64,000 bases of DNA from a virus. The translations under genes were made by a program, and so were the position numbers. The notes beneath the pieces are model-generated. The model did not search any database. It was not told the origin of the DNA and saw nothing but the letters and a program-made list of their open reading frames with translations. This document shows, piece after piece, positions 1 through 64,000 of this stretch. The DNA is taken from the IMG/VR virus record IMGVR_UViG_3300025000_000007, positions 9,430 through 73,429 of that record. One strand, given 5' to 3'. Position 1 is the first letter of the stretch, and each line of letters opens with the position of its first letter.

Positions 1-402
1 ATATACTTGTTTCCAGATCTTGATCAGGTCATTCTTTTTAACCTGTGAAGCGTCGCTTAATGTAATTTGAGTATCGCCTTTTTTTGAGGATGTTGGCAGT
101 TTACCTTCTGTTATTTCCGAGCCTTCAAAATATAAACCATTATGAGATCCCGATCCTGTATTTAGATGGATGGTAACTGTTCCTTCTCCCTTTAGAGTCA
201 GGCTTTTATCTTTCTGGTAGACCCGGCTTGTAATGTAATAATCCCCTGATGGGATGATTATAGTATCCCCGTTAGATGCGCTATCTAATGCTTTTTGGAT
301 GTCTGTGCCTGTAGTTCCTGATACTGTTATTTCAGCAGCCGTACAGAGATTAATTGAATATAATAAAAGTAGTAAGATTAATACAACTTTTTTCACATGC
401 AT
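1..402 (-). CDS. Secreted right-handed beta-helix (pectin-lyase-like) protein; C-terminal part runs off the window start
   Basis: Not in the ORF track. Own translation: MHVKKVVLILLLLLYSINLCTAAEITVSGTTGTDIQKALDSASNGDTIIIPSGDY...NGLYFEG...NDLIKIWKQVY. Has a signal peptide and resembles the beta-helix domain of 39149..41368. Confidence 0.8.
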   Translation of the reverse strand, partial: MHVKKVVLILLLLLYSINLCTAAEITVSGTTGTDIQKALDSASNGDTIIIPSGDYYITSRVYQKDKSLTLKGEGTVTIHLNTGSGSHNGLYFEGSEITEGKLPTSSKKGDTQITLSDASQVKKNDLIKIWKQVY

Positions 403-457
403 GAACAGTATAATATCATCAAAAGATATAAATATTTTGCCGGCATATTTACAGGCA

Positions 458-628
458 ATGAAGCGTAAATATTGGATTACAAAAACAGGAAGGGTAATCT
501 TGCCGTTGCCCGCTCCTATCCGTGAAGAACTAGAAGATAAAGGAGTTGAGTTTAAGGATAATGGAACGGCTGATTATAGGATCTCTGGAAAGAAGGTAGT
601 AATTGAATTTGAACAAAAAGAGGATTAA
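458..628 (+). CDS. AbrB/SpoVT-like small DNA-binding protein
   Basis: MKRKYWITKTGRVILPLPAPIREEL...VVIEF. Start at ATG 458, about 25 nt after TATA (427-434), preferred over the track start 254. Confidence 0.55.
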   Translation: MKRKYWITKTGRVILPLPAPIREELEDKGVEFKDNGTADYRISGKKVVIEFEQKED

Positions 629-632
629 ACGA

Positions 633-821
633 ATGAACACTGAAGAAACTGAACTAAACAGAATTCAAAATAAAATGAGAACACTCTTTCAGGAAGTTGT
701 AAAAGATAATCCAACCGACAACCATTTCACGACAATCGCAAGGGCTTGCTCGATTGTCGGAATTTCAATAGACGAACAAAAGGAGATTGAGAAAGATGTT
801 ATCAGGGGAACGGAACGATGA
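633..821 (+). CDS. Hypothetical protein
   Basis: ORF in operon, GAGG RBS before the ATG of MNTEETE. Confidence 0.5.
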   Translation: MNTEETELNRIQNKMRTLFQEVVKDNPTDNHFTTIARACSIVGISIDEQKEIEKDVIRGTER

Positions 822-958
822 CTGGAGTATATGATCTTATAGAAGATATTAAAGATTTTCACATGAACCCATATACCAGATTCACACTGGAAGAAACCGA
901 ACGAAAAGAACGCAAAATGAAGGAAATGAAATAATATAACTCACGGAGGAATAAAACT

Positions 959-1171
959 ATGGCACTTTACAGAAAGAAAACACTGACCCCAATTGAGCCT
1001 TATATGCCAGGAATGGAAGATGGATTCATGGATGGAGAACCGTATATTGCAACGAATCTGGGAAACATGCGAATACTCCAGACTGATATGATCGCAACCG
1101 GAGTAACAGGCGAACGATGGCCGATTAGATACGAAATATTCTTAGAATCTTACGAGCTAGCAGAGGAATAA
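959..1171 (+). CDS. Small phage protein (PGDYG-like: IATNLGNMRILQTDMIATGVTGERWPI)
   Basis: GGAGG RBS; resembles the common phage motif T.EG......GD.I..G..GE.WP. Confidence 0.55.
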   Translation: MALYRKKTLTPIEPYMPGMEDGFMDGEPYIATNLGNMRILQTDMIATGVTGERWPIRYEIFLESYELAEE

Positions 1172-1257
1172 ACGGGAATCGAGAACGACTAGCCCTAAAA
1201 TGTGCCCGAACTGTAAGACAACATATTGGAATGAACAGAAGACGGAGAAGAACGACA

Positions 1258-1536
1258 ATGATTAAAGAACAATTCCAAAAACTGAAATCAAAAATCATCA
1301 CAATGAAAACACCTGCAAACGAAAAAATGTTAAAGAAGATGTTTATTGCTTCTGGTTTTGTCTACATCGGAATTACCACCTCTTTGATATTCATCCTAAA
1401 TGGAGTGAATATCCTGATTCGGTCTGGAGTGCCTGAAAAAACAATTATTCAAGGATTTGGTGTTTTGTTTGTATTATGTGGTTTCGTATGCGCTAAGAAT
1501 ATTATTCCGGCTACAAGGAAATTGATGTCTAATTGA
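1258..1536 (+). CDS. Small two-TM membrane protein
   Basis: Two hydrophobic stretches. Confidence 0.5.
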   Translation: MIKEQFQKLKSKIITMKTPANEKMLKKMFIASGFVYIGITTSLIFILNGVNILIRSGVPEKTIIQGFGVLFVLCGFVCAKNIIPATRKLMSN

Positions 1537-1557
1537 GGTTATCAGGAGGAAGAAAAC

Positions 1558-1842
1558 GTGACTGGTATATCACTAACAACGATAGCAATCATAATTTTAA
1601 TCCTTGCTCAAGGTTTGGAATCTCTTATGAGATTGATATTTTGGGCGAAAGGCAAATCCACAAAACATAATTTGTTTTCTGTTATTTCCCCTTTAATTAC
1701 TGTCTACATACTGTATGGATTGATTATCACTGCAAGCGAAGCTGCTGTTAAAACTTATGTTTACATTGAAGGTGGGATGTTTGTACTTTTGTGTGTCCTT
1801 TCTATTCTTGCTGCTGGGATTATAGCATCAGAAAATAAGTGA
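1558..1842 (+). CDS. Small three-TM membrane protein
   Basis: Three hydrophobic segments, AGGAGG RBS. Confidence 0.55.
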   Translation: MTGISLTTIAIIILILAQGLESLMRLIFWAKGKSTKHNLFSVISPLITVYILYGLIITASEAAVKTYVYIEGGMFVLLCVLSILAAGIIASENK

Positions 1843-2242
1843 GGTAGAAATACAATGTCTTACGATGAATCAGAAGCTCTAAGCGATTTTATAGAATATG
1901 GATGGCTCGATGTTGACAAAGAAAATATAGTTTCCTGTTGGGCAGATGGGAAGACCTACAAGGCAAAGATAACTTTTGAAGAAGTTGTTGAGGATTAAAA
2001 TATGGGACTTGAAATAGCAAAAGATAAACCACTTGGTACTGAATTTAAAACATCTGAACTGTATGACGATAATGAATTAATGATAAATGTACTTGGAGAA
2101 AAGTGCAGACTTGTTAAGATTACATTTTCATTCGTGGGAGACACAGATATGTTGATGGACGTTGGATTGTGTGCTAAAGGTTTCAACGAGGAAGATTACA
2201 TCTAAATCCTGGGATATACTGTTTTATCATTAGTTAAATGGA

Positions 2243-2740
2243 GTGTTTGTGATGGACGATAAATATATTAGAATGGTTCTTGCCCTACCGGATGAATTCT
2301 TCGATGGATGGGAATTAGAAGACGGTGATCAGATATACCTTTGTAGAGACATAGATGATTACTCATGTTCTGAACAACACGGACTGTATACAATATTTGA
2401 TAACCTGTTGGCTAACAATGGCATTACATATACTGAAAACTGGCATTATGCTACATGGATGATGTTAGATGGATTAATACGTCCGATCCCTTCACAGAAA
2501 CAACTTCAAACTACAATTAAACAACACTGGATAAAAGCAGATGATACAGTAAAAGATTATGACGTTTTGGTCTTTTTTCAAGATTGGTTTCGGGCGCGTT
2601 ATGTGTCTAATTGCACATACTGTATCCGATATAAAGAAATTGAAAATGAATCAATTGATTGTATCTGGCTGAGATACACAATGCATGTTATTTGTAACAA
2701 AACATGGAACGGCGAAAGGTGGGTACTAAACGAGGATTGA
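2243..2740 (+). CDS. Hypothetical protein, paralog of 61272..61730
   Basis: Shared MVLALPD.FF.GW....GD and RPIPSQKQLQ motifs. Confidence 0.65.
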   Translation: MFVMDDKYIRMVLALPDEFFDGWELEDGDQIYLCRDIDDYSCSEQHGLYTIFDNLLANNGITYTENWHYATWMMLDGLIRPIPSQKQLQTTIKQHWIKADDTVKDYDVLVFFQDWFRARYVSNCTYCIRYKEIENESIDCIWLRYTMHVICNKTWNGERWVLNED

Positions 2741-2742
2741 AC

Positions 2743-3069
2743 ATGAGAGAAATAAAATTCAGAATGCAAGACGCATTGGGAAATTGGGTATATGTTACCA
2801 TTTGGAATGTATACCCCATAAAAATGGAGTATTATAATAATTTATGCCAGTACACAGGACTTCGCGATAAAAATGGAACTGAAATCTATGAAGGAGATAT
2901 TGTAATAAAACATGGCACTGATTACGATCCTAATACGTGGGGCGGAGAAAATAGAGTCGTTGTATATGTTGATGGGACTTGGTATCCCGTAGCCAAATGC
3001 TATTTTGATGTGAGTCTAATTGAGGTTATCGGGAATGTCTATGAAAATCCTGAATTATTGGAGGATTAA
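2743..3069 (+). CDS. YopX-family phage protein
   Basis: MREIKFR...QYTGLRDKNGTEIYEGDIV...EVIGNVYENPELLE signature. Confidence 0.9.
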   Translation: MREIKFRMQDALGNWVYVTIWNVYPIKMEYYNNLCQYTGLRDKNGTEIYEGDIVIKHGTDYDPNTWGGENRVVVYVDGTWYPVAKCYFDVSLIEVIGNVYENPELLED

Positions 3070-3506
3070 AAACATGAGACTACGAACAAACGCAAAACTA
3101 CAGAATTTTATGGAACATCAATCCAAAAAAATAGAGCAGACCATTCAGGACATGAATGAATTTCGATTGAATACGATGAGGATGGAAATTAGAGAGCATT
3201 CTGGCAGACAAAATGCATGAGGGGAACATGAACCCGAATATTCAGATGCTTTCCTGGCAGGCTCAATATAGAGCCGCTTGGATGGCCTGGTTTCAATTAT
3301 GTGAGGATGAAATGTGAGTCAAAGACGTACGCGAGAGATGCCATTATATCGAGAATGGCTTGAAAAAATAAGAGAGGTGCTTAAGAAATATGGAACTAAT
3401 AGATGAATAATCCCGCCATCTACGGGCTGCAAGATGACGGGATCAACACACCAACGTGATATAAAAGTGAATATAATATAAATAAGTTCGTTTAATGAGG
3501 TAAACA

Positions 3507-3728
3507 ATGTTTGCAGAGATATTTTCACAAATCCAAACAACTTCTTATAATCCCTTTTGTAACGAGTGTAGGTTCTTGAGCATAACTGAAAAAGAGCAGG
3601 ACAAATTAAAAGAAAAGCCGGATCATATATGTGAGAAGTACGATGTTAAATTAGTTCATTTACAGTTTCATCCTAAAATATTGAAATGTCATGAATGTTT
3701 GGATCATACTACGGATATTCACTTTTAA
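3507..3728 (+). CDS. Cys-rich small protein
   Basis: CNEC...C...CHEC, GAGGT RBS. Confidence 0.5.
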   Translation: MFAEIFSQIQTTSYNPFCNECRFLSITEKEQDKLKEKPDHICEKYDVKLVHLQFHPKILKCHECLDHTTDIHF

Positions 3729-3929
3729 TTTACTTTCTTTTTTTTAAAAACGTGATCGGCTAATTTTTGCTATGTGTTTTGTATTGTTTCTTGTTTGTTT
3801 AGGGTAGACTATTGGTATTGAAAAGTGTATTCTCTGAATTCCCATACTATTTTTATGTTATGAGTTATATACATCAGCACTGTATAGTACAGTATAACTT
3901 TATATATTATAAGACACTTAGTACTTAAT

Positions 3930-4076
3930 ATGGTAAGAAACGGAGATGAAACTTCTATACCTCTCAAGAAGTCCACGAGAGAACGACTTGGGACTTTTGG
4001 GAATAAGAATGAATCATGGGACAGACTGTTGAACAGGTTAATGGATTGGATAGAAAATGATAAGGAGTTGAAATAA
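3930..4076 (+). CDS. Ribbon-helix-helix/CopG-like regulator (48 aa, leaderless)
   Basis: Own translation MVRNGDETSIPLKKSTRERLGTFGNKNESWDRLLNRLMD; TATA at about 3900 and an upstream inverted repeat ACTGTA-tag-TACAGT. Confidence 0.65.
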   Translation: MVRNGDETSIPLKKSTRERLGTFGNKNESWDRLLNRLMDWIENDKELK

Positions 4077-4246
4077 AATGGTATCCCCCTCCCCGTATTG
4101 TAAACATGGTAGAATAAAAACCAAAGTATGTTTAAAAGGAAAAAAGAGATGCGATGCACAGAGATGTATTTATTATGAATTGAATGCGAAGGCAAAGAGG
4201 GAAAGCGAATCACGATTAAGATTATCGTAAAATGGGAGTGAAAACA

Positions 4247-4507
4247 ATGTATGAAAAGAAACTCAGGGTAACATGCGCAGACGCTCACGGTATTAATACA
4301 GATATCATATCAAAAGCAATTTCAATTGAAAACTTCCTGCTTGCATCTGGTGAAATTCCTCAGGGATATACAAGAATGGATCTTCTCTGGCTTGCCGTTG
4401 ATATGAGAAAAATTGAGATTCTTGCGGATATTGAAGAAGATCTAAGCGTAATTCGAGAATCTCTTAGAACTGTAGAGTTTGGAGATATTGAATATAATGA
4501 TCCATAA
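4247..4507 (+). CDS. Hypothetical protein
   Basis: ORF with GGAGTG RBS. Confidence 0.5.
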   Translation: MYEKKLRVTCADAHGINTDIISKAISIENFLLASGEIPQGYTRMDLLWLAVDMRKIEILADIEEDLSVIRESLRTVEFGDIEYNDP

Positions 4508-4522
4508 GAGAGATGAATTAAA

Positions 4523-4801
4523 ATGAACAACAAATACAGAAACATAACACTTAACCAACTAGATTTAATGAAACATGCTGTTGGTCTTGACCAAGTAGGC
4601 GCAAAACCTAAGCGCGGAACATACACAGCATATAGAAATTACTTTTGCACTTATGGGAAGGATGAAGATTGGGAATCCCTGGTGGGGTTAGGAGTCGCCA
4701 TATCTCATATCGGAGATCCGTCTGTATATTACCATGTATCAAAAGATGGGTTGCAGATGATGGAAGGCGTGTTAGGGTTTAAGATTGTGGAAGGGAATTA
4801 A
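4523..4801 (+). CDS. Conserved phage hypothetical protein
   Basis: MKHAVG...YRNYFCT...W..LV..G.A...YYHVS..G pattern, recalled from phage proteins. Confidence 0.55.
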   Translation: MNNKYRNITLNQLDLMKHAVGLDQVGAKPKRGTYTAYRNYFCTYGKDEDWESLVGLGVAISHIGDPSVYYHVSKDGLQMMEGVLGFKIVEGN

Positions 4802-4822
4802 AAAATAAAAGAGTGATGAACT

Positions 4823-5554
4823 ATGAAAGTAATATATGAACCAAAAGGAAAAGCTAAAGAATACGCTGACCTAGCTGTAAATCTGTATAACGGTTGTTCT
4901 CATGGCTGTGAATACTGCTATGCTCCTGCTGTCATGCACAAGACTAAAGAAGATTTTTTTAAGATACCATCACCAAGAAAGAACATTATCGAACTGTTAA
5001 AAAAAGACATAACTGAAATGGTTGTGAATTGCGACGAAAGAGAAGTGCTTATGTGTTTCTCTTGTGATCCGTATCAACCAATCGACACTGAATACAAACT
5101 AACACGGGAAGCGGTCAGGCTATTTTCAGAGCATGATATCAATTTTGCCATACTCACAAAGGGCGGTAAACGCTCAGAAAGAGATTTTGATATCATGGAA
5201 TGGAGTTCTGACCTTTGCAGATATGGAGCTACCCTGGTATTCTGCAATGACGATCACTCAAAAAAATATGAACCATTCGCGGCTCCAACTTCGGAAAGGA
5301 TAGAGAGCTTAAGGAAAGCTCATGAGATGGGTATCAGGACATGGGTGAGCTTAGAACCTGCTTGGAGTTATGCAGATGTATCAGACTTGATTCAGAGGAC
5401 TTCCGGATATGTGGATGAGTATAAGATAGGAAAGCTGAATTATCATGCTCATGCAAAAGAAATTGATTGGAAAGTGTTTAAGGAAGAGGTCGTTTATTTG
5501 TGTGATGGATTGGGAGTTAATTATACTTTGAAAAATGATTTAGCAATTCTTTAA
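4823..5554 (+). CDS. Radical SAM protein (SPL/DNA-repair photolyase-like family)
   Basis: NLYNGCSHGCEYCYA (CxxxCxxC), DPYQP, ILTK, WVSLEP motifs. Confidence 0.85.
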   Translation: MKVIYEPKGKAKEYADLAVNLYNGCSHGCEYCYAPAVMHKTKEDFFKIPSPRKNIIELLKKDITEMVVNCDEREVLMCFSCDPYQPIDTEYKLTREAVRLFSEHDINFAILTKGGKRSERDFDIMEWSSDLCRYGATLVFCNDDHSKKYEPFAAPTSERIESLRKAHEMGIRTWVSLEPAWSYADVSDLIQRTSGYVDEYKIGKLNYHAHAKEIDWKVFKEEVVYLCDGLGVNYTLKNDLAIL

Positions 5555-5639
5555 TTTACTTTTCTCCCTCTTTTGTCTTCACAACCTGAACTATTCTCTT
5601 TTAATTCACTCTTTTTTAGTTGAATCTTGGATGAAAGTT

Positions 5640-6035
5640 GGATGTTTGTTTACTTTACTTCGGAAGCGTTAACAATTCTCTAACTTAAATACAACAATAT
5701 AATATTATATTATTGGTATATTAATGTATATTTTATTGTTCAATTTAATAAAACTCATTAGATTAATATTGGTTTGGTATAGCAATGTTTGTATTAAACA
5801 ATTGTTTATTTTACGATATTAATATTATGTTTAATAATTAAAGTAATATTATTTATTTACTGTAGATATCGTTAATAAATTACGATATTTTTATTAAAGT
5901 CGTTGGATTATTAGTTATCGAGTAAATTAATATGTCTTTTTTTACTTGTTATAATTTGCACATATTTGCACCAGAAACTATTTATCCTAATATTGCCATT
6001 AATATTAGTAGTAATATTGTTAATAATTGGTGATT
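5640..6035. other. Very AT-rich intergenic region with repeated TAATATT/ACGATATT boxes
   Basis: Seen directly; lies upstream of the AbrB-resolvase operon. Confidence 0.5.
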
Positions 6036-6037
6036 TT

Positions 6038-6199
6038 ATGGCAGCAAATCAGGTAACTATCCAACGTACTAACACAGGACAATTAACCATTACAATCCCT
6101 ATAGCCATTGCTGGCTCGAAGGGGTGGGGAAAAGGCACGAAATTAGAATTTGTAGATGATAGATATGGAGAAACTGTCCTGAAGGAAGTGAAAGAATGA
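6038..6199 (+). CDS. AbrB/MazE-like DNA-binding protein
   Basis: GQLTITIPIAIAGSKGWGKGTKLEF; GGTGA RBS. Confidence 0.75.
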   Translation: MAANQVTIQRTNTGQLTITIPIAIAGSKGWGKGTKLEFVDDRYGETVLKEVKE

Positions 6200-6729
6200 C
6201 CGTCAGAGTATATAGGAGGGTGTCAACAAATCTTCAGGATTTTGAAGAACAGAACCGAGGAATTGAAAGATACCTACAAAATAACGGGATAAGCTCATAT
6301 GTAAATTATGAAGAACCTGGGATAACCGGGACCATAGCTGAACGTCCTGTATATCAAAAATTGCTTTCTGAGGTAGTCAGTGGAGATATTGTATTAGTTT
6401 ATGAATACTCAAGGATGTGGAGGGATCTTGAAGAACAGGCTAAAATTATAAAGCGTTTTATGTCGATTGGGGTAATTTTAATATCTGCGGTAGAGGGTCC
6501 GGTAAAAACCATAGACGATGTTTTGAAGTTGAATATACTAGGGTCCGTTAATCAACACGAGGCTGAAAGATTCCGCAGGCGTTCTATGGAGGGTATTAAA
6601 GCACTACAGGAGAAAGTCTCGAAGGGTGAAGCTATTTGGAACGGTAGGGGGAAGGATAAGACCCCGAGGAAAACGGATGGATATTTTAGAAGATGGGCTA
6701 ACAATCGTATAGGGGTCGCACATGAATAA
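6196..6729 (+). CDS. Small serine recombinase (resolvase/invertase family)
   Basis: VYRRVST catalytic Ser, ERP....LL....GD..LVYEYSR..R, E.ER...R..EG. Confidence 0.88.
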   Translation: MTVRVYRRVSTNLQDFEEQNRGIERYLQNNGISSYVNYEEPGITGTIAERPVYQKLLSEVVSGDIVLVYEYSRMWRDLEEQAKIIKRFMSIGVILISAVEGPVKTIDDVLKLNILGSVNQHEAERFRRRSMEGIKALQEKVSKGEAIWNGRGKDKTPRKTDGYFRRWANNRIGVAHE

Positions 6730-7111
6730 CATCCTCGTAAAATGTTTCAACTGCTCAAACCGCTCACCCTGCTGGCACATCAAAGATGATCTTCCCCCCG
6801 GCAGAGATCCAAAACAATTCAAACTTAAAAAACTCAGCCTGCTTAAATTCTTTGTAAAACGTGTGTTAGATGGTTCTTATGGTACTATATTCTCATATGA
6901 GTATATTTGTATCCGATCCATAATTGACATGCTGAATCCGGATCTAAGTAAGGAATTGAGCCATATATATACAAATCAATGCATAGGTATGATTGAATCT
7001 ATGGTAAATGCTCAAAATAATGGATGGAGCTGTCCAGGTGATGACCCCGAAGCAGGAGAGGATTTTAAGCTTAATCTAAGCCCCGCTACACCAAAAATAA
7101 AAACTGGTTAA
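6722..7111 (+). CDS. Hypothetical Cys-containing protein
   Basis: Overlaps the resolvase stop; CFNC...C. Confidence 0.45.
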   Translation: MNNILVKCFNCSNRSPCWHIKDDLPPGRDPKQFKLKKLSLLKFFVKRVLDGSYGTIFSYEYICIRSIIDMLNPDLSKELSHIYTNQCIGMIESMVNAQNNGWSCPGDDPEAGEDFKLNLSPATPKIKTG

Positions 7112-7175
7112 TGTGTTTGTACCTCTGAAAGATCAACCGTACAAACCGCATTAAAAGCCACGGTTCTTTTTTTCA

Positions 7176-7242
7176 CATGACACCACCCGCATAACCGAGG
7201 AGGATAATCTGAATCCTCCTGGTAGCGTGGGCAAGTGCCACA
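7176..7242 (-). terminator. Long imperfect stem-loop just 3' of the tail-fibre operon
   Basis: Core AGGAGGAT/ATCCTCCT (7198-7205/7213-7220), extended by pairs that need G-U on the minus strand; sits between convergent genes. Confidence 0.5.
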
Positions 7243-7250
7243 AATCAGAC

Positions 7251-8204
7251 TCATGGGGTATTAACGACTATCATTATTTTATCAGTGTCTGCAATTCCTG
7301 TGGCATCCTCGATATAAGTTATTACTCCGGTTGCCACCGTTATATCAATCCCTACCGCATCATCTCCTGTGTTAAAAGATCTTCTCTTTCTGGGTGTCAG
7401 ACAGTTATATATTTCTGATCCTGTAGTAAGATCAAAAATACTTAGAATCTGTTCTACTGTTACCGTATCATACGGACTTGATAAAGTGATTGTCTTTTCC
7501 GATGCGTCCAGAGAATAATACGCTGCTGGGATTACTTTTTCCGCGCCTACAGATGTCCCTATTGAGATTGCCCCAATCAATCCGTTAGTTGCATCGAATT
7601 CTCCTGCTACCGTGTCGGTAACTGCCTGTATCGCGGTTATTCCATCCTGAGCTGTCCCTAATGCAATCGCAGTTGCTCCAAGATCAGCGGTTGCCTGGAT
7701 GGATTCTAATGTTTCAGTTGTCCAGGTTGCACCTTTGATTTCCGTGAATGCCGAATCCATTTCGGTTTTTGTGGGTGCATCGTAGTCAGTTAGTGCGGTA
7801 TCACATTCCGCATTTATTGCTGCAAGTGTCAGGAGATCGGTGATTGCCTTCACGTCCGTGAGATCATTTACAACAGCGGCGCCGTCTGTACCTTCCCATA
7901 CTGCGGTTGCTATCAGTGATGGAGGAGGGACAACGTCTATTAGGAGATCGGCGGTCCCTTCTGTGGCGGTGACTGAAATAGAAATAGTATTATATGGATT
8001 TACTGCAAGTGTATCGGGGACTGTCAAGAGAAAGTCCCGCATATCAGAATCATAAGCTGATATCGTTGGAGTTGAGAGCGTTGTTTTCTCCCCCCCGTTG
8101 ACTCGATATTTCACGACGGGATCTGTGAGGGTTGTTACCTCTGCCCCGAGATTGTCATATGCTCTGAATGTGTGTATTTTAGATGTGCCTACAATTTGAT
8201 CCAT
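7251..8204 (-). CDS. Virion structural or tail-fibre-associated protein
   Basis: Thr/Ala-rich, AECDTALTDYDAPT motif; C-terminal domain similar to the N-terminus of 8668..11694. Confidence 0.6.
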   Translation of the reverse strand: MDQIVGTSKIHTFRAYDNLGAEVTTLTDPVVKYRVNGGEKTTLSTPTISAYDSDMRDFLLTVPDTLAVNPYNTISISVTATEGTADLLIDVVPPPSLIATAVWEGTDGAAVVNDLTDVKAITDLLTLAAINAECDTALTDYDAPTKTEMDSAFTEIKGATWTTETLESIQATADLGATAIALGTAQDGITAIQAVTDTVAGEFDATNGLIGAISIGTSVGAEKVIPAAYYSLDASEKTITLSSPYDTVTVEQILSIFDLTTGSEIYNCLTPRKRRSFNTGDDAVGIDITVATGVITYIEDATGIADTDKIMIVVNTP

Positions 8205-8276
8205 TTTAGTGCCCCGTTATTATTTTGCAAGAATGATATTTTAAATTTCATTTAGTCGCTCCTTGTTTTTATAAGA

Positions 8277-8666
8277 TCATTTCTCAAGAATTACAGTTTT
8301 TTCAAGTGCGATCTTGATATCACTTACTTTTGCTTCAAGTCCACCTGCTGAATAATCCTCAATAACAGGAATCCAGCCAGCTTTAACATCTCCTGCCCCT
8401 GCTCTTGCTTCGGCTTTTGGTAATGCCTGAGTATACGCCTGAGAAACCAGGAGTTCAATGTTTTCAACAGATGGCTCCATTTCGGCAGGGATTTCAATGT
8501 ATTCGATAAATTCAGGCAGTTGATAAGCTCCTGCTACTGTAGAATCTTTTGGAATTCCTGTTTCATCTGTGAGGGGATTTGTGGAGTCCTCAAACGGGAC
8601 TCTTAGCCTGCGTTCTCCGTCTATGACAGTGGGTTTTCCTTTCAAAATTAAATTTGGGGTTGCCAT
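8277..8666 (-). CDS. Hypothetical protein (possible tail-fibre chaperone)
   Basis: Position directly after the tail-fibre gene. Confidence 0.5.
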   Translation of the reverse strand: MATPNLILKGKPTVIDGERRLRVPFEDSTNPLTDETGIPKDSTVAGAYQLPEFIEYIEIPAEMEPSVENIELLVSQAYTQALPKAEARAGAGDVKAGWIPVIEDYSAGGLEAKVSDIKIALEKTVILEK

Positions 8667-8667
8667 T

Positions 8668-11600
8668 TTAGATCACCATAGTATAATTTTTCAAAAATTG
8701 CGTTATTGAACCGTTTATGGATGCCTCTAAACAGTCCGGTATCAAATCAGAATCAGTATCTAGTGCCAAATCTGCAAATGAAATCTGACCGTGATAGATC
8801 GAGCCTTCGCCCGGATAGAGATTAAGCTCGTGAATTGTTCCGGTTTCGTCTCTTTTGAATGAAAGTGCCTGCGGTCGATGAGTATGCAGATAAAAATCAA
8901 TTATTGATGTTGAGGGATCATAGAGAGCTAACCAAGGTTTTGTGAGGTTTTGCAAGCCGTAAGATGTGTTTGTGGAGTCGGTGAATTCATGGGTTGTGCT
9001 GCCCATGTTTTCCACGCTGTGTAGATTGTCAGCTATGAACTCGAGGCGGGCGCCGATATACCGAGCGGAAGCCGACGGAGCGTTATACGCACCCCGGCAG
9101 CCGGGCCCAGCACGCGGCCCATGATCCCAGCTGCCGCCGAACCGCATGATTGAAGGGTTGTAGCGAGGGTAGTAGAAATAATCACATAGATACGTCGAGC
9201 TTGATCCAGCATTAGCAGACGGAATAAATGACAATGCTCCAAGCTCTTCGGATTGTATCCCATTTATGTATCCATCTTCTGAAACCGGCACAGTTCCTGC
9301 CCCCGTTTCATATGATCCTTCTGCAAGTGTAGCGGATGGAGTGCCAGTTCCATCTCTTTTCAGGATTGTATAAGAGCCATCACTTAAATTCAGATTCAAT
9401 CCGGCGATAAACTCCCAGCAGTTTCCGTATATGTTTTCTATCCCTCTCCAGCAAACCGGGGTTTGCCCATTTGTGCCTGAGCCGGTCCCGGTTCCATTTG
9501 TGCCAAGACGAGAATCAATTGAATCTGCCCCGGTTGTTTTCCCGGCATATCCTGTGCCAGATGCGAGATCAACGATCCCCATTCCCAACGCCGTCTGTGT
9601 GTCAAATGTGCCAGTTTCGCAGAAAATTAATGCCTGAATAGCAGAGTATCCCCATACATCAGTAATCCCCCAACCAGTGCCGTTATTTTTTGCGTATGTT
9701 TCAGCATCATCAAGAGTCAGTCTGCCAGAGTTTGGCAAGTTTGGATAGGCTACTGAGCCTGTACATGGCACTTTTCCAGTTGCAGATTTAAGTTTGAATA
9801 CCCCACTTTCAATTTCTCCAGATGCTTCTTTTGCGCCGATGTATACAAAATCTCTGTCAGTTCCACCCCTCTGAACAAACCACGGGTGTAGTGTGAATCC
9901 AGTGTGAGGATAGGGAGAAAACCAGTATCTGTAATATGGTGCGGAGTATTCGTATTTATAATAAAATTTCGGGCGTTCAACCATTAAATTCCCAGACGCA
10001 CCGGATAAATCAAGCCCATCACCGCGCGCGTTACTTCCATATAATATTTTGTCTCCTGATATAACACATCTCCTCTGACCTGAAAAAATTGGGTTTGTAT
10101 CGAAATTGTAACTTGTTACTGTGTTTCCGTCAACGTCTATTCTGCGCAGTGTTGGCGATTCGTTGGATGAATCCCGTTCAAATCCGATTATATTTGATTG
10201 ATCTGTAGACTGATTTAGTGAAATTTGTGAGCCTGTCTCACCGATGTATCGGATTACAGTTTTAAACCGACACTGACTGAACAATCCTGATGCAGGAGGC
10301 AAATCAACTCTCAATCCTATTCTCTTTGATGTACCTTTATTTCCACTGTAAGTTATATTCCCTGAACTTCCATCTTTTGTTTCTCCTGAAGAACCCTTTG
10401 GAAAAACTGCTCTGCCTGCTCCTGCTCCGTAAACATCATCAAATTTCGTACCATCTGCGGCAGTGAAGTTGGCTGATGTTTGAGCTACCTGAGCGTAGGC
10501 TGCATCAAGAGAATGAGTAGATGCTAATTGATATGCTGTGCCGTTGTGTGTGTAAAGTGCTAGAGAGGTTGCTGAAAGATTATCTGGGACTTGTACCTCG
10601 ACATATGCTGATTTTGCAACGTTTGTATATATATTGCTAATACTATATGTGTTTGCGGATTCGCTGCCAACGTCGCCTATACCAATCCATATACGCGAAA
10701 TCGCAGTAAATAAAAATCCGGCGTCTAATCGGGAGGGGTTTTGTCCAGACGTTGCCACTGGGGCGTGTATTGGAAGTACAAAACGTGTAAGAGTATTTGC
10801 CGATACTGGAAAACGCGAGCCTGTATAGCTCATGATAGGATAAGATGATCCAGTATATGATTCCAATCGAAGATATAACGTGCATGACTGTGAACATACG
10901 ATATCAAAACTAACAAATGTGGGGGATGATAAATTAATATTCAATGCTTTTGTTATTGAATGAATTCCTGTAGATTTTGCATTGCCTGAAAAAATTAAAC
11001 GGCCATCTGTAGATGAAATTGTGCCAGTTCCGTCAAACGCACTCCAGCCGGTAATAATACTAGAATCTATAGCCACCGATGGATTATTATCACCATCGTT
11101 CCGCGCCGTAAACTCCTGAGTAATCGTATGTGCAGCAGTATCAACAGCCAAATATCCAAGCTCTTTTAATTTCCCGGCTGTCAACGTTTTTGTACTATTT
11201 TGTCCTGTGATATCTGTAAGATAAACACCATCCGTAGACGTATAAAGAGTTCCGGGCAAATAATCAGGAGATTCAGACCCTTTTAATCCACCAAAATCAG
11301 CAGTTAACCTGTTTGTGTTTGCAACATATTCATTATAAGAAGGAAGTATAGCCGCGTTTTCAGTCGGAAGAACGAGAACTTTCCCGGTAGTTTCAAGAGT
11401 AATCACACCATCGGTTGCTTCCAGAAGTTCAAGAGAGCCGGGGATAGGAGTTCTCAAAACAATCTGTAATTTATCATTTGCCAACCCGTCCGAAGGATAC
11501 GAATGAGTAATACATCCGTTTTCCATCACAAGGGGATACTTAGGATTATCAGCATTATAAAATTCCATATCCCTAGAAAGATTACGGATTCTGAAAATGT

Positions 11601-11694
11601 TCTCTACTGATAAATTATAATATTCATAGGAGGGCCATATCTTTTTATTTGCGGGATCATAGGAATAATGCCCGCCGGGGATTACATTTTTCAT
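8668..11694 (-). CDS. Tail fibre/adhesin with an internal C-type-lectin-fold (DGR-target-like) receptor-binding domain
   Basis: VERPKFYYK, HPWF, YIGAKEAS, WRGIENIYGNCWEF, GGSW...GARL motifs typical of Mtd-like DGR targets. Confidence 0.8.
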   Translation of the reverse strand: MKNVIPGGHYSYDPANKKIWPSYEYYNLSVENIFRIRNLSRDMEFYNADNPKYPLVMENGCITHSYPSDGLANDKLQIVLRTPIPGSLELLEATDGVITLETTGKVLVLPTENAAILPSYNEYVANTNRLTADFGGLKGSESPDYLPGTLYTSTDGVYLTDITGQNSTKTLTAGKLKELGYLAVDTAAHTITQEFTARNDGDNNPSVAIDSSIITGWSAFDGTGTISSTDGRLIFSGNAKSTGIHSITKALNINLSSPTFVSFDIVCSQSCTLYLRLESYTGSSYPIMSYTGSRFPVSANTLTRFVLPIHAPVATSGQNPSRLDAGFLFTAISRIWIGIGDVGSESANTYSISNIYTNVAKSAYVEVQVPDNLSATSLALYTHNGTAYQLASTHSLDAAYAQVAQTSANFTAADGTKFDDVYGAGAGRAVFPKGSSGETKDGSSGNITYSGNKGTSKRIGLRVDLPPASGLFSQCRFKTVIRYIGETGSQISLNQSTDQSNIIGFERDSSNESPTLRRIDVDGNTVTSYNFDTNPIFSGQRRCVISGDKILYGSNARGDGLDLSGASGNLMVERPKFYYKYEYSAPYYRYWFSPYPHTGFTLHPWFVQRGGTDRDFVYIGAKEASGEIESGVFKLKSATGKVPCTGSVAYPNLPNSGRLTLDDAETYAKNNGTGWGITDVWGYSAIQALIFCETGTFDTQTALGMGIVDLASGTGYAGKTTGADSIDSRLGTNGTGTGSGTNGQTPVCWRGIENIYGNCWEFIAGLNLNLSDGSYTILKRDGTGTPSATLAEGSYETGAGTVPVSEDGYINGIQSEELGALSFIPSANAGSSSTYLCDYFYYPRYNPSIMRFGGSWDHGPRAGPGCRGAYNAPSASARYIGARLEFIADNLHSVENMGSTTHEFTDSTNTSYGLQNLTKPWLALYDPSTSIIDFYLHTHRPQALSFKRDETGTIHELNLYPGEGSIYHGQISFADLALDTDSDLIPDCLEASINGSITQFLKNYTMVI
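9037..9147 (-). repeat. DGR variable-region-like segment
   Basis: 37 codons, 78/111 G+C by hand count, none ending in A; putative variable positions are all NNY codons. Confidence 0.7.
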
Positions 11695-11763
11695 TTATAT
11701 CCCCTGCCGGAGGTAATTAAAATCAGTTATTAAATAGATCATATGTAATACAATAACACTTTA

Positions 11764-11784
11764 AAATAAAAATGTTTGTATTGA
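11764..11784 (-). promoter_or_regulatory. Putative late promoter TCAATACAAACATTTTTATTT
   Basis: Identical 21-mer also at 58972-58992, upstream of the portal gene. Confidence 0.6.
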
Positions 11785-11869
11785 TGTCACTTTTATTTAT
11801 TATTTAATCTGAAAAGAATATATTGGATTGAAAACTTAAAAAAGAGTGTTTAAAAAAAGAAGGATGTTA

Positions 11870-12109
11870 TTATAATAATTTATCAGTATTAATTTCTGTC
11901 TGTCCCTTGACAGCTTTGATTCCTCCAATTTCAACAGGTTCAAAAAAATCCGGTTTGTTAAGCATATCTACTATATTTTGGGGGCAGTTTTTAAAATATA
12001 TTGATTCATCGGTCAATATCTTCAGTTCGTAGAGTATATCAACTAATTTTATAAGATTTTTTATTGGATCACATGGGATACAGAGGGTGGGGCATTCGTC
12101 GAGATCCAT
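11870..12109 (-). CDS. Hypothetical protein
   Basis: ORF at the end of a minus-strand run. Confidence 0.4.
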   Translation of the reverse strand: MDLDECPTLCIPCDPIKNLIKLVDILYELKILTDESIYFKNCPQNIVDMLNKPDFFEPVEIGGIKAVKGQTEINTDKLL

Positions 12110-12460
12110 GTTTAATCGTTATCGTCAAAATTGAGCATACTTAGGTTTATATATAACTTACCAAGTGAGCTATATTTCTCATCGATCTTTTTAAAATCGT
12201 CCTTGAATATATCAAGAATTCGATCCATTATCTCATCTGATTCTGCCTTAAACTCTGCTTTTAAGCTAGCTAGTTCATCTGTGTCCATTATATAATCACC
12301 AGGTTACAAATATATCTATATATTTTTTAATATTTAAACTAATTTATTCTGTTTCATTTGGTGTGCTGTTCATTAGTTTACAATCTTGTATATTTTACTA
12401 ACCTTTAACTACATTTTCAAACTGAATATTCATTATATGTATATTCAGAATGTTGGAAAA

Positions 12461-12808
12461 TCAAGCTATAATCTGTTCCCCATATTCCGACAGTTCCAGA
12501 TAATTGATTCTCCCGTCGGTGGGATTCCATTTCAATGTGATAACCCCTTCCTCCTGAAGTTGATCAATAACTTTTTTTGTAGTATACCGAGAAAGTGACA
12601 GCTCGTTTGAGATCTGTAATCCATATGTCTGTGGGTTATCATGAATAAAAGCAACTATCCTATGATAATCATCATTATTATGAAGGCACTGCTTACACCA
12701 TGCCGTTTTTCGCCCATTCTTAACCGGGAACTCATCAAGAGGCATCATTGTAAAATGTTCAGGATTCTTACAGAGTTTTTCTGTGTAACCCCTGCCTGTA
12801 CGGCTCAC
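12461..12808 (-). CDS. Zn-binding plus winged-helix protein
   Basis: C..H...CKQC followed by HTH-like ISNELSLSRYTTKKVIDQLQEEGVI. Confidence 0.6.
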   Translation of the reverse strand: MSRTGRGYTEKLCKNPEHFTMMPLDEFPVKNGRKTAWCKQCLHNNDDYHRIVAFIHDNPQTYGLQISNELSLSRYTTKKVIDQLQEEGVITLKWNPTDGRINYLELSEYGEQIIA

Positions 12809-13179
12809 GCGCTCGCCTCTGAAACACTATATAATTTATAATTCCCTCTCTGAGAATAACAAATCGTTCCATCAGCTTCTAACTGATGCAGGTATCCTCG
12901 GATAGTATGAGGCGACTTTCCCAGGTTCAGAGCAATTTCAATTGCATGAGTTGGTTGTTTTCTTGATATGAAATTAAGAACTGCATCAGAGCCAAGAGCA
13001 GGCTTGTAAGTTTTGACAAGTCGGAATCCCCCGGCGTGCCCTCGTATAGGACGATCAGATGATGTTATACTGATGTCGAATGATTTACCGCATTTCTCGC
13101 ATGTTGAGGAAGTGCCTGCATCTTTTATGGAAAGGGTTGTAATACGGTGATGGTAGTAAGGACAGTGTTTTGTAGTCAT
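12805..13179 (-). CDS. Zn-ribbon plus winged-HTH regulator
   Basis: CPYY...CEKC; EIALNLGKSPHTIRGYLHQLEADG. Confidence 0.65.
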   Translation of the reverse strand: MTTKHCPYYHHRITTLSIKDAGTSSTCEKCGKSFDISITSSDRPIRGHAGGFRLVKTYKPALGSDAVLNFISRKQPTHAIEIALNLGKSPHTIRGYLHQLEADGTICYSQRGNYKLYSVSEASA

Positions 13180-14072
13180 TCTTCCTCCACGATGAACATC
13201 TTCTCAAATTGGGATAGAAGGCATTTCAAAAGAGCCTGTTCCTTTCTTGCTATTTCCTCATCCTGAACGCTCATAGAGAGTTTGAACAGTGGGTTATCAG
13301 CATAGAGAGCTTGTTCTCTTATGTCGATTGCTTTTACAAGAAGTGCTTTAAATTTTGGGATATTCTCTTCGGTTGTCATAATAGTCGCTCTTTAGTTTTT
13401 ATCTAATCAATTTTAAGCCGTTTTTCATTTGCCTAATACAAATACATTAACTTCACGAGAAATGCCCGCAAATCGCCTGAGATTCGATCTCTCGTATAAT
13501 TGCACGTCTAGTTAGTTCAACGCCGTACACATTTCCATATCCTCGATATTTATCACAAAATTCCCGAGCTTCAATATCAGGATTTAAATCCGGCTTGGAA
13601 TGGACTAACCATTTGATGTCCTTGAAGAATAACTCGGAATATTGATGTGCAAATTCATCTCTAGCTCTATAGAGACTCCAGCCGGGATGCAGTTTATAAA
13701 ACTCTTTTCTCTCTTTTCGATAGGATTCTAACGTTTGAAGATGGTTTTTTAGATCAAGAAAGAAGTTTGGATCTGAATAAGTTGGGAGGGCTTCCCAATG
13801 GATTAGGTAGTTAGATGGAGCCTGATGATACAAAGATGACAGAGTAATTAAAAGAATACCCCCTTAACCACATCTTCTTTGTAATCCTTTGACATCTTAT
13901 GCTCAAGAGAATATGCAAGCTGTTCAAATTGAGATTGAAAAGACAATACTTGATTTGCCTGCCTTACCCAATGGATACTATTTAGTAGTTCATTTAAAAG
14001 AGACATCTGAGATATTATAGTTTTTAATACAGTTCCTAATTCTCTATATTTTTCAATTGGTATGCAGTTCAT
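13176..14072 (-). CDS. Three small hypothetical ORFs (13176..13379, 13453..13833, 13848..14072)
   Basis: Co-oriented ORFs in the track. Confidence 0.45.
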
Positions 14073-14100
14073 AATTATCGCCCTGGTTTTTGGTCACATT

Positions 14101-14400
14101 TTTGTAAGATCTTGTAAGAGCTTACTTACAAGAATTAAAAAATCTGTAAGCGGTATACATCAACCTTACTAATCTAATACATGAAATTTTATTACAATAT
14201 TCTCTATTTGTGTTAATATTCTTATATAATTTAAAGAAGTCAAACCATATTTTTTAACCGGCTTTCTTCTTTGTTTTAGAAGCTTTTCTTTTTAGTTTAC
14301 ATAATCACTCATTTTCTCATTTTTCTCCCTTCATTCTTTCTCTTTGTTGTAAGTAAGAGCTTACATGTTCTTACAAGCTTGTAAGAGCCGTCTTACATAC
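14101..14400. repeat. Two clusters of (T)GTAAG/CTTAC(A) boxes flanking an AT-rich spacer; candidate replication origin
   Basis: About 6 boxes at 14103-14169 and about 6 at 14348-14397, in both orientations. Confidence 0.55.
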
Positions 14401-14404
14401 ATAG

Positions 14405-14992
14405 CTAGTAAAGCTTTTCGATATATTCTATAAAGTTTCGGTTTTTGTTGTTTTTACCGACTCTAACTTCGTTAGGAAACATCTCAAGAGTTTTATTCAT
14501 TACTTCTTTAGTTGCCTGTCTTACTCCCTTTGTGGTTGCCCTGTGTTCCTCTGGCACTTCATGCAGGAGAAACTTCTGGACTTCAGGACCAAGCATGAAC
14601 TTTTTACCATTTCGGTATGCTTCAGAAGGGAGATGGTCGCGTAGGAGTCTAGCCCGGACTTCGGTTTCATTCCCTGCCACTAAAACAGTTTCTTTTAAAA
14701 TAGGGATAGAAGAATCATCAATACGCTCGGATAAAAGAGCCAACTGCTCAGGGATTGTTTTAATTACTTCTTTATCTTCGCCCTGTGAGTCTTCCCCGAT
14801 GCAATAAAACTCATCTGCGCCGAGGTGGTTCTCGATATTAGAAACACGTTTGAGTAAAAAACAGTCGGGATCTGTTAACACCCGCATTACTAACCCCTTG
14901 AATACGCCGTATACTTCGGGATCTTGCAGGAGGTTTAAGAATTCCTGAATTTTAGGATTGGCGAGCATGGACGTTTGCCTCATCTTGCCCAC
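14405..14992 (-). CDS. Hypothetical protein (possible origin-binding protein)
   Basis: 195 aa ORF ending at the repeat cluster. Confidence 0.5.
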   Translation of the reverse strand: MGKMRQTSMLANPKIQEFLNLLQDPEVYGVFKGLVMRVLTDPDCFLLKRVSNIENHLGADEFYCIGEDSQGEDKEVIKTIPEQLALLSERIDDSSIPILKETVLVAGNETEVRARLLRDHLPSEAYRNGKKFMLGPEVQKFLLHEVPEEHRATTKGVRQATKEVMNKTLEMFPNEVRVGKNNKNRNFIEYIEKLY

Positions 14993-15080
14993 CTTAAAAT
15001 AGAATGCGTGTTCACTATTGTCGCTCTCCTAGTTTTTTGTATCTATTGTTTATCAGACTTCTTTTATTTATTACTATGTT

Positions 15081-15245
15081 TTATATTGCTTCGAGTAGTT
15101 CACATCGTCCATTTGGTATTTTTATAAACACTTCTACAGAATCACCTATATTGATTCCGTATTTATCACAAATATCCTTAATGGACACCCTGTACATCGT
15201 TTGTATGTTTCTCTCTCCGCAGTTAATACATTTAATTTCTACCAT
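15081..15245 (-). CDS. AbrB-like small regulator (54 aa)
   Basis: Own translation MVEIKCINCGERNIQTMYRVSIKDICDKYGINIGDSVEVFIK; leaderless after TATA; inverted repeat AGTACAT-taa-ATGTACT. Confidence 0.6.
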   Translation of the reverse strand: MVEIKCINCGERNIQTMYRVSIKDICDKYGINIGDSVEVFIKIPNGRCELLEAI

Positions 15246-15316
15246 AGTACATTAAATGTACTTAGTTGTATATATAACTTCCTAACGACCTAAAAAATTA
15301 AATAATAAGGAAATTA

Positions 15317-15799
15317 TCATTTATTCCACCGGGATTTAATCAAATTAATAGGATCACTGTCTAAAGTACATGGTTTCGCCACGCTGCAATATTTAATAGC
15401 TTCTGCCTCTACATTCGAAACCTTTCTTTCGTGCGCAACTCCAATTCTGGTTTCCATTCGTTCTTTATACTGCTGTTCGATTCTCATATCATCTTCTGTG
15501 AATTTCCACACAAAAGATTCAACGTCCCATAACGGAGAACGTGTAACATTGCTGAGACTGGTTTCAGCTTCTTCCGATTGCATAATATAAAAATCAGTTT
15601 CAACCGGGAAAATGTCAGAGCTTATCAATCCACCCGCGGCCATTTCTTCCTGCAACGGTTTATTTATTATAGTGTACTTCCTCAAACACGGTGCTTTTCC
15701 TGAAATAATAAATTCTTTTCTTGATATATCCGCATGGAGTAAGCAGGCTTCACCGGCAGGGGAGTGTATGTCGCTGCAATTGTGACAAATGAATAACAT
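15317..15799 (-). CDS. Hypothetical protein with N-terminal Cys/His cluster
   Basis: CHNC..H...C; GAGGTGA RBS. Confidence 0.5.
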   Translation of the reverse strand: MLFICHNCSDIHSPAGEACLLHADISRKEFIISGKAPCLRKYTIINKPLQEEMAAGGLISSDIFPVETDFYIMQSEEAETSLSNVTRSPLWDVESFVWKFTEDDMRIEQQYKERMETRIGVAHERKVSNVEAEAIKYCSVAKPCTLDSDPINLIKSRWNK

Positions 15800-15849
15800 T
15801 AAATCACCTCACAAAAAAATAATAAATTGTTATCTGTTTAAAATTTTCG

Positions 15850-16818
15850 TTATACATTCAAATAAAACTCCCTTGCCACAAAATCGGGGGTTTTTATAAG
15901 TTCCTGATCTATGATACAATATCCAAATGGGTGTCTTCTATTTTTATTTTTAGCTCTATTGTTCTGAACTTTATCATATTCCAATGTTTCATTATCAACA
16001 TCGTGTAATAAAAAACCTATTTCTCTCCCTTCTCCAAAATATTTAAACAATGCTTTTGTTACATTAATCTCGTTAAACTCGTCCTCTTTTATTGGAAGCA
16101 CGCACGTCACAGACGACACAAGTATTTTATCCCGAATTTGAGCAGGATATCCATTCTCAAGAGTATTCAGTATTTCTTCCATTAAATGCCCTGCTGATCT
16201 CATATAATACTTATATTTAAAAATTTCAAACGCGGTTAACTTTTTATTTTGGATTGCATCCACTTTTATTCCACTTTCCCCATGTTCAAATCTTGCTGCT
16301 TTTGCCGCACACGATGCCTTTTTTAATCGGATCGCAAATTCCATTACATATTCAGATTTGAATGGTCCAATTTCCTGATATGTATTTTTTAGGTAAAATC
16401 CGGGTGGTAAAGAAACTTTCCCTTCATCATTTACAAATAAATATATAAAATCTGCACAAGTTGTACCTACACCATCACCACATTTAGTAATACCAATGAA
16501 GTCCCTAATATCAGGCAGCCCATCAAATGTTAAAACCGGATGTCCAGTTGCTTCGCATAGAGCGATTGCCTTATTAAGCTCACCTTCTGTAAATTTTTGC
16601 CCCTTAATCTCCACCCATCTATTACACTCAGTTAACCAAAAATCAGGAAGATACCACCCTGCTTCTCCTAAATCATAACCTTCTTTTTCATACTCATATT
16701 TTATTCCCAATGCATCAAAGAAGACCGCCCACCGTGCTTCTAATCTGCTTCTAAAACGATACCCGTTATAGTGTGTTTCAATAGGTTTTAATAGTCGCTC
16801 TTTTGTTTTTCCCATCAC
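15850..16818 (-). CDS. PD-(D/E)XK nuclease-domain protein
   Basis: YNGYRFRSRLEARWAVFFD...YEYE...YLPDFWL....VEIKG. Confidence 0.8.
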   Translation of the reverse strand: MMGKTKERLLKPIETHYNGYRFRSRLEARWAVFFDALGIKYEYEKEGYDLGEAGWYLPDFWLTECNRWVEIKGQKFTEGELNKAIALCEATGHPVLTFDGLPDIRDFIGITKCGDGVGTTCADFIYLFVNDEGKVSLPPGFYLKNTYQEIGPFKSEYVMEFAIRLKKASCAAKAARFEHGESGIKVDAIQNKKLTAFEIFKYKYYMRSAGHLMEEILNTLENGYPAQIRDKILVSSVTCVLPIKEDEFNEINVTKALFKYFGEGREIGFLLHDVDNETLEYDKVQNNRAKNKNRRHPFGYCIIDQELIKTPDFVAREFYLNV

Positions 16819-16821
16819 GGA

Positions 16822-17010
16822 TCACTCCTGCGTTTCCTCTTTCCTCTTCTTAACATAAATTTCAAACTCACACCCTGCAAATTCAGTACCCACCGTTTTA
16901 ATCTGCCCCCACGCGTCTATAGTTCCAGTAAATCCCGCCTGAAACTTTGATTCTTTTATTTTGATGTCGCCAACAATTTTAATAGGTTCTAGTTTTCTCG
17001 GTCTTGCCAC
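16822..17010 (-). CDS. Small protein, possibly AbrB-like (DUF2080-like)
   Basis: GQIKTVGTEFAGCEFEIYV. Confidence 0.4.
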   Translation of the reverse strand: MARPRKLEPIKIVGDIKIKESKFQAGFTGTIDAWGQIKTVGTEFAGCEFEIYVKKRKEETQE

Positions 17011-17029
17011 GTTATCACCAAAAAAAGAA

Positions 17030-17290
17030 TTAGATTGATGTTGCCATTATTGACAACAAACTTCCAAGAATTGCGTCTTTCGACCCATTGTAAGAAGTTT
17101 CGGCCCACACCTGAACGCTTCCTCCGACAGGGCAAATAAGTATCTCAAATTTATTACACGACATTGCCTCGATTCTTGCTTTGATCTTTTTTGCATGGTT
17201 TTCTGTCATTGTTCCGAGATCAATTCTTGTGAATGTTTTTGGTTTCTCATCATTTCTAATCTGTGCTTTGTTCTGTGTTATCATGGTCAT
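17030..17290 (-). CDS. Hypothetical protein
   Basis: ORF downstream of the palindromic TATA AAACTATATATAGTTT. Confidence 0.5.
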   Translation of the reverse strand: MTMITQNKAQIRNDEKPKTFTRIDLGTMTENHAKKIKARIEAMSCNKFEILICPVGGSVQVWAETSYNGSKDAILGSLLSIMATSI

Positions 17291-17763
17291 TTATCTCAGT
17301 CCTCATTTACCTTGCTGTATATTATAGTATAACGGTGAAACTATATATAGTTTAGCATTTAATATTTGACATAAAAACTTCCTAACTCCATAAAAAATAA
17401 TATAAAAAAGTAAAAATTAAAAAGTAACTCCCGCATCAACAAATCTCGTTATCTTCAGTTTTGCACTCCAATATTGGATACTCACAAGACTTCCCTATAA
17501 AGCATCCCCCACATGCTAATAATTTTTGATTTAAACAGTTACTACAACGTGCTCTTTTTTTACGTTCCGAGAGGGATGCATTTATTATGTCTATTCCTGG
17601 AATAAGACTTCCCGGCGGTGGTACTTTAATCATGTTTCCGCCTCCCGATCCTCATCTACACAGCATGGCTCACAATCACAAGTATTTTCAAATATGTGAC
17701 ATCCCTTACAGGTTCCCCCTGAGATACCCAACTCGGAACAGTTTAAACACTTTGCTCGTATTG

Positions 17764-18696
17764 TCATGCTTCCGCCTCTTCAAGTCTGGCTCGGGAAGCA
17801 TTCAAAGCCTGCAATTCAGCTTCATGATAAGCTATCTTCTCAGAAATAACTTTTAAATCATTATAAACAACCCGATCCAACTTTAAAACTATTGGATAAT
17901 TTTTAATTAACCATTGGCGGATCATATCTTTATACATCTTAATAGCTCGCGCCCTGTTCCCTGCGAAGATCACATGACATCCTCGCATCTCAAGCCCTGC
18001 AATTGTTGCTTCTCGTGTTGCAACGGATACCCCTATATGATTTGTATTTCTCTTAGCGTGCCCGTTGTCGTCCCTTCCATTGTATGCAGGCACATACTTT
18101 ATGTAATCCTCGTAAGAGCATTCTGCAATGAGATACATCTCGTGGAAGCGGGAATCGTCCTTGAATCTCTTTATTTCTTTGTAGAAAGTCTCTCTTGAGT
18201 GGGCACTTGAAAGAGTTGCATATATGTCATTTGGGATACCTTGCCCTTTCTTATCCTCTTTCCCGCCTTTTCGTTCTACTATAAAGGGAATCCATCCGGC
18301 ATAACCAACACCTTGATAGTAAGCTTGATAATCAGCCGTCTGCTCGATTTTAATCTCTGCTTTTGTGAGCATTTTCCTAACTTGATGCCCTAAATCTTCT
18401 TCTTTCCAGGGATAATGTTCTTCGGGGGATTGAAAAATAATCACTTCTACGAGATCAGCCCATACTTTCAGTTGATTATTTAATTGAGATTTGAGTGTTT
18501 CGATGTCCGCTTCCAATTGTTTTTTAACAACAGCGATATCTTTTTTTGGAGCTTTTAAAGACAAACATTTAGTTATTTTAGTCTCTTGTGTTTTTATTTG
18601 TGCGTGTAGTTCTCTGATTCTTGCCTCATAATCTTGAATAGTCTTAACTTTCCCCACGTTCCCACCCCCCATCACATACACAAGTCGAATACTCAT
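17764..18696 (-). CDS. ERCC4/XPF-family nuclease with coiled-coil flanks
   Basis: ADY....IVERK...D...T....RETFYKEIKR...YLIAE. Confidence 0.75.
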   Translation of the reverse strand: MSIRLVYVMGGGNVGKVKTIQDYEARIRELHAQIKTQETKITKCLSLKAPKKDIAVVKKQLEADIETLKSQLNNQLKVWADLVEVIIFQSPEEHYPWKEEDLGHQVRKMLTKAEIKIEQTADYQAYYQGVGYAGWIPFIVERKGGKEDKKGQGIPNDIYATLSSAHSRETFYKEIKRFKDDSRFHEMYLIAECSYEDYIKYVPAYNGRDDNGHAKRNTNHIGVSVATREATIAGLEMRGCHVIFAGNRARAIKMYKDMIRQWLIKNYPIVLKLDRVVYNDLKVISEKIAYHEAELQALNASRARLEEAEA

Positions 18697-18947
18697 CCAA
18701 TTCTTGATCCTTTTTCTGACACTCTGGTAACTTCTTACAGTTCCCGCAGGTATCTTCAGGAGGATTCATTTGAAAGCCTCCGCACAGCCCTCACAAAGTC
18801 TCTGTCGGTGTCCAATACCCTCTTTGTAATGCCACTCATAAACAGCGCATCGTTTCCATTCTCCGCATTTTTCACACTGGGTAAAATATGCCATGCCTGC
18901 CTGTTTGAGTCCTATAAAATGCAGGATAGTCGTTTCGGGTGATGGAA

Positions 18948-19622
18948 TCATACCCCCACCGCCAGGATCTTCTTAATCTCATCCATGTCAGAGCCAACTC
19001 TACAATGGGCATTGATATCATGCAGGAGAATTACCCCAGGCTTCAAACCCGCTTGAAATGCAACATATTCCAACAGGTAAGCGTATCCCCTCAGATCATT
19101 TTTCATGGCAATAGCCATCTCATTAGACCTGCCGAGAATCGTTAAATTAACATAGTCATTATCTTCGTCTTCTTCGGTGTCCCATACCAAAGTGACCATA
19201 CATGGAACTTCATTCTTCCCGTAATGTTTTGTCTTAAAAAGAGGATTTACAATTCTACGGCTTTTAGGTGACTCCTTCAGTTTTCTAATAGTCTCATCTA
19301 ATCCACCATCTTCATGGAGTTCCTGACCGTATGTATATTCAGGGTCCTGTACATCCAGACCGGCATTTTCCCCAAAACAAACAGGGTTTCCAGTTATCAG
19401 GTTTTTACCAAAAGCGAAACCACATATAAAACTAAGCAATTCTTCTGAATCTTCGCAACAGTAACATGGAATTACTATAATAACATGTTTATAATATTGA
19501 ACCGTTTCTCCACGTTCATCTTTTCCGCGTTTTCCTTTATTCATGATTAATTTGACTGTTCTATACGTGGCTTCTCTTATTGATTTACAGACTAATGTTT
19601 GGGGGATTATAGGAGGTGTCAT
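18948..19622 (-). CDS. Thymidylate synthase / dCMP hydroxymethylase family protein
   Basis: YTYG, SRR, PC catalytic Cys, RSNEMAIAMKND, NAH motifs; start MTPPII after GGAGGGG. Confidence 0.8.
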   Translation of the reverse strand: MTPPIIPQTLVCKSIREATYRTVKLIMNKGKRGKDERGETVQYYKHVIIVIPCYCCEDSEELLSFICGFAFGKNLITGNPVCFGENAGLDVQDPEYTYGQELHEDGGLDETIRKLKESPKSRRIVNPLFKTKHYGKNEVPCMVTLVWDTEEDEDNDYVNLTILGRSNEMAIAMKNDLRGYAYLLEYVAFQAGLKPGVILLHDINAHCRVGSDMDEIKKILAVGV

Positions 19623-19746
19623 AATTTCCCCTCCAACTGCCTGAACATCCCACAACACGAACAATCCGGCTGATGAGTACAATTATAACTATCACTTTTA
19701 TATATTGTGCATTTTTTATTTCCTTTCGGGGAAAAGGGGCACTGGC

Positions 19747-20283
19747 TCATAATAACCCCTCCGGAATTCTTGAAACGATTTCCTCATGTATCTCTTCAAC
19801 GGTCTTCCCGTCTACGAATATCCCCTCATATTCCCTTGAAATACCTTCAATTATAAACAGCTTACTTACTTTCTCTTGATACTCTTTTTTCCCGTATATG
19901 TCAGAATCCTGTCCGTATGGGGCCCCACAAAACACAAGTGTGAAATCTGGTTCAGGAAGCAATGCAGCGTTTTCTCTTACCCATTCTTCATCGAGTCCAT
20001 CAGCCAACCCATAAACAATCGCAGATAATTTAAAACGATCAAAAATATAATTTTCATTTGGGTTCAATCGTCTGATAGTTTCCGTCTTGTTGCTGTCCTG
20101 CAATGCTTGAAACGAAACCGGTTCAAACGGCAATTCTTTATTCAATATCTGCCTTATTATCTTTCCCGAGTATAATTCCTCGTTCGGAAATTTAACATAA
20201 GTCCATCCAAACCTTTCAGCTAAAAGTTTAGCGTGTGTTGTCTTCCCTACACGATCCTTTCCGCAGAGTGCTATTATTTTCAT
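19747..20283 (-). CDS. Thymidylate-kinase-family dNMP kinase
   Basis: GKDRVGKTT P-loop, KFP, IFDRFKLSAIVYG, LPEPDFT. Confidence 0.88.
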   Translation of the reverse strand: MKIIALCGKDRVGKTTHAKLLAERFGWTYVKFPNEELYSGKIIRQILNKELPFEPVSFQALQDSNKTETIRRLNPNENYIFDRFKLSAIVYGLADGLDEEWVRENAALLPEPDFTLVFCGAPYGQDSDIYGKKEYQEKVSKLFIIEGISREYEGIFVDGKTVEEIHEEIVSRIPEGLL

Positions 20284-20365
20284 TTTGTTTGTCGCTCCTT
20301 TAGTTTTTCTTAAAAATTAGTATTCTTCAGGATGTTCTTTTATATTGATAATCGACTGCCATCAT

Positions 20366-20950
20366 TTACACCTTCACGAATAATTCACAGTGGCACATAT
20401 CTTCCAGCTCCGCAGTCTTGGCCTGCTGCACCCATCCAGGACACGGGCAGAATGTATGATATTTTCCATCACTCGGAACGGTGCAAGGACATGGAGTATT
20501 CCCTTTCTCAGTCTCGATTACGCCCATATACAGAAGAGTACCAAGCAGCTCGGGGTCTTCAATATTGAGTTTGCATCCTAACTTCCCCGCTACAAATAAT
20601 AGATGCTTGAGTGGGATCTCCTGCGGGTTCCATGTGAAAACTGTTACATCGTCATTTGTTGAGATGTCTTGAATGACTCTATAAAATGATTCACTCGTTT
20701 CAGTATTATTTATTTTAATAAATACATGAGGGAATGATTTCTTAACCTTTTGAACTTTCATGGCTTCATCATTTGACAGATACCGGACGGTATTATTTTT
20801 GATTCCGCTTTTTTCTTTTCCATAAAATTCAGGGCGACTTTTAAATGAGAGTGTGTTATCGTTGACTTCCATCACAACCCCTGCCAGAGTGTCAAAATGA
20901 AAACGATTAACGATACGACAATCACAAAGTATTTTAGCAAATTCACTCAC
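20366..20950 (-). CDS. Fusion of an ASCH-like N-terminal domain and a ferredoxin:thioredoxin reductase catalytic-type domain
   Basis: C-terminal CPC...CPC...CHC.LFV; N-terminal FKSRPEFYGKEKSGIKNNTVR resembles ASCH/PUA. Confidence 0.6.
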   Translation of the reverse strand: MSEFAKILCDCRIVNRFHFDTLAGVVMEVNDNTLSFKSRPEFYGKEKSGIKNNTVRYLSNDEAMKVQKVKKSFPHVFIKINNTETSESFYRVIQDISTNDDVTVFTWNPQEIPLKHLLFVAGKLGCKLNIEDPELLGTLLYMGVIETEKGNTPCPCTVPSDGKYHTFCPCPGWVQQAKTAELEDMCHCELFVKV

Positions 20951-21270
20951 ACGCCCCCAATGACCTTATATTCAGGCATATCACATGGGGCAATTACCCG
21001 GATACCATCTTTATTTTTTATGAACAGTGGTGCGCCCTCATAGGACGGTAATAACATTTCCCCCACTACTAACAAATCTTTTCTAAAAAATCCATACATC
21101 CCGTATCCATTTTTAATAAAACAGTGGTTATCGCATACGGAATGTACCGCGCTTACAATGTCTCGCTTTGAACGGGATGAATCAATACTGTCATGCGTTG
21201 AGAGCATTTCCCAAAATGGCTTTAGGTGGTCTGGCAATTCTGATTCATTTTTGACGGTTATGCAGGACAT
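20947..21270 (-). CDS. Hypothetical protein
   Basis: Translationally coupled ORF. Confidence 0.5.
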   Translation of the reverse strand: MSCITVKNESELPDHLKPFWEMLSTHDSIDSSRSKRDIVSAVHSVCDNHCFIKNGYGMYGFFRKDLLVVGEMLLPSYEGAPLFIKNKDGIRVIAPCDMPEYKVIGGV

Positions 21271-21836
21271 TTAAACCGCCTCTTCCATACACATTCTAAG
21301 AGGTTCAGCGATTAATGCGGAAATATATAGCCCTTCAAAAAAGAGGTTTACATTCTTCGGATAGTGATAATTCTTGATCGCGTTCACGGCTTTCCGGTTA
21401 GCCTGTTTGAGATCACGAACTAACATTATAATCCCTCCTGAATGGAGATTTTAACCTGTTCTAAAATCTCTTTTATGTGTGGGTAATAATATGAACATTT
21501 TTCAGTTTGAAAATCTGCAATCTCATCTAAGAGTGATTCGCTCTCTTGTTTTGTAATTGAAGTTATTTCGATGTCGCTCATGTTTTTATCTCCGTTTCTT
21601 ATATTCCCTTCATTTCTCCGGTTTCGTCATCCAGTTCAACAATTACCATTCCAGGCAATAATTTCTTTTTTATATATTCAATGTGGTTAAATTTTGAGAC
21701 TAACAATTCCATGTAATCCCTGTCTAAGTAGGTTGCGTTTTTTTGGAATATACATATTTCAGTCATTGTTCTTTCCTCTTCTTTTTCATAGTTTCATAAT
21801 TATCAAGAACCCTTGTTAATACATCATTAAAAGAGA

Positions 21837-22322
21837 TTAATTTTCCATTTGTTTAATTTCATTCCGAAGTTTTTTGATTTCCTTATATTGTTTTTTAATT
21901 TCATTTTTGAGTGATGTTATTTCATTCTCCCGCTCATCAAATTCACTAAATACACGCCGTATAGCGGTATTGGGGGACTCATTTGACCTCATGTTTCCAA
22001 GAATCGCAATTCGGTTATATATTTCAGGGGTCACTCTGATTCCTTTATATTTTCCAGCACCGACTAATGTTGTATCCCGCTTGCACCAAATCGGATTATC
22101 CAACTCACTTATTATAACATCTTGACATGCTAACCACTCGAATGCAACTTTATTTACATTTCTCATTCCATGTTTGGTTTTATGGTTGTGGTATACACTT
22201 CTGTGAATATCACGTGGGATGTATATTCCGATTCTGTCATCGGGTTCGATATGTAAATGATGAAACTCATATCCTCTTACCCATGAGTTCAACGGTAGCT
22301 CATTTCTATATGGTGTATCCAT
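21837..22322 (-). CDS. HNH-like His-rich domain plus RHH/coiled-coil; paralog of 63072..63572
   Basis: FHHLH...IGIYIPRDIHRSVYH...GMRNVNK.A..WL. Confidence 0.6.
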   Translation of the reverse strand: MDTPYRNELPLNSWVRGYEFHHLHIEPDDRIGIYIPRDIHRSVYHNHKTKHGMRNVNKVAFEWLACQDVIISELDNPIWCKRDTTLVGAGKYKGIRVTPEIYNRIAILGNMRSNESPNTAIRRVFSEFDERENEITSLKNEIKKQYKEIKKLRNEIKQMEN

Positions 22323-22347
22323 TGTTCTCCTAAAAAACTTAATATTA

Positions 22348-22491
22348 TTACTTTTGCTTTTTTAAATCTCTCTTCTTTACCGCGCCAGTTGACACTAAAA
22401 TAAAATCATGCCATCCCAATCCAGACGCATTTTTTAACGGCTCTAGTTTTGCCTGTTCTTCATCATTAAAAAACACATTTATGTTTAACAT
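22348..22491 (-). CDS. Small RHH-like regulator (47 aa)
   Basis: Own translation MLNINVFFNDEEQAKLEPLKNASGLGWHDFILV. Confidence 0.6.
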   Translation of the reverse strand: MLNINVFFNDEEQAKLEPLKNASGLGWHDFILVSTGAVKKRDLKKQK

Positions 22492-22529
22492 ATTTCAATC
22501 CTCATGTACTCTACTATACGCCGATGTTA

Positions 22530-22588
22530 TATTTATAGTTAACTAACTTAGCTACTAAGTTATAAACTAAGTTAGTTAACTATAAATA
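22530..22588. promoter_or_regulatory. Perfect 22-bp inverted repeat forming back-to-back promoters
   Basis: TATTTATAGTTAACTAACTTAG (22530-22551) and CTAAGTTAGTTAACTATAAATA (22567-22588), between divergent operons. Confidence 0.8.
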
Positions 22589-22623
22589 CTTTGAATACCT
22601 AGTATTAGTATAGAAAAAACGGG

Positions 22624-24151
22624 ATGTTCTTTCCTAAAAAAACAATCAAAAAGGTGAATATGATGAGCGACAAAGAATTTAGGATACTGAAATCAAATGC
22701 CTGTACAAAAGTCGGCAGGCCACAAACTAAAATAGAATTGCCAACCCCTGTAAGTTTCTCTCAGTGGTTTCTCTCAGGTGTCCGTAAGTATCAAAAGAAA
22801 GGTGCAGTTTTTGACCTTTCAAATAATGGAATTGTAAAAATAATCTGGCCGGGGAAACCTGCTATACTCAGAACAGTTGCAGACTTTGAAAGAGAATACG
22901 CTGAATACTGTTCTAAATTTACTCCAATTTGTACTATACCGTTTGAAGAAAACGCGGGGGTGATGGCGTGAATCGCCTAGAATACCTCTCAATTTTATTT
23001 CCTCACATGGTATCAAGCGTGAGAGCAGCACGGTATCACATGAGAGTCAAAAACAAGAGGGGAGTGTTTTAAATGCTCTCCTCATACCGTAAAAATAAAC
23101 TGTTTATATTCACTCAGTGGGGAACATTCTTTTCCTATCAAAAGAGGAACGGTAGGGCGAAGGTGAGAGTGTGACGAAATTAGAAATACCACTCACCCCT
23201 GAACAGGAAGAAACCCTCCTGCTCGGTATGATTCAAGCGGAAACCCTCTTCATGGATATCTCATTCCCTGAATACCCATCTCCCATCACCGCGTTAGATT
23301 TGATGTTCAGGGATGCAATGAAGATGGAATCAGATATCAGAAAAGCGGTTCCGGGGGATATACCCCGGATAAGAGAGTTTTTCGATACATTGAAACTAAT
23401 CGAGGAGGGTTCTGCAAAATGAAAAGAACATTTGAATTGCTACTCTCCCTTATACAAAAAAGAAGATTATTCATTGAGGGTCAAACAGGAAGGCCACTCT
23501 TAAAAAAAGATGTGAAAAGTTCACCTGTTAAAAAGATTAAACTTGCTAAAAAGAAGGATATTCCGGGCATCGTTGACCATCCAGCGTGGCGCGCAATGTT
23601 ACTAAGTGGAGATGCATTTTTCGCGGAGCGTGCTGTTTAATGTCTCGTTGTTGTCAAGATGCCCCTAAAAAAATGTTAAAACTCCTTGACAGCAAAGACA
23701 GGATACTCGACCGGTTACAAATTGAAAAAAACGTTAAACGTCGAGAGAAACTTGAAAATAAATTAAAATGGATTAATAGATCAATACTTAAATATAACAG
23801 GAGAAATTAAAAATGAAAATCAAATACACAACCGAACACGATATAATAGCAGATCTTGAAACACAACTTCTATCACTCGATGAACAAGCGGAAACCATTG
23901 AATCTCAGAAGAGGCATATTGAGAACGATCTCAGAATGCAGATAGAAATCAAAGCCGAAGATAAAGCTTCTGGACTCTCAAACGAGAAAAAGAGACAGAT
24001 AGCATATGAAGAACTTGCTGATTGTAACGAGGAATTACAGGAATTTATCTCTGAACTCAGAGATATAAGGCACGAACAGCGGTTTATTAAGATCGAGCTT
24101 GGAAATGAGGGAAGAGCATACGCGCTTAAGGTAGCTGGAGCATCTAATTAA
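22624..24151 (+). CDS. Run of small hypothetical ORFs (22624..22971, 23171..23422, 23419..23640, 23813..24151 coiled-coil)
   Basis: Co-oriented, coupled ORFs. Confidence 0.5.
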
Positions 24152-24202
24152 CTATTAAACCCGTTTATCATTTTTTAAAAACCAAAATGGAGCGATACCA
24201 AA

Positions 24203-25609
24203 ATGTCAAATATGGATTTATTAAACGATTCTAAAATGAAAATTCTCCTCGGCCTCAGAGGATTTGCTATTGTAAAAATCAATGAAAAATCAGCACAGTG
24301 GAGAATAAACAGTGAGGACATTCTTGATATTGATGTTTCCTTCCCTCCTACACTATGGGAAGCAAAACATAAAGGGAAAGTCGTTGACTGGTCTTCTGGA
24401 ATTGGGATTCCTGCGAATATCAAGGGTATGATTGAAACACTTGTTGAGGACTATAAGACGGCTTTAAAAAACATAGGGATCGAAGGAGAACCGCAGGAAA
24501 GCCCTGCTGAAGTAGTCCCTATGGAATTCCCAAAAGAGGAAGTAATTGACGCGCAGACTGGCGCAGAAGAAGCCGATAAAATGGCTCAGCTCGAAGCTAT
24601 AATGAACGGTGAAATTGAAGCACCCACCGGCATAAATAAAAACAATGTACCTGAAACTGTAAATGCTACAATCGAACCACCAAAGAAGAATGAATGGACA
24701 CAAGGTGGATATAAAGCAAAAGTTCAGAAAATCGGTTTCGCAGAAGTTACACCAGTTAGACCCGGGACTCAGATAAGACCAAGTAGGACACTCCGAGGAC
24801 TTACGCCCAGGCTTGCAGAATGCGGCAAGATCAAGATAGGAAGGAAGGGAGAAACTAAAACCTCATCGAAGGGGAACCAGTTCAGATCCCCAGAAAAGCT
24901 GGATCATTTCGTAATTACAACAATGGACAAAGAAAATGATGATTTCGTGCAAGACGAAGCATTAATGACAAAACTAGGGAGATGGGATACATTTGGAGGT
25001 TACCATTGCAGAGAGATCCCTGTAAGGCTTCCTTATGATGATCCTTCGCTTAACTTCCCGACATCATACGCTTACTATGATAGTGCGGCGTGTAAGTGCA
25101 GAGGGGACGGATTCATTGCATTAACCGCCGAAGGGGAAACTGTAGAATGTAATCCAGAAACCTGCCCAAATGTAAAAGATAAGAGATGTAAGCCCAATGG
25201 AGTCTTATCTCTCATACTGGATGATGCCCCTAGAGTCGGGGGAGTCTATAAATTCAGGACAACCGGCTGGAATTCCATAAACAATATATTTTCATCTATG
25301 GAGTTCATTAGAGGTCTTACAAACGGACTTCTTGCGGGGCTGCCCCTGATGCTTACACTTACCCCTAAACATACGGTAATCCCTGGCACAAAGACCAGTA
25401 CCACCATTTACATGGTCAACCTTGAGTACCGGGGATCTTTACAGGAAATGGTCGCAGCGATCCAACAGACCATGAGTACACGTGCACTTATGCAGTATTC
25501 AGTAAGGGATTTTGAGAAACTCGCTGAAGAAGCACTGGCATTGCCAGAAGCACCAGAGGAATGTAAAGAGGTTGCAGAAGAGTTTTATCCTGAGTCAGTG
25601 AAAATTTAA
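24203..25609 (+). CDS. phiC31 gp3-like (recombination directionality factor-like) domain protein
   Basis: RLAECGKIKIGRKG...PEKLDHF...CKCRGDG...C...C...CKP...GVYKFRTTGWNS. Confidence 0.65.
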   Translation: MSNMDLLNDSKMKILLGLRGFAIVKINEKSAQWRINSEDILDIDVSFPPTLWEAKHKGKVVDWSSGIGIPANIKGMIETLVEDYKTALKNIGIEGEPQESPAEVVPMEFPKEEVIDAQTGAEEADKMAQLEAIMNGEIEAPTGINKNNVPETVNATIEPPKKNEWTQGGYKAKVQKIGFAEVTPVRPGTQIRPSRTLRGLTPRLAECGKIKIGRKGETKTSSKGNQFRSPEKLDHFVITTMDKENDDFVQDEALMTKLGRWDTFGGYHCREIPVRLPYDDPSLNFPTSYAYYDSAACKCRGDGFIALTAEGETVECNPETCPNVKDKRCKPNGVLSLILDDAPRVGGVYKFRTTGWNSINNIFSSMEFIRGLTNGLLAGLPLMLTLTPKHTVIPGTKTSTTIYMVNLEYRGSLQEMVAAIQQTMSTRALMQYSVRDFEKLAEEALALPEAPEECKEVAEEFYPESVKI

Positions 25610-25770
25610 TTCCTTCATCTTTTTTTTAATTAAATAATTACTTTTTTTATACTTTTTTCTTTTTTTGATCAAAGCTTACTGATATTTTTATAATTATACG
25701 CTTTAAATAGTGATATACTGATTATATATGATTAAAACACAACACATATAAATATTATCACTACTAAAAA

Positions 25771-26031
25771 GAGGATTGTTGATGAGGTACAACTCAACAA
25801 CGAGTAGGGTTTTTGCCACACACAAAAGCGGAGTCGCTCCCGCGTGTGGTTGTTCCCTGCTTTTCGTTTTTAAGGAAGAAATACTTAGAGGGTTTATTCG
25901 CTCTTGTTTGTTTTTGTCTGAAGGGGTAGATCTCTGACACGATCCCGTTTTGTAATGGTCAACGTTTTTTAATTCCTGCAAACTCAAGCCCGTTTTTATG
26001 TCTCAGCGAAACATGCTGGCCACTTGAGCAC
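25771..26031. ncRNA. Candidate structured non-coding RNA
   Basis: GC-enriched intergenic tract with several hairpins, TATA-like boxes on both sides. Confidence 0.4.
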
Positions 26032-26098
26032 TTACTAAAATAACATACTAATATATATAGATTTTTAAAAGTGTGCTATATAAAAATATTTTAATAAG

Positions 26099-26557
26099 TT
26101 ATTTCTCCCAAAATCGCCACCATTTTCTTTTTTCACCCTCAATTTGTTTTACTTCTGAACTCCTGAAATACTGCGCAAATACGTTAAGTGTCTCGGCCTC
26201 CCGTGTCAAATCGTTGATGCGCTTATCCTTTTCTTCTAGGAGAGCTTGCATACCTTCCAGGCGTGCCGCAACTTCCGAAGAGTGAGGTAATTTTTTTATC
26301 TCATTTTGTAATTCTTCAATTTTAGCGTAATTCTCGCGTAATTCGGCCTGTACTTTTTGTATTTCATTTTCGTATTCCTGTATTACGTTTTCTTCAGGAG
26401 GGCTTTCTTGATGCGTATTACCTAGTATTATTTCTAGTCCCTGCGTAATACAATCCGTCTTGTCTTTAAATTTGTTAGAGTTTACAGCTTCTAATAGTTT
26501 ATCATGCAATGGCTTTGGAATTTTTGCGTTTACCGGGATGCGTATTTCTATGGACAT
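26099..26557 (-). CDS. RHH plus coiled-coil protein ending KWWRFW
   Basis: VNAKIPKPLHDKL...KTDCI RHH-like start; C-terminal WWRFW typical of plasmid/virus proteins. Confidence 0.6.
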   Translation of the reverse strand: MSIEIRIPVNAKIPKPLHDKLLEAVNSNKFKDKTDCITQGLEIILGNTHQESPPEENVIQEYENEIQKVQAELRENYAKIEELQNEIKKLPHSSEVAARLEGMQALLEEKDKRINDLTREAETLNVFAQYFRSSEVKQIEGEKRKWWRFWEK

Positions 26558-26692
26558 ATTTGAAAATACAGGGGATTGATTATTAATATTTCGGAAAATA
26601 CATTATAAATATATTAATAAAAAATTTACTAAGTAGAAATGTATATATACAATAAGCATTAATTAATACTTAATAAGTAATAGGTAATTGAC

Positions 26693-26860
26693 ATGCAAGA
26701 AGACACAGAAAATGAAACGAAAACAATTAACCTAGACATTAAGCTAAAAAGAAAGATAGAGGAATACAATTTTAAGAACCGAAAAAATAAAATAAATGTT
26801 TCTAAGGTTTGCAGGGATGCGCTTTGGGAAGAATTGAGGAAACGTGGAGTAGAAGAATGA
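26693..26860 (+). CDS. CcdA-like/RHH small protein (55 aa)
   Basis: Own translation ...KTINLDIKLKRKIEEY...KINVSKVCRDALWEEL; ATGA overlap with the next gene. Confidence 0.6.
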   Translation: MQEDTENETKTINLDIKLKRKIEEYNFKNRKNKINVSKVCRDALWEELRKRGVEE

Positions 26861-28896
26861 CAATTAAACATGTTAAACAGGAATTACAAGAAAACTTCAT
26901 TGAAATGACTAAAGAATCTACTCATTTATTTGAAGTAGATTTAGATAAAGACGCACTGTGGGATTTGTATCTCAGTAGTTTTCCAGCCGGTACAAACGAG
27001 ATATTCAGAGAAAGGCGCGAGCATGACTGTAGTGCTTGCAGGCAGTTCATAAAGAGAATAGGTAACGCAGTTATCATAAAAGACAATACCATTCGAACAG
27101 TTTTTGACTTTGAAACTGAAAGTTTTGAGTATAAACCTGTAATGAAGGCACTATCAGATTTTGTCAGATCGAAAGTGGTTTATAATATTTGGGTGAGTAA
27201 ATTTTCAAAAATCGGAATTGATAAGAATTACGAGCAGACAGAAGGGAAAATAATTGAATGGGAACACTTCTTCCTGGAATTGCCAAGTAAATACGTGAAT
27301 AAATCGGGTAAATCTGAAGGAGATGTAAAAGGAGATTTTAGGGCAACAAAAGAAGTATTCAAAAGATCACTGGAAGAAATTACAGAAGATAGTCTTCTAA
27401 CCATCATTGAATTAATAGCGTCCAACACTCTTTATAAAGGGGAAGAATGGAAAGGAGTGCTTTCTGAATTCCTCAAATATAAAAAAGCATATGCTAAGTT
27501 AGATTCCGAAACAGAAAAAAATAATTTTACATGGGAGCAGTCCGTAAAAGCCGGGGCAGTGATCGGAAGAATCAGGAATCATAGTATTGGCGTTCTTCTC
27601 GTTGATATCAGCGGGGGCATGGATTTAGACGAGGCTGTCAGGAGATATGAAAATATTGTAGCCCCTACCAATTATAAGAGACCGAAAGCGATATTCACTA
27701 AGAAGATGCTAGAGGACGCAAAAAAGACGATTGAAGATATGGGATACATCAATTCATTGCCCCGGAGATTTGCAACACTCCACGACATCACAGTTAATAA
27801 TATTCTCTTCTCAAATAAGGATTCAGCAAAGAAAATCAAGGGAAATGTGTTTGAAGAGATGTCAAAAGATGTTGCTGTGAACTCAAAGAAGTTTTCAAAA
27901 ATCGAAGAAATGTCGATTGATAACTTTGTTCAAAATGTTCTTCCAACTGCAAAAGAACTTGAGGTATTATTTGAGAATAGTCATTCTAAAAGTATGGTGT
28001 CTTTGATCGCGCCTGTAAATAAAGATAGTCCTTCAATGTTCAAATGGGATAACGCTTTCAGTTGGGCGTATTCTGGAAATATAACAGATTCCTCCATGAA
28101 AGAAAATGTCAAATCTGCGGGAGGCAACGTTGAAGGAGTTCTGAGGTTTTCTATTCAGTGGAATGATGGAGAGTATAATCCAAACGACTTTGATGCTCAC
28201 TGTATTGAACCAAGGGGAAACGAAATTTTCTATGCAAATAAACGTAATCCCAGAACTACTGGGCAATTAGATGTTGATATTATCAGCCCACAAACAAATA
28301 AACCAGCGGTTGAGAATATAACCTGGACTGATAAATTTAAAATGCAGGAAGGTATTTACAAATTCTTTGTTCGCAATTATAATAATAGAGGAGGGAGAGA
28401 AGGATTTAAAGCAGAAATAGAGTTTGATGGACAAATATATTCATTTGAATATAATAAAGAACTAAGACAGAGTGAAAATGTACAGGTTGCCGAAGTTACT
28501 TTCAATCACAATACAGGCTTTACAATTGTGGAAAACCTACCCTCAAATGTCTCTACAAAAGAAGTATGGAACCTTAAAACGAATCAGTTTGTTCCAGTGT
28601 CGGTAGTCATGTATTCTCCTAATTATTGGGATGAACAAACCGGGATTGGGCACAGGCATTATCTATTCATGTTGAAAGACTGCATTAACCCCGAGCAGCC
28701 GAATGGGTTCTATAACGAGTTCCTGAAAAGAGAACTTGAACAGAATAAAAGAGTATTTGAGGCACTTGGTGGTAAAATGCGAGTGCAGGACACAGATGAT
28801 CAACTATCAGGTATAGGATTCTCATCTACAAAAAGAAACGAAGTTATTGTAAAGGTAAAAGCACAGACTGAAAGAGTAATTAAAGTAAAAATTTAA
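26857..28896 (+). CDS. Large conserved phage protein of unknown function with a YfaP/DUF2135-like domain
   Basis: HDCSAC; FSIQWN...DFDAHCIEP...LDVD...AVENITW; start reassigned to ATG 26857. Confidence 0.7.
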   Translation: MTIKHVKQELQENFIEMTKESTHLFEVDLDKDALWDLYLSSFPAGTNEIFRERREHDCSACRQFIKRIGNAVIIKDNTIRTVFDFETESFEYKPVMKALSDFVRSKVVYNIWVSKFSKIGIDKNYEQTEGKIIEWEHFFLELPSKYVNKSGKSEGDVKGDFRATKEVFKRSLEEITEDSLLTIIELIASNTLYKGEEWKGVLSEFLKYKKAYAKLDSETEKNNFTWEQSVKAGAVIGRIRNHSIGVLLVDISGGMDLDEAVRRYENIVAPTNYKRPKAIFTKKMLEDAKKTIEDMGYINSLPRRFATLHDITVNNILFSNKDSAKKIKGNVFEEMSKDVAVNSKKFSKIEEMSIDNFVQNVLPTAKELEVLFENSHSKSMVSLIAPVNKDSPSMFKWDNAFSWAYSGNITDSSMKENVKSAGGNVEGVLRFSIQWNDGEYNPNDFDAHCIEPRGNEIFYANKRNPRTTGQLDVDIISPQTNKPAVENITWTDKFKMQEGIYKFFVRNYNNRGGREGFKAEIEFDGQIYSFEYNKELRQSENVQVAEVTFNHNTGFTIVENLPSNVSTKEVWNLKTNQFVPVSVVMYSPNYWDEQTGIGHRHYLFMLKDCINPEQPNGFYNEFLKRELEQNKRVFEALGGKMRVQDTDDQLSGIGFSSTKRNEVIVKVKAQTERVIKVKI

Positions 28897-28908
28897 GGAG
28901 ATATAATC

Positions 28909-29295
28909 ATGAGCACTGAAAATATGTTTGAATTTGCAGCTAGGAATAAACTCAGGTTCCCATTTAGGGGGATAGTAGCGACTGAAGACCTCTTTGATTT
29001 GTCGCTTACTTCTCTTGATTCCATATTCAAAACGTTAAATTGTGAGTCAAAGAAGGTAAAGGAAGAAAGTCTGCTTACAGTGCAGTCAAAGGAAGATGAA
29101 ACTCTAACTGTGATGATTGAAATTGTGAAATACATTGTATCTACCAAACTTGCCGAGGAAAACGCAAGATTGCAGGCAAAAGAGAAGAGGGAAAAGAAAC
29201 AGAAGATCATGGAAATTATGGCATCTAAGCAGGATGTTGAACTGGCAGCAAAATCAATTGATGAGCTTAAAATGATGCTTGATGAATTGGAGTGA
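28909..29295 (+). CDS. Conserved phage partner protein
   Basis: FEFAARNKLRFPFRGIVATEDLFDL, then coiled coil. Confidence 0.65.
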   Translation: MSTENMFEFAARNKLRFPFRGIVATEDLFDLSLTSLDSIFKTLNCESKKVKEESLLTVQSKEDETLTVMIEIVKYIVSTKLAEENARLQAKEKREKKQKIMEIMASKQDVELAAKSIDELKMMLDELE

Positions 29296-29644
29296 ACAGG
29301 GAATAATCTTCCCTCTTTTTTAATATTTCATATCATTACAAAATAAAAACAGTTAAATACTAAGAATTTTTTCAGTACCCCCACATTCTCAAACGGCGGC
29401 TTCATTAGGATAGTCATTTCATGGGGTTTGGAAATAAATAAAGAGAAGAAACTAAGATACGCTCACTCAAAAGCCATACTTAACACTTCAATAGCCGCCC
29501 GAAACTCTCTGATCTCCCGTGTATGGCACTCAGTAAGATGATAATGCAAATGATCTTTAAGCACTTGAACAGGGTCCCTATACACAGGCTTGGGTCTGAG
29601 CCTCAGGTTAAGTTCTATTAATTTCAATATATCCCACTCCATTT

Positions 29645-30568
29645 TTAAAATTCTAAAATATCTTCTACGATTTCTTTATAATCTTCTAATTCCTCTTTTG
29701 TCAGTTCTTCCTTCGCTCTATACTCATTTAATTTTTTATGCCCTGTCAGCACCTGAGAAACAATCATCCGTCGCCAAAATGGTTTAATATATTTTTTCAA
29801 AAGTCCGATAATGCCAACAGCTATCGCACCTAACCACCATTCAATATTTTTAATATCAAATTCAGCGACGGACAACTTATCTCACTTCCTTATTGTCAGA
29901 GACATCCTTTTTACTTCTTCAGGATTTACATATTTAGATTTTTGAGTAGATTCAATCCATATCCGGATTTTCTCACCATTCCCCCCAATTACTATACCAA
30001 GTTCACCCTTTGACGTTTTTACTTTGACTCCACGCTCCATTTCATCAGTCCTTAGCGGCATCAATAATCATTACACCAAGCTCCTGGGCTTCAGCCGCAG
30101 TGAATCCATCTTTAGAAAGCTCCTGAGCACGTACAAATATTTTTCCGATTTCAGTTAATGAGATGTTCCCGATGGCTCCGTTAATCTCTTCGATGAGCCC
30201 TGAATAATCTGCCTGGAGTTTCATTGCAGTTTCTCCAAGATCATCAGGGAGAAGCTTAAAACCCTGCATACGAGCATATCCATACAATCCAGCTACAACG
30301 GTTACAGATCCGCCAAGTGCTCCGGTTATAAAAGATGCAATATCCATTTAAATCGCTCCTGTTTTTATTTTTTCCAATTTTTACAGCTTGAATTTTTACC
30401 TTTTTCCAATCCATCGCGAGAACATATACAGAGACAGTCGGAGAAATCTTCGGTTTCCTCATGGTCTGCACAATTTGAACATGTCTGGGATGATTTCAGC
30501 TTGTCTTTGCGTTGTTTTTCTATTGCTCCGAGTGTTGAATAACAGTCCATGCACATTGTAATCCTCAC
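29645..30568 (-). CDS. Small ORFs of the putative lysis cassette (29645..29875 one TM, 29882..30064, 30045..30347 holin-like, 30365..30568 Cys-rich)
   Basis: Hydrophobic N-termini; co-oriented with the beta-helix enzyme gene. Confidence 0.45.
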
Positions 30569-31086
30569 TGTTTTAAATATATTCCAATCTCCCGATCTCC
30601 AACATGCGCCTTCAAATCCTCAATTTGTATTTTTGCATCAATTTCATTTTTACACGCGATCCATATCGCACACTGCACGTCCTCGATAACCGGCTTCGCG
30701 GGAACATCAACGAGGGAATAAGTGTATGATGGGAGCTTAAACCGAGATCTAACAGTCGATTTGGACGTTATCAAATACCACCTGAGAATAACACTTTTTC
30801 CAGTCCCCGCAAGAAAACCAACACTTTCATTCTTTTCTTGATATGTTGTTTTAGTTTCAATCCATTTTGCCAATATAGTTTCTGCTCCTCCTGTTTCCTG
30901 TGCGGTAACGGTTAATGTTCCGGTAGTTCCTGCACTTACTACATACAGCGAAGCAGACAGTTTTTCTATTTTAATTTGTTTTCCGCTTACTCCGCCTATT
31001 ACAACCGCTTTTTGTAGGCATTTATCACCTTCACATGATGTATATAGCGTTGAATATACCCGATTTGGATCTATTACATGTTCCAT
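30565..31086 (-). CDS. Hypothetical beta-rich protein
   Basis: ORF in operon. Confidence 0.5.
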   Translation of the reverse strand: MEHVIDPNRVYSTLYTSCEGDKCLQKAVVIGGVSGKQIKIEKLSASLYVVSAGTTGTLTVTAQETGGAETILAKWIETKTTYQEKNESVGFLAGTGKSVILRWYLITSKSTVRSRFKLPSYTYSLVDVPAKPVIEDVQCAIWIACKNEIDAKIQIEDLKAHVGDREIGIYLKQ

Positions 31087-31089
31087 TTT

Positions 31090-32517
31090 TCACACCTTCT
31101 TATAAATTGAATACTCTTCCGTCAATGATTTTGAAATATCAAGAACGTCCTGAGAACTGCATGTTACAATTATTTTCACAGGTTCCTCCGGAGGTTCAGG
31201 CTCTCCAACTGCCCCTCCTGAGCTTTCATCTTCTTCTATAATACAATATCGAGAAGCTTCATTCGTACCGTTATATCTCCCTGCTTCACCTCCGGAATAA
31301 ATACAAGGGGAATTAACAGAGTCCAGAACATAACCTGATTCTGTATAGTGTCCACCCATAGCAGAAAGATGATATCCATTCACGAAAAGCGGATCTTTCA
31401 GAACAGGGGCAGAGCCTGTTAACCCGTTAGAGACATTTCCATAAAAACAATTATCTGAAATATCAAGGATATATCTGCCCTGATTTGCAATTGCAAGTCC
31501 CTGAGTTCCGACGAGATTCTTTTTTGTATTTGTTATGATGTTGTTTTTTACAGTAGCTGAATAACCTGAACTTGAAGAGGTCGTCTGGTATCTCCCAAAA
31601 AGAATTCCATAACCGAGGCAACCGTTTATTGTATTATCCTTAATAGTGACATTATCCCATCCATCAACAACCATGCCGCCAACTCCTGGAATACCATTTC
31701 CAGCAGGCATCAAACCACAATTAATAATTAGGTTATTACGTACTAACAGATTTTTAGCTGCATTAATGGCCGTTGCGCGGAGTCCTGCCGCCCATACCCC
31801 CGGTCCTAAAGTGTTCTGGATTGTATTATTATAGATAGAGATCTCAGAGGTTGTTTCATCCTCTTCTGAATTTTCAACCTGAATCCCTGGGGAATATGCT
31901 TCAGTCGTCCCAAACACTAGATTATCATGGAATGATACTCCCTTAGATCCCTTGCTCCGGAGTGCTGAATTTGTCCGGCAATATGTGGTATTGTTCCAAG
32001 CCTCTACACCTGAACAGCGATCCGCATAAAGCCCCTCATGTCCGGCCTCTTTTATTAAATTTCCACAATAAAGAATATTTTCGCAATCGGTTAATCTTGC
32101 AATGTCACCCTGTGATTCTCCCGCTATAATATTTCGAATGGTTATGTTTTTTCCATTTTTAAGGCCAACGAAATTATCAAATCCCTGCCCGTGAGGTATT
32201 CCAGCGGCAGCCTGCGCTAATCTATTCCCCTTGAAAGTGATATTCTCAACTAAAATATCTGAAATAGTGCTTCCTGCTTGCCCGAAAATTGGAGTCATAG
32301 AGGGAAATAGAGTTCGAGATAACCCCGGAGAAAGTGTAATTACTGCGCTCGTATCTTCGGGCCCTGTTATTGTGGTTCCCGAATTTAGTTTGTAGGGATA
32401 ATTAGCAGTATATTTATTATCCTTGAGTAATTCGATTTCGGAATAGTGGAAACCGTCGCCCACTTTGTCAAAAGTTTCCTGCTGTAAAGTTCCGCTGGAT
32501 AGTTCAAGAGTTGCCAT
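31090..32517 (-). CDS. Disaggregatase-related right-handed beta-helix glycanase
   Basis: PbH repeats; C-terminal DPLF...YHL...G......DSVNSPCI...GRY..T..AS, recalled from Methanosarcina disaggregatase-like proteins. Confidence 0.65.
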   Translation of the reverse strand: MATLELSSGTLQQETFDKVGDGFHYSEIELLKDNKYTANYPYKLNSGTTITGPEDTSAVITLSPGLSRTLFPSMTPIFGQAGSTISDILVENITFKGNRLAQAAAGIPHGQGFDNFVGLKNGKNITIRNIIAGESQGDIARLTDCENILYCGNLIKEAGHEGLYADRCSGVEAWNNTTYCRTNSALRSKGSKGVSFHDNLVFGTTEAYSPGIQVENSEEDETTSEISIYNNTIQNTLGPGVWAAGLRATAINAAKNLLVRNNLIINCGLMPAGNGIPGVGGMVVDGWDNVTIKDNTINGCLGYGILFGRYQTTSSSSGYSATVKNNIITNTKKNLVGTQGLAIANQGRYILDISDNCFYGNVSNGLTGSAPVLKDPLFVNGYHLSAMGGHYTESGYVLDSVNSPCIYSGGEAGRYNGTNEASRYCIIEEDESSGGAVGEPEPPEEPVKIIVTCSSQDVLDISKSLTEEYSIYKKV

Positions 32518-32713
32518 CTGACCCCCGATTCAATATCTCTTTAATTTTTGTACTTTTTGCACCTATAATCATGCAAATCAGCCCACATACAGGCATAAAA
32601 AAAACACCATCGTGCTCAGTGAGCATTGCAACAATTTCAAGCGCGGCTAACCAAAATACCCCCCATATAATCACTGCGTTATCTGAGATGTCCAGGAGAG
32701 AGCACCGCCGCAC
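32504..32713 (-). CDS. Holin-like two-TM protein
   Basis: Two TM segments and a basic C-terminus, directly upstream of the glycanase. Confidence 0.5.
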   Translation of the reverse strand: MRRCSLLDISDNAVIIWGVFWLAALEIVAMLTEHDGVFFMPVCGLICMIIGAKSTKIKEILNRGSDGNS

Positions 32714-32993
32714 AGTTCCGTTTTGTAAAATGTGTATTCATGAGTGTAACCTTGGATTATCAGTCAAACATTATATAATTACAATATATGTGTCCTGTAT
32801 TATAAACATTTGTGAATAGATATTTTATGTCATAAAAAGAGAAACGGCAGACATTGATAGAAAAGTATTCTAAATTATACATAAAGAGAGTATATTGTTA
32901 TTCGATGGTTATTATATTAGTTGATTATAATTAATTTAGTTGATTCTTCTAGTATTATATTATTGAGATGATATTATAGTTGTAAACTCATTT

Positions 32994-33052
32994 GAGTACA
33001 AACATTTATATACTTTGTACGCGTAGTATTATCTACAGGTGAAATACAATGA
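32994..33052 (+). promoter_or_regulatory. Repeated promoter, copy 1
   Basis: 46 bp identical to 34041-34086; GTACAAA/TTTGTAC inverted repeat around TTTATATA. Confidence 0.8.
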
Positions 33053-33793
33053 TGATAAACAGAAGAAACGTGAACCTTTTTGGTACGATGTTTGAATATG
33101 TTGAAGATGCTGACTTTGGATACTACGAAACTGCAGACGGGAAAATAAGAGAAACTCCATTCATTGAAGCAGTGAAACCTCAAGAATCATCTGATTTCAT
33201 GATATTCCCCGAAGACCAGATACAATACGAAGGTAAAACCTATACTAAGGTCAATTTTGGGGAATATGACGACGAGGAAATAGGAGAAACTTTCCTGCTG
33301 GATAGTGCCCTCGATGAAGAAGTTTTCTTGATCTATAATAAGGTAGAGGGAAAGGAAGCAACTTACAGGGCAAATTCAAAGTGCTACAGGACAGAAGATC
33401 TTGCTTATATTAGTGGAAATCTAAATTAACGAGGTCTGAAAAATGACCTCTAAAATAACTTTTTCAGGAATCAAACACACTCTTGTCAAATCTGCTTCTG
33501 ACATAACTAAAACGGAAATATCCATCGGGAAATTAAACGCACGTAGCGTTGTAAACAGGTTAGGACCAAGGCTTAGAATAGACGTCCTTGTTCTGAAAAC
33601 ACTTCCTGTATTAATCTGTGATGAGCCGTTCACCGTCAACGAGGACAATATCAGAAAAGGGACGAGGCGTTGTTATGAAACACTGACCAAATCGTTTTTA
33701 GACTCTGGTAAGCTCCCGGTACACGCTGATTTTTTCAGGAAAATTAAGGATGGTGATAATATAGTTGTGATTTTGCACGAGGTCACACCATGA
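33049..33793 (+). CDS. Two hypothetical ORFs (33049..33429, 33443..33793)
   Basis: Downstream of the repeated promoter, RBS present. Confidence 0.55.
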
Positions 33794-34041
33794 ATTTGTC
33801 AACAGAAATACAATGTCATAGTGACACGGAATTAAATTATTTTAAATTGCTCGTCGAGGTATCAAAATCTAAAATGACTATAATGGAGCTGGCAACGGCC
33901 ATAGGATTGTCAGATGACAATACCCAGCGAATGATAAAAAAGTTGCAAACTAAAGGATATGTGAATAAAATATTCGCTGGAAAGTGCAGGTATGTATCAC
34001 TCACTGATCGGGGTAAAAACGCTATAAATTCAATACAATAG
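33790..34041 (+). CDS. MarR-like winged-HTH regulator
   Basis: MTIMELATAIGLSDDNTQRMIKKLQTKGYV...VSLTDRG. Confidence 0.8.
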   Translation: MNLSTEIQCHSDTELNYFKLLVEVSKSKMTIMELATAIGLSDDNTQRMIKKLQTKGYVNKIFAGKCRYVSLTDRGKNAINSIQ

Positions 34042-34099
34042 AGTACAAACATTTATATACTTTGTACGCGTAGTATTATCTACAGGAGGAATACAATGA
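34041..34099 (+). promoter_or_regulatory. Repeated promoter, copy 2 (heads the type IV operon)
   Basis: 59 bp with 2 mismatches to copy 1, including RBS and ATG. Confidence 0.8.
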
Positions 34100-34323
34100 A
34101 AATTGTAACAGCAAGCGGGAAAGTAACAATCAACAAAAGATCAGCATACGGAAAATGGCTACAGGGATGGATCTCTTGTGATGGATTTACAGGCGCATCA
34201 ACTCTTTCAGATGCGTGGGATAGAGCAACGGTGATTAAGACGAATGGGTGCTCGTGGGAATGTCTTGGCAAACTGATGGCATCCGAACAGAAGTTTGGGA
34301 AGGGGTGTGCAGAACCGGAATGA
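34096..34323 (+). CDS. Hypothetical protein
   Basis: AGGAGG RBS after the promoter. Confidence 0.55.
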   Translation: MKIVTASGKVTINKRSAYGKWLQGWISCDGFTGASTLSDAWDRATVIKTNGCSWECLGKLMASEQKFGKGCAEPE

Positions 34324-34796
34324 AATTTCAAAAAATATATTTTATCTCAGATCACGCAGTTTCCGCGTTCAGGGGGCGTTTGAATTGTCCTAACCTCCCT
34401 ACAAAACAAGTACGGGACCATATACTTTCCGAACTTCAAAAAGAAAATCTGGTTACATATGAGAGGTACAACCACAAAATACAGCCCATATATCAGGGAG
34501 CATACAACGGAATTATATATCATATTCCTGTCCACCACGAAGTTAAAAAAACGGATGCGTGGGATGTTGTGCCAACTGTATTGCTTCCGGGTATGAAAAC
34601 ATATTCGAATTGGTTAGAAATGCTGACCGTGGAGGAGGCTGCAACTAAACTGAATGTGTCTCAAGAACAAGTTATCATATTTTTGAAAGAGGGTCGATTG
34701 AAGTTTGATCCTCAAGTAAACACAGTAATAAAAATATACAAATTGGACGTGAGGAGACTAAATCAAGAACTGATAAAAGAGAGGGTGACAACTTAA
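34320..34796 (+). CDS. Protein with a possible RelE-like N-terminal domain and a C-terminal excisionase-type HTH
   Basis: ISDHAVSAFRGR; MLTVEEAATKLNVSQEQVIIFLKEGRL. Confidence 0.55.
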   Translation: MKFQKIYFISDHAVSAFRGRLNCPNLPTKQVRDHILSELQKENLVTYERYNHKIQPIYQGAYNGIIYHIPVHHEVKKTDAWDVVPTVLLPGMKTYSNWLEMLTVEEAATKLNVSQEQVIIFLKEGRLKFDPQVNTVIKIYKLDVRRLNQELIKERVTT

Positions 34797-35407
34797 CAAC
34801 ACTTTCAAAATTAATATGTAAAGCACGTGGGATAACCCCCGCCATAGGCAAAGAACCAGGAACGTGTGTTTTTTGCGGATGTGAAACTGATCAAGGATAT
34901 CCTAAAAAGGTGATATCAGACAATTTTACAGCATGGGATAGACTTGGATACGGTGATGTCGTATGCCCAGCGTGTAATCATGTTTACACAGATCCGACTT
35001 ATCGAAAAAAAGCATGGGTGGTCACAAAATCCACTTTTGCAGAAATTAAAAGAGAAAATGCTAAAGTCCTGCTGCTTAATCCCCCCGAACCTCCATTCGT
35101 GATATACCTCACAATGACCTGGAAAAAACAGGGGTTTGTGAATATAATGAATAAAGTTCAGGAGTCAAAAAAAAATTACTCAATCGGACTTGATTACGAA
35201 CTTATCGAGGTGAACACATCAAAACTTGAAGAATACTGCACTCTAATTACCGATCTCCTTGAAAAGAAGATCACAAAAACTGAATTGCAAACCGGGCAAT
35301 TAAAACCGAAAAGCTATGAAAAGCTTGGGTATGACATGGAACTTATAGAAAAAATAAAAACATTAGCTGGAAACCCACTATGGAATCTGGCTATATTTGT
35401 GAGCTGA
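34793..35407 (+). CDS. csf1: Type IV CRISPR-Cas large subunit Csf1 (Cas8-like)
   Basis: The frame upstream of the track start adds CVFCG, which pairs with CPAC to form a Zn finger; LLNPPEPPFVI motif; first gene of the csf operon. Confidence 0.75.
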   Translation, partial: LTTLSKLICKARGITPAIGKEPGTCVFCGCETDQGYPKKVISDNFTAWDRLGYGDVVCPACNHVYTDPTYRKKAWVVTKSTFAEIKRENAKVLLLNPPEPPFVIYLTMTWKKQGFVNIMNKVQESKKNYSIGLDYELIEVNTSKLEEYCTLITDLLEKKITKTELQTGQLKPKSYEKLGYDMELIEKIKTLAGNPLWNLAIFVS

Positions 35408-35411
35408 TAAA

Positions 35412-35789
35412 ATGGGAATGGAAATCACAGACAAAGAATTACGTGGACTGCTGGCAAAAACACTTTCAGGTATATGGAAAAGAGTATCTTGGAAAGACAT
35501 GACATCTATGAAACGTTCTTCCGTAGATGTGTTTTCGGAAAGGCTGAGGGCCGCGGCAGGCATGGAGAACGTGCCCCAAATGCTTGAAAAGATCTGCAAA
35601 GGGTTAGGGCTTCCGTCCGCAACGATGGACACAATAGATATTGAAATGCTGGAAGACGAAAGGGAACGGGTAAGGAAAATGCTCGGGAAAGAATCCGTGC
35701 TTGTTGCACTGCTCACTCAGAAAGAATCAAAAGAACAGTTTGAAACTGCAAAGAAACTGAAAGGAAATGCAAGTCTGGAGGGATATTAA
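35412..35789 (+). CDS. cas11: Type IV-B small subunit (Cas11-like)
   Basis: 125 aa helical protein between csf1 and csf2. Confidence 0.65.
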   Translation: MGMEITDKELRGLLAKTLSGIWKRVSWKDMTSMKRSSVDVFSERLRAAAGMENVPQMLEKICKGLGLPSATMDTIDIEMLEDERERVRKMLGKESVLVALLTQKESKEQFETAKKLKGNASLEGY

Positions 35790-36685
35790 TGTCAGTATTA
35801 CGAGTACCTGGATACATTACAGCACAGTCACCGATCCACCACGGAGGGGATGAGAAAGCAGGCAATCAGAGCCTAATCAGGCGGCAGACCTATATAGTAG
35901 ATCAGGCTCCGATAGAGATCCCTGTGATCTCAGGAAATGCAATCCGGGGAGTATTGCGCCGTATGATATGGGACGATCTGCTTGAGAGGGTAGGATATAC
36001 CCTTACAAACATGAAAATATATCATATGTTGTTTACAGGCGGTATCCTGGAAGCCGTTGACAGCAAAGACGTTGGAGTCATAGATATTGAAATGAAAAAG
36101 AAACTACGTGCTGAACTGCCTCCTCTTGCGGTCCTCGGAACTGCCCTAGGAAATCAGATGTTTGAGGGAAAACTGAAGTGTGCAATTGCTCAGCCAATAT
36201 GCAAGGAACTGAAAGAATTCCTTCCAGATGACCTGCCTATCGAGCCAACTACAAGCATCTATGAACTGGTTTCTTTCGATTTCATGACCCGCCTAGATGA
36301 TGTCAAGGAGGCACGGCAGGAAGGAGAAGCAGCACACCAGATGCTCATGAATTTTGAGGTAATCAATCCCGGCACTATCTTTGTCCATTCATTCGCGCTT
36401 GACAATCCAAACGAAGTTGAAAAAGGGGTACTGGCCAGATCCCTGAACCTCTGGAGAGAACATCCCTGGGTAGGAGGGAAGTCTGGAGTAGGATACGGGA
36501 CAGTGAAGCTGAACTATGAGATTGATGATGATTCAGCTTATCTGGAATTCATCGAAACCAACAAAGAGAAAATATGTGAAACCCTGAACTGGCTAGAGAC
36601 ACGGTCAAGTGAAAAGAAACAAGACGCGGAAGAATCCGCAAAAGCATCTAAGAAGGGGGCTAAACTTCTTGCAGAAGATAATTAG
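35789..36685 (+). CDS. csf2: Type IV Cas7-like backbone Csf2
   Basis: TAQSPIHHG, IPVISGNAIRGVLRR, LFTGG, EVINPGT, G-rich loop VGGKSGVGYG. Confidence 0.9.
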   Translation: MSVLRVPGYITAQSPIHHGGDEKAGNQSLIRRQTYIVDQAPIEIPVISGNAIRGVLRRMIWDDLLERVGYTLTNMKIYHMLFTGGILEAVDSKDVGVIDIEMKKKLRAELPPLAVLGTALGNQMFEGKLKCAIAQPICKELKEFLPDDLPIEPTTSIYELVSFDFMTRLDDVKEARQEGEAAHQMLMNFEVINPGTIFVHSFALDNPNEVEKGVLARSLNLWREHPWVGGKSGVGYGTVKLNYEIDDDSAYLEFIETNKEKICETLNWLETRSSEKKQDAEESAKASKKGAKLLAEDN

Positions 36686-37391
36686 AAAACTGAGGGGGTA
36701 TAACCCCCCTTCAAACTTTGAGCCTTTCAAGGTTGAAGCAAAACTGGGGGCCCCTATACTTCTTGCTCACCCATATATACACGGTGACAGTGTGCTTATG
36801 GCGCTACTAATGAAACAGATACTTAAGGATGATTATTATAATCTTCCTTCTAAGTCTCCGATTCCAGTTCATGACATTCTCAGACTGCCTCTGAAACAGA
36901 CAAATGGAGTTTATCACGCCTCCGTATCTCAGTTTGATACTGATATTATCAAGACCGAAACTGTGTACAAAAGGTTTGATGAGGAACACATCAACCACGT
37001 GAATTCAAAAATTAAGAGAGTACGCAAGGGGCAGGGGTTTTTCAAAGATTATATGATTAAGTTTCCTGTAATTCCCACAAAATCAGTGACGTTCTATTTC
37101 AATGGGGACCTGAAAGAGTGCATGAATATCTTAGAGGACCTTACAGCACTTGGGAAAAAAACAGATATTGGTTATGGTATCGTTCGCGCTGTATCGGTTG
37201 AGCCCACACCTGAAGACTATTCGTTTGTCAAAGACGGGAAGTGTATGAGACCACTGCCAGCAACCGAATTCAAAGACCTCTATGGTATCCCTTCAGTGGC
37301 TCAAAGACTCGCATGGAGGGCTCCCTACTGGGATAAGAAAAACGTGCAGATGTGCGCTGCCCCTGGTGCTATATTCTATCAAAAATTCTGA
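36609..37391 (+). CDS. csf3: Type IV Cas5-like Csf3 (true start may be TTG 36669)
   Basis: HGDSVL, LPL...YHAS, LGKKTDIGYG, MRPLP, RAPYW motifs. Confidence 0.85.
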   Translation: MKRNKTRKNPQKHLRRGLNFLQKIIRKLRGYNPPSNFEPFKVEAKLGAPILLAHPYIHGDSVLMALLMKQILKDDYYNLPSKSPIPVHDILRLPLKQTNGVYHASVSQFDTDIIKTETVYKRFDEEHINHVNSKIKRVRKGQGFFKDYMIKFPVIPTKSVTFYFNGDLKECMNILEDLTALGKKTDIGYGIVRAVSVEPTPEDYSFVKDGKCMRPLPATEFKDLYGIPSVAQRLAWRAPYWDKKNVQMCAAPGAIFYQKF

Positions 37392-37400
37392 GGGATATTC

Positions 37401-38114
37401 ATGATGCCTGACGAATGGCGCGAACTGTTTGAGTTATGGGCTGCAACAGACGACTACGAAAAAAGGATAGAAGAAGCTGAAAACAATATCAAACAAATTT
37501 TGATGACTGAAAAACCTACTGTCCTGTATAGCGGGGGAAAGGACAGCCTGGTTTTATTGCGGTTGGTGATGCTACAAAATGATAATATCCCGGTGTATTA
37601 TAGTGACTCTGGTTATGATTATGACTCAAAACAGATCAAGATGCCTAAACAGATGACGGATGATATTATCCAAATTGGAAAGGAAGCCGGAGCGAAAATA
37701 TTATACAGTTGTGGGCACAAAACGCCGAACTCTCGCCGGTTTTTTGGTAATCTGTTCAGAGTCATGAAAAAACATGGCTGCAATGTTGAACTTTTGGGAA
37801 TACGTGGTGGGGAAAGTTCAACCAGGGCCGCAAGAGTCAAGGGAGAACTTGTGAAAAGAGAAGGGACCCGAAGAGTATCTTTTCCTCTTAGAAATTTAGA
37901 TTGGAGGGATATATGGGCATACCTGATCTCAAATAATATCAGGTATCTCGATTATTACGACAAATATGCAGTCGTCGAGGGGGGATATGATAAGGTGAGG
38001 CTCACTTCAAGATTCAGCCAGGGGATGATTCATAAAGGCGGGTCTTTGTATATCGACGGGGTTATGATGCCTGAATTTAGAAATGAGGGGCCGGATAAAT
38101 TAGAAAAACGTTAA
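37401..38114 (+). CDS. cysH: CysH/PAPS-reductase-like PP-loop protein of the type IV-B locus
   Basis: SGGKDS, GIRGGES..R, PL.....DIWAYL; lacks the C-terminal ECGLH. Confidence 0.85.
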   Translation: MMPDEWRELFELWAATDDYEKRIEEAENNIKQILMTEKPTVLYSGGKDSLVLLRLVMLQNDNIPVYYSDSGYDYDSKQIKMPKQMTDDIIQIGKEAGAKILYSCGHKTPNSRRFFGNLFRVMKKHGCNVELLGIRGGESSTRAARVKGELVKREGTRRVSFPLRNLDWRDIWAYLISNNIRYLDYYDKYAVVEGGYDKVRLTSRFSQGMIHKGGSLYIDGVMMPEFRNEGPDKLEKR

Positions 38115-38148
38115 TAAAATTCAAACATGTACATTTTTTAACAACGTA

Positions 38149-38179
38149 TGAGTACAGATGTATATATACGTTGTACTCA
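38149..38179 (+). promoter_or_regulatory. Repeated promoter, diverged copy 3
   Basis: TGAGTACA-N15(TATATATA)-TGTACTCA, same geometry as copies 1 and 2. Confidence 0.7.
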
Positions 38180-38210
38180 CATTATACTATACTAATGTGT
38201 ATATGACGAT

Positions 38211-38985
38211 ATGACGAGGTTTGAGCAAATGATCAGCAGAAAAGGAAGAGCGACAAAAGCAGCACAAATGGAGCAAGCCATAAAGAACGCGAAAACCATA
38301 GAACAAGTATATCAGATCCTAGATTGCAGCCAATTCAGACTTACAAGCCCGGAAGAATGTAAAATTGCACAAGAATGGGCAAGACTTCAAGAAATGAAAG
38401 CAGATCATGGAATCGGCGCATTTGCTCAGGAGGTAACCGCATGACATCTGGAACGCTACCGTCTAAGAAAAGATGCGGGAACTGCTCACATTGGGTTAGA
38501 GTTAATGTCCCTGAACAATTGATGGCATATTGCAAATTTAATGGATGTAGACGGCATAGAGATGGATACACGGGGGTTGATTAAATGTCAGAAGTATGGG
38601 AACTCGTATATAAATGTAGGATGTGTGGAAACACGTTTTCCGGTGCTAGATGGTTCGGTGACGTTTTGGGTAATAGGGCTTACGATGAAAATGGAAGAGA
38701 AACACATCGGCACGAATGTGAGGATGGGAATGTAGGGATTGGGGACATCGTCGGATTTAGGAAAGTCGGAGATGATTAAAAATGTCATATCTTGAAAACA
38801 TGAAAACCGATCTTGAACGAATTAAAGAATTAACTTCTCTTGCAATTAATAATCTTTCGAGGGAAGAATCAATAACAAAATATCAGATGATTATTAATGA
38901 ACTTAATGAGATGGCTGAGAGAGTAACTGATGTGAAACAGAAAGCAAATATAGCTATTCATATGATTGAAACTTACAAAAAATGA
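38211..38985 (+). CDS. Small hypothetical ORFs (38211..38444, 38585..38779 Zn-ribbon, 38782..38985)
   Basis: Co-oriented after promoter copy 3. Confidence 0.5.
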
Positions 38986-39148
38986 GTTGCTATGTGTTTC
39001 TTCCATCTTTTGAACCTGTGAGTGTGGAGAAAATGAATGAAAAAGATGATAATAAATAAAATAGTTGCAGAATTAGATAATAGAGTGGAAACACTTAAAA
39101 AAAATATTAAAGTGAGTTAATCTCACATTTTCGGTTTTTTATATAATA

Positions 39149-41368
39149 TCACAATTCAGTATTATTCGCCTCTATATCGTTTGCCCCGGCGAATAAAAAT
39201 TTCGTGCCCGTCATACCCTTCGCGGTGTTCCCGGCAATCACATTATAATTCGACGTTCCTGCTGTTTTGATAGCCTGCCCCGGAAATCCTCCTGTATCGA
39301 TTATTGTATTATTCTGCATAATGACATTTGATATATCTGTAATCAGTATCCCAGAATAACTGTGGTATGCATAATTACAGTCTATGATGGTATTATTTGA
39401 AATCACCATTGAGTCCGGGGTGAACGAATTTGCATCTACTGAGATACCATTCCACGACGCATTATAGATATTATTTCCTTCGATTACTACATTTGAGTGA
39501 TCCTGATTTAATTTTATCTGGATGGCATCATACGAAATATTGCTAATGTGATTATTTCGGATAACTAACTGTTTAAACGCTTCAATGTGGTATTCGTCAT
39601 CCAGGAATACAATCCCATAGTCTCCACCGTTCTGATAATTATTCTCAATGAACAGTTCCTCATCGATGCACCAATACGCACCCTTATACAGACGAGAATT
39701 TGCTCCCCCATAAAGATAATTGTCAGTTATGATGTGAACTCCACCGTCTATGGTCCCTCTACGTTCTACTGCTCCGTTTCCTCCATAGATTCTATTATTT
39801 CTAAATGTGGAATATTGTGTCCCATCCCAGAATGCAACAGTTGAACCTACGGGCAGATACATAGTATTATCGACTACATCCATATCGATACACATATTAT
39901 GCGCGTCAACACAGCAGGACGTGACTACAATAGCGGCTGTCAGGATATTATTATGTACGGATACTCCTCGGATAAGTGAATTTCTCTCATCTGTATTCAT
40001 TGTTATACAATGTCTACAATTTTCCACATGATTTGAATATATTTCAGCATGTGCAACGCCCGACCAGATCCCTATTCCATATCCAGACGCTCCGCCAGCT
40101 GTTTTTATACTGTCATATACATAATTGTTGAACAGTCTGACATTATATGATGAATATACTGAGATCCCTGCAAGCCCTGCGTTTTCCACCCGGCATCTCG
40201 ATATTGAACTATTGACACAATATCTAATAGATATCCCGTTATGGACCCCGGTTTCGTCTGCGTCAAATATTCTTAGATTTTCGATGTTGACCTCTACGGG
40301 TCTGTATACGTTTACTTTCGGAGTGTCGCCTGTCGCATAATCACGCAATAAATTTTCAGTTAGTGTTATATCGTTGCCTGATACACTCTTAACGCGATAC
40401 ATTTCTCCTGTTAGTTGATCGTCGTAATCATCGGGGCAGTACAATACATTTTTCCAGAGTTTGATTATATCCCCTGCCTGAACGTATGCGCCGTTCGATA
40501 CTTTAATAGTATTGTTGCCAGCGACTGATGTTTCAGTTACGGATAGGTTTTCAACGATGATCTGTCCCTCTAAATAAAGCCCGTTTGTTGTCCCTGCAAC
40601 TACATTTTTATTTATAGTCACTTTCCCTAACCCAATTATATTTAATGATTTCCCGGCACATGATACTCTCCCAGTCCAATTATAAACACCAGGCAGGACG
40701 TAGATAGTAGTTCCCCCATCTGCGGCAGCGAAAGCCTCGCCCCATTTGACATGATCAGATGTTCCTGTGCATTCATATGCTGCGCCAGATCCTGAAGTCC
40801 CGATTGTAATTCCCAGAGCAGCGTCACTGTTTATGACAGTCCCCCCCCCTCCTGCAATTTCGATCCATTCTATGTTATCAGATAAAAATTTAGTACCTGT
40901 GCCCTCTCCTGTAGGGCATAATCCAGGATTGCTAGTGGTCGCATTTAGCGTAGTTACATTATCAGCCACGGCGAGTTCGGTTATTTTTATTGCATCTATC
41001 CCATCTGATTTATGGCTGGCAGCGTGGCCGGTGGGGTATCTATTATCCGCCAATCTGACATCGTTTCCCTCGCATGCCGTCCCAGCAGTAGTCCCAAATG
41101 TCACCCCTCCGACCCCCTCTGGGACTCCCCATGTGATATCATCCCTGAGATATTTTGTTCCGGTCCCCTCACCCTTTGGACATAGTCCATGTTTTGTTGT
41201 GCTGGAGTCAAGGTCAGTGATGTCGGTAGTGGTGCCGAGTTTATCGAGTGCAATTACATCAGTACCCCCAAACTCATGGGCTGCTGAGTGGTCTGGTATG
41301 CTGCTTAGCGCGGCCTCAAAATCCACGGCATTCAATACAATTTTACATTTTCCATCTACGATAGGCAT
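39149..41368 (-). CDS. Tailspike/tail fibre with a right-handed beta-helix
   Basis: N-terminal duplicated H...H...G.D.I and GLCP.GEGTGTK units, then many PbH repeats. Confidence 0.8.
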   Translation of the reverse strand: MPIVDGKCKIVLNAVDFEAALSSIPDHSAAHEFGGTDVIALDKLGTTTDITDLDSSTTKHGLCPKGEGTGTKYLRDDITWGVPEGVGGVTFGTTAGTACEGNDVRLADNRYPTGHAASHKSDGIDAIKITELAVADNVTTLNATTSNPGLCPTGEGTGTKFLSDNIEWIEIAGGGGTVINSDAALGITIGTSGSGAAYECTGTSDHVKWGEAFAAADGGTTIYVLPGVYNWTGRVSCAGKSLNIIGLGKVTINKNVVAGTTNGLYLEGQIIVENLSVTETSVAGNNTIKVSNGAYVQAGDIIKLWKNVLYCPDDYDDQLTGEMYRVKSVSGNDITLTENLLRDYATGDTPKVNVYRPVEVNIENLRIFDADETGVHNGISIRYCVNSSISRCRVENAGLAGISVYSSYNVRLFNNYVYDSIKTAGGASGYGIGIWSGVAHAEIYSNHVENCRHCITMNTDERNSLIRGVSVHNNILTAAIVVTSCCVDAHNMCIDMDVVDNTMYLPVGSTVAFWDGTQYSTFRNNRIYGGNGAVERRGTIDGGVHIITDNYLYGGANSRLYKGAYWCIDEELFIENNYQNGGDYGIVFLDDEYHIEAFKQLVIRNNHISNISYDAIQIKLNQDHSNVVIEGNNIYNASWNGISVDANSFTPDSMVISNNTIIDCNYAYHSYSGILITDISNVIMQNNTIIDTGGFPGQAIKTAGTSNYNVIAGNTAKGMTGTKFLFAGANDIEANNTEL

Positions 41369-41380
41369 GTTTTTAACCTC

Positions 41381-41608
41381 TCATTCGATTGCGTAATAAT
41401 TTCCTCTTCCGTCGGGAATTATTGTCGATCTATCCCCGTCCGTCGCGTTGGCCAGTTTCAGCAGGCAGTAATCTCCCCCGGGCATCGGGAACAATAGGAC
41501 GTTGTCGCCGGGGGCTGGATCGCTCAGTTTTTGAAAGACATAGTGTCCGTCACTTGTGGGGAGCATGACTCCCTGGGACCCTTCTACAATTTCAGTTATG
41601 GCCGTCAC
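41381..41608 (-). CDS. Small tail protein
   Basis: Position; internal repeat. Confidence 0.5.
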   Translation of the reverse strand: MTAITEIVEGSQGVMLPTSDGHYVFQKLSDPAPGDNVLLFPMPGGDYCLLKLANATDGDRSTIIPDGRGNYYAIE

Positions 41609-41647
41609 AGTAATCCCCGGTTCCGTCGCCTGCGATATATTTCACGG

Positions 41648-44248
41648 TCATGATAGCCGCACCGTGACCAGTTTGCCGGACGCAGTTTGCACAACAGCAG
41701 TACCTGCCACGTCATCTTTCGACAGAATGGTGCACACTTCAGGGGTCAACTGTTTTTTGACTGTATCCTCTACAATACTCTGTACCGTGCTTGTTGTATC
41801 GTCCGACATCGGTTTGAGATACCCAGGCGCGATATACTGATTGTAGGGAGCCAGGACAACAGGATCGGCGGATGAATAAATATAGTCAGAAATTGCCTTT
41901 ATTTCGCAGGTTTCTGTCATGTGCGAAGAGCGATAAACTATCCGTGAAATCCGTAGCCAAGACGGGCGTGGGACTCCGGAAACATCAATCATGTGAGTAC
42001 TGTTCGCTTCGTCCCTGGGATCGTAGGCGACCACATAGGGGAGCTGGACGGAGTTAGTAAGGTTCCGGAGTTCCTTTTGAAACCCTGAGCCAAATCTGAT
42101 GCGTTGATAAAGTTCAAGATCGAACCGGTTAACAAACTTCATTGTCACAGTTGCCCTCGGGGCTGCAAAATAGAGGAGCCATTTTATAGCCTCGGTCTCG
42201 GCCGTGCTTTCCCTTTCCTCGATACTGTTATCATTGACTATATACTCCCTGGGGAGTTCCAACCCCTCGTACACTGCCGGGGTATATGCAGCGGCAACGG
42301 TAGTTTCTCCGGTACTCGTTATCGTACCGTACACTATCACCGTATTGTATTTTTCATCCTGTTCTCCGGCAACCTCCGGATCATTGATTATCGAGGGATC
42401 AGGCGCTACAAACTCTATCGGGTGGGGGAGGTCAAACCCTCCATAGGTTTGATCTATATCTGCTGCATGGACTAGATACAGGGTGGGGGAAAGGACAGGG
42501 TGAGTATCAACAATATATTCTTTTATTTTTATGTTCAGGATCGACCCAATGTACTCCGCTATTTTTTTTATTGCATCGTACCGGCTGGTCTTTGGGTCAA
42601 AAATAAACTGCCTGTCTGGGGTCCCGGAATCAATTATATTCCCTGCCCTTACACCCGTTTTTGATGTCCCGATTAATTCCGAAATCCACAAATCCCATGC
42701 AGAAAACGCGCCAGCGAGCGAGATCACCTGATAATTCCAGGGTATTTTCTGGACTGAGAGATTCCTGGACTGATCCGCTGCAAACATTTTCGCAGTGTTT
42801 CCCAAAAAGTGAATGGAGGGGGTGACTGAGATCACTTTTCCGACGAAAAGCAGCGTGCCATAAACGGGGAGAGAATAATAATCATCAGTATACACAGGGT
42901 AGCCGTCGTCTGTTTCCACCAGATACCCATCTGCAGTATAGAGCGGGAACTCGTCTGGGATTTCCGAGGTCATAACCGGGAAACCATCATCAGTATAAAT
43001 TGGATATCCGTCCTCAGTGTAAATCGGGAAATTCCGGGCAGACTCCAACGCATCGTGAGCGTAATATTTGACCGTGGACCCTTCGCCCTGGACAACATCG
43101 TCGGCAAATTCGGCTGATAGTTGAGTATATGCGTCTGATATCGCTTTTGTAATCTCGCATGAAATCAAAGAATAGTCCCTGAGCTCGCGCCGTTCTATTA
43201 TCTCTCCGTCCACCGCTGATACTGATACCGAAACATTGTCGGTTATTTGATCAGGTTGCCCGATCATAAACCCGGATGATACTTTTATTGATACAGTATC
43301 AAAAAAATAATCTTTTACCGAACTTTGAGTAGAAACAACCACGGCGGCAGCGTCTGAAAAATAATCACTCTGCTGCAAATATCCGTTTTGTGTTTGAATA
43401 TATTTTTTATTAAGTGAGATTACCGGTTCAGTGGCTGCATATTTCCGGACCCTGACCCAATCCGCGCGGACATATCCTGCCCCATAATACGCATAGATCT
43501 CAATCGGTAGGGCTCCAGATCCCGGCGGGGTGGTCGTGATGGTTCCACGGTAGGCATAATTGACATAAAACCGTGGGCTGTTGAGTACATGAGCAACCCC
43601 ATACACATTATAGGCAGTCCCCGACCGGTTCACACCGTCGTCGTCCCAATCTCCGGAACTGCCACTGTGAGCAAAACGGTGATCTGTCAGGAGACTACCT
43701 GCCGCCCCCTGCCATGCTGCGGCCTTTTGGGTGCTATCGTTTCGAAAACCGAGTGGACCTCGCTGTCCAGATTGGTGTGCAGCTCGGATTTCAACCAATG
43801 AGTTGAGGGGGAATGTGTTTTTGCTCTCGATGTATCCACTAAGAGAGGAGTGCTGGAGGGTTAATATCGAATTTGATACCGTCCCCCCACTGCCTCCGAT
43901 GGTCCAGAGTGCTGTATTTATGGTCGTTCCCGCGAAGTCGTCCCAGAAATCGAACACATCTGCCCCGGAACTTGCAGATTGTACGTTTCCGTTGCCATAA
44001 TACATGTATATCCGGCTGTCGTTTGCTGGCAACTTGACCCAAAATTTCGCGGTGGAGAACGCGGTATAGGACTCTCGATAATGTTTTAGTGGGTTTCCAT
44101 GTTTGTCTGCAAACCTAACATCACGAAAATCTAACCTCATTCCGGGCAAAAATCGCAGATTGAATGATGCCTGAAACCCTGCGGTACTGGGTGGGTTTTG
44201 AACCGTTAATGAATATTTATATTTCCACAATTGATATATATTTGTCAT
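41648..44248 (-). CDS. DUF2341-domain tail hub/baseplate protein
   Basis: DFRDVRF...FWVK...IYMYYGN...VFDFWDDF...DWVRVRKY..EP; acidic YTxDG repeats. Confidence 0.75.
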   Translation of the reverse strand: MTNIYQLWKYKYSLTVQNPPSTAGFQASFNLRFLPGMRLDFRDVRFADKHGNPLKHYRESYTAFSTAKFWVKLPANDSRIYMYYGNGNVQSASSGADVFDFWDDFAGTTINTALWTIGGSGGTVSNSILTLQHSSLSGYIESKNTFPLNSLVEIRAAHQSGQRGPLGFRNDSTQKAAAWQGAAGSLLTDHRFAHSGSSGDWDDDGVNRSGTAYNVYGVAHVLNSPRFYVNYAYRGTITTTPPGSGALPIEIYAYYGAGYVRADWVRVRKYAATEPVISLNKKYIQTQNGYLQQSDYFSDAAAVVVSTQSSVKDYFFDTVSIKVSSGFMIGQPDQITDNVSVSVSAVDGEIIERRELRDYSLISCEITKAISDAYTQLSAEFADDVVQGEGSTVKYYAHDALESARNFPIYTEDGYPIYTDDGFPVMTSEIPDEFPLYTADGYLVETDDGYPVYTDDYYSLPVYGTLLFVGKVISVTPSIHFLGNTAKMFAADQSRNLSVQKIPWNYQVISLAGAFSAWDLWISELIGTSKTGVRAGNIIDSGTPDRQFIFDPKTSRYDAIKKIAEYIGSILNIKIKEYIVDTHPVLSPTLYLVHAADIDQTYGGFDLPHPIEFVAPDPSIINDPEVAGEQDEKYNTVIVYGTITSTGETTVAAAYTPAVYEGLELPREYIVNDNSIEERESTAETEAIKWLLYFAAPRATVTMKFVNRFDLELYQRIRFGSGFQKELRNLTNSVQLPYVVAYDPRDEANSTHMIDVSGVPRPSWLRISRIVYRSSHMTETCEIKAISDYIYSSADPVVLAPYNQYIAPGYLKPMSDDTTSTVQSIVEDTVKKQLTPEVCTILSKDDVAGTAVVQTASGKLVTVRLS

Positions 44249-45353
44249 GCCTGAGCCTGCACAATTGCGTATATGCTTACTCCTGTGATGCTTTGACCGC
44301 TTGCATTGACAACTTTCACTTTCACATACTTCCCTGCCCTGTTCATCTGGACCAGGCCGCTTATCGTCTTCCCAGCGGCCACCGCGATATCGTAGGAATC
44401 TACAGCAACATCATTAGCACCGATGGAAAACGCAGCATTTGCCCCGGTTGGGTCGGCATACAGTTCAATCCTAACGTAGCCCGTAGTTGTTGCAGACGCA
44501 CTGAATGCCATCGAGAAACCAATGGAAAAATCAATAGCTCCGGACAAGTTAACACTATTAGCTGAAACTGCCGGGGTACTCGTCGTTATCGTGGCATTTG
44601 AGATAAGAGTTTGAGGTGTTTTTGCAAGTGCCATTTAAGCCCTCGTGAATGGGATCGTAACTGTAAATTCAGCAGCATCACCGTCTGAGTAATTGCGGTT
44701 TGCAGCCAGTACCCTCCTGTACAGGAGATGCCCTCCAGAAGGGGCATCAAAAATACCCACCTCCCTGACTGTAACATTGCCGGAAAATGAAAACAGCGCA
44801 TTGAAGGAAGCCGTGCCTGGGGAGGTATAAGCACACGTTGCCTGTTTCCTTGCTGCGCCTAGTGTTGTGTTTTCAGCTCCAAGTGATGTGTTAGATGTGG
44901 ACTCGGCTGTTGAATCGGTGCCTATAGCGATATACGTAAATTCACTATCAACTAATCCATTAAGGTTTTTTGCAATATATTCCAGTCCCGTGTTTGTGAT
45001 CGTTCCCATTAATACTCATCCGCCTGTCTAAATTCAATCGAATATGTCCATACACCAGACCCTTCAGCAACTTCCCAGATATCTGAAATCTGATACACAT
45101 AACATCTAAAATAACTCGCTCCGTCTACAATCAAAGTTGAATAATACTCATTTATCAGGCCCTCGACTATCGAGAGCTCGGAATCCGTTTCAGCATAACA
45201 AAAAAAAGTTTTGGGGAATTGGATTATTTTTGTAGACCGTGAAACGTGAATATCTCCAGAGAGCAATTCGGTTTCTTTTGTTGCTCGTGAAAGCGTTTTT
45301 TTAGGGGTCTGCCAGTTTCGTAGAGATACCCCCGCAAATATCACAGTACTCAT
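44245..45353 (-). CDS. Three minor tail proteins (44245..44634, 44635..45009, 45009..45353)
   Basis: Located after the tape measure; 44635..45009 has ITNTG...YIAIG...EVGIF..G.LL typical of tail-collar domains. Confidence 0.7.
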
Positions 45354-48091
45354 GAGAATATCCCCTTCCTGCGCCTGTCGTCAGCAATTGAAGATTTTAC
45401 CGCGTTGATTATTGCCTGCAGGTCGGAATCATTTCTGACATAGTTTGGCCCGATCGAATACCTACTTCCCTCATAATTTGTTGATGAGTTTGATACACTT
45501 GAAACGTTTTTAAGTCCGGTACTCATACCAGAATCAAGCGGGCCCCTTACACTTGAAAGCGCACTTGAGAGGGGGGTTGATAGTTTCCGAATAGAGTTTA
45601 TGGATTTTGTCAATGGATCAAGAAATATAAAATCCCAGTTCGGGAGCTCTTTAAACGGTCCCTCTTTCGCGGGGCTGTTGGGTAGGAGCCTCTTAAGGCC
45701 GCTTGCTGCTTCAGCGAGGGAAACTTTGGCTTTTGTTCCGGCTGATGAGATCGCTGTTGATAAAGATTTACCAAGAGAGGATGCTGAAGAACTTGACAGA
45801 CTAGATAACGAGCTGCTTATACTTGCCTGCGCCCCGGACACCGCTGATTTAATTTTATTGACCTGCGCCACTGCTGAATTATACAAAGTACTAAGCGCGT
45901 TAAGGATTCCATCACTTAGGGATTTAACAAAACTGGAACCAACCGATGATAAATTTACACTGAGTGCACTTTTAATGGCAGTTGGTATACTCTTAACTTT
46001 TGTAATTATATTAGTCGCTGCCGTGATGATCAAATTATATATATTGTTCCATTGAGTCCGCCACGAGTTAAGTAAACTAACGACGGCCGAGACAATTGAA
46101 TTAAAAACATTCCTCAAATTATTATATAACGATGTGATTAGACTGTGCAAAGTGCTAGATGCTGATGAGGTAGCACTATTAAAAATATTCCAGTTTGATC
46201 TCCATGTATTGAGAAGGAAACTAACGGATGATATAATTAAATTGAATATGTTGCGAAGTCCATTATATAGCCCCGTAGCAACTGAAACTATCATTCCTGA
46301 TATAGTCGAGTACGCATTTTTGAGTGCGTCCCATACCACACCAAACTGTTGTTTTAGAGTGGAAACACTCATTATAATAGCGTGCCATGTATACTCAAGC
46401 TGTTGCCAAAGTGCGTTTGCCTGAGACTTGAGCCATGCCCAAGCAGCAGCAGCTTTTCCCTGAATGTCCCACCAATTCTGAGTCCATGCGACAACAAGGA
46501 GACCAACTACAGCTATAATTGCAAGGATCGGTATATTTATTGCTGCTAATACCCCTGCCATTGCAGGTGCTACCCCTGCCAATACGCCACCGGTTGCAAA
46601 CAGAGCAGCGAACGCGCTGAATGCTGTTGATATTGTCCCGACTGCTGTTATTACTGATCCAATTATTATAAGGAGAGGACCAAGAGCCGCGATAAATGCA
46701 ATGAATCCGAGGATTACAAGTTTTACAGGCTGTGGAAGTGCGTTAAATCCTTCTGCGATGCTTCCTATGATTGGGATAATATATTCAAGTGCAGGGACTA
46801 ATGTATCAGTTACAAGCGGGACAAGAGTATCTTGAAGAATCGGTATGAATTTATCACCCATTTCTATAGTTAATGAGGCGAGTGTGGCTTTTATTTCATT
46901 GAGTGACTGTGTGGAGGTTTCCGACATCGTTGCATATGCTGCACCCGTTGCCCCCATAGAATTACCCATCTCACCCAATACACCGGTGTATATTCTTCCC
47001 TCATCGGCAGATAAAGCCAGTATAGCATTTCCGGCTTCCTGAGATCCAAAATAATCCGACACCCTCGCTTTCGTATCTCCAAACTTAACCCCCATCATTT
47101 CAAGTGCCTGTTCGATGGTTCCCCCGCCTTTTCGGAAATCGTCAAACGTTTGACCAGTCAAATCTTGGAAATCGAGTGCGAGAGCTGAAGTTGGATCTGA
47201 CAACTCAAACATTGCCTTTCCCATTTCTTCAGCACTTGGGACAGTTTTCAACATCCCGTCGTTCATTATTTGAATCGCTTGATCTAAAGTGCCGCCGGAT
47301 GCTATAAACTCAGGGAATGATTTGCCAGAAAGTTCTTTAAATCTGTCTGCTGCGACGGACCCCTCTTTAGATAGTTCTGATAATAACTGTTTTAATTGAG
47401 TCGTTGCCTCACTGGTAGGGATGCCTTGCAATGTCATGGCTGCAAGTGCGGAAACAATATCTCCAAAAGGTATTTTCAGAGATGCAGCAACCGACCCAAC
47501 GTTTTTATAAGAATCTGAAAGTTCTTCAATTGTTGTTTTCCCTAGCCTCATGCCGGTAATCATTATATCTGATGCTTGGCCGGCTGAAATTACATCTGAT
47601 CCATAAGAGTTTACAACACTTGTCAGCCCGTCCACTACTGTAGTAATGTCTGTAGCTCCGGCTATTGCAAGTTTTGAAGCGACTGTTAAAAAATCAAAAA
47701 CGTTATTAGGGGGGACACCTGCGCTTAGAGATTGATATAGAGCAGGAACTACAGTTTCAGGGAGAATCCCCATTTCTTTTGAAAAATCAAGAACGTCCTG
47801 AGTCATTGAATCCATTGCTGACTGGGATGCATTTGGCAGGAGAGTAAAAACCTCAGCCATCGACTTTTCAAAATCAACCGCCTGTTTGGTTACAAGTGCG
47901 ATTCCTGCACCGGCTGCAAGTATAGGGGCAGTTATTCCGGCAGTCATTCCAGCACCGGCTGAACTCATGCTTTTGCCAACACTGGAAAGTTTTGTACCAA
48001 CGTTTCCAATCTCGGTCTGAACTTGAGCGAATGTTTTGCTCAGTTCTTTCATGTCTCCGATAATGGATACGATTAGTTCACCGACTGCCAT
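45350..48091 (-). CDS. Tape measure protein (TP901-like)
   Basis: ALYQSLSAG, GKTTIEEL, Ala/Ser-rich, Trp-periodic repeats. Confidence 0.92.
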   Translation of the reverse strand: MAVGELIVSIIGDMKELSKTFAQVQTEIGNVGTKLSSVGKSMSSAGAGMTAGITAPILAAGAGIALVTKQAVDFEKSMAEVFTLLPNASQSAMDSMTQDVLDFSKEMGILPETVVPALYQSLSAGVPPNNVFDFLTVASKLAIAGATDITTVVDGLTSVVNSYGSDVISAGQASDIMITGMRLGKTTIEELSDSYKNVGSVAASLKIPFGDIVSALAAMTLQGIPTSEATTQLKQLLSELSKEGSVAADRFKELSGKSFPEFIASGGTLDQAIQIMNDGMLKTVPSAEEMGKAMFELSDPTSALALDFQDLTGQTFDDFRKGGGTIEQALEMMGVKFGDTKARVSDYFGSQEAGNAILALSADEGRIYTGVLGEMGNSMGATGAAYATMSETSTQSLNEIKATLASLTIEMGDKFIPILQDTLVPLVTDTLVPALEYIIPIIGSIAEGFNALPQPVKLVILGFIAFIAALGPLLIIIGSVITAVGTISTAFSAFAALFATGGVLAGVAPAMAGVLAAINIPILAIIAVVGLLVVAWTQNWWDIQGKAAAAWAWLKSQANALWQQLEYTWHAIIMSVSTLKQQFGVVWDALKNAYSTISGMIVSVATGLYNGLRNIFNLIISSVSFLLNTWRSNWNIFNSATSSASSTLHSLITSLYNNLRNVFNSIVSAVVSLLNSWRTQWNNIYNLIITAATNIITKVKSIPTAIKSALSVNLSSVGSSFVKSLSDGILNALSTLYNSAVAQVNKIKSAVSGAQASISSSLSSLSSSSASSLGKSLSTAISSAGTKAKVSLAEAASGLKRLLPNSPAKEGPFKELPNWDFIFLDPLTKSINSIRKLSTPLSSALSSVRGPLDSGMSTGLKNVSSVSNSSTNYEGSRYSIGPNYVRNDSDLQAIINAVKSSIADDRRRKGIFS

Positions 48092-48094
48092 TTT

Positions 48095-48738
48095 TTACCT
48101 CGAAACCTGCCAAGCACCGTTCTTTATTGCTCCATCTGGATGCAATTCTTTGAATTTATCGACACTTATTATTTTTTTATCGTCGCCTGCTATCAATTGG
48201 CCAAGAACTCCAAAAAATACCCGAGCGTCTGTCTTTTTAGCTTCCCACCCGTACCGGTGATACAAAACCAACTGATCCAGACTGCAAAAATCAAGGAGAT
48301 AATCCGGTTTCGCCCAGGAAAACATAATTCCGAGCTGGGTGATTATCTCCCAAATACTTAGTTTTTTGAGTACCCGCCTTCTCCGGGGCTCGTCTCTGCC
48401 CCTACGCCGGTGTTGTTCACGGAGGCGAATACATATTGTACAAATGCCATTAATGTCCCTATGTCGACGTTGTTAAGCATCCATTCTTTTGTCACTGTTT
48501 TGTTAGATCTCTGACAAACCATAGAAACGATATCAAGAGTATCGCCCAGGACATCAAGGTCCAGAGTTTCATCAGTCATGGATTCCATTTTTCGGACATC
48601 GTGCTTTTTTGAGAAACTGATAAATTCCAAAGCTGCACGAGCAGGAATAAAAGTTACATCGACTTCTTCCCCTCTTAGTTTTGCGATTCGTTTTGGAGGG
48701 GAAAGGATGTCGAAATCTTTTAGCAGGGAATCACTCAT
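48095..48738 (-). CDS. Tail assembly chaperone (48358..48738) with a -1 frameshift extension to 48095
   Basis: Slippery A AAA AAC at 48367-48361 immediately before TAA; -1 frame open (KKLSIWEIITQLGIMFSWAKPD). Confidence 0.8.
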
Positions 48739-49541
48739 GCTGTAACACCCTGTTCATCAACAATTGTAAAGAGTTGTGCTCCGGCGGTTAGGGTGGGGTC
48801 ACATACACCAATCAGGGTAATTTCGGGCATCATTGGCTCATCTCCATCATCAGCCGGAAATTCAAGTTTTATCCCGCCTTCTGTGGTTGCACTGTAGACA
48901 GTTATCTCGAATTTCTTACCGGCTGAATCGGTGTTGGTGAGTCTCACAACTTTAGGAGTAATTGTGTTAAGTCCACCTGAAGAAAGTGATCTGGATGCAG
49001 ATGGTGTATACGTATAATTAATCTTGATGCCTTCCCCGGTTGAAATCACAGCAGACGCGGAAACCCTGGCAATACATGTCCATCCCTCCGAATCCACATA
49101 CAAAACATAATCAGTATTCTGTACGGCTGCATTGTCTGATGCGTCCGTAACTGTGACCCCTGTAACAACTGTCCCTGCCCCGTTCTTGTGGTCGAGTCTT
49201 ACGCCCGTTGTCCCTGTCAGTGTGTGCGTTTCCCCGGTGACCGCAGTTGAATCTCCTGCGACGGCTGCATAGGTATCCATCCCGCCCCTGAGAGTATTCA
49301 GGTTTGCGAGGTTGACCTCCATGATCGAAAATGTCACCGATGCTTCATGATTTCTAACAGCTATCTGAGATTTTGGGGCATTATCTGGTGCCAGATAAAC
49401 TACATCGAATTTTTCCTCGAATTTGACTCCCTGTGCTGCTCCCAGGTTGACAAGTGATCCGACTGTCGCGCCTACTTCCACTTTTGCAGATCCAAACCGG
49501 ATTTGATTCGAATCCTGAACTGTTGTTTGGTATGTAGTCAT
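48735..49541 (-). CDS. Major tail tube protein
   Basis: Position; IRFGSAKVEVG...NLGA..GV.F. Confidence 0.8.
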   Translation of the reverse strand: MTTYQTTVQDSNQIRFGSAKVEVGATVGSLVNLGAAQGVKFEEKFDVVYLAPDNAPKSQIAVRNHEASVTFSIMEVNLANLNTLRGGMDTYAAVAGDSTAVTGETHTLTGTTGVRLDHKNGAGTVVTGVTVTDASDNAAVQNTDYVLYVDSEGWTCIARVSASAVISTGEGIKINYTYTPSASRSLSSGGLNTITPKVVRLTNTDSAGKKFEITVYSATTEGGIKLEFPADDGDEPMMPEITLIGVCDPTLTAGAQLFTIVDEQGVTA

Positions 49542-49550
49542 TTTTAGACC

Positions 49551-49925
49551 TCATTTTTTATAAATAACTTTGAAATCGTATGGGATGTGATAAACTCCAG
49601 TTTCCGATTCATATAAATCAGGAGCTTCCAGAGGGATTATTCTGATAATTGTAATACCACTTATAGTGCCTGCATAGCCATCCAGAGCAGTTTCAACTAC
49701 CTGTTTGAGATTTTGGCACTCTAAATAATCTTCTGTCCAGCAGGATATCTGAAAACGTGGCACTCCGGCAATCTGTTTATATTTGTTTGAAATTTTTGAG
49801 AATGATAACGCAGGTAGTGCGCAATCCAGCGGCAGGACTGCCGGATAGACACGAGTACCTACGAGCGCATAAACGCCTGAATTTGCTACCAGGATTGCTC
49901 GAACTGCCTCGTCTATTGTGGTCAT
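49551..49925 (-). CDS. Tail terminator (DUF3168-like)
   Basis: LVGTRVYP..LP....P...RFQISCW. Confidence 0.8.
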   Translation of the reverse strand: MTTIDEAVRAILVANSGVYALVGTRVYPAVLPLDCALPALSFSKISNKYKQIAGVPRFQISCWTEDYLECQNLKQVVETALDGYAGTISGITIIRIIPLEAPDLYESETGVYHIPYDFKVIYKK

Positions 49926-50329
49926 TTGTATTTCCCAAATATCTGCTGAAGTTTCGTTTCAAACGCTCTCTGGATCTCTGCTGTGTTTTCATCGAGTGCA
50001 GGTCTAAGATACGGTCTTGCAGCCTGATTGAATCGCCTGCCTCGTTTATCAGGTCCGGTATATCCAAACTCGATCCTGGCAGCGTAATTCATATCAGAAC
50101 CGACTTGAGATTCGATCCTTCCTGGTTTTTCGATGTTTTGCAGTTCTTTTATAGAGCGTCTCAGGTTTCCCGTGTCTACAACGACTCTCATTTTTGCGTC
50201 TCTTTCGACGACTGCTGCACCTGCGGAAACGGCTTGCGATAGTGCTTTTTGACATTCATAGTCAATAGCTTTAAATACTCGTTTGAGTTCGTTAATTCCC
50301 TCAATTTTGATCGTGAATCCATCAGCCAC
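49922..50329 (-). CDS. HK97 gp10-like neck protein
   Basis: IEGINEL...VDTGNLRRSI...YAARIEFG...ARPYLRPA; start at GTG 50329. Confidence 0.85.
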   Translation of the reverse strand: MADGFTIKIEGINELKRVFKAIDYECQKALSQAVSAGAAVVERDAKMRVVVDTGNLRRSIKELQNIEKPGRIESQVGSDMNYAARIEFGYTGPDKRGRRFNQAARPYLRPALDENTAEIQRAFETKLQQIFGKYK

Positions 50330-50933
50330 GTTTCGACACCGCCTTGAGTGAGGCTTCGATGTGGTCAATGGATGATAAAAATAAATTATACAGTGTATCC
50401 ACTGCTGTGATTTCATAAGTGTGATTATATCCTGGTGTGGTTGTAGTGAGTGTATCACCCGCTTCTACTACAGCAGCAGCCGGAAGAAATACCATCGGCT
50501 CCGAAACTGTATATTTTCCAGAATCTTGATAAGAAAACGCTCCACCGAATCGACTTGTATTTGAAAACTTACACGCATAAGCTGTCGTTTTTGTAGTCTG
50601 TGTTGGTGTACCGACTGCATTAGTTTGGGGGACAGAAGCCCCGGATGAGGTAGCACTTCCTGGGGTAAGAATGCTTTTATTATCAGTTATAGATTCAGCC
50701 TGAAACGTTCCTGAAACAGCGTATATAGTGAGATATCCGGCTGCTGTTCCTGCTGCCCAAGAACCTGATGACAAAACTAAACTCTTTATAATCCCGGTTG
50801 CGTGCGAGACTGCCCCCGTAAGTGTGTACCCTGCTGTAAATGCTACAGATCCAGCAGTAAAATTAAGGATATGATCCTGAGAAGTTGAAAGAATGTTGCA
50901 GGTCTGTGTCATGGAAAAGTTAAGGGAGTTCAT
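50322..50933 (-). CDS. Head-closure protein with an inserted beta-rich domain
   Basis: Position; head-closure-like termini flanking an FTAGYTLTG...GTF insert. Confidence 0.6.
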   Translation of the reverse strand: MNSLNFSMTQTCNILSTSQDHILNFTAGSVAFTAGYTLTGAVSHATGIIKSLVLSSGSWAAGTAAGYLTIYAVSGTFQAESITDNKSILTPGSATSSGASVPQTNAVGTPTQTTKTTAYACKFSNTSRFGGAFSYQDSGKYTVSEPMVFLPAAAVVEAGDTLTTTTPGYNHTYEITAVDTLYNLFLSSIDHIEASLKAVSKRG

Positions 50934-51307
50934 TAAGATTCTCCGTCTACGGTTCCAAAACCCATCCTGCCAGATACGATAGAAAAGCCAGATGATCTAT
51001 ATTTTCTTATATAGTAAGTGGCCTTGTCTTCGTAATCCTGGATATCTTTGTCTATGGTGTTCTGTGCTTCGGAATTGCCGTTTTTTACTCTGGATGCAAG
51101 TTCCCCGGTGGTTCTCATCCTGCGGAGTGTAGCAGCACAAGCAGCGTTTTTCCCTGCAAGTATGAGAGTAGCATTTGATTCATCTGATGAACCTGCCCTT
51201 TCATATACCTCCGTGGCCACATCTGCGATTATCGCGGTGATATCCACATCTGCAAGCGTGGATGAGTATATTTTTGCCCGGATGTCAGCAACAGAACACA
51301 GAGCCAT
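50933..51307 (-). CDS. Head-tail connector (gp6/gp15-like)
   Basis: CSVADIRA start; position. Confidence 0.65.
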   Translation of the reverse strand: MALCSVADIRAKIYSSTLADVDITAIIADVATEVYERAGSSDESNATLILAGKNAACAATLRRMRTTGELASRVKNGNSEAQNTIDKDIQDYEDKATYYIRKYRSSGFSIVSGRMGFGTVDGES

Positions 51308-51315
51308 TTAACACC

Positions 51316-51525
51316 TTACTTTCTACCCTTCTCTACTGCCTGTGCAATAATCTCAGGTTCGGCGATCTTTTCAATTATGATTACGGAGTTTCCGAGCCGT
51401 TTAGCCTCTTCTTCAGAGCAAATAAATTCTTGACCGGTTTTATAAACGATCTTGGTTTCTACTCCGTCTATAATTTCACCTGTTGCAAGGTGACTAACTC
51501 GGACTCTAACTTTGACATTTCCCAT
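51316..51525 (-). CDS. Small capsid-associated protein
   Basis: YKTGQEF.CSEEEAKRLG, directly after the major capsid gene. Confidence 0.55.
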   Translation of the reverse strand: MGNVKVRVRVSHLATGEIIDGVETKIVYKTGQEFICSEEEAKRLGNSVIIIEKIAEPEIIAQAVEKGRK

Positions 51526-51529
51526 GTTA

Positions 51530-52399
51530 TCACGACAGATTAGAGGTCTTACATATAGCGTTTGCCTGCTTGATTCTCAAAACACCTGCTGAAAATACCC
51601 TACCACCGATGGGACCGGTTTTCTGGAATTCTGGGGTTTTTGGGTCAGTCTGGAAATCTGCGGTAAGATAGTAATCCATGTATGGTTCGCCTACCTCAGC
51701 AGCAGGACAGACAAAACCCTGTGCGGTAGTAAGAGAAGTGCCCACTGAAATGAGCTTACCACCATTGAGGAAATCAAGTATGTCAGGGAGTTCTCTAGTT
51801 CCGACGGTATCCCTGCTTTTCCTGATTTTCTGGAATGTAGTACTGTTGACAACCCAATTGAGTTTCATACGGTCAACAGGGACTCCATCATCATCCATGA
51901 GGTTTATTGCGCCAGTGAGTGCAGTTGTAGCCACCCCAAACGTCGCAATTGCCGCGCTTGTGGAATAGTCGTTTCCTGCTCCCTGATAGAGTCCAGGAAC
52001 TTCATAGGTAGTCCCATCATTGGACACACCGTTGATTATTGCTCCATCTTCTGCTTTTGCTGCCTGATAAGCTGCGGAAATCGCGTTTGCTGCGTCTACA
52101 TCGTACCCGTTGAGCATCCAGCCTTCGTAGATTCTGCGGTCAATTTCGTAGTCTTTCCAATAGACCGGAATTTTGGAGTTTGTAAGTTCAATGTTGATTG
52201 AGTCTTTGTTTCCGCTTGTGAAACCGAAACTGACATATCCATTAGACATCTCGGTAATTTTTCCCCAGTCTACTGAGGAAACCCCGAATCCCTGTGGAGC
52301 AGTGACGTGGACCAGTTCCCTGCCTTTCAGAACCTGTCTGAGAGGAGGGACAATCTTTTCATCGAGTTTTCTTGAAAATGCTGTAATTGCGTTTGTCAT
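51530..52399 (-). CDS. Major capsid protein, HK97 fold, encapsulin/linocin-M18-like
   Basis: LDEKIV......L.GR, IP...KDY.I..R, A..ED..I.NG, LRIK...AI. Confidence 0.8.
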   Translation of the reverse strand: MTNAITAFSRKLDEKIVPPLRQVLKGRELVHVTAPQGFGVSSVDWGKITEMSNGYVSFGFTSGNKDSINIELTNSKIPVYWKDYEIDRRIYEGWMLNGYDVDAANAISAAYQAAKAEDGAIINGVSNDGTTYEVPGLYQGAGNDYSTSAAIATFGVATTALTGAINLMDDDGVPVDRMKLNWVVNSTTFQKIRKSRDTVGTRELPDILDFLNGGKLISVGTSLTTAQGFVCPAAEVGEPYMDYYLTADFQTDPKTPEFQKTGPIGGRVFSAGVLRIKQANAICKTSNLS

Positions 52400-52411
52400 T
52401 TTTTAACCACC

Positions 52412-53314
52412 TCAGATCAGGCTCTTAAGAACAATGTCGGCTGCTGCACTTGCTGCGCTTGCTCCCTGCATACATCTACCCACTGGATAGAAACCAGGCG
52501 ATTCAATAAATACATAAATATCGCCTGCAATCGCGTGGTTTGATGGAGTGTAGACCAAGCTCTTGATTGTTCCATCAGTCACGTATCCAGTTGGGACTCC
52601 ATAAAATACAGGGGTCCCGGTTGCGTCTTTAATTTCGACTTCTTCAAGAAGCACACCGACTGTAATGGCGGCTGCACTCGCATCAACGAGATTGTGATTT
52701 ACAAGTCCGAGAGCTGCACAAGATTCCCCATCAAGAAGCCCGTCAAGATCGCCGCTTTCTACGGAGTTCTCGAAACCAACGTCAAGAGTTGCACCACTTG
52801 CAAGAGTCGTAACATTCAGCATAGCATCAGTGATTCTCATGCCTGCCGGGAAGTCTATTCCGGTGTCTACGAGAGCAGTTCCGGAAGCGTTCACGAATGG
52901 TACTTTGATTGCATATCTTCCACCGAGAGCTACACCGGGAACTACCTGCCCGTTTGCCCATGGGAAAAGCAGATCGTTTTTATATGCCACTGTACCCAAT
53001 GCAAGACCACTAGGCATTTTGATGAGGCAGTCTCCTGATACTACAGGAACCTGATCATTTGCTGCGTATATTGTAGTCAGATTGGTCGGCTGATAATTTG
53101 CGTCGCACTGTTCAAATCCGAGCCATCCACCTGGGGATTTTATACCGGTTGCAACGACTACATCATCGTCATTTGTTCCCTTGATAACGAGTCTGCCGGG
53201 GTAACAATTAGTTGCAGTCTCAACTTTCTGAATAAGCGTGGTTGGAGATCCACTCAGTACAATGCGGTTTGTAGGGGCCTGAACACCAAGATAAGACATA
53301 ATTAAGCCTCCCAT
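52412..53314 (-). CDS. Capsid decoration/cement protein
   Basis: Between scaffold and capsid genes; YPGRLVIKGT.D. Confidence 0.6.
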   Translation of the reverse strand: MGGLIMSYLGVQAPTNRIVLSGSPTTLIQKVETATNCYPGRLVIKGTNDDDVVVATGIKSPGGWLGFEQCDANYQPTNLTTIYAANDQVPVVSGDCLIKMPSGLALGTVAYKNDLLFPWANGQVVPGVALGGRYAIKVPFVNASGTALVDTGIDFPAGMRITDAMLNVTTLASGATLDVGFENSVESGDLDGLLDGESCAALGLVNHNLVDASAAAITVGVLLEEVEIKDATGTPVFYGVPTGYVTDGTIKSLVYTPSNHAIAGDIYVFIESPGFYPVGRCMQGASAASAAADIVLKSLI

Positions 53315-54378
53315 GTTCCATCAGATTTAGGTCTACCTACAGTGAATCCAGTTGAATTCGCCTGATTCGCAGGATATCTGATCTGAGCTGCGGAAAGTTT
53401 CACTGTTCCGAGATCCTGGGCAAGTTTTGAAAGGTCTGCTGCTGAAAGAGTGGTAAAGTCTTCCTGTTTAGTTTCAAGTCCGAGAGCTTCGCGGGCACTT
53501 GCGAACATCTTAAAAGCTTCTTCTCTGACGTTGACGGTTTTCAACTGTTCGTCATGTTCTGCGATAGCTGCTGCAATTATAGTTTTGAGTTCGGTCATGG
53601 GGACGCTTCCTGCTTTCTCTTTTTCAAGAGAGGCAATTAGAGTGGTTTTGGTTTCGAGATCTTTTTCAAGAGTCTCTTTTGATGCAGTCAATTCAGTTAT
53701 CTGAGTATTTGCCTCAGTGATCCCGGCTTCTTTTTCAGAAACCGAGGCTGCAAGTTTTGTAACCTGAGTATTCAGTTCTTCAATAGTGGATGCAGAAACG
53801 GAAGTGGACTTTTTGAGAGTGTCAATTTCCTTCTGCAACTCTACAAGTTTTGAATTAGCTGCCTTTAGTTCTTCTTCAGGTATGTTTTCACCTTCTGTTG
53901 ATTGAGATGCTATTAATTGAAAATCAGAAAATAATCGCAATTCCGTGTCACCGTCTGCTGATGCAGCAACCTGATAATGAGCCTGTGACCATGCTGGATT
54001 TTTTACAAGTGTCATGGACTTTACAGAGACTCCGCCCGCCCATCCATCGTTAAGGACAGGATTGGTTTTTGAGTCACCGTACATGCTCCATTTGAGATCG
54101 TTCCATGTTCCTTCCTTCAGTTTTCTTTCGGCAACTGAATCCGTAACTTTGTAACGAGCATATACTCCCTCTGGAGCTTCCCATGCCGAATCAAAAACGC
54201 CTATTCTTCCATTTGGATCTCCGGAATAATCACAAGCGTGCGCTTCACCGGGGCAGATTTTAAGAGAAGATGCTTTAATTGTGGAGAGAACGTTGTTTAG
54301 TTCCGAAGGGGGGATACCCCAACCGTTAACGTTTTTTATGTCTAGTGGGATTGCTAGACCCTGCACAAAAAGAGTCAT
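53302..54378 (-). CDS. Prohead protease/scaffold fusion
   Basis: N.NGW, H, WS, TLV.NPAW..A, then a long coiled coil. Confidence 0.7.
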   Translation of the reverse strand: MTLFVQGLAIPLDIKNVNGWGIPPSELNNVLSTIKASSLKICPGEAHACDYSGDPNGRIGVFDSAWEAPEGVYARYKVTDSVAERKLKEGTWNDLKWSMYGDSKTNPVLNDGWAGGVSVKSMTLVKNPAWSQAHYQVAASADGDTELRLFSDFQLIASQSTEGENIPEEELKAANSKLVELQKEIDTLKKSTSVSASTIEELNTQVTKLAASVSEKEAGITEANTQITELTASKETLEKDLETKTTLIASLEKEKAGSVPMTELKTIIAAAIAEHDEQLKTVNVREEAFKMFASAREALGLETKQEDFTTLSAADLSKLAQDLGTVKLSAAQIRYPANQANSTGFTVGRPKSDGTWEA

Positions 54379-54549
54379 GGTTATAACATTATATTAGTAC
54401 AATTTTTTATATAAAGTATATAAGTTGATATATATAAAACTTTTTGAGGAGTTTAAGAGTATTTTGGGGGAATTATGAAATTGAAAACAAACTAATATAT
54501 ACTATAGAGTAGTTGTATAGTTAACTAGATAACTAGGGAACTTGATAAT

Positions 54550-55672
54550 ATGCGTAAAACAAAGAAGCAGTATGATGTTTTAGAAAAGATAAAAAAACTA
54601 CACGCTGATAAAGAAGGAAAGCCGTTTATTCCTGAAGAATTACGGGAACATAATGTCACAAACACAATCAAAACGTTTGTGGGAAATGGAGTTCTTGAAG
54701 AGTGTGAGGGAACTTTCGCGGGGGGTTTGTATTATCGGTGGACTGGAAAGGAGATTGATTAAATAATGGTTGAATTTATTAACCGTATAGTTATAAGATC
54801 AACTTTTATTATATTTAAGAAAGTTAAAACTAATTCATTCTACAATAATCATACTGGGAGACATTACACAGGGAAAATAATAGGGACTGCATTGTCTTAT
54901 TATTGGGAATCTGATATAGATTACACGATTCTAACCCATGATGGAGAAAATATAATTTTAAATGAATATTGGATAGAACCATGCAGTAGCATAGGAAAAT
55001 TATTGTATAAATGGTTTGACAATAGTGCTGAGATGATACCTAAACGATTGGGGACGGTGAAAAATAAATGACTTACGCGGAATTTCCAGAATATACAATA
55101 ATTAACGGACAGCATGTTCGTTTTCCTCCTGAAGAAATGAAGAAAATTGAAGATGCGATGAAAGAAGCTGCATATAAAATTGATCCGGAAAAATACAAAG
55201 AATTTTATAAAAACTCTATCAGGTTTGATATATCTGAATCCATGTTCCAAGAGCATAAAAAGAATGAGGGAGTAACGAAGATAACAAAGACATGATAGAA
55301 AAAAGTGAGATGAAATAATTTGATTATTCTTTTTTTTAAATATGTTCAAATTGGATTCCATGGTCGCATTTAAACTGTATCGGGGAACATCAAGGAGATA
55401 GTTAAAAAATGAACTGCACTAAATTAATAGAACATGCATTCAAAAGCAAGCATCATAGCAAATGGATAAAAAGTGAAATAAAAAGGTATGAGAAAATAGA
55501 AAATCGTACTCATCAGGAACAATGGAAGTTATGTAATTTAAAAAGTATTATAACCAGTGTTCCTTTCAGTGGATGCCGAGAGATCTATGAATTATGCGAA
55601 AGTTGTGAGTATGGGAATTTGTTTTTGAGGATGCGGGATGTATACGGAAATCCAATTCGTGTAGTTGATTAA
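54550..55672 (+). CDS. Moron-like cluster of four small ORFs inside the head module
   Basis: Opposite strand, AT-rich, own TATA and TAGTTAACTA palindrome (54518-54527). Confidence 0.55.
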
Positions 55673-55677
55673 CTTTT

Positions 55678-55920
55678 TTAAAAAACAGCATCTTTTGGGT
55701 ATTCCCGATTCTTATTTTGTGTGAATTCTACGATTTCAACGCCCTTATATTCATCCTGAACTATTTTTATTATTCCTTCCTGAATGTCTGGATAGTACCC
55801 CATCACTTTTTCAGGGACGGCAATTAGATTAAGCAGGTTCTCAAAGCTTTTATCTTTTGATTTCCATGTGCCGCCCTCTGCTCTTTCTGCCGTGCGGCTG
55901 AACCATTTTATCTTAATCAT
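55678..55920 (-). CDS. Small protein coupled to MuF (possible immunity partner)
   Basis: Overlaps the MuF stop. Confidence 0.5.
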   Translation of the reverse strand: MIKIKWFSRTAERAEGGTWKSKDKSFENLLNLIAVPEKVMGYYPDIQEGIIKIVQDEYKGVEIVEFTQNKNREYPKDAVF

Positions 55921-57712
55921 AGTACCCTCTAACTACATTTACGATCCATTCAAACAGCTCAGGATCATTCTTATATAGATACTCTGGATCTTTATAAAGG
56001 TATTGTAACGCCATGCTGGTAACTTCAGTATACCCGTCGATATAAATTTTGCCTACATACGGGCTAAAGAATTTATCATGTTTTGTGATTTCAGTATCTT
56101 TATACGCTAAGTTTCCAGTGATATCCTTTAATTTCACTGCTTCTTCGCCTGCGGTTCGTTTAGCTAGGATTTTATTCGCACTATCTTTTATATATGGATT
56201 ATTAAACTCTAAATTGTGCCCAAGTTCGTGTATGAGCGTGTCTGTAGAACTATCGTTACCAAGCCATACCATATTCGACCCTTGCCTGGTAAACGCCCTC
56301 CCTGAACTAAGTTCGTTTATTTGGATTTCTGGTAAAGAGTTTCGGAGATCTTTATTTAATACCTTATTGAAAAAGTCAGTTGTGTCTTCAAATTCAGCAG
56401 TTCTTTTATTTACAAAGTTTAGATTTTCAGTGTACCGAGGATCTAATTTAATAAATACCGGCATCGCGTCTCCATCATTAATATAAAGTAGTTTCTTTAT
56501 TTTGCCCCTTGTTTCATCGTGTATAGCGTCCTGTAATTTCACAAGTTTTTCAATTTCGTCATTCAGTGCATCTATTTTGTTCCATTCTAAATCAATGAGA
56601 TCTAGTTTTTTATTTAATAAAGCATCTGATATTTTCCCTTCTTCGTATTCTTTAATAATGAGTGCCCTGCGCGATTCTACATCTTTTGCAAAATCATATT
56701 TTTTATCACGGAGTTCCAACCGTTTGTTAATGAGAGTTTCTATTTCATCGGCTTCTGTTTTATATGTGTCCTCAATGTTTACCATTAATTCATTTGCTCT
56801 CGGTATGTTATTAATAAACTGAGTATCGATATCCACACCCAACTTTGCTAATCTTTTTTCAATATCCTCATCCAAAATAAACTTATCAATTCTATATTTA
56901 TCATTAAATACATCAATATTCTTAAAAGTCCCTTTCACAAGATCCTTATCAAGAGGTTCTTTTAACGGTTTAAAATTCTGAGAAACTGGCTTTTCAAAGT
57001 TTCGGTTTTCATATCTTAGAGAATCATCAATCTCAGAAAATGAAGTAATCGGAATTAGACTGCTTCTACAGTGAAAATGCGTAGGGGGAGAATGTGCCCT
57101 CAAATCTGCGGAATCCGTTTTAAAAACAGTTCCGTGCATTATCCGGCATTGTGGACTTGTCTTACTATCTATAGTAGCATAGAACTGACACTCTTCGATA
57201 CCCTGTTGTTTGTATCGGTGTAATGTTGTTGATGTCGCGACATCCGCCGAAAAAGTCCGAGCAAACCGTTCAGCCCTGTATTTCTCACCGCCCCATAGAT
57301 CCTTCATTCTCTTTGCGAGAACGCGAGGATTTTCCTGATAGATACCTTCGTCCTTGAGAGTTCTAATAATGGATTCAGCAACATTATCAGACAATTCAAC
57401 TGACTGCCTCACAGCCTCTTCCGTGAGAGGCATAACCTGAGAAGACGCTGACAGCTTAACCGCATTATTATAATAATCTGTAGAGGCTGAGATTGAGCCG
57501 TCTAAATGTGCATCAGTGTATTTTACCGAAGTGAGATAAAGATCATCAATTAGTTTATCAAGTTGTATCCTAAAAGTTGCACTCTTAAATTGTTTTGCTA
57601 AAGTAGCTTTTAGTTTAGCAGGATTGCCAGTTAATCCCCTCTGGAATGTACGATCAAAAAGAGAAATAAGCAGAGATTCAATTTTTAGAATCTCTTTTGA
57701 ATCAAGGAGCAT
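55913..57712 (-). CDS. MuF/SPP1 gp7 head morphogenesis protein with a C-terminal HExxH zincin domain
   Basis: RAERFART...D.KTS..C...HG...PP.HF.CRS; C-terminal TLIHELGH...Y......EV.S. Confidence 0.85.
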   Translation of the reverse strand: MLLDSKEILKIESLLISLFDRTFQRGLTGNPAKLKATLAKQFKSATFRIQLDKLIDDLYLTSVKYTDAHLDGSISASTDYYNNAVKLSASSQVMPLTEEAVRQSVELSDNVAESIIRTLKDEGIYQENPRVLAKRMKDLWGGEKYRAERFARTFSADVATSTTLHRYKQQGIEECQFYATIDSKTSPQCRIMHGTVFKTDSADLRAHSPPTHFHCRSSLIPITSFSEIDDSLRYENRNFEKPVSQNFKPLKEPLDKDLVKGTFKNIDVFNDKYRIDKFILDEDIEKRLAKLGVDIDTQFINNIPRANELMVNIEDTYKTEADEIETLINKRLELRDKKYDFAKDVESRRALIIKEYEEGKISDALLNKKLDLIDLEWNKIDALNDEIEKLVKLQDAIHDETRGKIKKLLYINDGDAMPVFIKLDPRYTENLNFVNKRTAEFEDTTDFFNKVLNKDLRNSLPEIQINELSSGRAFTRQGSNMVWLGNDSSTDTLIHELGHNLEFNNPYIKDSANKILAKRTAGEEAVKLKDITGNLAYKDTEITKHDKFFSPYVGKIYIDGYTEVTSMALQYLYKDPEYLYKNDPELFEWIVNVVRGYYD

Positions 57713-58950
57713 TATTCCCCGGTGGAGTCTTTAGGAGTGAAACCGCCCCATAACAAAGCAGAATTATCATCCAATAATCCTGTATTTCTCCATTCCAATA
57801 TTTCCGAAGAGGTAAATTTCGGTTTACTCAGTTCATCGAATTTTACTGTTACGGAATCCTCTTTCATTCCCATAGACAGGAGCATTTTATTCAATATCTG
57901 ATTAGCTGTTGTTTCAAGTATGCCCTGATCCCCTTCAAGAACCATCATTCTATCTTCTTCTACCATGTAACTGGAAGCATAAGTCGTCTGAAACGATGCT
58001 CCCATAGTAAGAGGAGATTGATATAATCCAACCATTATTTCAGTTTCAAGCGCACTCTTAAACGCCATTACGTCAAGCGTTCCGTTTGCATCTATTGGTT
58101 TTACATCGAGTCCATAGAAAACAAGATCCTCATTAGCGGATAGATTTTTATATAATTCCATGAATTCGGTAAGTGCGGCTTGTGCTTCCTTGGGGGATAT
58201 AGTTCCAATTTTAACAGCTTCTTCGAGAGATCTGAGATCGTATAAATATCTGCCATTGCCGTACTTTTTATAAAAAATACGCTGCCCTTCGTTAACGTCA
58301 AGGAGAGCACGTATAGCAGGCTTTAGCGGATCGAGAGGGGACTGCCCGTATAGTCCTCTAGTTTTTCTTTGCAGTACATCGTCCTGGATGGAATCAAAAG
58401 GATTGAGTGCGCAATAGATTACATCTTCGGGTTTTAGTGGTATTTCCTTAACTTCAGATATTTTATTACCTTCATTAACACAAAATTGAGCTATCGGAGG
58501 TTCCATAATAAATTTAGGAGTACTACCAGGAGAAACACCTTCCGGCAAGATAGTAGTTGCAGACATCAAAAGAGGAGTAGCCTGGAACGTTTCAGCCTTT
58601 CCTATGGTAGTTGCAATATAAGTCCCATGAATCACAAGTTGCCGAGCTACTGTCTGAATTTGCCCTTTGAAATTATTCTTTTTTGCAGCAGCTTCAACTG
58701 CGTTTTTTGCTTTTGTTTTACCTTCAAAGCGCATTCCCTTTGTGAGAGTCCGCGCGTACTTGTTTATTGAGGTTGATACATACGTATTGCAGGTTGCTAA
58801 CTGTTCGCGATATGTAGCAGGGTTTGAGGTATCCATATTTATGTATGGCCCGACACTTGCGGAGGTATCCGAGGATGAGAGGGATTCTATGGCTGCCGCA
58901 ATTGTGAAAGTTTTTTCAGTTGATGGGACAGCAGCATCTAGGAGAGTCAT
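57712..58950 (-). CDS. Portal protein
   Basis: Follows the terminase; YGQSPL motif; 412 aa. Confidence 0.75.
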   Translation of the reverse strand: MTLLDAAVPSTEKTFTIAAAIESLSSSDTSASVGPYINMDTSNPATYREQLATCNTYVSTSINKYARTLTKGMRFEGKTKAKNAVEAAAKKNNFKGQIQTVARQLVIHGTYIATTIGKAETFQATPLLMSATTILPEGVSPGSTPKFIMEPPIAQFCVNEGNKISEVKEIPLKPEDVIYCALNPFDSIQDDVLQRKTRGLYGQSPLDPLKPAIRALLDVNEGQRIFYKKYGNGRYLYDLRSLEEAVKIGTISPKEAQAALTEFMELYKNLSANEDLVFYGLDVKPIDANGTLDVMAFKSALETEIMVGLYQSPLTMGASFQTTYASSYMVEEDRMMVLEGDQGILETTANQILNKMLLSMGMKEDSVTVKFDELSKPKFTSSEILEWRNTGLLDDNSALLWGGFTPKDSTGE

Positions 58951-59045
58951 GCTAAATAATATAACTGTTATAAATAAAAATGTTTGTATTGAAGTAATCG
59001 AAATTTAATACATTTTATACTAAAAAACGTTAATTTCATGTGATT

Positions 59046-60581
59046 TCAGCGATTTTTAGCTGGAAACATGAGAGAAACGTCAAATCCTTTGTTTTTGAAT
59101 GGATTTTCAATTACAACCTGAGTTGCAAAACTTACAACATCCACGCAATCATCATGTGCGGCATTTGGGAATCCTAAAAGCTCAGTTTCAAAGTCGTGTA
59201 ATCCCGGCAGAGTATCCAAAAAATAGATAGTTCCGGTTGCAATTCTCGTCGCCGCCGGGATAAATCTTGAAACTTTATCAGATTCTTCTTTGATTCTGTC
59301 TACAGGTAGCCCTTCTGCTTTCAGTGTTTGAAACAGACTGATACCTAATCCGGCGGTCCCCACCCACTGTTTAACGGGTTTCCATCGTGTGTACTGCTGT
59401 TTGAATAGAGATACCTGATCTGGTGTTTCTAAGCGGGTTTTTATGAGGTCAATTAATGCAAGATCGTTGTTCGGAGTCTGCGCCCATGTTCCTAGAGCAA
59501 AGTAATCGGCACTTGTTTTTGTACTCGCTGCCGGGTCACATGTCTGGAAAATACGACATTGCGAGAGGAGATGCTGTTTTGTTTCTCCGAGATCGAGTAT
59601 TTCACCACGGATGGAGCAGTATTTAAACTGTTCTCTTTTTACGAGGTTTCCGGCTGCTGCGGATGGGCGTTGTTGATAGAGGGAGAGCCATTCATATGCG
59701 GTAAACGTTTCTTTAGTTCGAAACATATCTTCAGTAGAAAACTCCTCCTCCCATAATGCTTGATTTGGTCCAGTTCTCTGATCGTATGCGGCTAGCGTTT
59801 CTTCTGATAACGCCGGGAGTGACAATACTTCCCATTGATCAGCGTTTGGATTTTTATCTGCAATGTCTAATACCCAACCAAGCAGATCATCTTCTTGCCA
59901 ACGTGTTAATGTAAGGAGTATGCCGGCCCCCTTTTGCCGTCGGGTTCTAAAAACGCTATTGTACCAATCTTTAATATTTTTTCTGTATGTGGGGCTTTCA
60001 GCATCTGCTCTATTGCGTATGGGGTCATCGATTATGCCGTAATCGAACCCAAAGCCAGTTATGGAACCCCCGACTCCTGCACATTTATATATACCTTTAT
60101 GCCCTACAATTTCAAATATTTCCGAATTCCTTAAATAACTCCCATGTGAATCTGATCTGACGTTCGATTCATTTAGTCGTATATTTGGGAAAACTTCGTG
60201 ATATTCAGACGAGCTTAAAATACGTTGGACGTCACGATTCATCATTGACGCTAGGTCTGCACCATAAGAACATGAAATAATCTTTGCGTCGGGTTTTACT
60301 CCAAATATAAAAGCAGGTAGCCTCCTTGACACAAATTCACTTTTAGTATGTCTAGGAGGCATTGTGATAGCTAGATTCTTAATTTCCCCTTTTACAAACT
60401 GATCCAATTTAGATGCAACTAATTTATGATGCCAGCTTTCCCTAAAATCATCCATTGTAAAACGGGTAAAATCAAGAATGTTAGTACTAGCCCGTCGTCG
60501 TTTTATTTCGTGATCACTGGCTTTTATCTGTTCAAGTGCCCTGTATATATCCAGCGTCTGCGAGTTTTTTGAGGTTATCAT
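59046..60581 (-). CDS. terL: Terminase large subunit
   Basis: MPPRHTKS (Walker A), GIIDDP (Walker B), TRW..DD, LYQQRP, DPA, HDDCVD. Confidence 0.95.
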   Translation of the reverse strand: MITSKNSQTLDIYRALEQIKASDHEIKRRRASTNILDFTRFTMDDFRESWHHKLVASKLDQFVKGEIKNLAITMPPRHTKSEFVSRRLPAFIFGVKPDAKIISCSYGADLASMMNRDVQRILSSSEYHEVFPNIRLNESNVRSDSHGSYLRNSEIFEIVGHKGIYKCAGVGGSITGFGFDYGIIDDPIRNRADAESPTYRKNIKDWYNSVFRTRRQKGAGILLTLTRWQEDDLLGWVLDIADKNPNADQWEVLSLPALSEETLAAYDQRTGPNQALWEEEFSTEDMFRTKETFTAYEWLSLYQQRPSAAAGNLVKREQFKYCSIRGEILDLGETKQHLLSQCRIFQTCDPAASTKTSADYFALGTWAQTPNNDLALIDLIKTRLETPDQVSLFKQQYTRWKPVKQWVGTAGLGISLFQTLKAEGLPVDRIKEESDKVSRFIPAATRIATGTIYFLDTLPGLHDFETELLGFPNAAHDDCVDVVSFATQVVIENPFKNKGFDVSLMFPAKNR

Positions 60582-61092
60582 TTATACTCTGCTGTAATTC
60601 TTCTTCTGTCATCGTGGAAACATCAATTTTCCCCGAATGTTTCAAGTTAGCATCTAATTCAATCTTCTGAGGACCATCTAATTTCAACATCTTAGCCCGT
60701 CTTTCTTTAATTTTCAATCTTACGAGCATCCAGATTTCCATTAATTTCTGATTCGATGGGACCCCATTCTGATTATATGGAAGCTCATTCTCTTCATCAT
60801 CTAATCGACTCCTGCCTTTTGCATCATAATAATTACCCGTCGCTTCCATTTCCATTATATTCAATTCTGCTTCTTCTCGGGCAATGAGATCTTCGATGAT
60901 AGATCCCGTGTTCTTTTTCCATTGGTTGATTAAAAAGTTGATGTCTCTTGATACAGTAGGCTGTGATGTTTCGATGCCATCTTTTTTCAAAAGTTCGACT
61001 ATCTCATTTTGATCAATTCTTTTGAGATAATAATTAGCTGTCGCTTGCCTGCGTGCGGCTATTTCAGCGGTTTGTTTTGTTTTAGGAGGCAT
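60532..61092 (-). CDS. terS: Terminase small subunit (putative)
   Basis: HTH-like SQPTVSRDI, RRAKMLKLD.P; upstream of terL. Confidence 0.7.
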   Translation of the reverse strand: MPPKTKQTAEIAARRQATANYYLKRIDQNEIVELLKKDGIETSQPTVSRDINFLINQWKKNTGSIIEDLIAREEAELNIMEMEATGNYYDAKGRSRLDDEENELPYNQNGVPSNQKLMEIWMLVRLKIKERRAKMLKLDGPQKIELDANLKHSGKIDVSTMTEEELQQSINDNLKKLADAGYIQGT

Positions 61093-61271
61093 ATATGTAT
61101 AATTTAATATACGTTTAAAAATAAATACTTTTGTATAGTTATTACTTTAATAGTGCTTGAATCTAAGCCCCGCTATTCAATTATTATAGAGAGGTAAGGA
61201 ATTGTATTAGAAAAAGTAAAAAAGAGAATAGAAGTGATTAAACAATCTTAAGACCGTTACTTAGATCTTCT

Positions 61272-61730
61272 TTAATATATCCAATTGCCATCCCTCCACT
61301 CAGCTTTAAACTTTGTCTGCATCACATATTTTAACCAGAGCATTTCAAACGAATCATCCAGAGCAATTCCTAAATTATGAAACCTCATTGTCTCGGATCG
61401 GAAGAAGTCCTCAAATGTACGGAAAATCGTCCATAAATTAGAATGTGGTTGAAGTTTAGGGGATATTAACATATCCTGAAGTTGTTTTTGACTTGGAATT
61501 GGTCTTAGATCATTTACATGCACCATAGCAATATCGTTTTTAATAAAATCGATACTGAATACAAGTTCTCCTCTGTCATAATACCAAATATATTCGTTTT
61601 GTTTTCCGAGTATTGATATTTCTTTTCCATGAAAGATAATTGCTCTGTCACCTGCTTGCCATTGCCAGCCTTTAAAGAAGTCATCTGGCAATGCTAAAAC
61701 CATATTTTTATATCCGTTTGAAGTATCCAT
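61272..61730 (-). CDS. Hypothetical protein, paralog of 2243..2740
   Basis: Shared motifs. Confidence 0.65.
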   Translation of the reverse strand: MDTSNGYKNMVLALPDDFFKGWQWQAGDRAIIFHGKEISILGKQNEYIWYYDRGELVFSIDFIKNDIAMVHVNDLRPIPSQKQLQDMLISPKLQPHSNLWTIFRTFEDFFRSETMRFHNLGIALDDSFEMLWLKYVMQTKFKAEWRDGNWIY

Positions 61731-61740
61731 TTTATCACCT

Positions 61741-62082
61741 TTATAATTTATCAGTTATCAAATGACTTGCTACAGGAAACACACCACCCAACGTCCAGGC
61801 TCCAATAAAATAATACTCAACTGCAAAGAGTACAACCCAAAATGAAAAATTGTGTAACCATCCTCTATGGTGGAATGCTTTATCAATTATCCAGCCGAAT
61901 GGGCCTAATCGTTTTCGCGGTCTTGATTTTGTATCTAAATCGGGAGTGAAATAATAAGTATTCCATAGCCATTTGGAAATAAATAAAAGTGTAAATATAA
62001 TTTCAGAGTGGTAATATCCTAATAAAAAGATGGTTGGGATAAGTGCATATTTGTTTAATCGCTCATGGTTTTTACCGTTCAT
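61741..62082 (-). CDS. DUF2227-like membrane metal-binding protein
   Basis: GKNH, PDLD..S, HRG..H, SHL..D. Confidence 0.75.
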   Translation of the reverse strand: MNGKNHERLNKYALIPTIFLLGYYHSEIIFTLLFISKWLWNTYYFTPDLDTKSRPRKRLGPFGWIIDKAFHHRGWLHNFSFWVVLFAVEYYFIGAWTLGGVFPVASHLITDKL

Positions 62083-62431
62083 TCCTAATATCCCAATACG
62101 TTTTTATTTTTTTAAACTTCGGAGACAATTTAGTAATCTTGTGGAATTTATGTCCTCTGCACTGGAGATCAACGAACATATCCAATGCATCAAATGATGA
62201 ATAAGTAATGCTGTATGTCATGTTTCCTTTTTTATGCATGAGAGTGTGAGTTCGTGATTTTCCGAGAGGATTAGTTTCATAGTGTTGCTTCCTCCTTTGG
62301 ACAATTCCAATTCCTACAAGCTTTCATCTCTCCGAGTTTACAGCAACCAAGATAAGAATCAAAATCCGAGCAGTCTGGATTATAGGTGTTCTCGTTTCCT
62401 CCGGTCATGTTTTTATTCCACTCCTATAAAA

Positions 62432-63075
62432 TTAAACAACATCTCCATTTTTATCTATTGTAGCAATTTTATCTCCTTCAGAAACATAAATATCAAAATT
62501 CAAAATTCCATTTAGAGTAGTAAATGGCACATCTTTTAATACTACTAATGATCCCCTATCATCTGCATTTATGATGCTATGAAGCGGCAACGCTCCCTCT
62601 AGATATAAACTTAGCATATTGGATGGTTTAAGAGTAATATGATCAATTTTCTCAACATTTCCAGCCTCAATATCTGAGTTTATTACATCTATTATCTTTT
62701 TACTAATCGGGGATGGATCTACTTCTACGAAGCATCCTTCGAAGGCATTAATCACCCAATTTGTCCCGGAATTGAAACCTATTTTATCAAATATTCTTAG
62801 TTTAACGCCGTCGAATTCTATATTTGTAGTTTCTATTTTTGCGCTTGTCATTAATTTATTCCTCCTTACTTATATTCATCCGGCAAGCCTTTATTTAATT
62901 CCTCAATCAAAAATTCTATAGCTTCATAAGACATGTTCTGAATACATTTTGAAAAGTCTTCCTGTGTTGGGCTTGCTTTTCCAATTAAAGGATTAAGCGC
63001 CATTCCATTGCGAATCTGCATTGCTTCGCAAATTAGTCTCTGATCGCATTTGTTAAATTCGCTAAATAGTTTCAT
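62432..63075 (-). CDS. Two hypothetical ORFs (62432..62851, 62866..63075)
   Basis: Co-oriented with RBS. Confidence 0.5.
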
Positions 63076-63572
63076 TTAGTCCACTTCCTCTTTAACAGTT
63101 TGAGTTTATCCGTTTGCGGTTCTTCTCCAAACATCAATATTCTATCTATATCATCATCCTGATCTAACATTTGAATAATTATATCACTGAATGTATCCTT
63201 ACATGTGCCTTTTTTCCCTATTCGATCCCATACTTCTTGTTTTATTTTACTTTTTATCTCGAATAGTTTGTTTTTCTTTGATTTATAAACTGCATTAACG
63301 TCAGGTGAGATCATTTCTTGATTAGCTAGCCATATCAATGCTGCTTTGTTTACTTCTTTCATACCTTTGAGAGTAATTGGATCATGGTAAATCCCTCTGT
63401 GTATTTCTCTTGGAATAAATATCCCAATTGACTTATCATTGTTTAAGTGCATATGATGAAAATCCATGTCTTCGCAGTAAGAATTTATTGGAGCATAACC
63501 AAGGTCTCTCATTTTAGCCATAGCTTTTATTCGTGCTTCTTCGCGGTTTGGATATTTTTTATGTGCACTCAT
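63072..63572 (-). CDS. HNH-like His-rich domain plus RHH; paralog of 21837..22322
   Basis: FHHMH...IGIFIPREIHRGIYH...GMKEVNK. Confidence 0.6.
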   Translation of the reverse strand: MSAHKKYPNREEARIKAMAKMRDLGYAPINSYCEDMDFHHMHLNNDKSIGIFIPREIHRGIYHDPITLKGMKEVNKAALIWLANQEMISPDVNAVYKSKKNKLFEIKSKIKQEVWDRIGKKGTCKDTFSDIIIQMLDQDDDIDRILMFGEEPQTDKLKLLKRKWTK

Positions 63573-63779
63573 TTATTCTTCCTTCTTTTCACATTCAGCT
63601 AACTTCTTTTTTAATAACTCATTCTCTGTCTTTACATATTTATTTTCAACAATCAGTTTATCATTTTCAGCTAGAGTTAACCGGATTATTACATCGTCGG
63701 TCGGCTGTCCAAAATCTTTTCCTTTTTCTCTTAGTTCTTTGACTGTATATTCATTTACTCGAATCTGTTTTAATGACAT
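63573..63779 (-). CDS. RHH regulator with coiled coil
   Basis: KQIRVNEYTVKELREKG.....DDVIIRL. Confidence 0.65.
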   Translation of the reverse strand: MSLKQIRVNEYTVKELREKGKDFGQPTDDVIIRLTLAENDKLIVENKYVKTENELLKKKLAECEKKEE

Positions 63780-63799
63780 AGCTACCTATACACACTCAA

Positions 63800-63885
63800 A
63801 GTATTTAAGCGTTACTATTGGTAACTTATAGCGTTACTATCAGTGACATTTATATACTTTGCATGCCTAGTAGTAGTATAGAAAG
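63800..63885. promoter_or_regulatory. Divergent promoter with tandem GTTAC-N5-GT(A/G)AC operators
   Basis: GCGTTACTAT twice (63809, 63831); the downstream ATACTTTG...CCTAGTA.TAGTATAGAAA matches about 22586-22617. Confidence 0.6.
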
Positions 63886-64000
63886 GGCATAAGCCCGAAT
63901 GGAGATACAAAGATGAAAACAATCGAAGAAGTAAGAGAAATGACAAATGAACAGATCCTCGTTGAAATGAGGAAAATTGCTGGAAATCAGATATCAAACA

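Follow-up and report, generated by a model that had tools for sequence, protein, structure and literature searches.

Does a viral homologue of thymidylate synthase (TS) that carries an aspartate at the base-reading position, and whose gene adjoins that of a putative nucleoside-monophosphate kinase, supply ordinary thymidylate or a cytosine nucleotide modified at C5? The question is raised by a 64,000-nucleotide stretch of DNA (hereinafter the window) from the 73-kb genome of a tailed virus whose hosts are probably methanogens. The stretch was found in 4 sequencing runs of 1 groundwater-metagenome study, all of them possible sources of the assembly, with no RNA run listed.

To our knowledge, nearly every pre-replicative cytosine modification known from phages, namely 5mC, 5hmC and, since 2025-26, 5hoC, begins with an Asp-type TS homologue, and the homologues that have been characterised all come from bacterial viruses or Streptomyces. 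Vogelsang-Wenke and Oesterhelt reportedly described in 1988 a haloarchaeal phage with fully 5mC-substituted DNA, and we found no gene assigned to this substitution. For viruses of archaea or methanogens, our literature searches returned no cytosine modification that depends on a TS homologue, although supplementary tables (e.g., those of PMC8651126) may list such genes, and the word "thymidylate" is absent from the text of PMC9796341 and PMC13465236. Nor did these searches yield a biochemical characterisation of any member of the group to which the present enzyme belongs, here denoted the D-class. The enzyme and the segments that bear its diagnostic residues are the following:

18948..19622, minus strand: TS-like enzyme P0001, a D-class short TS fold of 224 aa (PF00303, TIGR03283, AlphaFold, VIA)
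19200..19211, minus strand: EVPC, with Glu138 and the catalytic Cys141 (direct translation, alignments)
19095..19130, minus strand: RSNEMAIAMKND, with Arg165, Ser166, Asn167 and Glu168 through Asp176 (direct translation, alignments)
18999..19007, minus strand: HCR, with His206 and Arg208 (direct translation, alignments)

The open reading frame spans 18948-19682 on the minus strand (244 aa, from a TTG start at 19682), and the protein is taken as 224 aa from the ATG at 19622 because the homologues start at that internal ATG. It scores 41.1 bits against PF00303 (cut-off 24.3; 39.7 bits in the six-frame search), and its AlphaFold model (pLDDT 94.2, pTM 0.91) matches TS-family structures in VIA with Z 20-22.7 over 200-206 residues. 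In the MAFFT alignment with E. coli ThyA, T4 gp42 and RB69 gp48, which is the basis of the residue mapping, Cys141, Arg122/Arg123, Arg165/Ser166, Tyr98 and His206 correspond to E. coli Cys146, Arg126/127, Arg166/Ser167, Tyr94 and His207, and Asn167 occupies E. coli position 168. Tyr98, Pro140-Cys141, Arg165-Ser166 and His206 are invariant in 38 short-type homologues, and Arg122-Arg123 nearly so. That the protein is an inactive pseudoenzyme was considered and rejected, given that its catalytic residues are all kept and that 36 columns are invariant over 24 homologues (down to 41% identity).

The protein is predicted to form a homodimer with a shared phosphate site: the dimer model reaches an ipSAE of 0.88 (best of 3 controls, 0.00), its runs share at least 97% of contacts with a partner pLDDT of at least 88, and Arg122/Arg123 of one copy contact Arg165/Ser166 of the other. 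In calibration, the mark for a dimer was reached by 20 of 30 solved homodimers and by 1 of 23 solved monomers; TS dimers being already solved, the pass may reflect likeness only.

Three departures from the canonical TS active site that the original prediction had noted are confirmed. Direct translation and the MAFFT alignment place Asp176 in the column of E. coli Asn177, Glu168 in that of the conserved Asp169 and Arg208, within HCR where HxY is usual, in that of Tyr209; moreover, in HMMER alignments to solved TS chains, the Asp of "amknD" falls on the Asn of "gvpfN". According to the accessible text of the relevant papers, the exchange of Asn177 for Asp is the determinant of dCMP recognition (PMC13326640, PMC8670742, PMC6400193), T4 D179N is inactive (PMC6400193) and N-to-D mutants of classical TS turn into dCMP methylases (PMC8670742).

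The aspartate is kept in all 26 close homologues (41-87% identity) and it sharply divides the two groups built on the short scaffold, with Asp in 24/24 D-class rows vs Asn in 17/17 rows of the N-class, which comprises the methanogen-type ThyA. In a tree of 49 rows, the D-class (24 rows) is one clade (support 94/89) with the N-class (17 rows; 99/96) as its sister, T4 gp42 is placed with classical ThyA, far from P0001, and the branch of RB69 gp48 falls outside the D-class. The Asp/Asn labels require 2 changes on this tree, and 0 of 500 shuffles gave a number as low. Judged by these alignments, the aspartate is more than chance or drift, and by this phylogeny the D-class stands apart as a deep clade of its own, built on the short archaeal scaffold.

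The most tenable alternative, which we nevertheless hold to be unlikely, is ordinary dTTP supply, whereby a divergent TS and a thymidylate kinase would take dUMP through dTMP to dTDP so that more dTTP is at hand for replicating an AT-rich genome (GC 39%), with the Asp simply tolerated. ThyA and Tmk are, after all, a classical pairing, the best family models name the two proteins of the window TS and thymidylate kinase, and the avoidance of restriction sites and the lack of a detected dCTPase (see below) fit unmodified DNA. Furthermore, haloarchaeal tailed viruses commonly encode both ThyA and Tmk, as far as the accessible part of PMC8651126 goes, and Methanobacterium virus PhiF1 has a methanogen-type TS (ORF59). 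The PhiF1 enzyme, however, is N-class (Asn, AHIY), so that the genuine methanogen-type enzyme does occur in viruses, and P0001 differs from that type well beyond a single residue. The two have in common a compact fold of ~200-230 aa with neither a Trp80/Trp83 loop nor a C-terminal tail, as well as the DERG, YxYG, (S/T)RR, E-x-P-C, RS and AH motifs, but at positions 177, 209 and 168 the methanogen-type TS has Asn, Tyr and mostly His, where P0001 has Asp176, Arg208 and Asn167.

These active-site changes co-vary with the Asp across the D-class: Tyr209 is replaced by Arg in 15/24 rows and by Ile in 8/24 vs Tyr in 17/17 N-class rows, Asn is invariant at position 168, and Phe71 is found vs Tyr. At 77.4 bits, P0001 falls about 97 bits under the TIGR03283 cut-off of 174.55; all 4 other tested D-class proteins likewise fail (77.8-114.9 bits), whereas the 6 N-class proteins tested all exceed it (176.9-261.3 bits). 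By score and tree position, P0001 does not belong among the orthologues of methanogen-type ThyA. The original prediction had named an Asp shared by close host ThyA homologues as evidence that would count against it; the tested TIGR03283-passing relatives are Asn-bearing, so that, as far as those proteins go, the Asp is not shared. Two further points speak against ordinary dTTP supply: the N-to-D conversion of classical TS into dCMP methylases, and the score of the kinase, which falls below the cut-off of the dTMP-kinase equivalog model. The kinase and its upstream neighbour are the following:

19747..20283, minus strand: Tmk-like nucleoside-monophosphate kinase, 178 aa (PF02223, PDB sequence matches, homologue in locus L003)
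20366..20950, minus strand: FTR-like protein, 194 aa (PF02943, sub-threshold at 19.8 bits; cut-off 22)

The kinase scores 49.5 bits against PF02223 (cut-off 27) and 38.9 bits against TIGR00041 (cut-off 83.25), and among PDB sequences it matches class I thymidylate kinases best. In the HMMER alignment to these enzymes, an Asn lies on the Arg of "sanRwe" and a Leu on the stacking Phe; the Arg of this "ANR" segment presumably reads thymine O4 in the class I enzymes. A homologue with 47% identity adjoins the TS-like gene in locus L003, where an 82-aa protein with CPCPC...CHC occupies the position equivalent to the FTR-like protein. The latter, encoded upstream of the kinase, resembles in its C-terminal ~55 residues the catalytic chain of ferredoxin:thioredoxin reductase (CPC...CPC...CHC), and its role in the pathway is putative. 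A Tmk-like kinase lies next to the TS-like gene in only 2 of 5 loci, and the complete 56-kb relative G003, which has the TS-like gene, yields no PF02223 match above the cut-off (best 12.7 bits, sub-threshold). Thus, of the proposal that the adjacent kinase acts in the same pathway, what stands is an adjacent open reading frame of the dNMP-kinase family, and the link itself is not conserved.

Decidedly unlikely, in our estimate, is a second alternative, namely, that the enzyme is a dCMP methylase that feeds thymidylate, with the host deaminating 5-methyl-dCMP to dTMP, or supports low-level incorporation only, with no genome-wide replacement of cytosine. Family searches in six frames over the whole 73-kb genome detected no MazG, dUTPase-fold, dCMP deaminase, ThyX or PolB and no C5 or N6/N4 DNA methyltransferase, and scans of its open reading frames detected no glycosyltransferase; an enzyme that would exclude dCTP was thus not found, in agreement with such a limited role. 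The avoidance of palindromes also persists: GGCC occurs 52 times vs 109 expected (z -6.8), GATC 268 times vs 332, GGATCC 0 times vs 15.3, CTGCAG 4 times vs 23 and ATCGAT 10 times vs 28. The depletion of these C-containing palindromes suggests continuing restriction pressure on sites that contain C, although it could instead mirror the oligonucleotide usage of the host. Two further points favour this second alternative: the kinase is dispensable in relatives, and Methanosarcina acetivorans, in the control panel, matches the dCMP deaminase family. The deamination scheme is itself pure inference, however, and the deep conservation of the Asp clade in viruses, traced in viral contigs for the D-class outside its subclade B, suggests that viruses gain something specific from it besides a supply of dTMP. 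The original prediction went further, to modified viral DNA that resists host restriction or CRISPR; the strong avoidance of C-containing palindromes argues against full protection.

The solved structures closest to P0001 bring up a third possibility, that of a flavin-dependent dCMP 5-hydroxylase of the AfhB/RB69 gp48 type, which would make 5-hydroxy-dCMP. In VIA, the closest solved structure is AfhB of phage HY126 (9iqu; Z 22.7, rmsd 2.6, 203 aligned residues), the AfhB matches reaching Z 22.7 and 22.5 over 203-206 aligned residues, followed by MilA at 20.9. The order is the same in the search of the D-class profile against PDB sequences: AfhB 9iqu comes first (5.6e-25, full length), then MilA (7.3e-21) and L. 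casei TS N229D (4.5e-20; structure 1njc), and wild-type TS follow from 4.9e-19, after the three cytosine-acting enzymes. The structures 9iqu and 9iqc represent the dCMP 5-hydroxylases of the AfhB/RB69 gp48 type, according to the PDB titles and the accessible part of PMC13326640. Like P0001, these hydroxylases are compact, with Asp at 177 and without Tyr at 209 or the folate-loop region, and in RB69 a gene annotated as Tmk lies three genes away from gp48. We nonetheless regard this possibility as very improbable. The diagnostic residue of the 5-hydroxy-dCMP synthases is Asn at position 169 (RSQN), whereas P0001 keeps an acidic residue there, Glu168, and the D-class has Asp in 14/24 rows and Glu in 10/24. 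Moreover, RB69 gp48 lies in another clade, the pairwise comparison gives no more than 24% identity over 119 residues, and the hydroxylases use flavin and O2, a requirement that would be implausible in a strictly anaerobic methanogen host, the probable host here. A MilA/BcmA-type hydroxymethylase of the ribonucleotide CMP that serves a non-DNA product is scarcely probable at all: MilA is second-best in both structure and profile, Tyr209 is lost and Ala takes the Ser167 position in the homologue P0006, but Ser166 (kept in 25/26 close homologues) and Arg122 are of the deoxy type, the gene sits among viral replication and recombination genes, and no N-glycosidase or biosynthetic partner was found.

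The residues of P0001 that contact the nucleotide agree better with a dCMP enzyme. As given in the accessible part of PMC5175136, the MilA rule holds that Ala at the Ser167 position together with Lys at the Arg126 position confers a preference for CMP, and Ser166 and Arg122 of P0001 are the deoxy-type residues under this rule. The same source has Tyr209 binding the 3'-OH of the sugar in TS and in T4 dCH; its replacement by Arg208 implies that sugar binding may differ in P0001. The acidic Glu168 speaks for a pterin rather than a flavin. Taken together, the published residue rules point to a deoxycytidylate substrate and a pterin cofactor. By the MAFFT alignment, the short fold of P0001 has neither the Trp80/Trp83 loop nor the C-terminal tail found in folate-dependent TS, and its cofactor is therefore not fixed by likeness to those enzymes. 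Because the active site appears fitted to dCMP and not to dUMP, P0001 probably makes a C5-modified cytosine nucleotide.

As for the product, the acidic residue three positions ahead of the catalytic Cys, Glu138 in P0001 at the position of E. coli Leu143, is a hydroxymethylase mark equally present in the N-class (Glu in 12/17 rows, Asp in 3/17, 15/17 in all), so that it does not discriminate within the short scaffold. The published companion mark, a Ser/Thr two residues ahead of the catalytic Tyr, is absent: the residue is Tyr96 in P0001 and Tyr in 24/24 D-class rows. The original prediction of 5-methyl- or 5-hydroxymethyl-(d)CMP is supported in part, by the cytosine-type Asp and the deoxy-type Ser166/Arg122; its two products cannot be told apart from sequence, and we rate them about equal.

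T4 gp42 (EC 2.1.2.8) shares with P0001 the base-reading Asp (T4 Asp179), RSN(D/E), the acidic residue three ahead of the catalytic Cys (T4 Asp145; Glu138), the lack of a closing C-terminal tail and a presumed pre-replication role together with a dNMP kinase; it differs in having Ser94 two ahead of the catalytic Tyr and in retaining Tyr218 as well as some of the folate loop, and it works beside dCTPase and glucosyltransferases, partners not found in the 73-kb genome. L. casei TS N229D and the dCMP methylase of phage Xp12 are Asp-bearing TS scaffolds that methylate dCMP (PMC8670742, PMC5175136, in their accessible parts), as proposed for P0001, but they are long, folate-dependent classical TS, and P0001 is short.

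We consider it fairly probable that the TS-like enzyme is a dCMP C5 one-carbon transferase, with the kinase, where present, acting next in the pathway and host enzymes finishing it. In this scheme, Cys141 would attack C6 of 2'-deoxycytidine 5'-monophosphate, with Asp176 selecting dCMP over dUMP, and a methylene-pterin, either tetrahydrofolate or the tetrahydrosarcinapterin/methanopterin of the host, would give its one-carbon unit to C5, yielding 5-methyl-dCMP or 5-hydroxymethyl-dCMP. The adjoining Tmk-like kinase would phosphorylate the modified monophosphate, and host enzymes would complete the triphosphate and incorporate the modified nucleotide; the last steps are assigned to the host because no viral polymerase was found. 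Virion DNA would probably have its cytosine replaced only in part, or not at all.

A more far-reaching proposal, which we offer as rather unlikely, is that the D-class is an ancient virus-borne branch of short TS that makes C5-modified dCMP anoxically, with a methanopterin-type or other non-folate cofactor, and constitutes the first gene-level route to cytosine replacement in methanogen viruses. In its boldest version, the FTR-like Fe-S protein, the kinase and the TS-like enzyme would form a conserved trio that marks a reductive methylation in which electrons come from ferredoxin rather than from the pterin. Should the D-class be active on dCMP, it would provide a sequence marker for cytosine-modified DNA in viruses of methanogens and other anaerobes, with a bearing on sequencing bias, the evasion of CRISPR and restriction, and virome surveys, as well as a tractable protein for asking which one-carbon carrier the short TS fold uses.

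The genomic context of the TS-like gene is a viral replication and recombination module, which includes its conserved downstream neighbour:

17764..18696, minus strand: ERCC4-like nuclease candidate, 310 aa (conserved downstream neighbour; ESM Atlas)

This protein has no match in Pfam, PHROG or PDB sequences; the first structural row for it in the ESM Atlas is PF02732 ERCC4 (TM 0.79), with a feature score of 0.86, which serves as a lead only. In 5/5 loci, a homologue is encoded a short way downstream of the TS-like gene, and the VERK motif is invariant.

The TS-like gene lies within a minus-strand block of replication and recombination genes. Its ORF opens at TTG, and the starts of its homologues coincide with the ATG at 19622, giving a protein of 224 aa (P0001) that matches PF00303 with 41.1 bits (cut-off 24.3). 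We consider it probable that P0001 is a dCMP-specific C5 one-carbon transferase that makes 5-methyl- or 5-hydroxymethyl-dCMP and represents a branch of the short TS proteins that is Asp-type, carried by viruses and so far uncharacterised. The gene and its neighbors are as follows.

18948-19682, minus strand: TS-like ORF, opening at TTG
19095-19130, minus strand: motif RSNEMAIAMKND in its translation
18999-19007, minus strand: motif HCR in its translation
19200-19211, minus strand: motif EVPC in its translation
17764-18696, minus strand: ERCC4-like nuclease candidate, 310 aa, downstream of the TS-like gene
19747-20283, minus strand: Thymidylate_kin-family kinase, 178 aa (49.5 bits against 27)
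20366-20950, minus strand: FTR-like protein, C-terminal CPC...CPC...CHC motif; sub-threshold PF02943 match (19.8 bits, cut-off 22)

The motif strings read in the original prediction are exact at these coordinates. HMMER alignments to solved TS chains, together with a MAFFT alignment including E. coli ThyA, T4 gp42 and RB69 gp48, equate Cys141, Arg122/123 and Arg165-Ser166 of P0001 with E. coli Cys146, Arg126/127 and Arg166-Ser167. They also bear out the substitutions claimed at the outset, namely Asp at the Asn177 position (Asp176), Glu for the conserved Asp169 (Glu168) and HCR instead of HxY (His206 and Arg208 for His207 and Tyr209). In the MAFFT alignment, folate-dependent TS has a Trp80/Trp83 loop and a C-terminal tail, both absent from the short TS fold of P0001. 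Methanogens use methanopterin-type one-carbon carriers, and some folate-dependent enzymes have been reported for Methanosarcina.

According to published work, Asp at position 177 selects dCMP (PMC13326640, PMC8670742, PMC6400193) and T4 D179N is inactive (PMC6400193); P0001 has the Asp of this rule. The same T4 source recognises hydroxymethylases by an acidic side chain at the third residue ahead of the Cys and a Ser/Thr two before the catalytic Tyr (PMC6400193). Since the first mark, Glu138 in P0001, is common to the N-class (Asn-type) ThyA, with Glu/Asp in 15 of 17 rows, and the second position is Tyr96, these marks do not discriminate between 5-methyl- and 5-hydroxymethyl-dCMP as the product.

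Among 5.8 billion proteins, a word-indexed search matched 26, one being the window's own protein; phmmer, run exhaustively against 1.84 billion representatives, returned only 50 at E <= 0.001. Residues were counted in 65 proteins of 180-320 aa; left out were P0002, which is the longer form of the window protein, and 11 proteins outside that length (P0029, P0036, P0043, P0054, P0059, P0060, P0067, P0068, P0073, P0074 and P0076). Position 177 is Asp in 45 and Asn in 20 of these, and Asp in all 26 close homologues (P0003-P0028). The model TIGR03283 (cut-off 174.55 bits) was passed by all six Asn-type short proteins tried (176.9-261.3 bits) and failed by all four Asp-type proteins tried (77.8-114.9 bits) and by P0001 (77.4 bits); by this NCBI model, the short proteins with Asn are true methanogen-type ThyA. 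The cultured Methanobacterium virus PhiF1 has an N-class TS (RSHD...PN, AHIY), which is adjoined by a DnaE-type polymerase (L006 5922-10660, ORF57/58) annotated with an N-terminal family-4 uracil-DNA glycosylase domain.

In a maximum-likelihood tree of 49 rows, with 19 near-duplicates of the close clade left out, the 24 rows of the D-class (Asp-type short proteins) form a single clade (support 94/89) and the 17 short Asn rows a separate one (99/96). Neither clade includes RB69 gp48 or two Asp rows on long branches, and T4 gp42 groups with classical ThyA on the other side of the midpoint root. Only two changes are required to explain the Asp/Asn label on this tree, a number as low being reached in none of 500 shuffles. 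The active-site columns also differ: position 209 is Arg (15/24) or Ile (8/24) in the D-class against Tyr (17/17) in the N-class, position 168 Asn (24/24) against His (9/17) or Asn (5/17), and the Phe71 column Phe (24/24) against Tyr (15/17). The Asp is therefore the signature of an old subfamily that has diverged in function, rather than a recent slip. An ordinary ThyA/Tmk pair is unlikely. Cytosine modification by Asp-type TS homologues is a textbook principle for phages; a literature search limited to main texts turned up no paper that connects a TS homologue of this kind with viruses of archaea or of methanogens.

The D-class ranges beyond archaeal viruses, one subclade coming from contigs whose YopX and Terminase_3 genes are typical of bacteriophages. 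The contigs that bear the D-class genes of L005 (NZ_JAQVBV010000079.1) and P0087 were assigned to Bacteroides or Parabacteroides MAGs in binning, through either a wrong label or a host range beyond methanogens; the L005 contig looks viral and has the same TS-like and ERCC4-like pair as the window. On a 9.9-kb IMG/VR contig, a D-class gene (L013 4989-5628, plus strand) is broken by several stop codons beyond about residue 95, a frameshift that reflects either a pseudogene or an assembly error. In the homologue P0006 (75% identity), RSNE is RANE; the Ser167 position thus holds Ala, to which MilA owes its ribonucleotide tolerance.

The kinase does lie next to the TS-like gene, as originally described. 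Among five loci (the window and L002-L005), it adjoins that gene only in the window and L003; the protein was found in one of four related records, and G003, a complete 56-kb relative, has no PF02223 match above cut-off (12.7 bits only). We propose that the kinase would be an optional partner of the TS-like enzyme. It aligns best with class I thymidylate kinases, whose 'sanRwe' Arg is replaced by Asn and the Phe ahead of it by Leu, and scores below the dTMP-kinase equivalog cut-off (38.9 against 83.25), which weakly hints at a base preference different from that of dTMP kinases. In RB69, a thymidylate-kinase-annotated gene, three genes from the 5-hydroxy-dCMP synthase, has a product weakly similar to the window kinase (30% over 93 residues). 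The constant partner is the 310-aa protein, a homologue of which directly follows the TS-like gene in all five loci (L002 6963-7832; L003 2846-3583; L004 6836-7633; L005 7068-7883), with an invariant VERK motif. ESM Atlas gives a lead to ERCC4 nucleases, with structural row 1 reaching the tool's bar and a feature score (0.86) that counts as a lead only. This pairing reflects either simple module synteny or a functional link, such as a nuclease discriminating modified DNA. In both kinase-bearing loci, the gene immediately upstream of the kinase encodes a CPC...CHC protein (in L003, 200-448, plus strand) resembling the ferredoxin:thioredoxin-reductase catalytic chain, which places an Fe-S disulfide-reductase-like gene inside a viral nucleotide-metabolism cluster.

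The original prediction went on to viral DNA resistant to restriction or CRISPR, which neither gene content nor oligonucleotide statistics support. The full 73-kb genome, searched in six frames family by family and each time with matches in control genomes, yielded no MazG, dUTPase-fold, dCMP deaminase, C5 or N6/N4 DNA methyltransferase, ThyX or family-B polymerase, and Pfam and PHROG scans found no glycosyltransferase among the 47 ORFs in total; with no dCTP-excluding or base-decorating families, a T4-style apparatus is therefore undetected in this genome. Against a maximal-order Markov model of the whole genome (window plus L007), several C-containing palindromes are strongly avoided: GGCC (52 observed, 109 expected; z about -6.8), GATC (268, 332; z -4.5), CTAG (80, 108), GGATCC (0, 15.3), CTGCAG (4, 23), ATCGAT (10, 28) and CCATGG (2, 12.9), the mean z being -1.5 for the 64 six-base palindromes and 0.0 for all hexamers. 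Avoidance should relax if all C were a blocking base, so these counts argue against full replacement and for one that is partial, conditional or none; alternatively, they may copy host oligonucleotide biases. Modification of part of the pool would sit with such counts, and this reading, or an indirect dTMP route, seems decidedly doubtful.

The solved structures closest to P0001 are those of cytosine-acting enzymes. For the AlphaFold model (38-sequence alignment; pLDDT 94.2, pTM 0.91), the best Foldseek matches by TM are 9iqu (0.76/0.78), titled 'phage HY126 dCMP hydroxylase AfhB with dCMP' in the PDB, and MilA (0.77). Re-alignment gave Z of 22.7 for 9iqu, 22.5 for 9iqc, 20.9 for MilA and about 20.5 for many ThyA chains, AfhB standing about 2 units above the other matches; a 22-sequence D-class profile likewise retrieved 9iqu and 9iqc at full length (5.6e-25) ahead of MilA (7.3e-21), the L. 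casei N229D mutant (4.5e-20) and wild-type TS (from 4.9e-19). Despite this likeness, AfhB-type hydroxylation is very improbable: PMC13326640 marks the flavin/O2-dependent 5-hydroxy-dCMP synthases by Asn at 169, where P0001 has Glu168 and none of the 24 D-class rows has Asn. With these residues P0001 is probably still a pterin enzyme, a chemistry that suits an anaerobic host. Least probable of all is a CMP-directed enzyme, since deoxy preference goes with Ser167 and Arg126 and ribo preference with Ala and Lys (PMC5175136), and Ser166 and Arg122 of P0001 point to dCMP. The homodimer model (ipSAE 0.88, where the best of three controls reached 0.00; runs sharing at least 97% of contacts; partner pLDDT at least 88), in which Arg122/123 contact Arg165/Ser166 of the opposite chain, scores on a scale whose mark was reached by 20 of 30 solved homodimers and one of 23 monomers; because TS dimers are already solved, it shows likeness to them rather than proof.

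The source record (73,429 bp, of which the window covers bases 9430-73429; rated 100% complete with direct terminal repeats in IMG/VR, the repeat being 116 bp and exact) is a tailed virus, encoding a large terminase (59046-60581) and, by Pfam and PHROG scans, a Mu-F-like head protein, a tape-measure protein and a major-head-protein-like gene. An archaeal methanogen is the likely, though not proven, host, because the disaggregatase-related domain PF08480 is present in a 475-aa protein (93 bits) and, of 50,697 phage records, the one whose terminase matches best (40.3% identity) is a 'Caudoviricetes sp.' record with Methanomicrobiales in its host field. The stretch is present in four runs of one groundwater-metagenome study, all possible assembly sources. 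The virus further encodes, on the plus strand, a 243-aa radical SAM protein (4823-5554; PF04055, 42.7 bits; phrog_13321, 108.7 bits), a small serine recombinase (6196-6729; Resolvase N-terminal domain, 84.6 bits) that may confer inversion or integration capacity, and a highly conserved viral protein of 695 aa (26809-28896) that matches PHROG 1735, of unknown function, over its full length (890 bits) and has no Pfam match. Outside the window, an 843-aa HerA/FtsK-like ATPase (L007 1023-3554, minus strand; DUF87 and AAA_10) adjoins a 1145-aa beta-helix/NosD protein that extends into the window's first 402 bases.

What the first reader, a model, noticed from the sequence alone, without database searches (positions are those of the whole stretch)
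34041..38114. Virus-encoded, array-less type IV-B CRISPR-Cas effector operon with a CysH-like enzyme
Seen: a plus-strand island between the tailspike and lysis genes encodes csf1-cas11-csf2-csf3 and a PP-loop protein (SGGKDS) lacking the ECGLH motif of true PAPS reductases. I found no cas1, cas2, cas6, DinG or repeat array in 64 kb. Known: this is the type IV-B layout, whose guide source and function are unresolved. Inference: in a methanogen virus it may capture host crRNAs (anti-CRISPR or inter-virus competition), or guide the CysH-like protein to adenylate or sulfur-modify nucleic acid. Two extra genes at the head of the operon (34096, 34320) may be accessory components.
Basis: partly seen in the sequence, partly recalled or inferred. 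Interest (0 to 1): 0.85.

Follow-up and report, generated by a model that had tools for sequence, protein, structure and literature searches.

The report
Array-less type IV-B CRISPR cassette, Methanosarcina-type virus
A complete tailed virus that probably infects Methanosarcina-like archaea carries an intact CRISPR-Cas type IV-B gene set with no CRISPR array, a layout already reported from other archaeal viruses and still without a known function.

Summary
Window 34793-38114 (+) encodes Csf1, Cas11, Csf2 (Cas7), Csf3 (Cas5) and a Cys-less CysH-like PP-loop protein.

The contig is a complete 73.4-kb tailed virus with terminal repeats. It has no CRISPR-like repeats and no Cas1, Cas2, Cas4, Cas6 or DinG-type helicase.

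The host is probably Methanosarcina.

The finding is not new in kind:
- Virus-borne IV-B with cysH is published for Bathyarchaeia and Methanoperedens viruses.
- At least 117 IMG/VR stretches encode a Csf2 relative.
- This scan has noted the same kind of cassette on other DNA, in at least 23 genomes.

The function remains unknown. My best guess is capture of foreign guide RNA for counter-defence.

The two head genes (34096, 34320) are not conserved partners.

Three local features are new here:
- csf1 has no canonical start codon. TTA overlaps the upstream stop, and a second lineage has ATA at the same place.
- A promoter with a palindrome around its TATA box is duplicated.
- A 62-nt insertion gives Csf2 a charged tail.

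The parts
32989..33052 (+). Promoter copy 1. It has a TATA-like box flanked by a perfect 7-nt inverted repeat (palindrome 32996-33020) and heads orf126-orf116-wHTH.
   Evidence: 64-nt direct repeat, 94% identical to 34036-34099. The palindrome is found exactly twice, against 0 expected. The same palindrome sits about 40 nt (end of palindrome to the orf126 start) upstream of orf126 in 4 distinct related contigs.
33049..33793 (+). orf126 (33049-33429) and orf116 (33443-33793). These unknown genes sit directly before csf1 in the closest relatives.
   Evidence: tblastn and jackhmmer find orf126 in 4 and orf116 in 6 of 81 loci. There are no Pfam or PADLOC hits. The Atlas gives nothing usable for orf116.
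33790..34041 (+). Small winged-helix (MarR/TrmB/Csa3-C-terminal-like) DNA-binding protein, 83 aa.
   Evidence: Pfam MarR_2 at 3.6e-6 (at its cut-off). PADLOC matches the wHTH ends of CARF3/CasR/Csa3 models, best 3.6e-7. Present in 2 of 81 loci.
34036..34099 (+). Promoter copy 2 (palindrome 34043-34067, TATA-like box 34052-34059, GGAGG before ATG 34096). It heads the csf transcription unit.
   Evidence: Logan contigs of both samples break at the two repeat copies.
34096..34796 (+). orf75 (34096-34323) and orf158 (34320-34796, with a weak C-terminal HTH_17/excisionase-like motif). These are variable head genes, not conserved partners of the cas genes.
   Evidence: orf75 has no family hit. orf158 hits HTH_17 at 0.0017, below the cut-off. 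orf75 is in 1 of 81 loci and orf158 in 2 of 81.
34793..35407 (+). csf1 (type IV large subunit, Cas8-like), 204 codons counted from the codon homologous to the relatives' ATG. That codon is TTA, overlapping the orf158 stop. The first canonical start is GTG at 34910.
   Evidence: PADLOC Csf1_0_IV gives 133.7 bits over profile positions 3-212 with the extension, against 104.1 bits without it. 7 of 7 relatives start with ATG. The AF2 model has pLDDT 96.8. Foldseek matches the Csf1 chains of IV-A complexes 7xg1_A and 8rc3_G with TMq 0.72.
35412..35789 (+). cas11 (small subunit), 125 aa.
   Evidence: PADLOC typeIV_Cas11 at 1e-19. 90-95% identical in the closest relatives.
35789..36685 (+). csf2 (Cas7 backbone), 298 aa. 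Residues 273-298 are a K/E-rich tail created by a 62-nt insertion that the relatives lack.
   Evidence: PADLOC Csf2_0_IV at 6.6e-71 and Pfam RAMPs. PDB sequence matches are Cas7c 11fs_C at 2.1e-17 and IV-B Csf2 7jhy_e at 9.1e-13. The insertion is seen. The homologues shown at 84% identity or more are 271-272 aa (one 242-aa row apart; more distant ones 186-302 aa).
36669..37391 (+). csf3 (Cas5), 240 aa from TTG 36669. It overlaps the end of csf2 by 17 nt.
   Evidence: PADLOC Csf3_0_IV at 1.2e-57 over residues 15-234. TIGR03116 at 2.9e-14. The start is inferred from the relatives' TAATG junction.
37401..38114 (+). cysH-like gene (CasCysH), 237 aa. It is a PP-loop adenine-nucleotide alpha-hydrolase without a conserved cysteine.
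   Evidence: Pfam PAPS_reduct at 3.1e-13. SGGKDS, R135, E138, D170, W172 and Y174 are invariant and no Cys is conserved. The AF2 model has pLDDT 85.2. The top Foldseek hits are the FAD synthase PAPS domain, CysH, CysD and TtuA.
38134..38139 (+). Run of six T starting 20 nt after the cysH stop. It is the likely end of the transcription unit, read as an archaeal oligo-T terminator.
   Evidence: Sequence read. The terminator role is inference.
38152..38176 (+). Third site of the same design (GTACA-N15-TGTAC around a TATA-like box), heading orf77 (38211-38444) and the small ORFs that follow it.
   Evidence: The 3 exact matches in the window all lie in this 5.2-kb island.

Best explanation
Shown. 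This is a genuine type IV-B CRISPR-Cas effector cassette (Csf1, Cas11, Csf2/Cas7, Csf3/Cas5 and the subtype's CysH-like partner). Selection maintains it. It is carried as a separate + strand accessory transcription unit, between minus-strand lysis and tail-spike genes, by a complete ~73.3-kb tailed virus that has no CRISPR array and no adaptation or crRNA-processing genes.

Inferred from the solved Mycobacterium IV-B complex and from the gene content. Csf2 and Cas11 build a filament on RNA about 55-60 nt long. Csf3 and Csf1 cap it. The RNA cannot come from the virus as crRNA. It is therefore host RNA, most plausibly Cas6-cut crRNAs of the Methanosarcina-type host, or other small RNAs.

My most likely reading is that during infection the complex takes guide RNAs away from, or competes with, the host's own type I/III effectors. 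That would make it a counter-defence by guide capture. The CysH-like enzyme would use ATP-to-AMP+PPi chemistry (adenylylation, no sulfur chemistry) on the bound nucleic acid or on a partner.

The identity carries about 0.95 confidence. The figure below is for the mechanism.
For: Identity: HMM matches for all five proteins. The Csf1 fold matches solved IV-A Csf1. A Csf2 profile hits IV-C Cas7c at 1.1e-38 and IV-B Csf2 7jhy at 5.1e-26.

Selection: pN is 0.03-0.19 against pS 0.62-0.82 versus two relatives, for all five genes.

No own guides.

Virus status and completeness: large terminase, portal, tape measure and tail spikes. There is a 116-nt terminal repeat, and CheckV gives 100% completeness.

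Host side: the control genome Methanosarcina acetivorans holds Cas1, Cas2, Cas6 and RAMPs, so such hosts do make crRNAs.

Published basis: the IV-B complex assembles on heterogeneous RNA rather than on co-expressed crRNA. The sponge and crRNA-scavenging hypotheses are in print, as is CasCysH as an ATP alpha-hydrolase without the catalytic Cys (section 7 of PMC8175902, passages of PMC7937560).

Recurrence in viruses: 62 of 81 loci examined (the window included) hold all five genes within 4.5 kb. Only 3 of 81 show any short two-copy repeat at array-like spacing.
Against: No experiment or computation here shows which RNA is bound, or that anything is inhibited.

[quoted passage not shown] That speaks against specific crRNA capture.

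The sponge idea does not explain why the CysH-like gene is so constantly kept.

In this virus csf1 has no canonical start codon, so the complex may lack a full-length large subunit.

The host is inferred, not shown. Two rows of close relatives (Csf2 at 89% identity, CysH-like at 81%), both on a contig of 71,296 nt, bear a 'Clostridia bacterium' MAG label.
Confidence: 0.4

Rival explanations
1. Weapon against rival elements. The complex loads host crRNAs, or RNAs of the virus's own that I did not recognise. It binds matching DNA or RNA of competing viruses and plasmids without cutting, and silences them in the manner of type IV-A CRISPRi. The result would be superinfection exclusion.
For: The 2025 classification paper says IV-A and IV-B lack effector nucleases and apparently act by transcription inhibition, at least for IV-A (passages). 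The 2026 IV-C paper says IV-A and IV-B are thought to resolve inter-plasmid conflicts (passages). The Fuxivirus IV-B locus has a mini-array, which led its authors to propose targeting of host or other elements. Csf1 has the fold of the DNA-binding IV-A large subunit.
Against: No array or solitary repeat was found in this genome. There is no DinG or other helicase. Host spacers would as often match this virus itself. The IV-B complex did not select crRNAs in vitro.
Confidence: 0.2
2. Modification machine. The RNP is mainly a platform that presents nucleic acid to the CysH-like enzyme. The enzyme adenylylates a base, a phosphate or an RNA end (or makes a nucleotide signal), and so marks or disables host or viral RNA or DNA.
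For: cysH lies next to csf3 on one side or the other in most loci: 34 loci have the plain order csf3-cysH and 15 the plain order cysH-csf3, out of 81. PP-loop and R-x-x-E-S residues are invariant and no Cys is conserved. The fold family includes enzymes that act on nucleic-acid bases through adenylylated intermediates, such as TtuA and NcsA. The review proposes exactly this.
Against: No substrate is known. There is no solved or tested CasCysH: the PDB sequence search gives only weak hits with E of 0.087 or more.
Confidence: 0.2
3. Decaying passenger. In this particular virus the cassette is losing function. csf1 has lost its start codon, so only a 165-aa Csf1 without the first Cys knuckle is made.
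For: The codon homologous to the ATG of 7 of 7 relatives is TTA. No ATG, GTG or TTG lies in frame between 34709 and 34910. C25, which lies in the lost part, is invariant in 49 Csf1 sequences.
Against: The 39 upstream codons are open and keep the conserved residues. They raise the HMM score by about 30 bits and are modelled at pLDDT 93-98 as part of the fold. The Shine-Dalgarno-like motif is kept. pN is below pS for this piece (0.22 against 0.74 versus L013). The sequence is identical in contigs of a second sample. A second lineage (L017-L019, contigs from 3 metagenomes) shows the same design, with ATA overlapping the upstream TAA stop. All other genes are intact.
Confidence: 0.12

Closest known systems
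Subtype IV-B CRISPR-Cas of Mycobacterium sp. JS623 (Csf complex, PDB 7JHY; PMC7937560)
   Same: Same gene set (csf1, cas11, csf2, csf3 and cysH-like). No array and no cas6. Csf2 is homologous: 9.1e-13 with the single sequence and 5.1e-26 with the profile.
   Different: That system sits on a bacterial megaplasmid and this one on an archaeal-type tailed virus. The Csf2 here scores higher against archaeal IV-C Cas7c than against the Mycobacterium Csf2 (136 against 95 bits). tblastn identity to actinobacterial plasmid copies is only 27-31%.
Virus-borne IV-B of 'Fuxiviridae' (Bathyarchaeia viruses, PMC10848311) and of Methanoperedens virus Mp_virus_41kb_42_49 (bioRxiv 10.1101/2023.08.02.551345)
   Same: These are archaeal viruses that carry csf1, cas11, csf2, csf3 and a non-canonical cysH. 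The Methanoperedens virus likewise has no array nearby. The same counter-defence reading was proposed (passages read).
   Different: Fuxivirus has a two-repeat mini-array and a Cas4, and this genome has neither. The hosts and genome sizes differ. I had no sequences of those viruses, so I could not measure relatedness. Their supplementary trees and tables were not seen.
IV-B locus on Thermococcus nautili plasmid THER333_p (NZ_OX281346.1)
   Same: Closest plasmid copy, with Csf2 at 46% identity. The gene order is the same and ends in a PAPS-reductase-family gene.
   Different: It is a plasmid of a hyperthermophile. The record annotates the csf3-position gene as Cas6. I did not test that label.
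Type IV-C Cas7c (PDB 11fs, 11hc, 11hd; PMC13676074)
   Same: Best solved-structure sequence match for Csf2: 2.1e-17 with the single sequence and 1.1e-38 with the profile.
   Different: IV-C has a Cas10-like HD large subunit instead of Csf1, is chromosomal and has no CysH. This locus has Csf1 and CysH and only a weak Cas10-like hit (E 0.0052, on the zinc-finger part of Csf1).
PAPS reductase CysH, CysD, FAD synthase PAPS domain, DndC and TtuA (adenine nucleotide alpha-hydrolase fold)
   Same: Same fold (Foldseek E 1e-7 to 1e-5, TMq about 0.45-0.55). Same PP-loop and the same R-x-x-E-S motif.
   Different: There is no conserved cysteine at all, so no thiosulfonate or persulfide chemistry and no Fe-S site of the TtuA kind. 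Identity to solved members is only 14-20%.

Membership tests
CRISPR-Cas subtype IV-B | Csf2 (type IV Cas7) present | tested here: met
   PADLOC Csf2_0_IV at 6.6e-71; Pfam RAMPs above its cut-off; PDB 7jhy Csf2 at 9.1e-13.
CRISPR-Cas subtype IV-B | Csf3 (type IV Cas5) present | tested here: met
   PADLOC Csf3_0_IV at 1.2e-57; TIGR03116 at 2.9e-14, below the curated cut-off of 140 bits.
CRISPR-Cas subtype IV-B | Csf1 large subunit present, not a Cas10-like HD protein | tested here: met
   PADLOC Csf1_0_IV at 1.9e-39. The fold matches IV-A Csf1 chains with TMq 0.72. Caveat: there is no canonical start codon in this genome.
CRISPR-Cas subtype IV-B | cas11-like small subunit present | tested here: met
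   PADLOC Cas11_0_IV at 1e-19. The PDB sequence search gave no meaningful hit.
CRISPR-Cas subtype IV-B | Adjacent cysH-like gene that has the PP-loop but lacks the catalytic Cys | tested here: met
   Pfam PAPS_reduct at 3.1e-13. SGGKDS is invariant. No Cys is conserved in 24 or in 51 homologues.
CRISPR-Cas subtype IV-B | No CRISPR array, no cas6, no adaptation genes, no DinG | tested here: met
   Whole 73.4-kb genome searched.
CRISPR-Cas subtype IV-B | Cas7 falls in the IV-B clade of a reference phylogeny | not tested
   No reference set of IV-A, IV-B and IV-C Cas7 sequences was on hand. HMM scores put it between archaeal IV-C Cas7c and the Mycobacterium IV-B Csf2, and far from IV-A.
CRISPR-Cas subtype IV-B | Forms a Csf2/Cas11 filament on RNA | not testable with these tools
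   Needs purification. This is inferred from PDB 7JHY only.
   The protein has two Cys, neither conserved and neither C-terminal. TIGR00434 cysH scores 22 bits against a cut-off of 165.
Tailed virus (Caudoviricetes), complete genome | Large terminase, portal, HK97-type capsid, tape measure; terminal repeats | tested here: met
   (Phage_capsid and Linocin_M18 on 51530-52399). 116-nt terminal repeat. IMG/VR class 'direct terminal repeats' and CheckV 100.

The most novel reading that the evidence does not exclude
The viral IV-B complex is an enzymatic anti-CRISPR. It loads the host's Cas6-cut crRNAs, and the CysH-like enzyme adenylylates them (or the paired target), which permanently disarms host interference. 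In addition, the amount of Csf1 is set by an unusual translation event at an N-TAA overlap with the upstream gene. That event would be reinitiation at, or a short hop over, a non-canonical codon. It has arisen twice: TTA in this virus and ATA in L017-L019.
Probability: 0.12. Interest if true: 0.85.

Novelty: new member of a known kind. Interest (0 to 1): 0.35.

Why it matters
Type IV-B is the CRISPR-Cas subtype whose function is still unknown. A September 2026 paper still says that its biological function and the architecture of the complete complex are unclear.

This copy sits in a complete virus whose likely host genus, Methanosarcina, can be manipulated genetically (from my own knowledge) and carries its own CRISPR-Cas. 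It would therefore be a workable model for asking which RNA the complex binds and what the CysH-like enzyme does.

The find itself adds one more example, not a new kind of system. The csf1 start-codon oddity matters for annotation. Gene callers would truncate Csf1 and lose part or all of its zinc finger: the first Cys knuckle in this virus, both in L017-L019. If the full protein is in fact translated, this would be a small case of non-canonical initiation in archaeal viruses.

Tried and rejected
Complex prediction. CysH-like protein as partner against Csf1 plus Csf3, using my own alignments A5-A7: verdict 'no answer', score 0.01 against a mark of 0.32. This is no evidence either way.

Expression. 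No RNA holder was listed among the sequencing runs. Only contigs from 4 DNA runs could be laid, representing 2 samples of 1 study. Two of those runs may be the source of this DNA.

Host by kinship.
- The large terminase in genome contigs found one 8.6-kb contig, labelled as a Gammaproteobacteria MAG, at 58% identity. This is uninformative.
- The Atlas search with the portal gave only 'Viruses'.

Searches that found little or nothing.
- blastn of the cassette against GenBank phages: no match.
- tblastn of the CysH-like protein against phages: no match.
- tblastn of Csf2 found only Skermania phage SPI1, at 23% identity.

orf116, orf126 and orf75. No family, Atlas or PADLOC hit.

Conserved RNA upstream of csf1. 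I looked for one in the apparent 113-nt gap. The conservation there turned out to be the N-terminal coding part of csf1, with a third-codon-position pattern. The idea is rejected.

Csf2 catalytic loop. An acidic residue at position 22 is kept in 21 of the 22 sequences of A4 that cover it. The alignment to Asp42 of the Mycobacterium Csf2 is ambiguous, so I make no claim about RNase activity.

Selection measure. dS is saturated, so I give only pN and pS, not reliable dN/dS.

wHTH as the binder of the palindrome. This is not claimed. Four relatives carry the palindrome but show no wHTH gene in the DNA that was fetched.

Literature. Searches, and a term search within PMC9796341, found no paper in the held library that describes IV-B in a Methanosarcina virus. 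Supplementary files were not opened, and those of PMC10848311 and of the Methanoperedens preprint may list relatives. Papers were seen as passages or single sections only.

Full report
WHAT IS THERE

The region holds a tight + strand gene row:
- orf75 (34096-34323)
- orf158 (34320-34796, whose start overlaps the orf75 stop)
- csf1
- cas11 (35412-35789)
- csf2 (35789-36685)
- csf3
- a cysH-like gene (37401-38114)

PADLOC profiles identify four of them:
- type IV Cas8/Csf1: 2.2e-30
- Cas11: 1e-19
- Cas7/Csf2: 6.6e-71
- Cas5/Csf3: 1.6e-57

Pfam gives RAMPs and PAPS_reduct above their cut-offs. NCBIfam gives csf1, csf2 and csf3 matches below its strict cut-offs.

Solved structures agree.
- Csf2 matches the IV-C Cas7c chain 11fs_C (2.1e-17) and the IV-B Csf2 chain 7jhy_e (9.1e-13). 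With a 23-sequence profile these become 1.1e-38 and 5.1e-26.
- An AlphaFold model of Csf1 has pLDDT 96.8. It superposes on the Csf1 chains of type IV-A complexes with TMq 0.72.

THE CysH-LIKE PROTEIN

It carries the SGGKDS PP-loop. The residues R135, E138, D170, W172, Y174, Y182, Y186, D187 and D219 are invariant in 24 homologues. Neither of its two cysteines is conserved, in 24 or in 51 sequences.

The model has pLDDT 85.2 and shows the adenine-nucleotide alpha-hydrolase fold. The top Foldseek matches are the human FAD synthase PAPS domain, Vibrio CysH, CysD and TtuA, with TMq about 0.45-0.55.

By sequence, no solved structure lies closer than E 0.087. An all-against-all search found 317 representative clusters at E of 0.001 or less.

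This matches what the 2021 review says of 'CasCysH': a PP-motif, no catalytic Cys, and a putative ATP alpha-hydrolase (section 7 read).

THE GENOME

The window is bases 9430-73429 of a single 73,429-nt contig. The first 116 nt of that contig recur at its end. IMG/VR classes it as having direct terminal repeats, and CheckV gives 100% completeness.

It is a tailed virus:
- large terminase: phrog_38, 5e-92
- portal
- Mu-F-like head protein
- HK97-type capsid
- tape measure
- beta-helix tail spikes

Nothing in the whole genome looks like a CRISPR array. Rfam finds nothing in the window. Pfam Cas1, Cas2, Cas4, Cas6_C and DEAD_2 give no match, although each rings in the control Methanosarcina acetivorans. 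RAMPs matches only Csf2. 'Array-less' and 'no other cas genes' therefore hold for the complete virus.

HOST

The 475-aa minus-strand protein at 31090-32517 matches Pfam Disaggr_assoc at 3e-26. Of the 61 homologues listed at E of 1e-10 or less, 11 rows carry a taxon name:
- 8 are Methanosarcina; the best is M. horonobensis at 53% identity
- 1 is 'Euryarchaeota archaeon'
- 1 is a Clostridia MAG
- 1 is 'viral metagenome'

The best GenBank phage match of the large terminase is Caudoviricetes sp. vir524, with host given as Methanomicrobiales, at 40% identity.

The named relatives of Csf2 are a Methanosarcinales archaeon (55%), a Methanothermobacter (46%) and a 'Clostridia bacterium' MAG (89%). That MAG contig is 71 kb long, and I take it to be a relative of this virus that was binned wrongly.

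The DNA is held by groundwater metagenome runs from 2 samples of 1 study.

I put a Methanosarcina-type host at about 0.6, and a methane-cycling member of the Methanosarcinales at about 0.8.

COMPARISON WITH RELATIVES

A first IMG/VR scan found 7 loci, and the five-gene row is kept in all those that reach far enough. A scan with a Csf2 alignment matched 236 stretches. Of these, 117 encode a Csf2 relative, and the best 80 were kept.

Iterative searches over the ORFs of these 80 loci plus the window region (81 in all) found:

| Gene | Loci with it (of 81) |
|---|---|
| csf2 | 81 |
| cas11 | 79 |
| csf1 | 77 |
| csf3 | 77 |
| cysH-like | 70 |

- 62 of 81 hold all five within 4.5 kb.
- Of the 19 incomplete loci, about 9 have the gene row running to a contig end, by the coordinates listed.
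- cysH lies directly after or directly before csf3 in most loci.
- Only 3 of 81 loci have any 18-mer repeated at 45-100 nt spacing.

In GenBank phages, only Skermania phage SPI1 was found with this query. The closest plasmid copy is on a Thermococcus nautili plasmid at 46% identity. Haloarchaeal plasmids follow, and then Rhodococcus and Mycobacterium plasmids.

All five genes are under purifying selection: pN is 0.03-0.19 against pS 0.62-0.82.

THE HEAD OF THE OPERON

A 64-nt stretch at 32989-33052 recurs at 34036-34099 with 94% identity. Each copy holds:
- a TATA-like box inside a perfect palindrome (7 nt, 11-nt spacer, 7 nt)
- a GGAGG
- an ATG

A third site of the same design lies at 38152-38176, just after a T6 run that follows cysH. 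The three exact sites are the only ones in 64 kb. They head three + strand units inside one 5.2-kb accessory island, which lies between minus-strand lysis and tail-spike genes.

The same palindrome sits before orf126 in 4 distinct related contigs. In those contigs orf126 and orf116 run straight into csf1.

I therefore read them as a local insertion that brought a second promoter copy, not as parts of the system.

Calling these promoters archaeal, and the palindrome an operator, is inference.

AN UNEXPECTED DETAIL: THE csf1 START

All 7 close relatives have a Csf1 of 202-207 aa that starts with ATG. Their N-terminal part holds a Cys knuckle (G-x-C-x-x-C-G). C25 in that part is invariant in 49 sequences.

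In the window the homologous codon is TTA (34793-34795), and it overlaps the TAA stop of orf158. The frame is open from 34709. It has no ATG, GTG or TTG before GTG 34910. An ATA at 34736 is the only in-frame start allowed by table 11 that lies upstream of the conserved part.

Several observations suggest the 39 upstream codons are still coding:
- They keep the conserved residues.
- They raise the Csf1 HMM score from 104 to 134 bits.
- They are modelled with high confidence as part of the fold.
- A Shine-Dalgarno-like motif is kept.
- The DNA is identical in contigs of a second sample, so this is not an assembly slip.

The junction looks like an 8-nt insertion after an ancestral start codon.

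A second lineage shows the same design. L017-L019 are three contigs from three metagenomes, with Csf2 at about 49% identity to the window. They have ATA at the homologous codon, again overlapping the upstream gene's TAA. There, both Cys knuckles lie before the first canonical start.

Possible readings are:
- reinitiation after termination at a non-canonical codon
- a short hop over the stop
- a truncated, perhaps inactive Csf1

I cannot decide between them.

TWO SMALLER POINTS

Relatives end csf2 at codon 272 with a TAATG junction into csf3. The window has 62 extra nucleotides there, which give Csf2 a 26-residue charged tail. This puts the likely csf3 start at TTG 36669.

HOW IT LIKELY WORKS

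What is shown is the parts list.

What is inferred comes from the Mycobacterium structure and the reviews. Csf2 and Cas11 form a filament on RNA. Csf3 and Csf1 sit at one end. The CysH-like enzyme does ATP alpha-phosphate chemistry without sulfur.

The virus encodes no guides and no Cas6, so any specific RNA must come from the host or from other elements. I favour guide capture as a counter-defence (0.4). The rivals are RNA-guided silencing of competitors (0.2), a modification machine centred on CysH (0.2) and decay (0.12).

[quoted passage not shown] It also leaves CysH unexplained.

NOVELTY

Array-less IV-B with cysH on archaeal viruses is in print for Bathyarchaeia 'Fuxiviridae' and for a Methanoperedens virus. 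[quoted passage not shown] This scan has already noted such cassettes in at least 23 other genomes.

I found no paper in the held library on a Methanosarcina virus with IV-B. Supplements were not seen.

The verdict is a new member of a known kind. The identification is well supported and the function unknown. A few local features are worth a note.

Noticed in passing
window 34785-34800; L017 about 3151-3159 (also L018, L019): csf1 has no canonical start codon in two separate lineages. The homologous codon is TTA (window) or ATA (L017-L019). In each case it overlaps the upstream gene's TAA stop as N-TAA, while the zinc-knuckle coding part stays open and conserved. This may reflect reinitiation or hopping, or a truncated Csf1.
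   Followed up: partly
window 32996-33020, 34043-34067, 38152-38176: Three TATA-like boxes each lie inside a GTACA-N15-TGTAC palindrome. All are in one 5.2-kb + strand island, and each heads a transcription unit. The first two are part of a 64-nt duplication. The palindrome is conserved before orf126 in 4 distinct related contigs. It is likely an operator for an unidentified regulator.
   Followed up: partly
window 36605-36685: A 62-nt insertion at the csf2/csf3 junction, absent from 4 relatives, extends Csf2 by 26 K/E-rich residues. It replaces the relatives' TAATG overlap with a TTG start for csf3.
   Followed up: partly
window 31090-32517 (-): A 475-aa beta-helix protein carries a Pfam Disaggr_assoc domain. 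Its named homologues are mostly Methanosarcina proteins (8 of 11 named rows). It is a candidate depolymerase of the Methanosarcina cell envelope and a clue to the host.
   Followed up: partly
window 24203-25609 (+) and 26809-28896 (+): A 468-aa protein has a Gp3-like recombination-directionality-factor domain (1.1e-41). A 695-aa protein matches phrog_1735, of unknown function, over its full length at 2e-267.
   Followed up: no
L091 (NZ_OX281346.1) 4842-5585: In the Thermococcus nautili plasmid IV-B locus, the gene in the csf3 position is annotated as 'CRISPR-associated endoribonuclease Cas6'. This is either a mislabel of a Cas5-like RAMP or a real difference.
   Followed up: no
L045 3337-3428: One IMG/VR IV-B locus has a roughly 20-nt repeat in two copies 71 nt apart, just upstream of csf1. 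It may be a mini-array like the one reported for Fuxivirus.
   Followed up: no
window 38585-38779 (+): A 64-aa ORF downstream of the cassette has two C-x-x-C-type pairs (zinc-ribbon-like). It gives only weak desulfoferrodoxin-N and L37ae-type hits.
   Followed up: no
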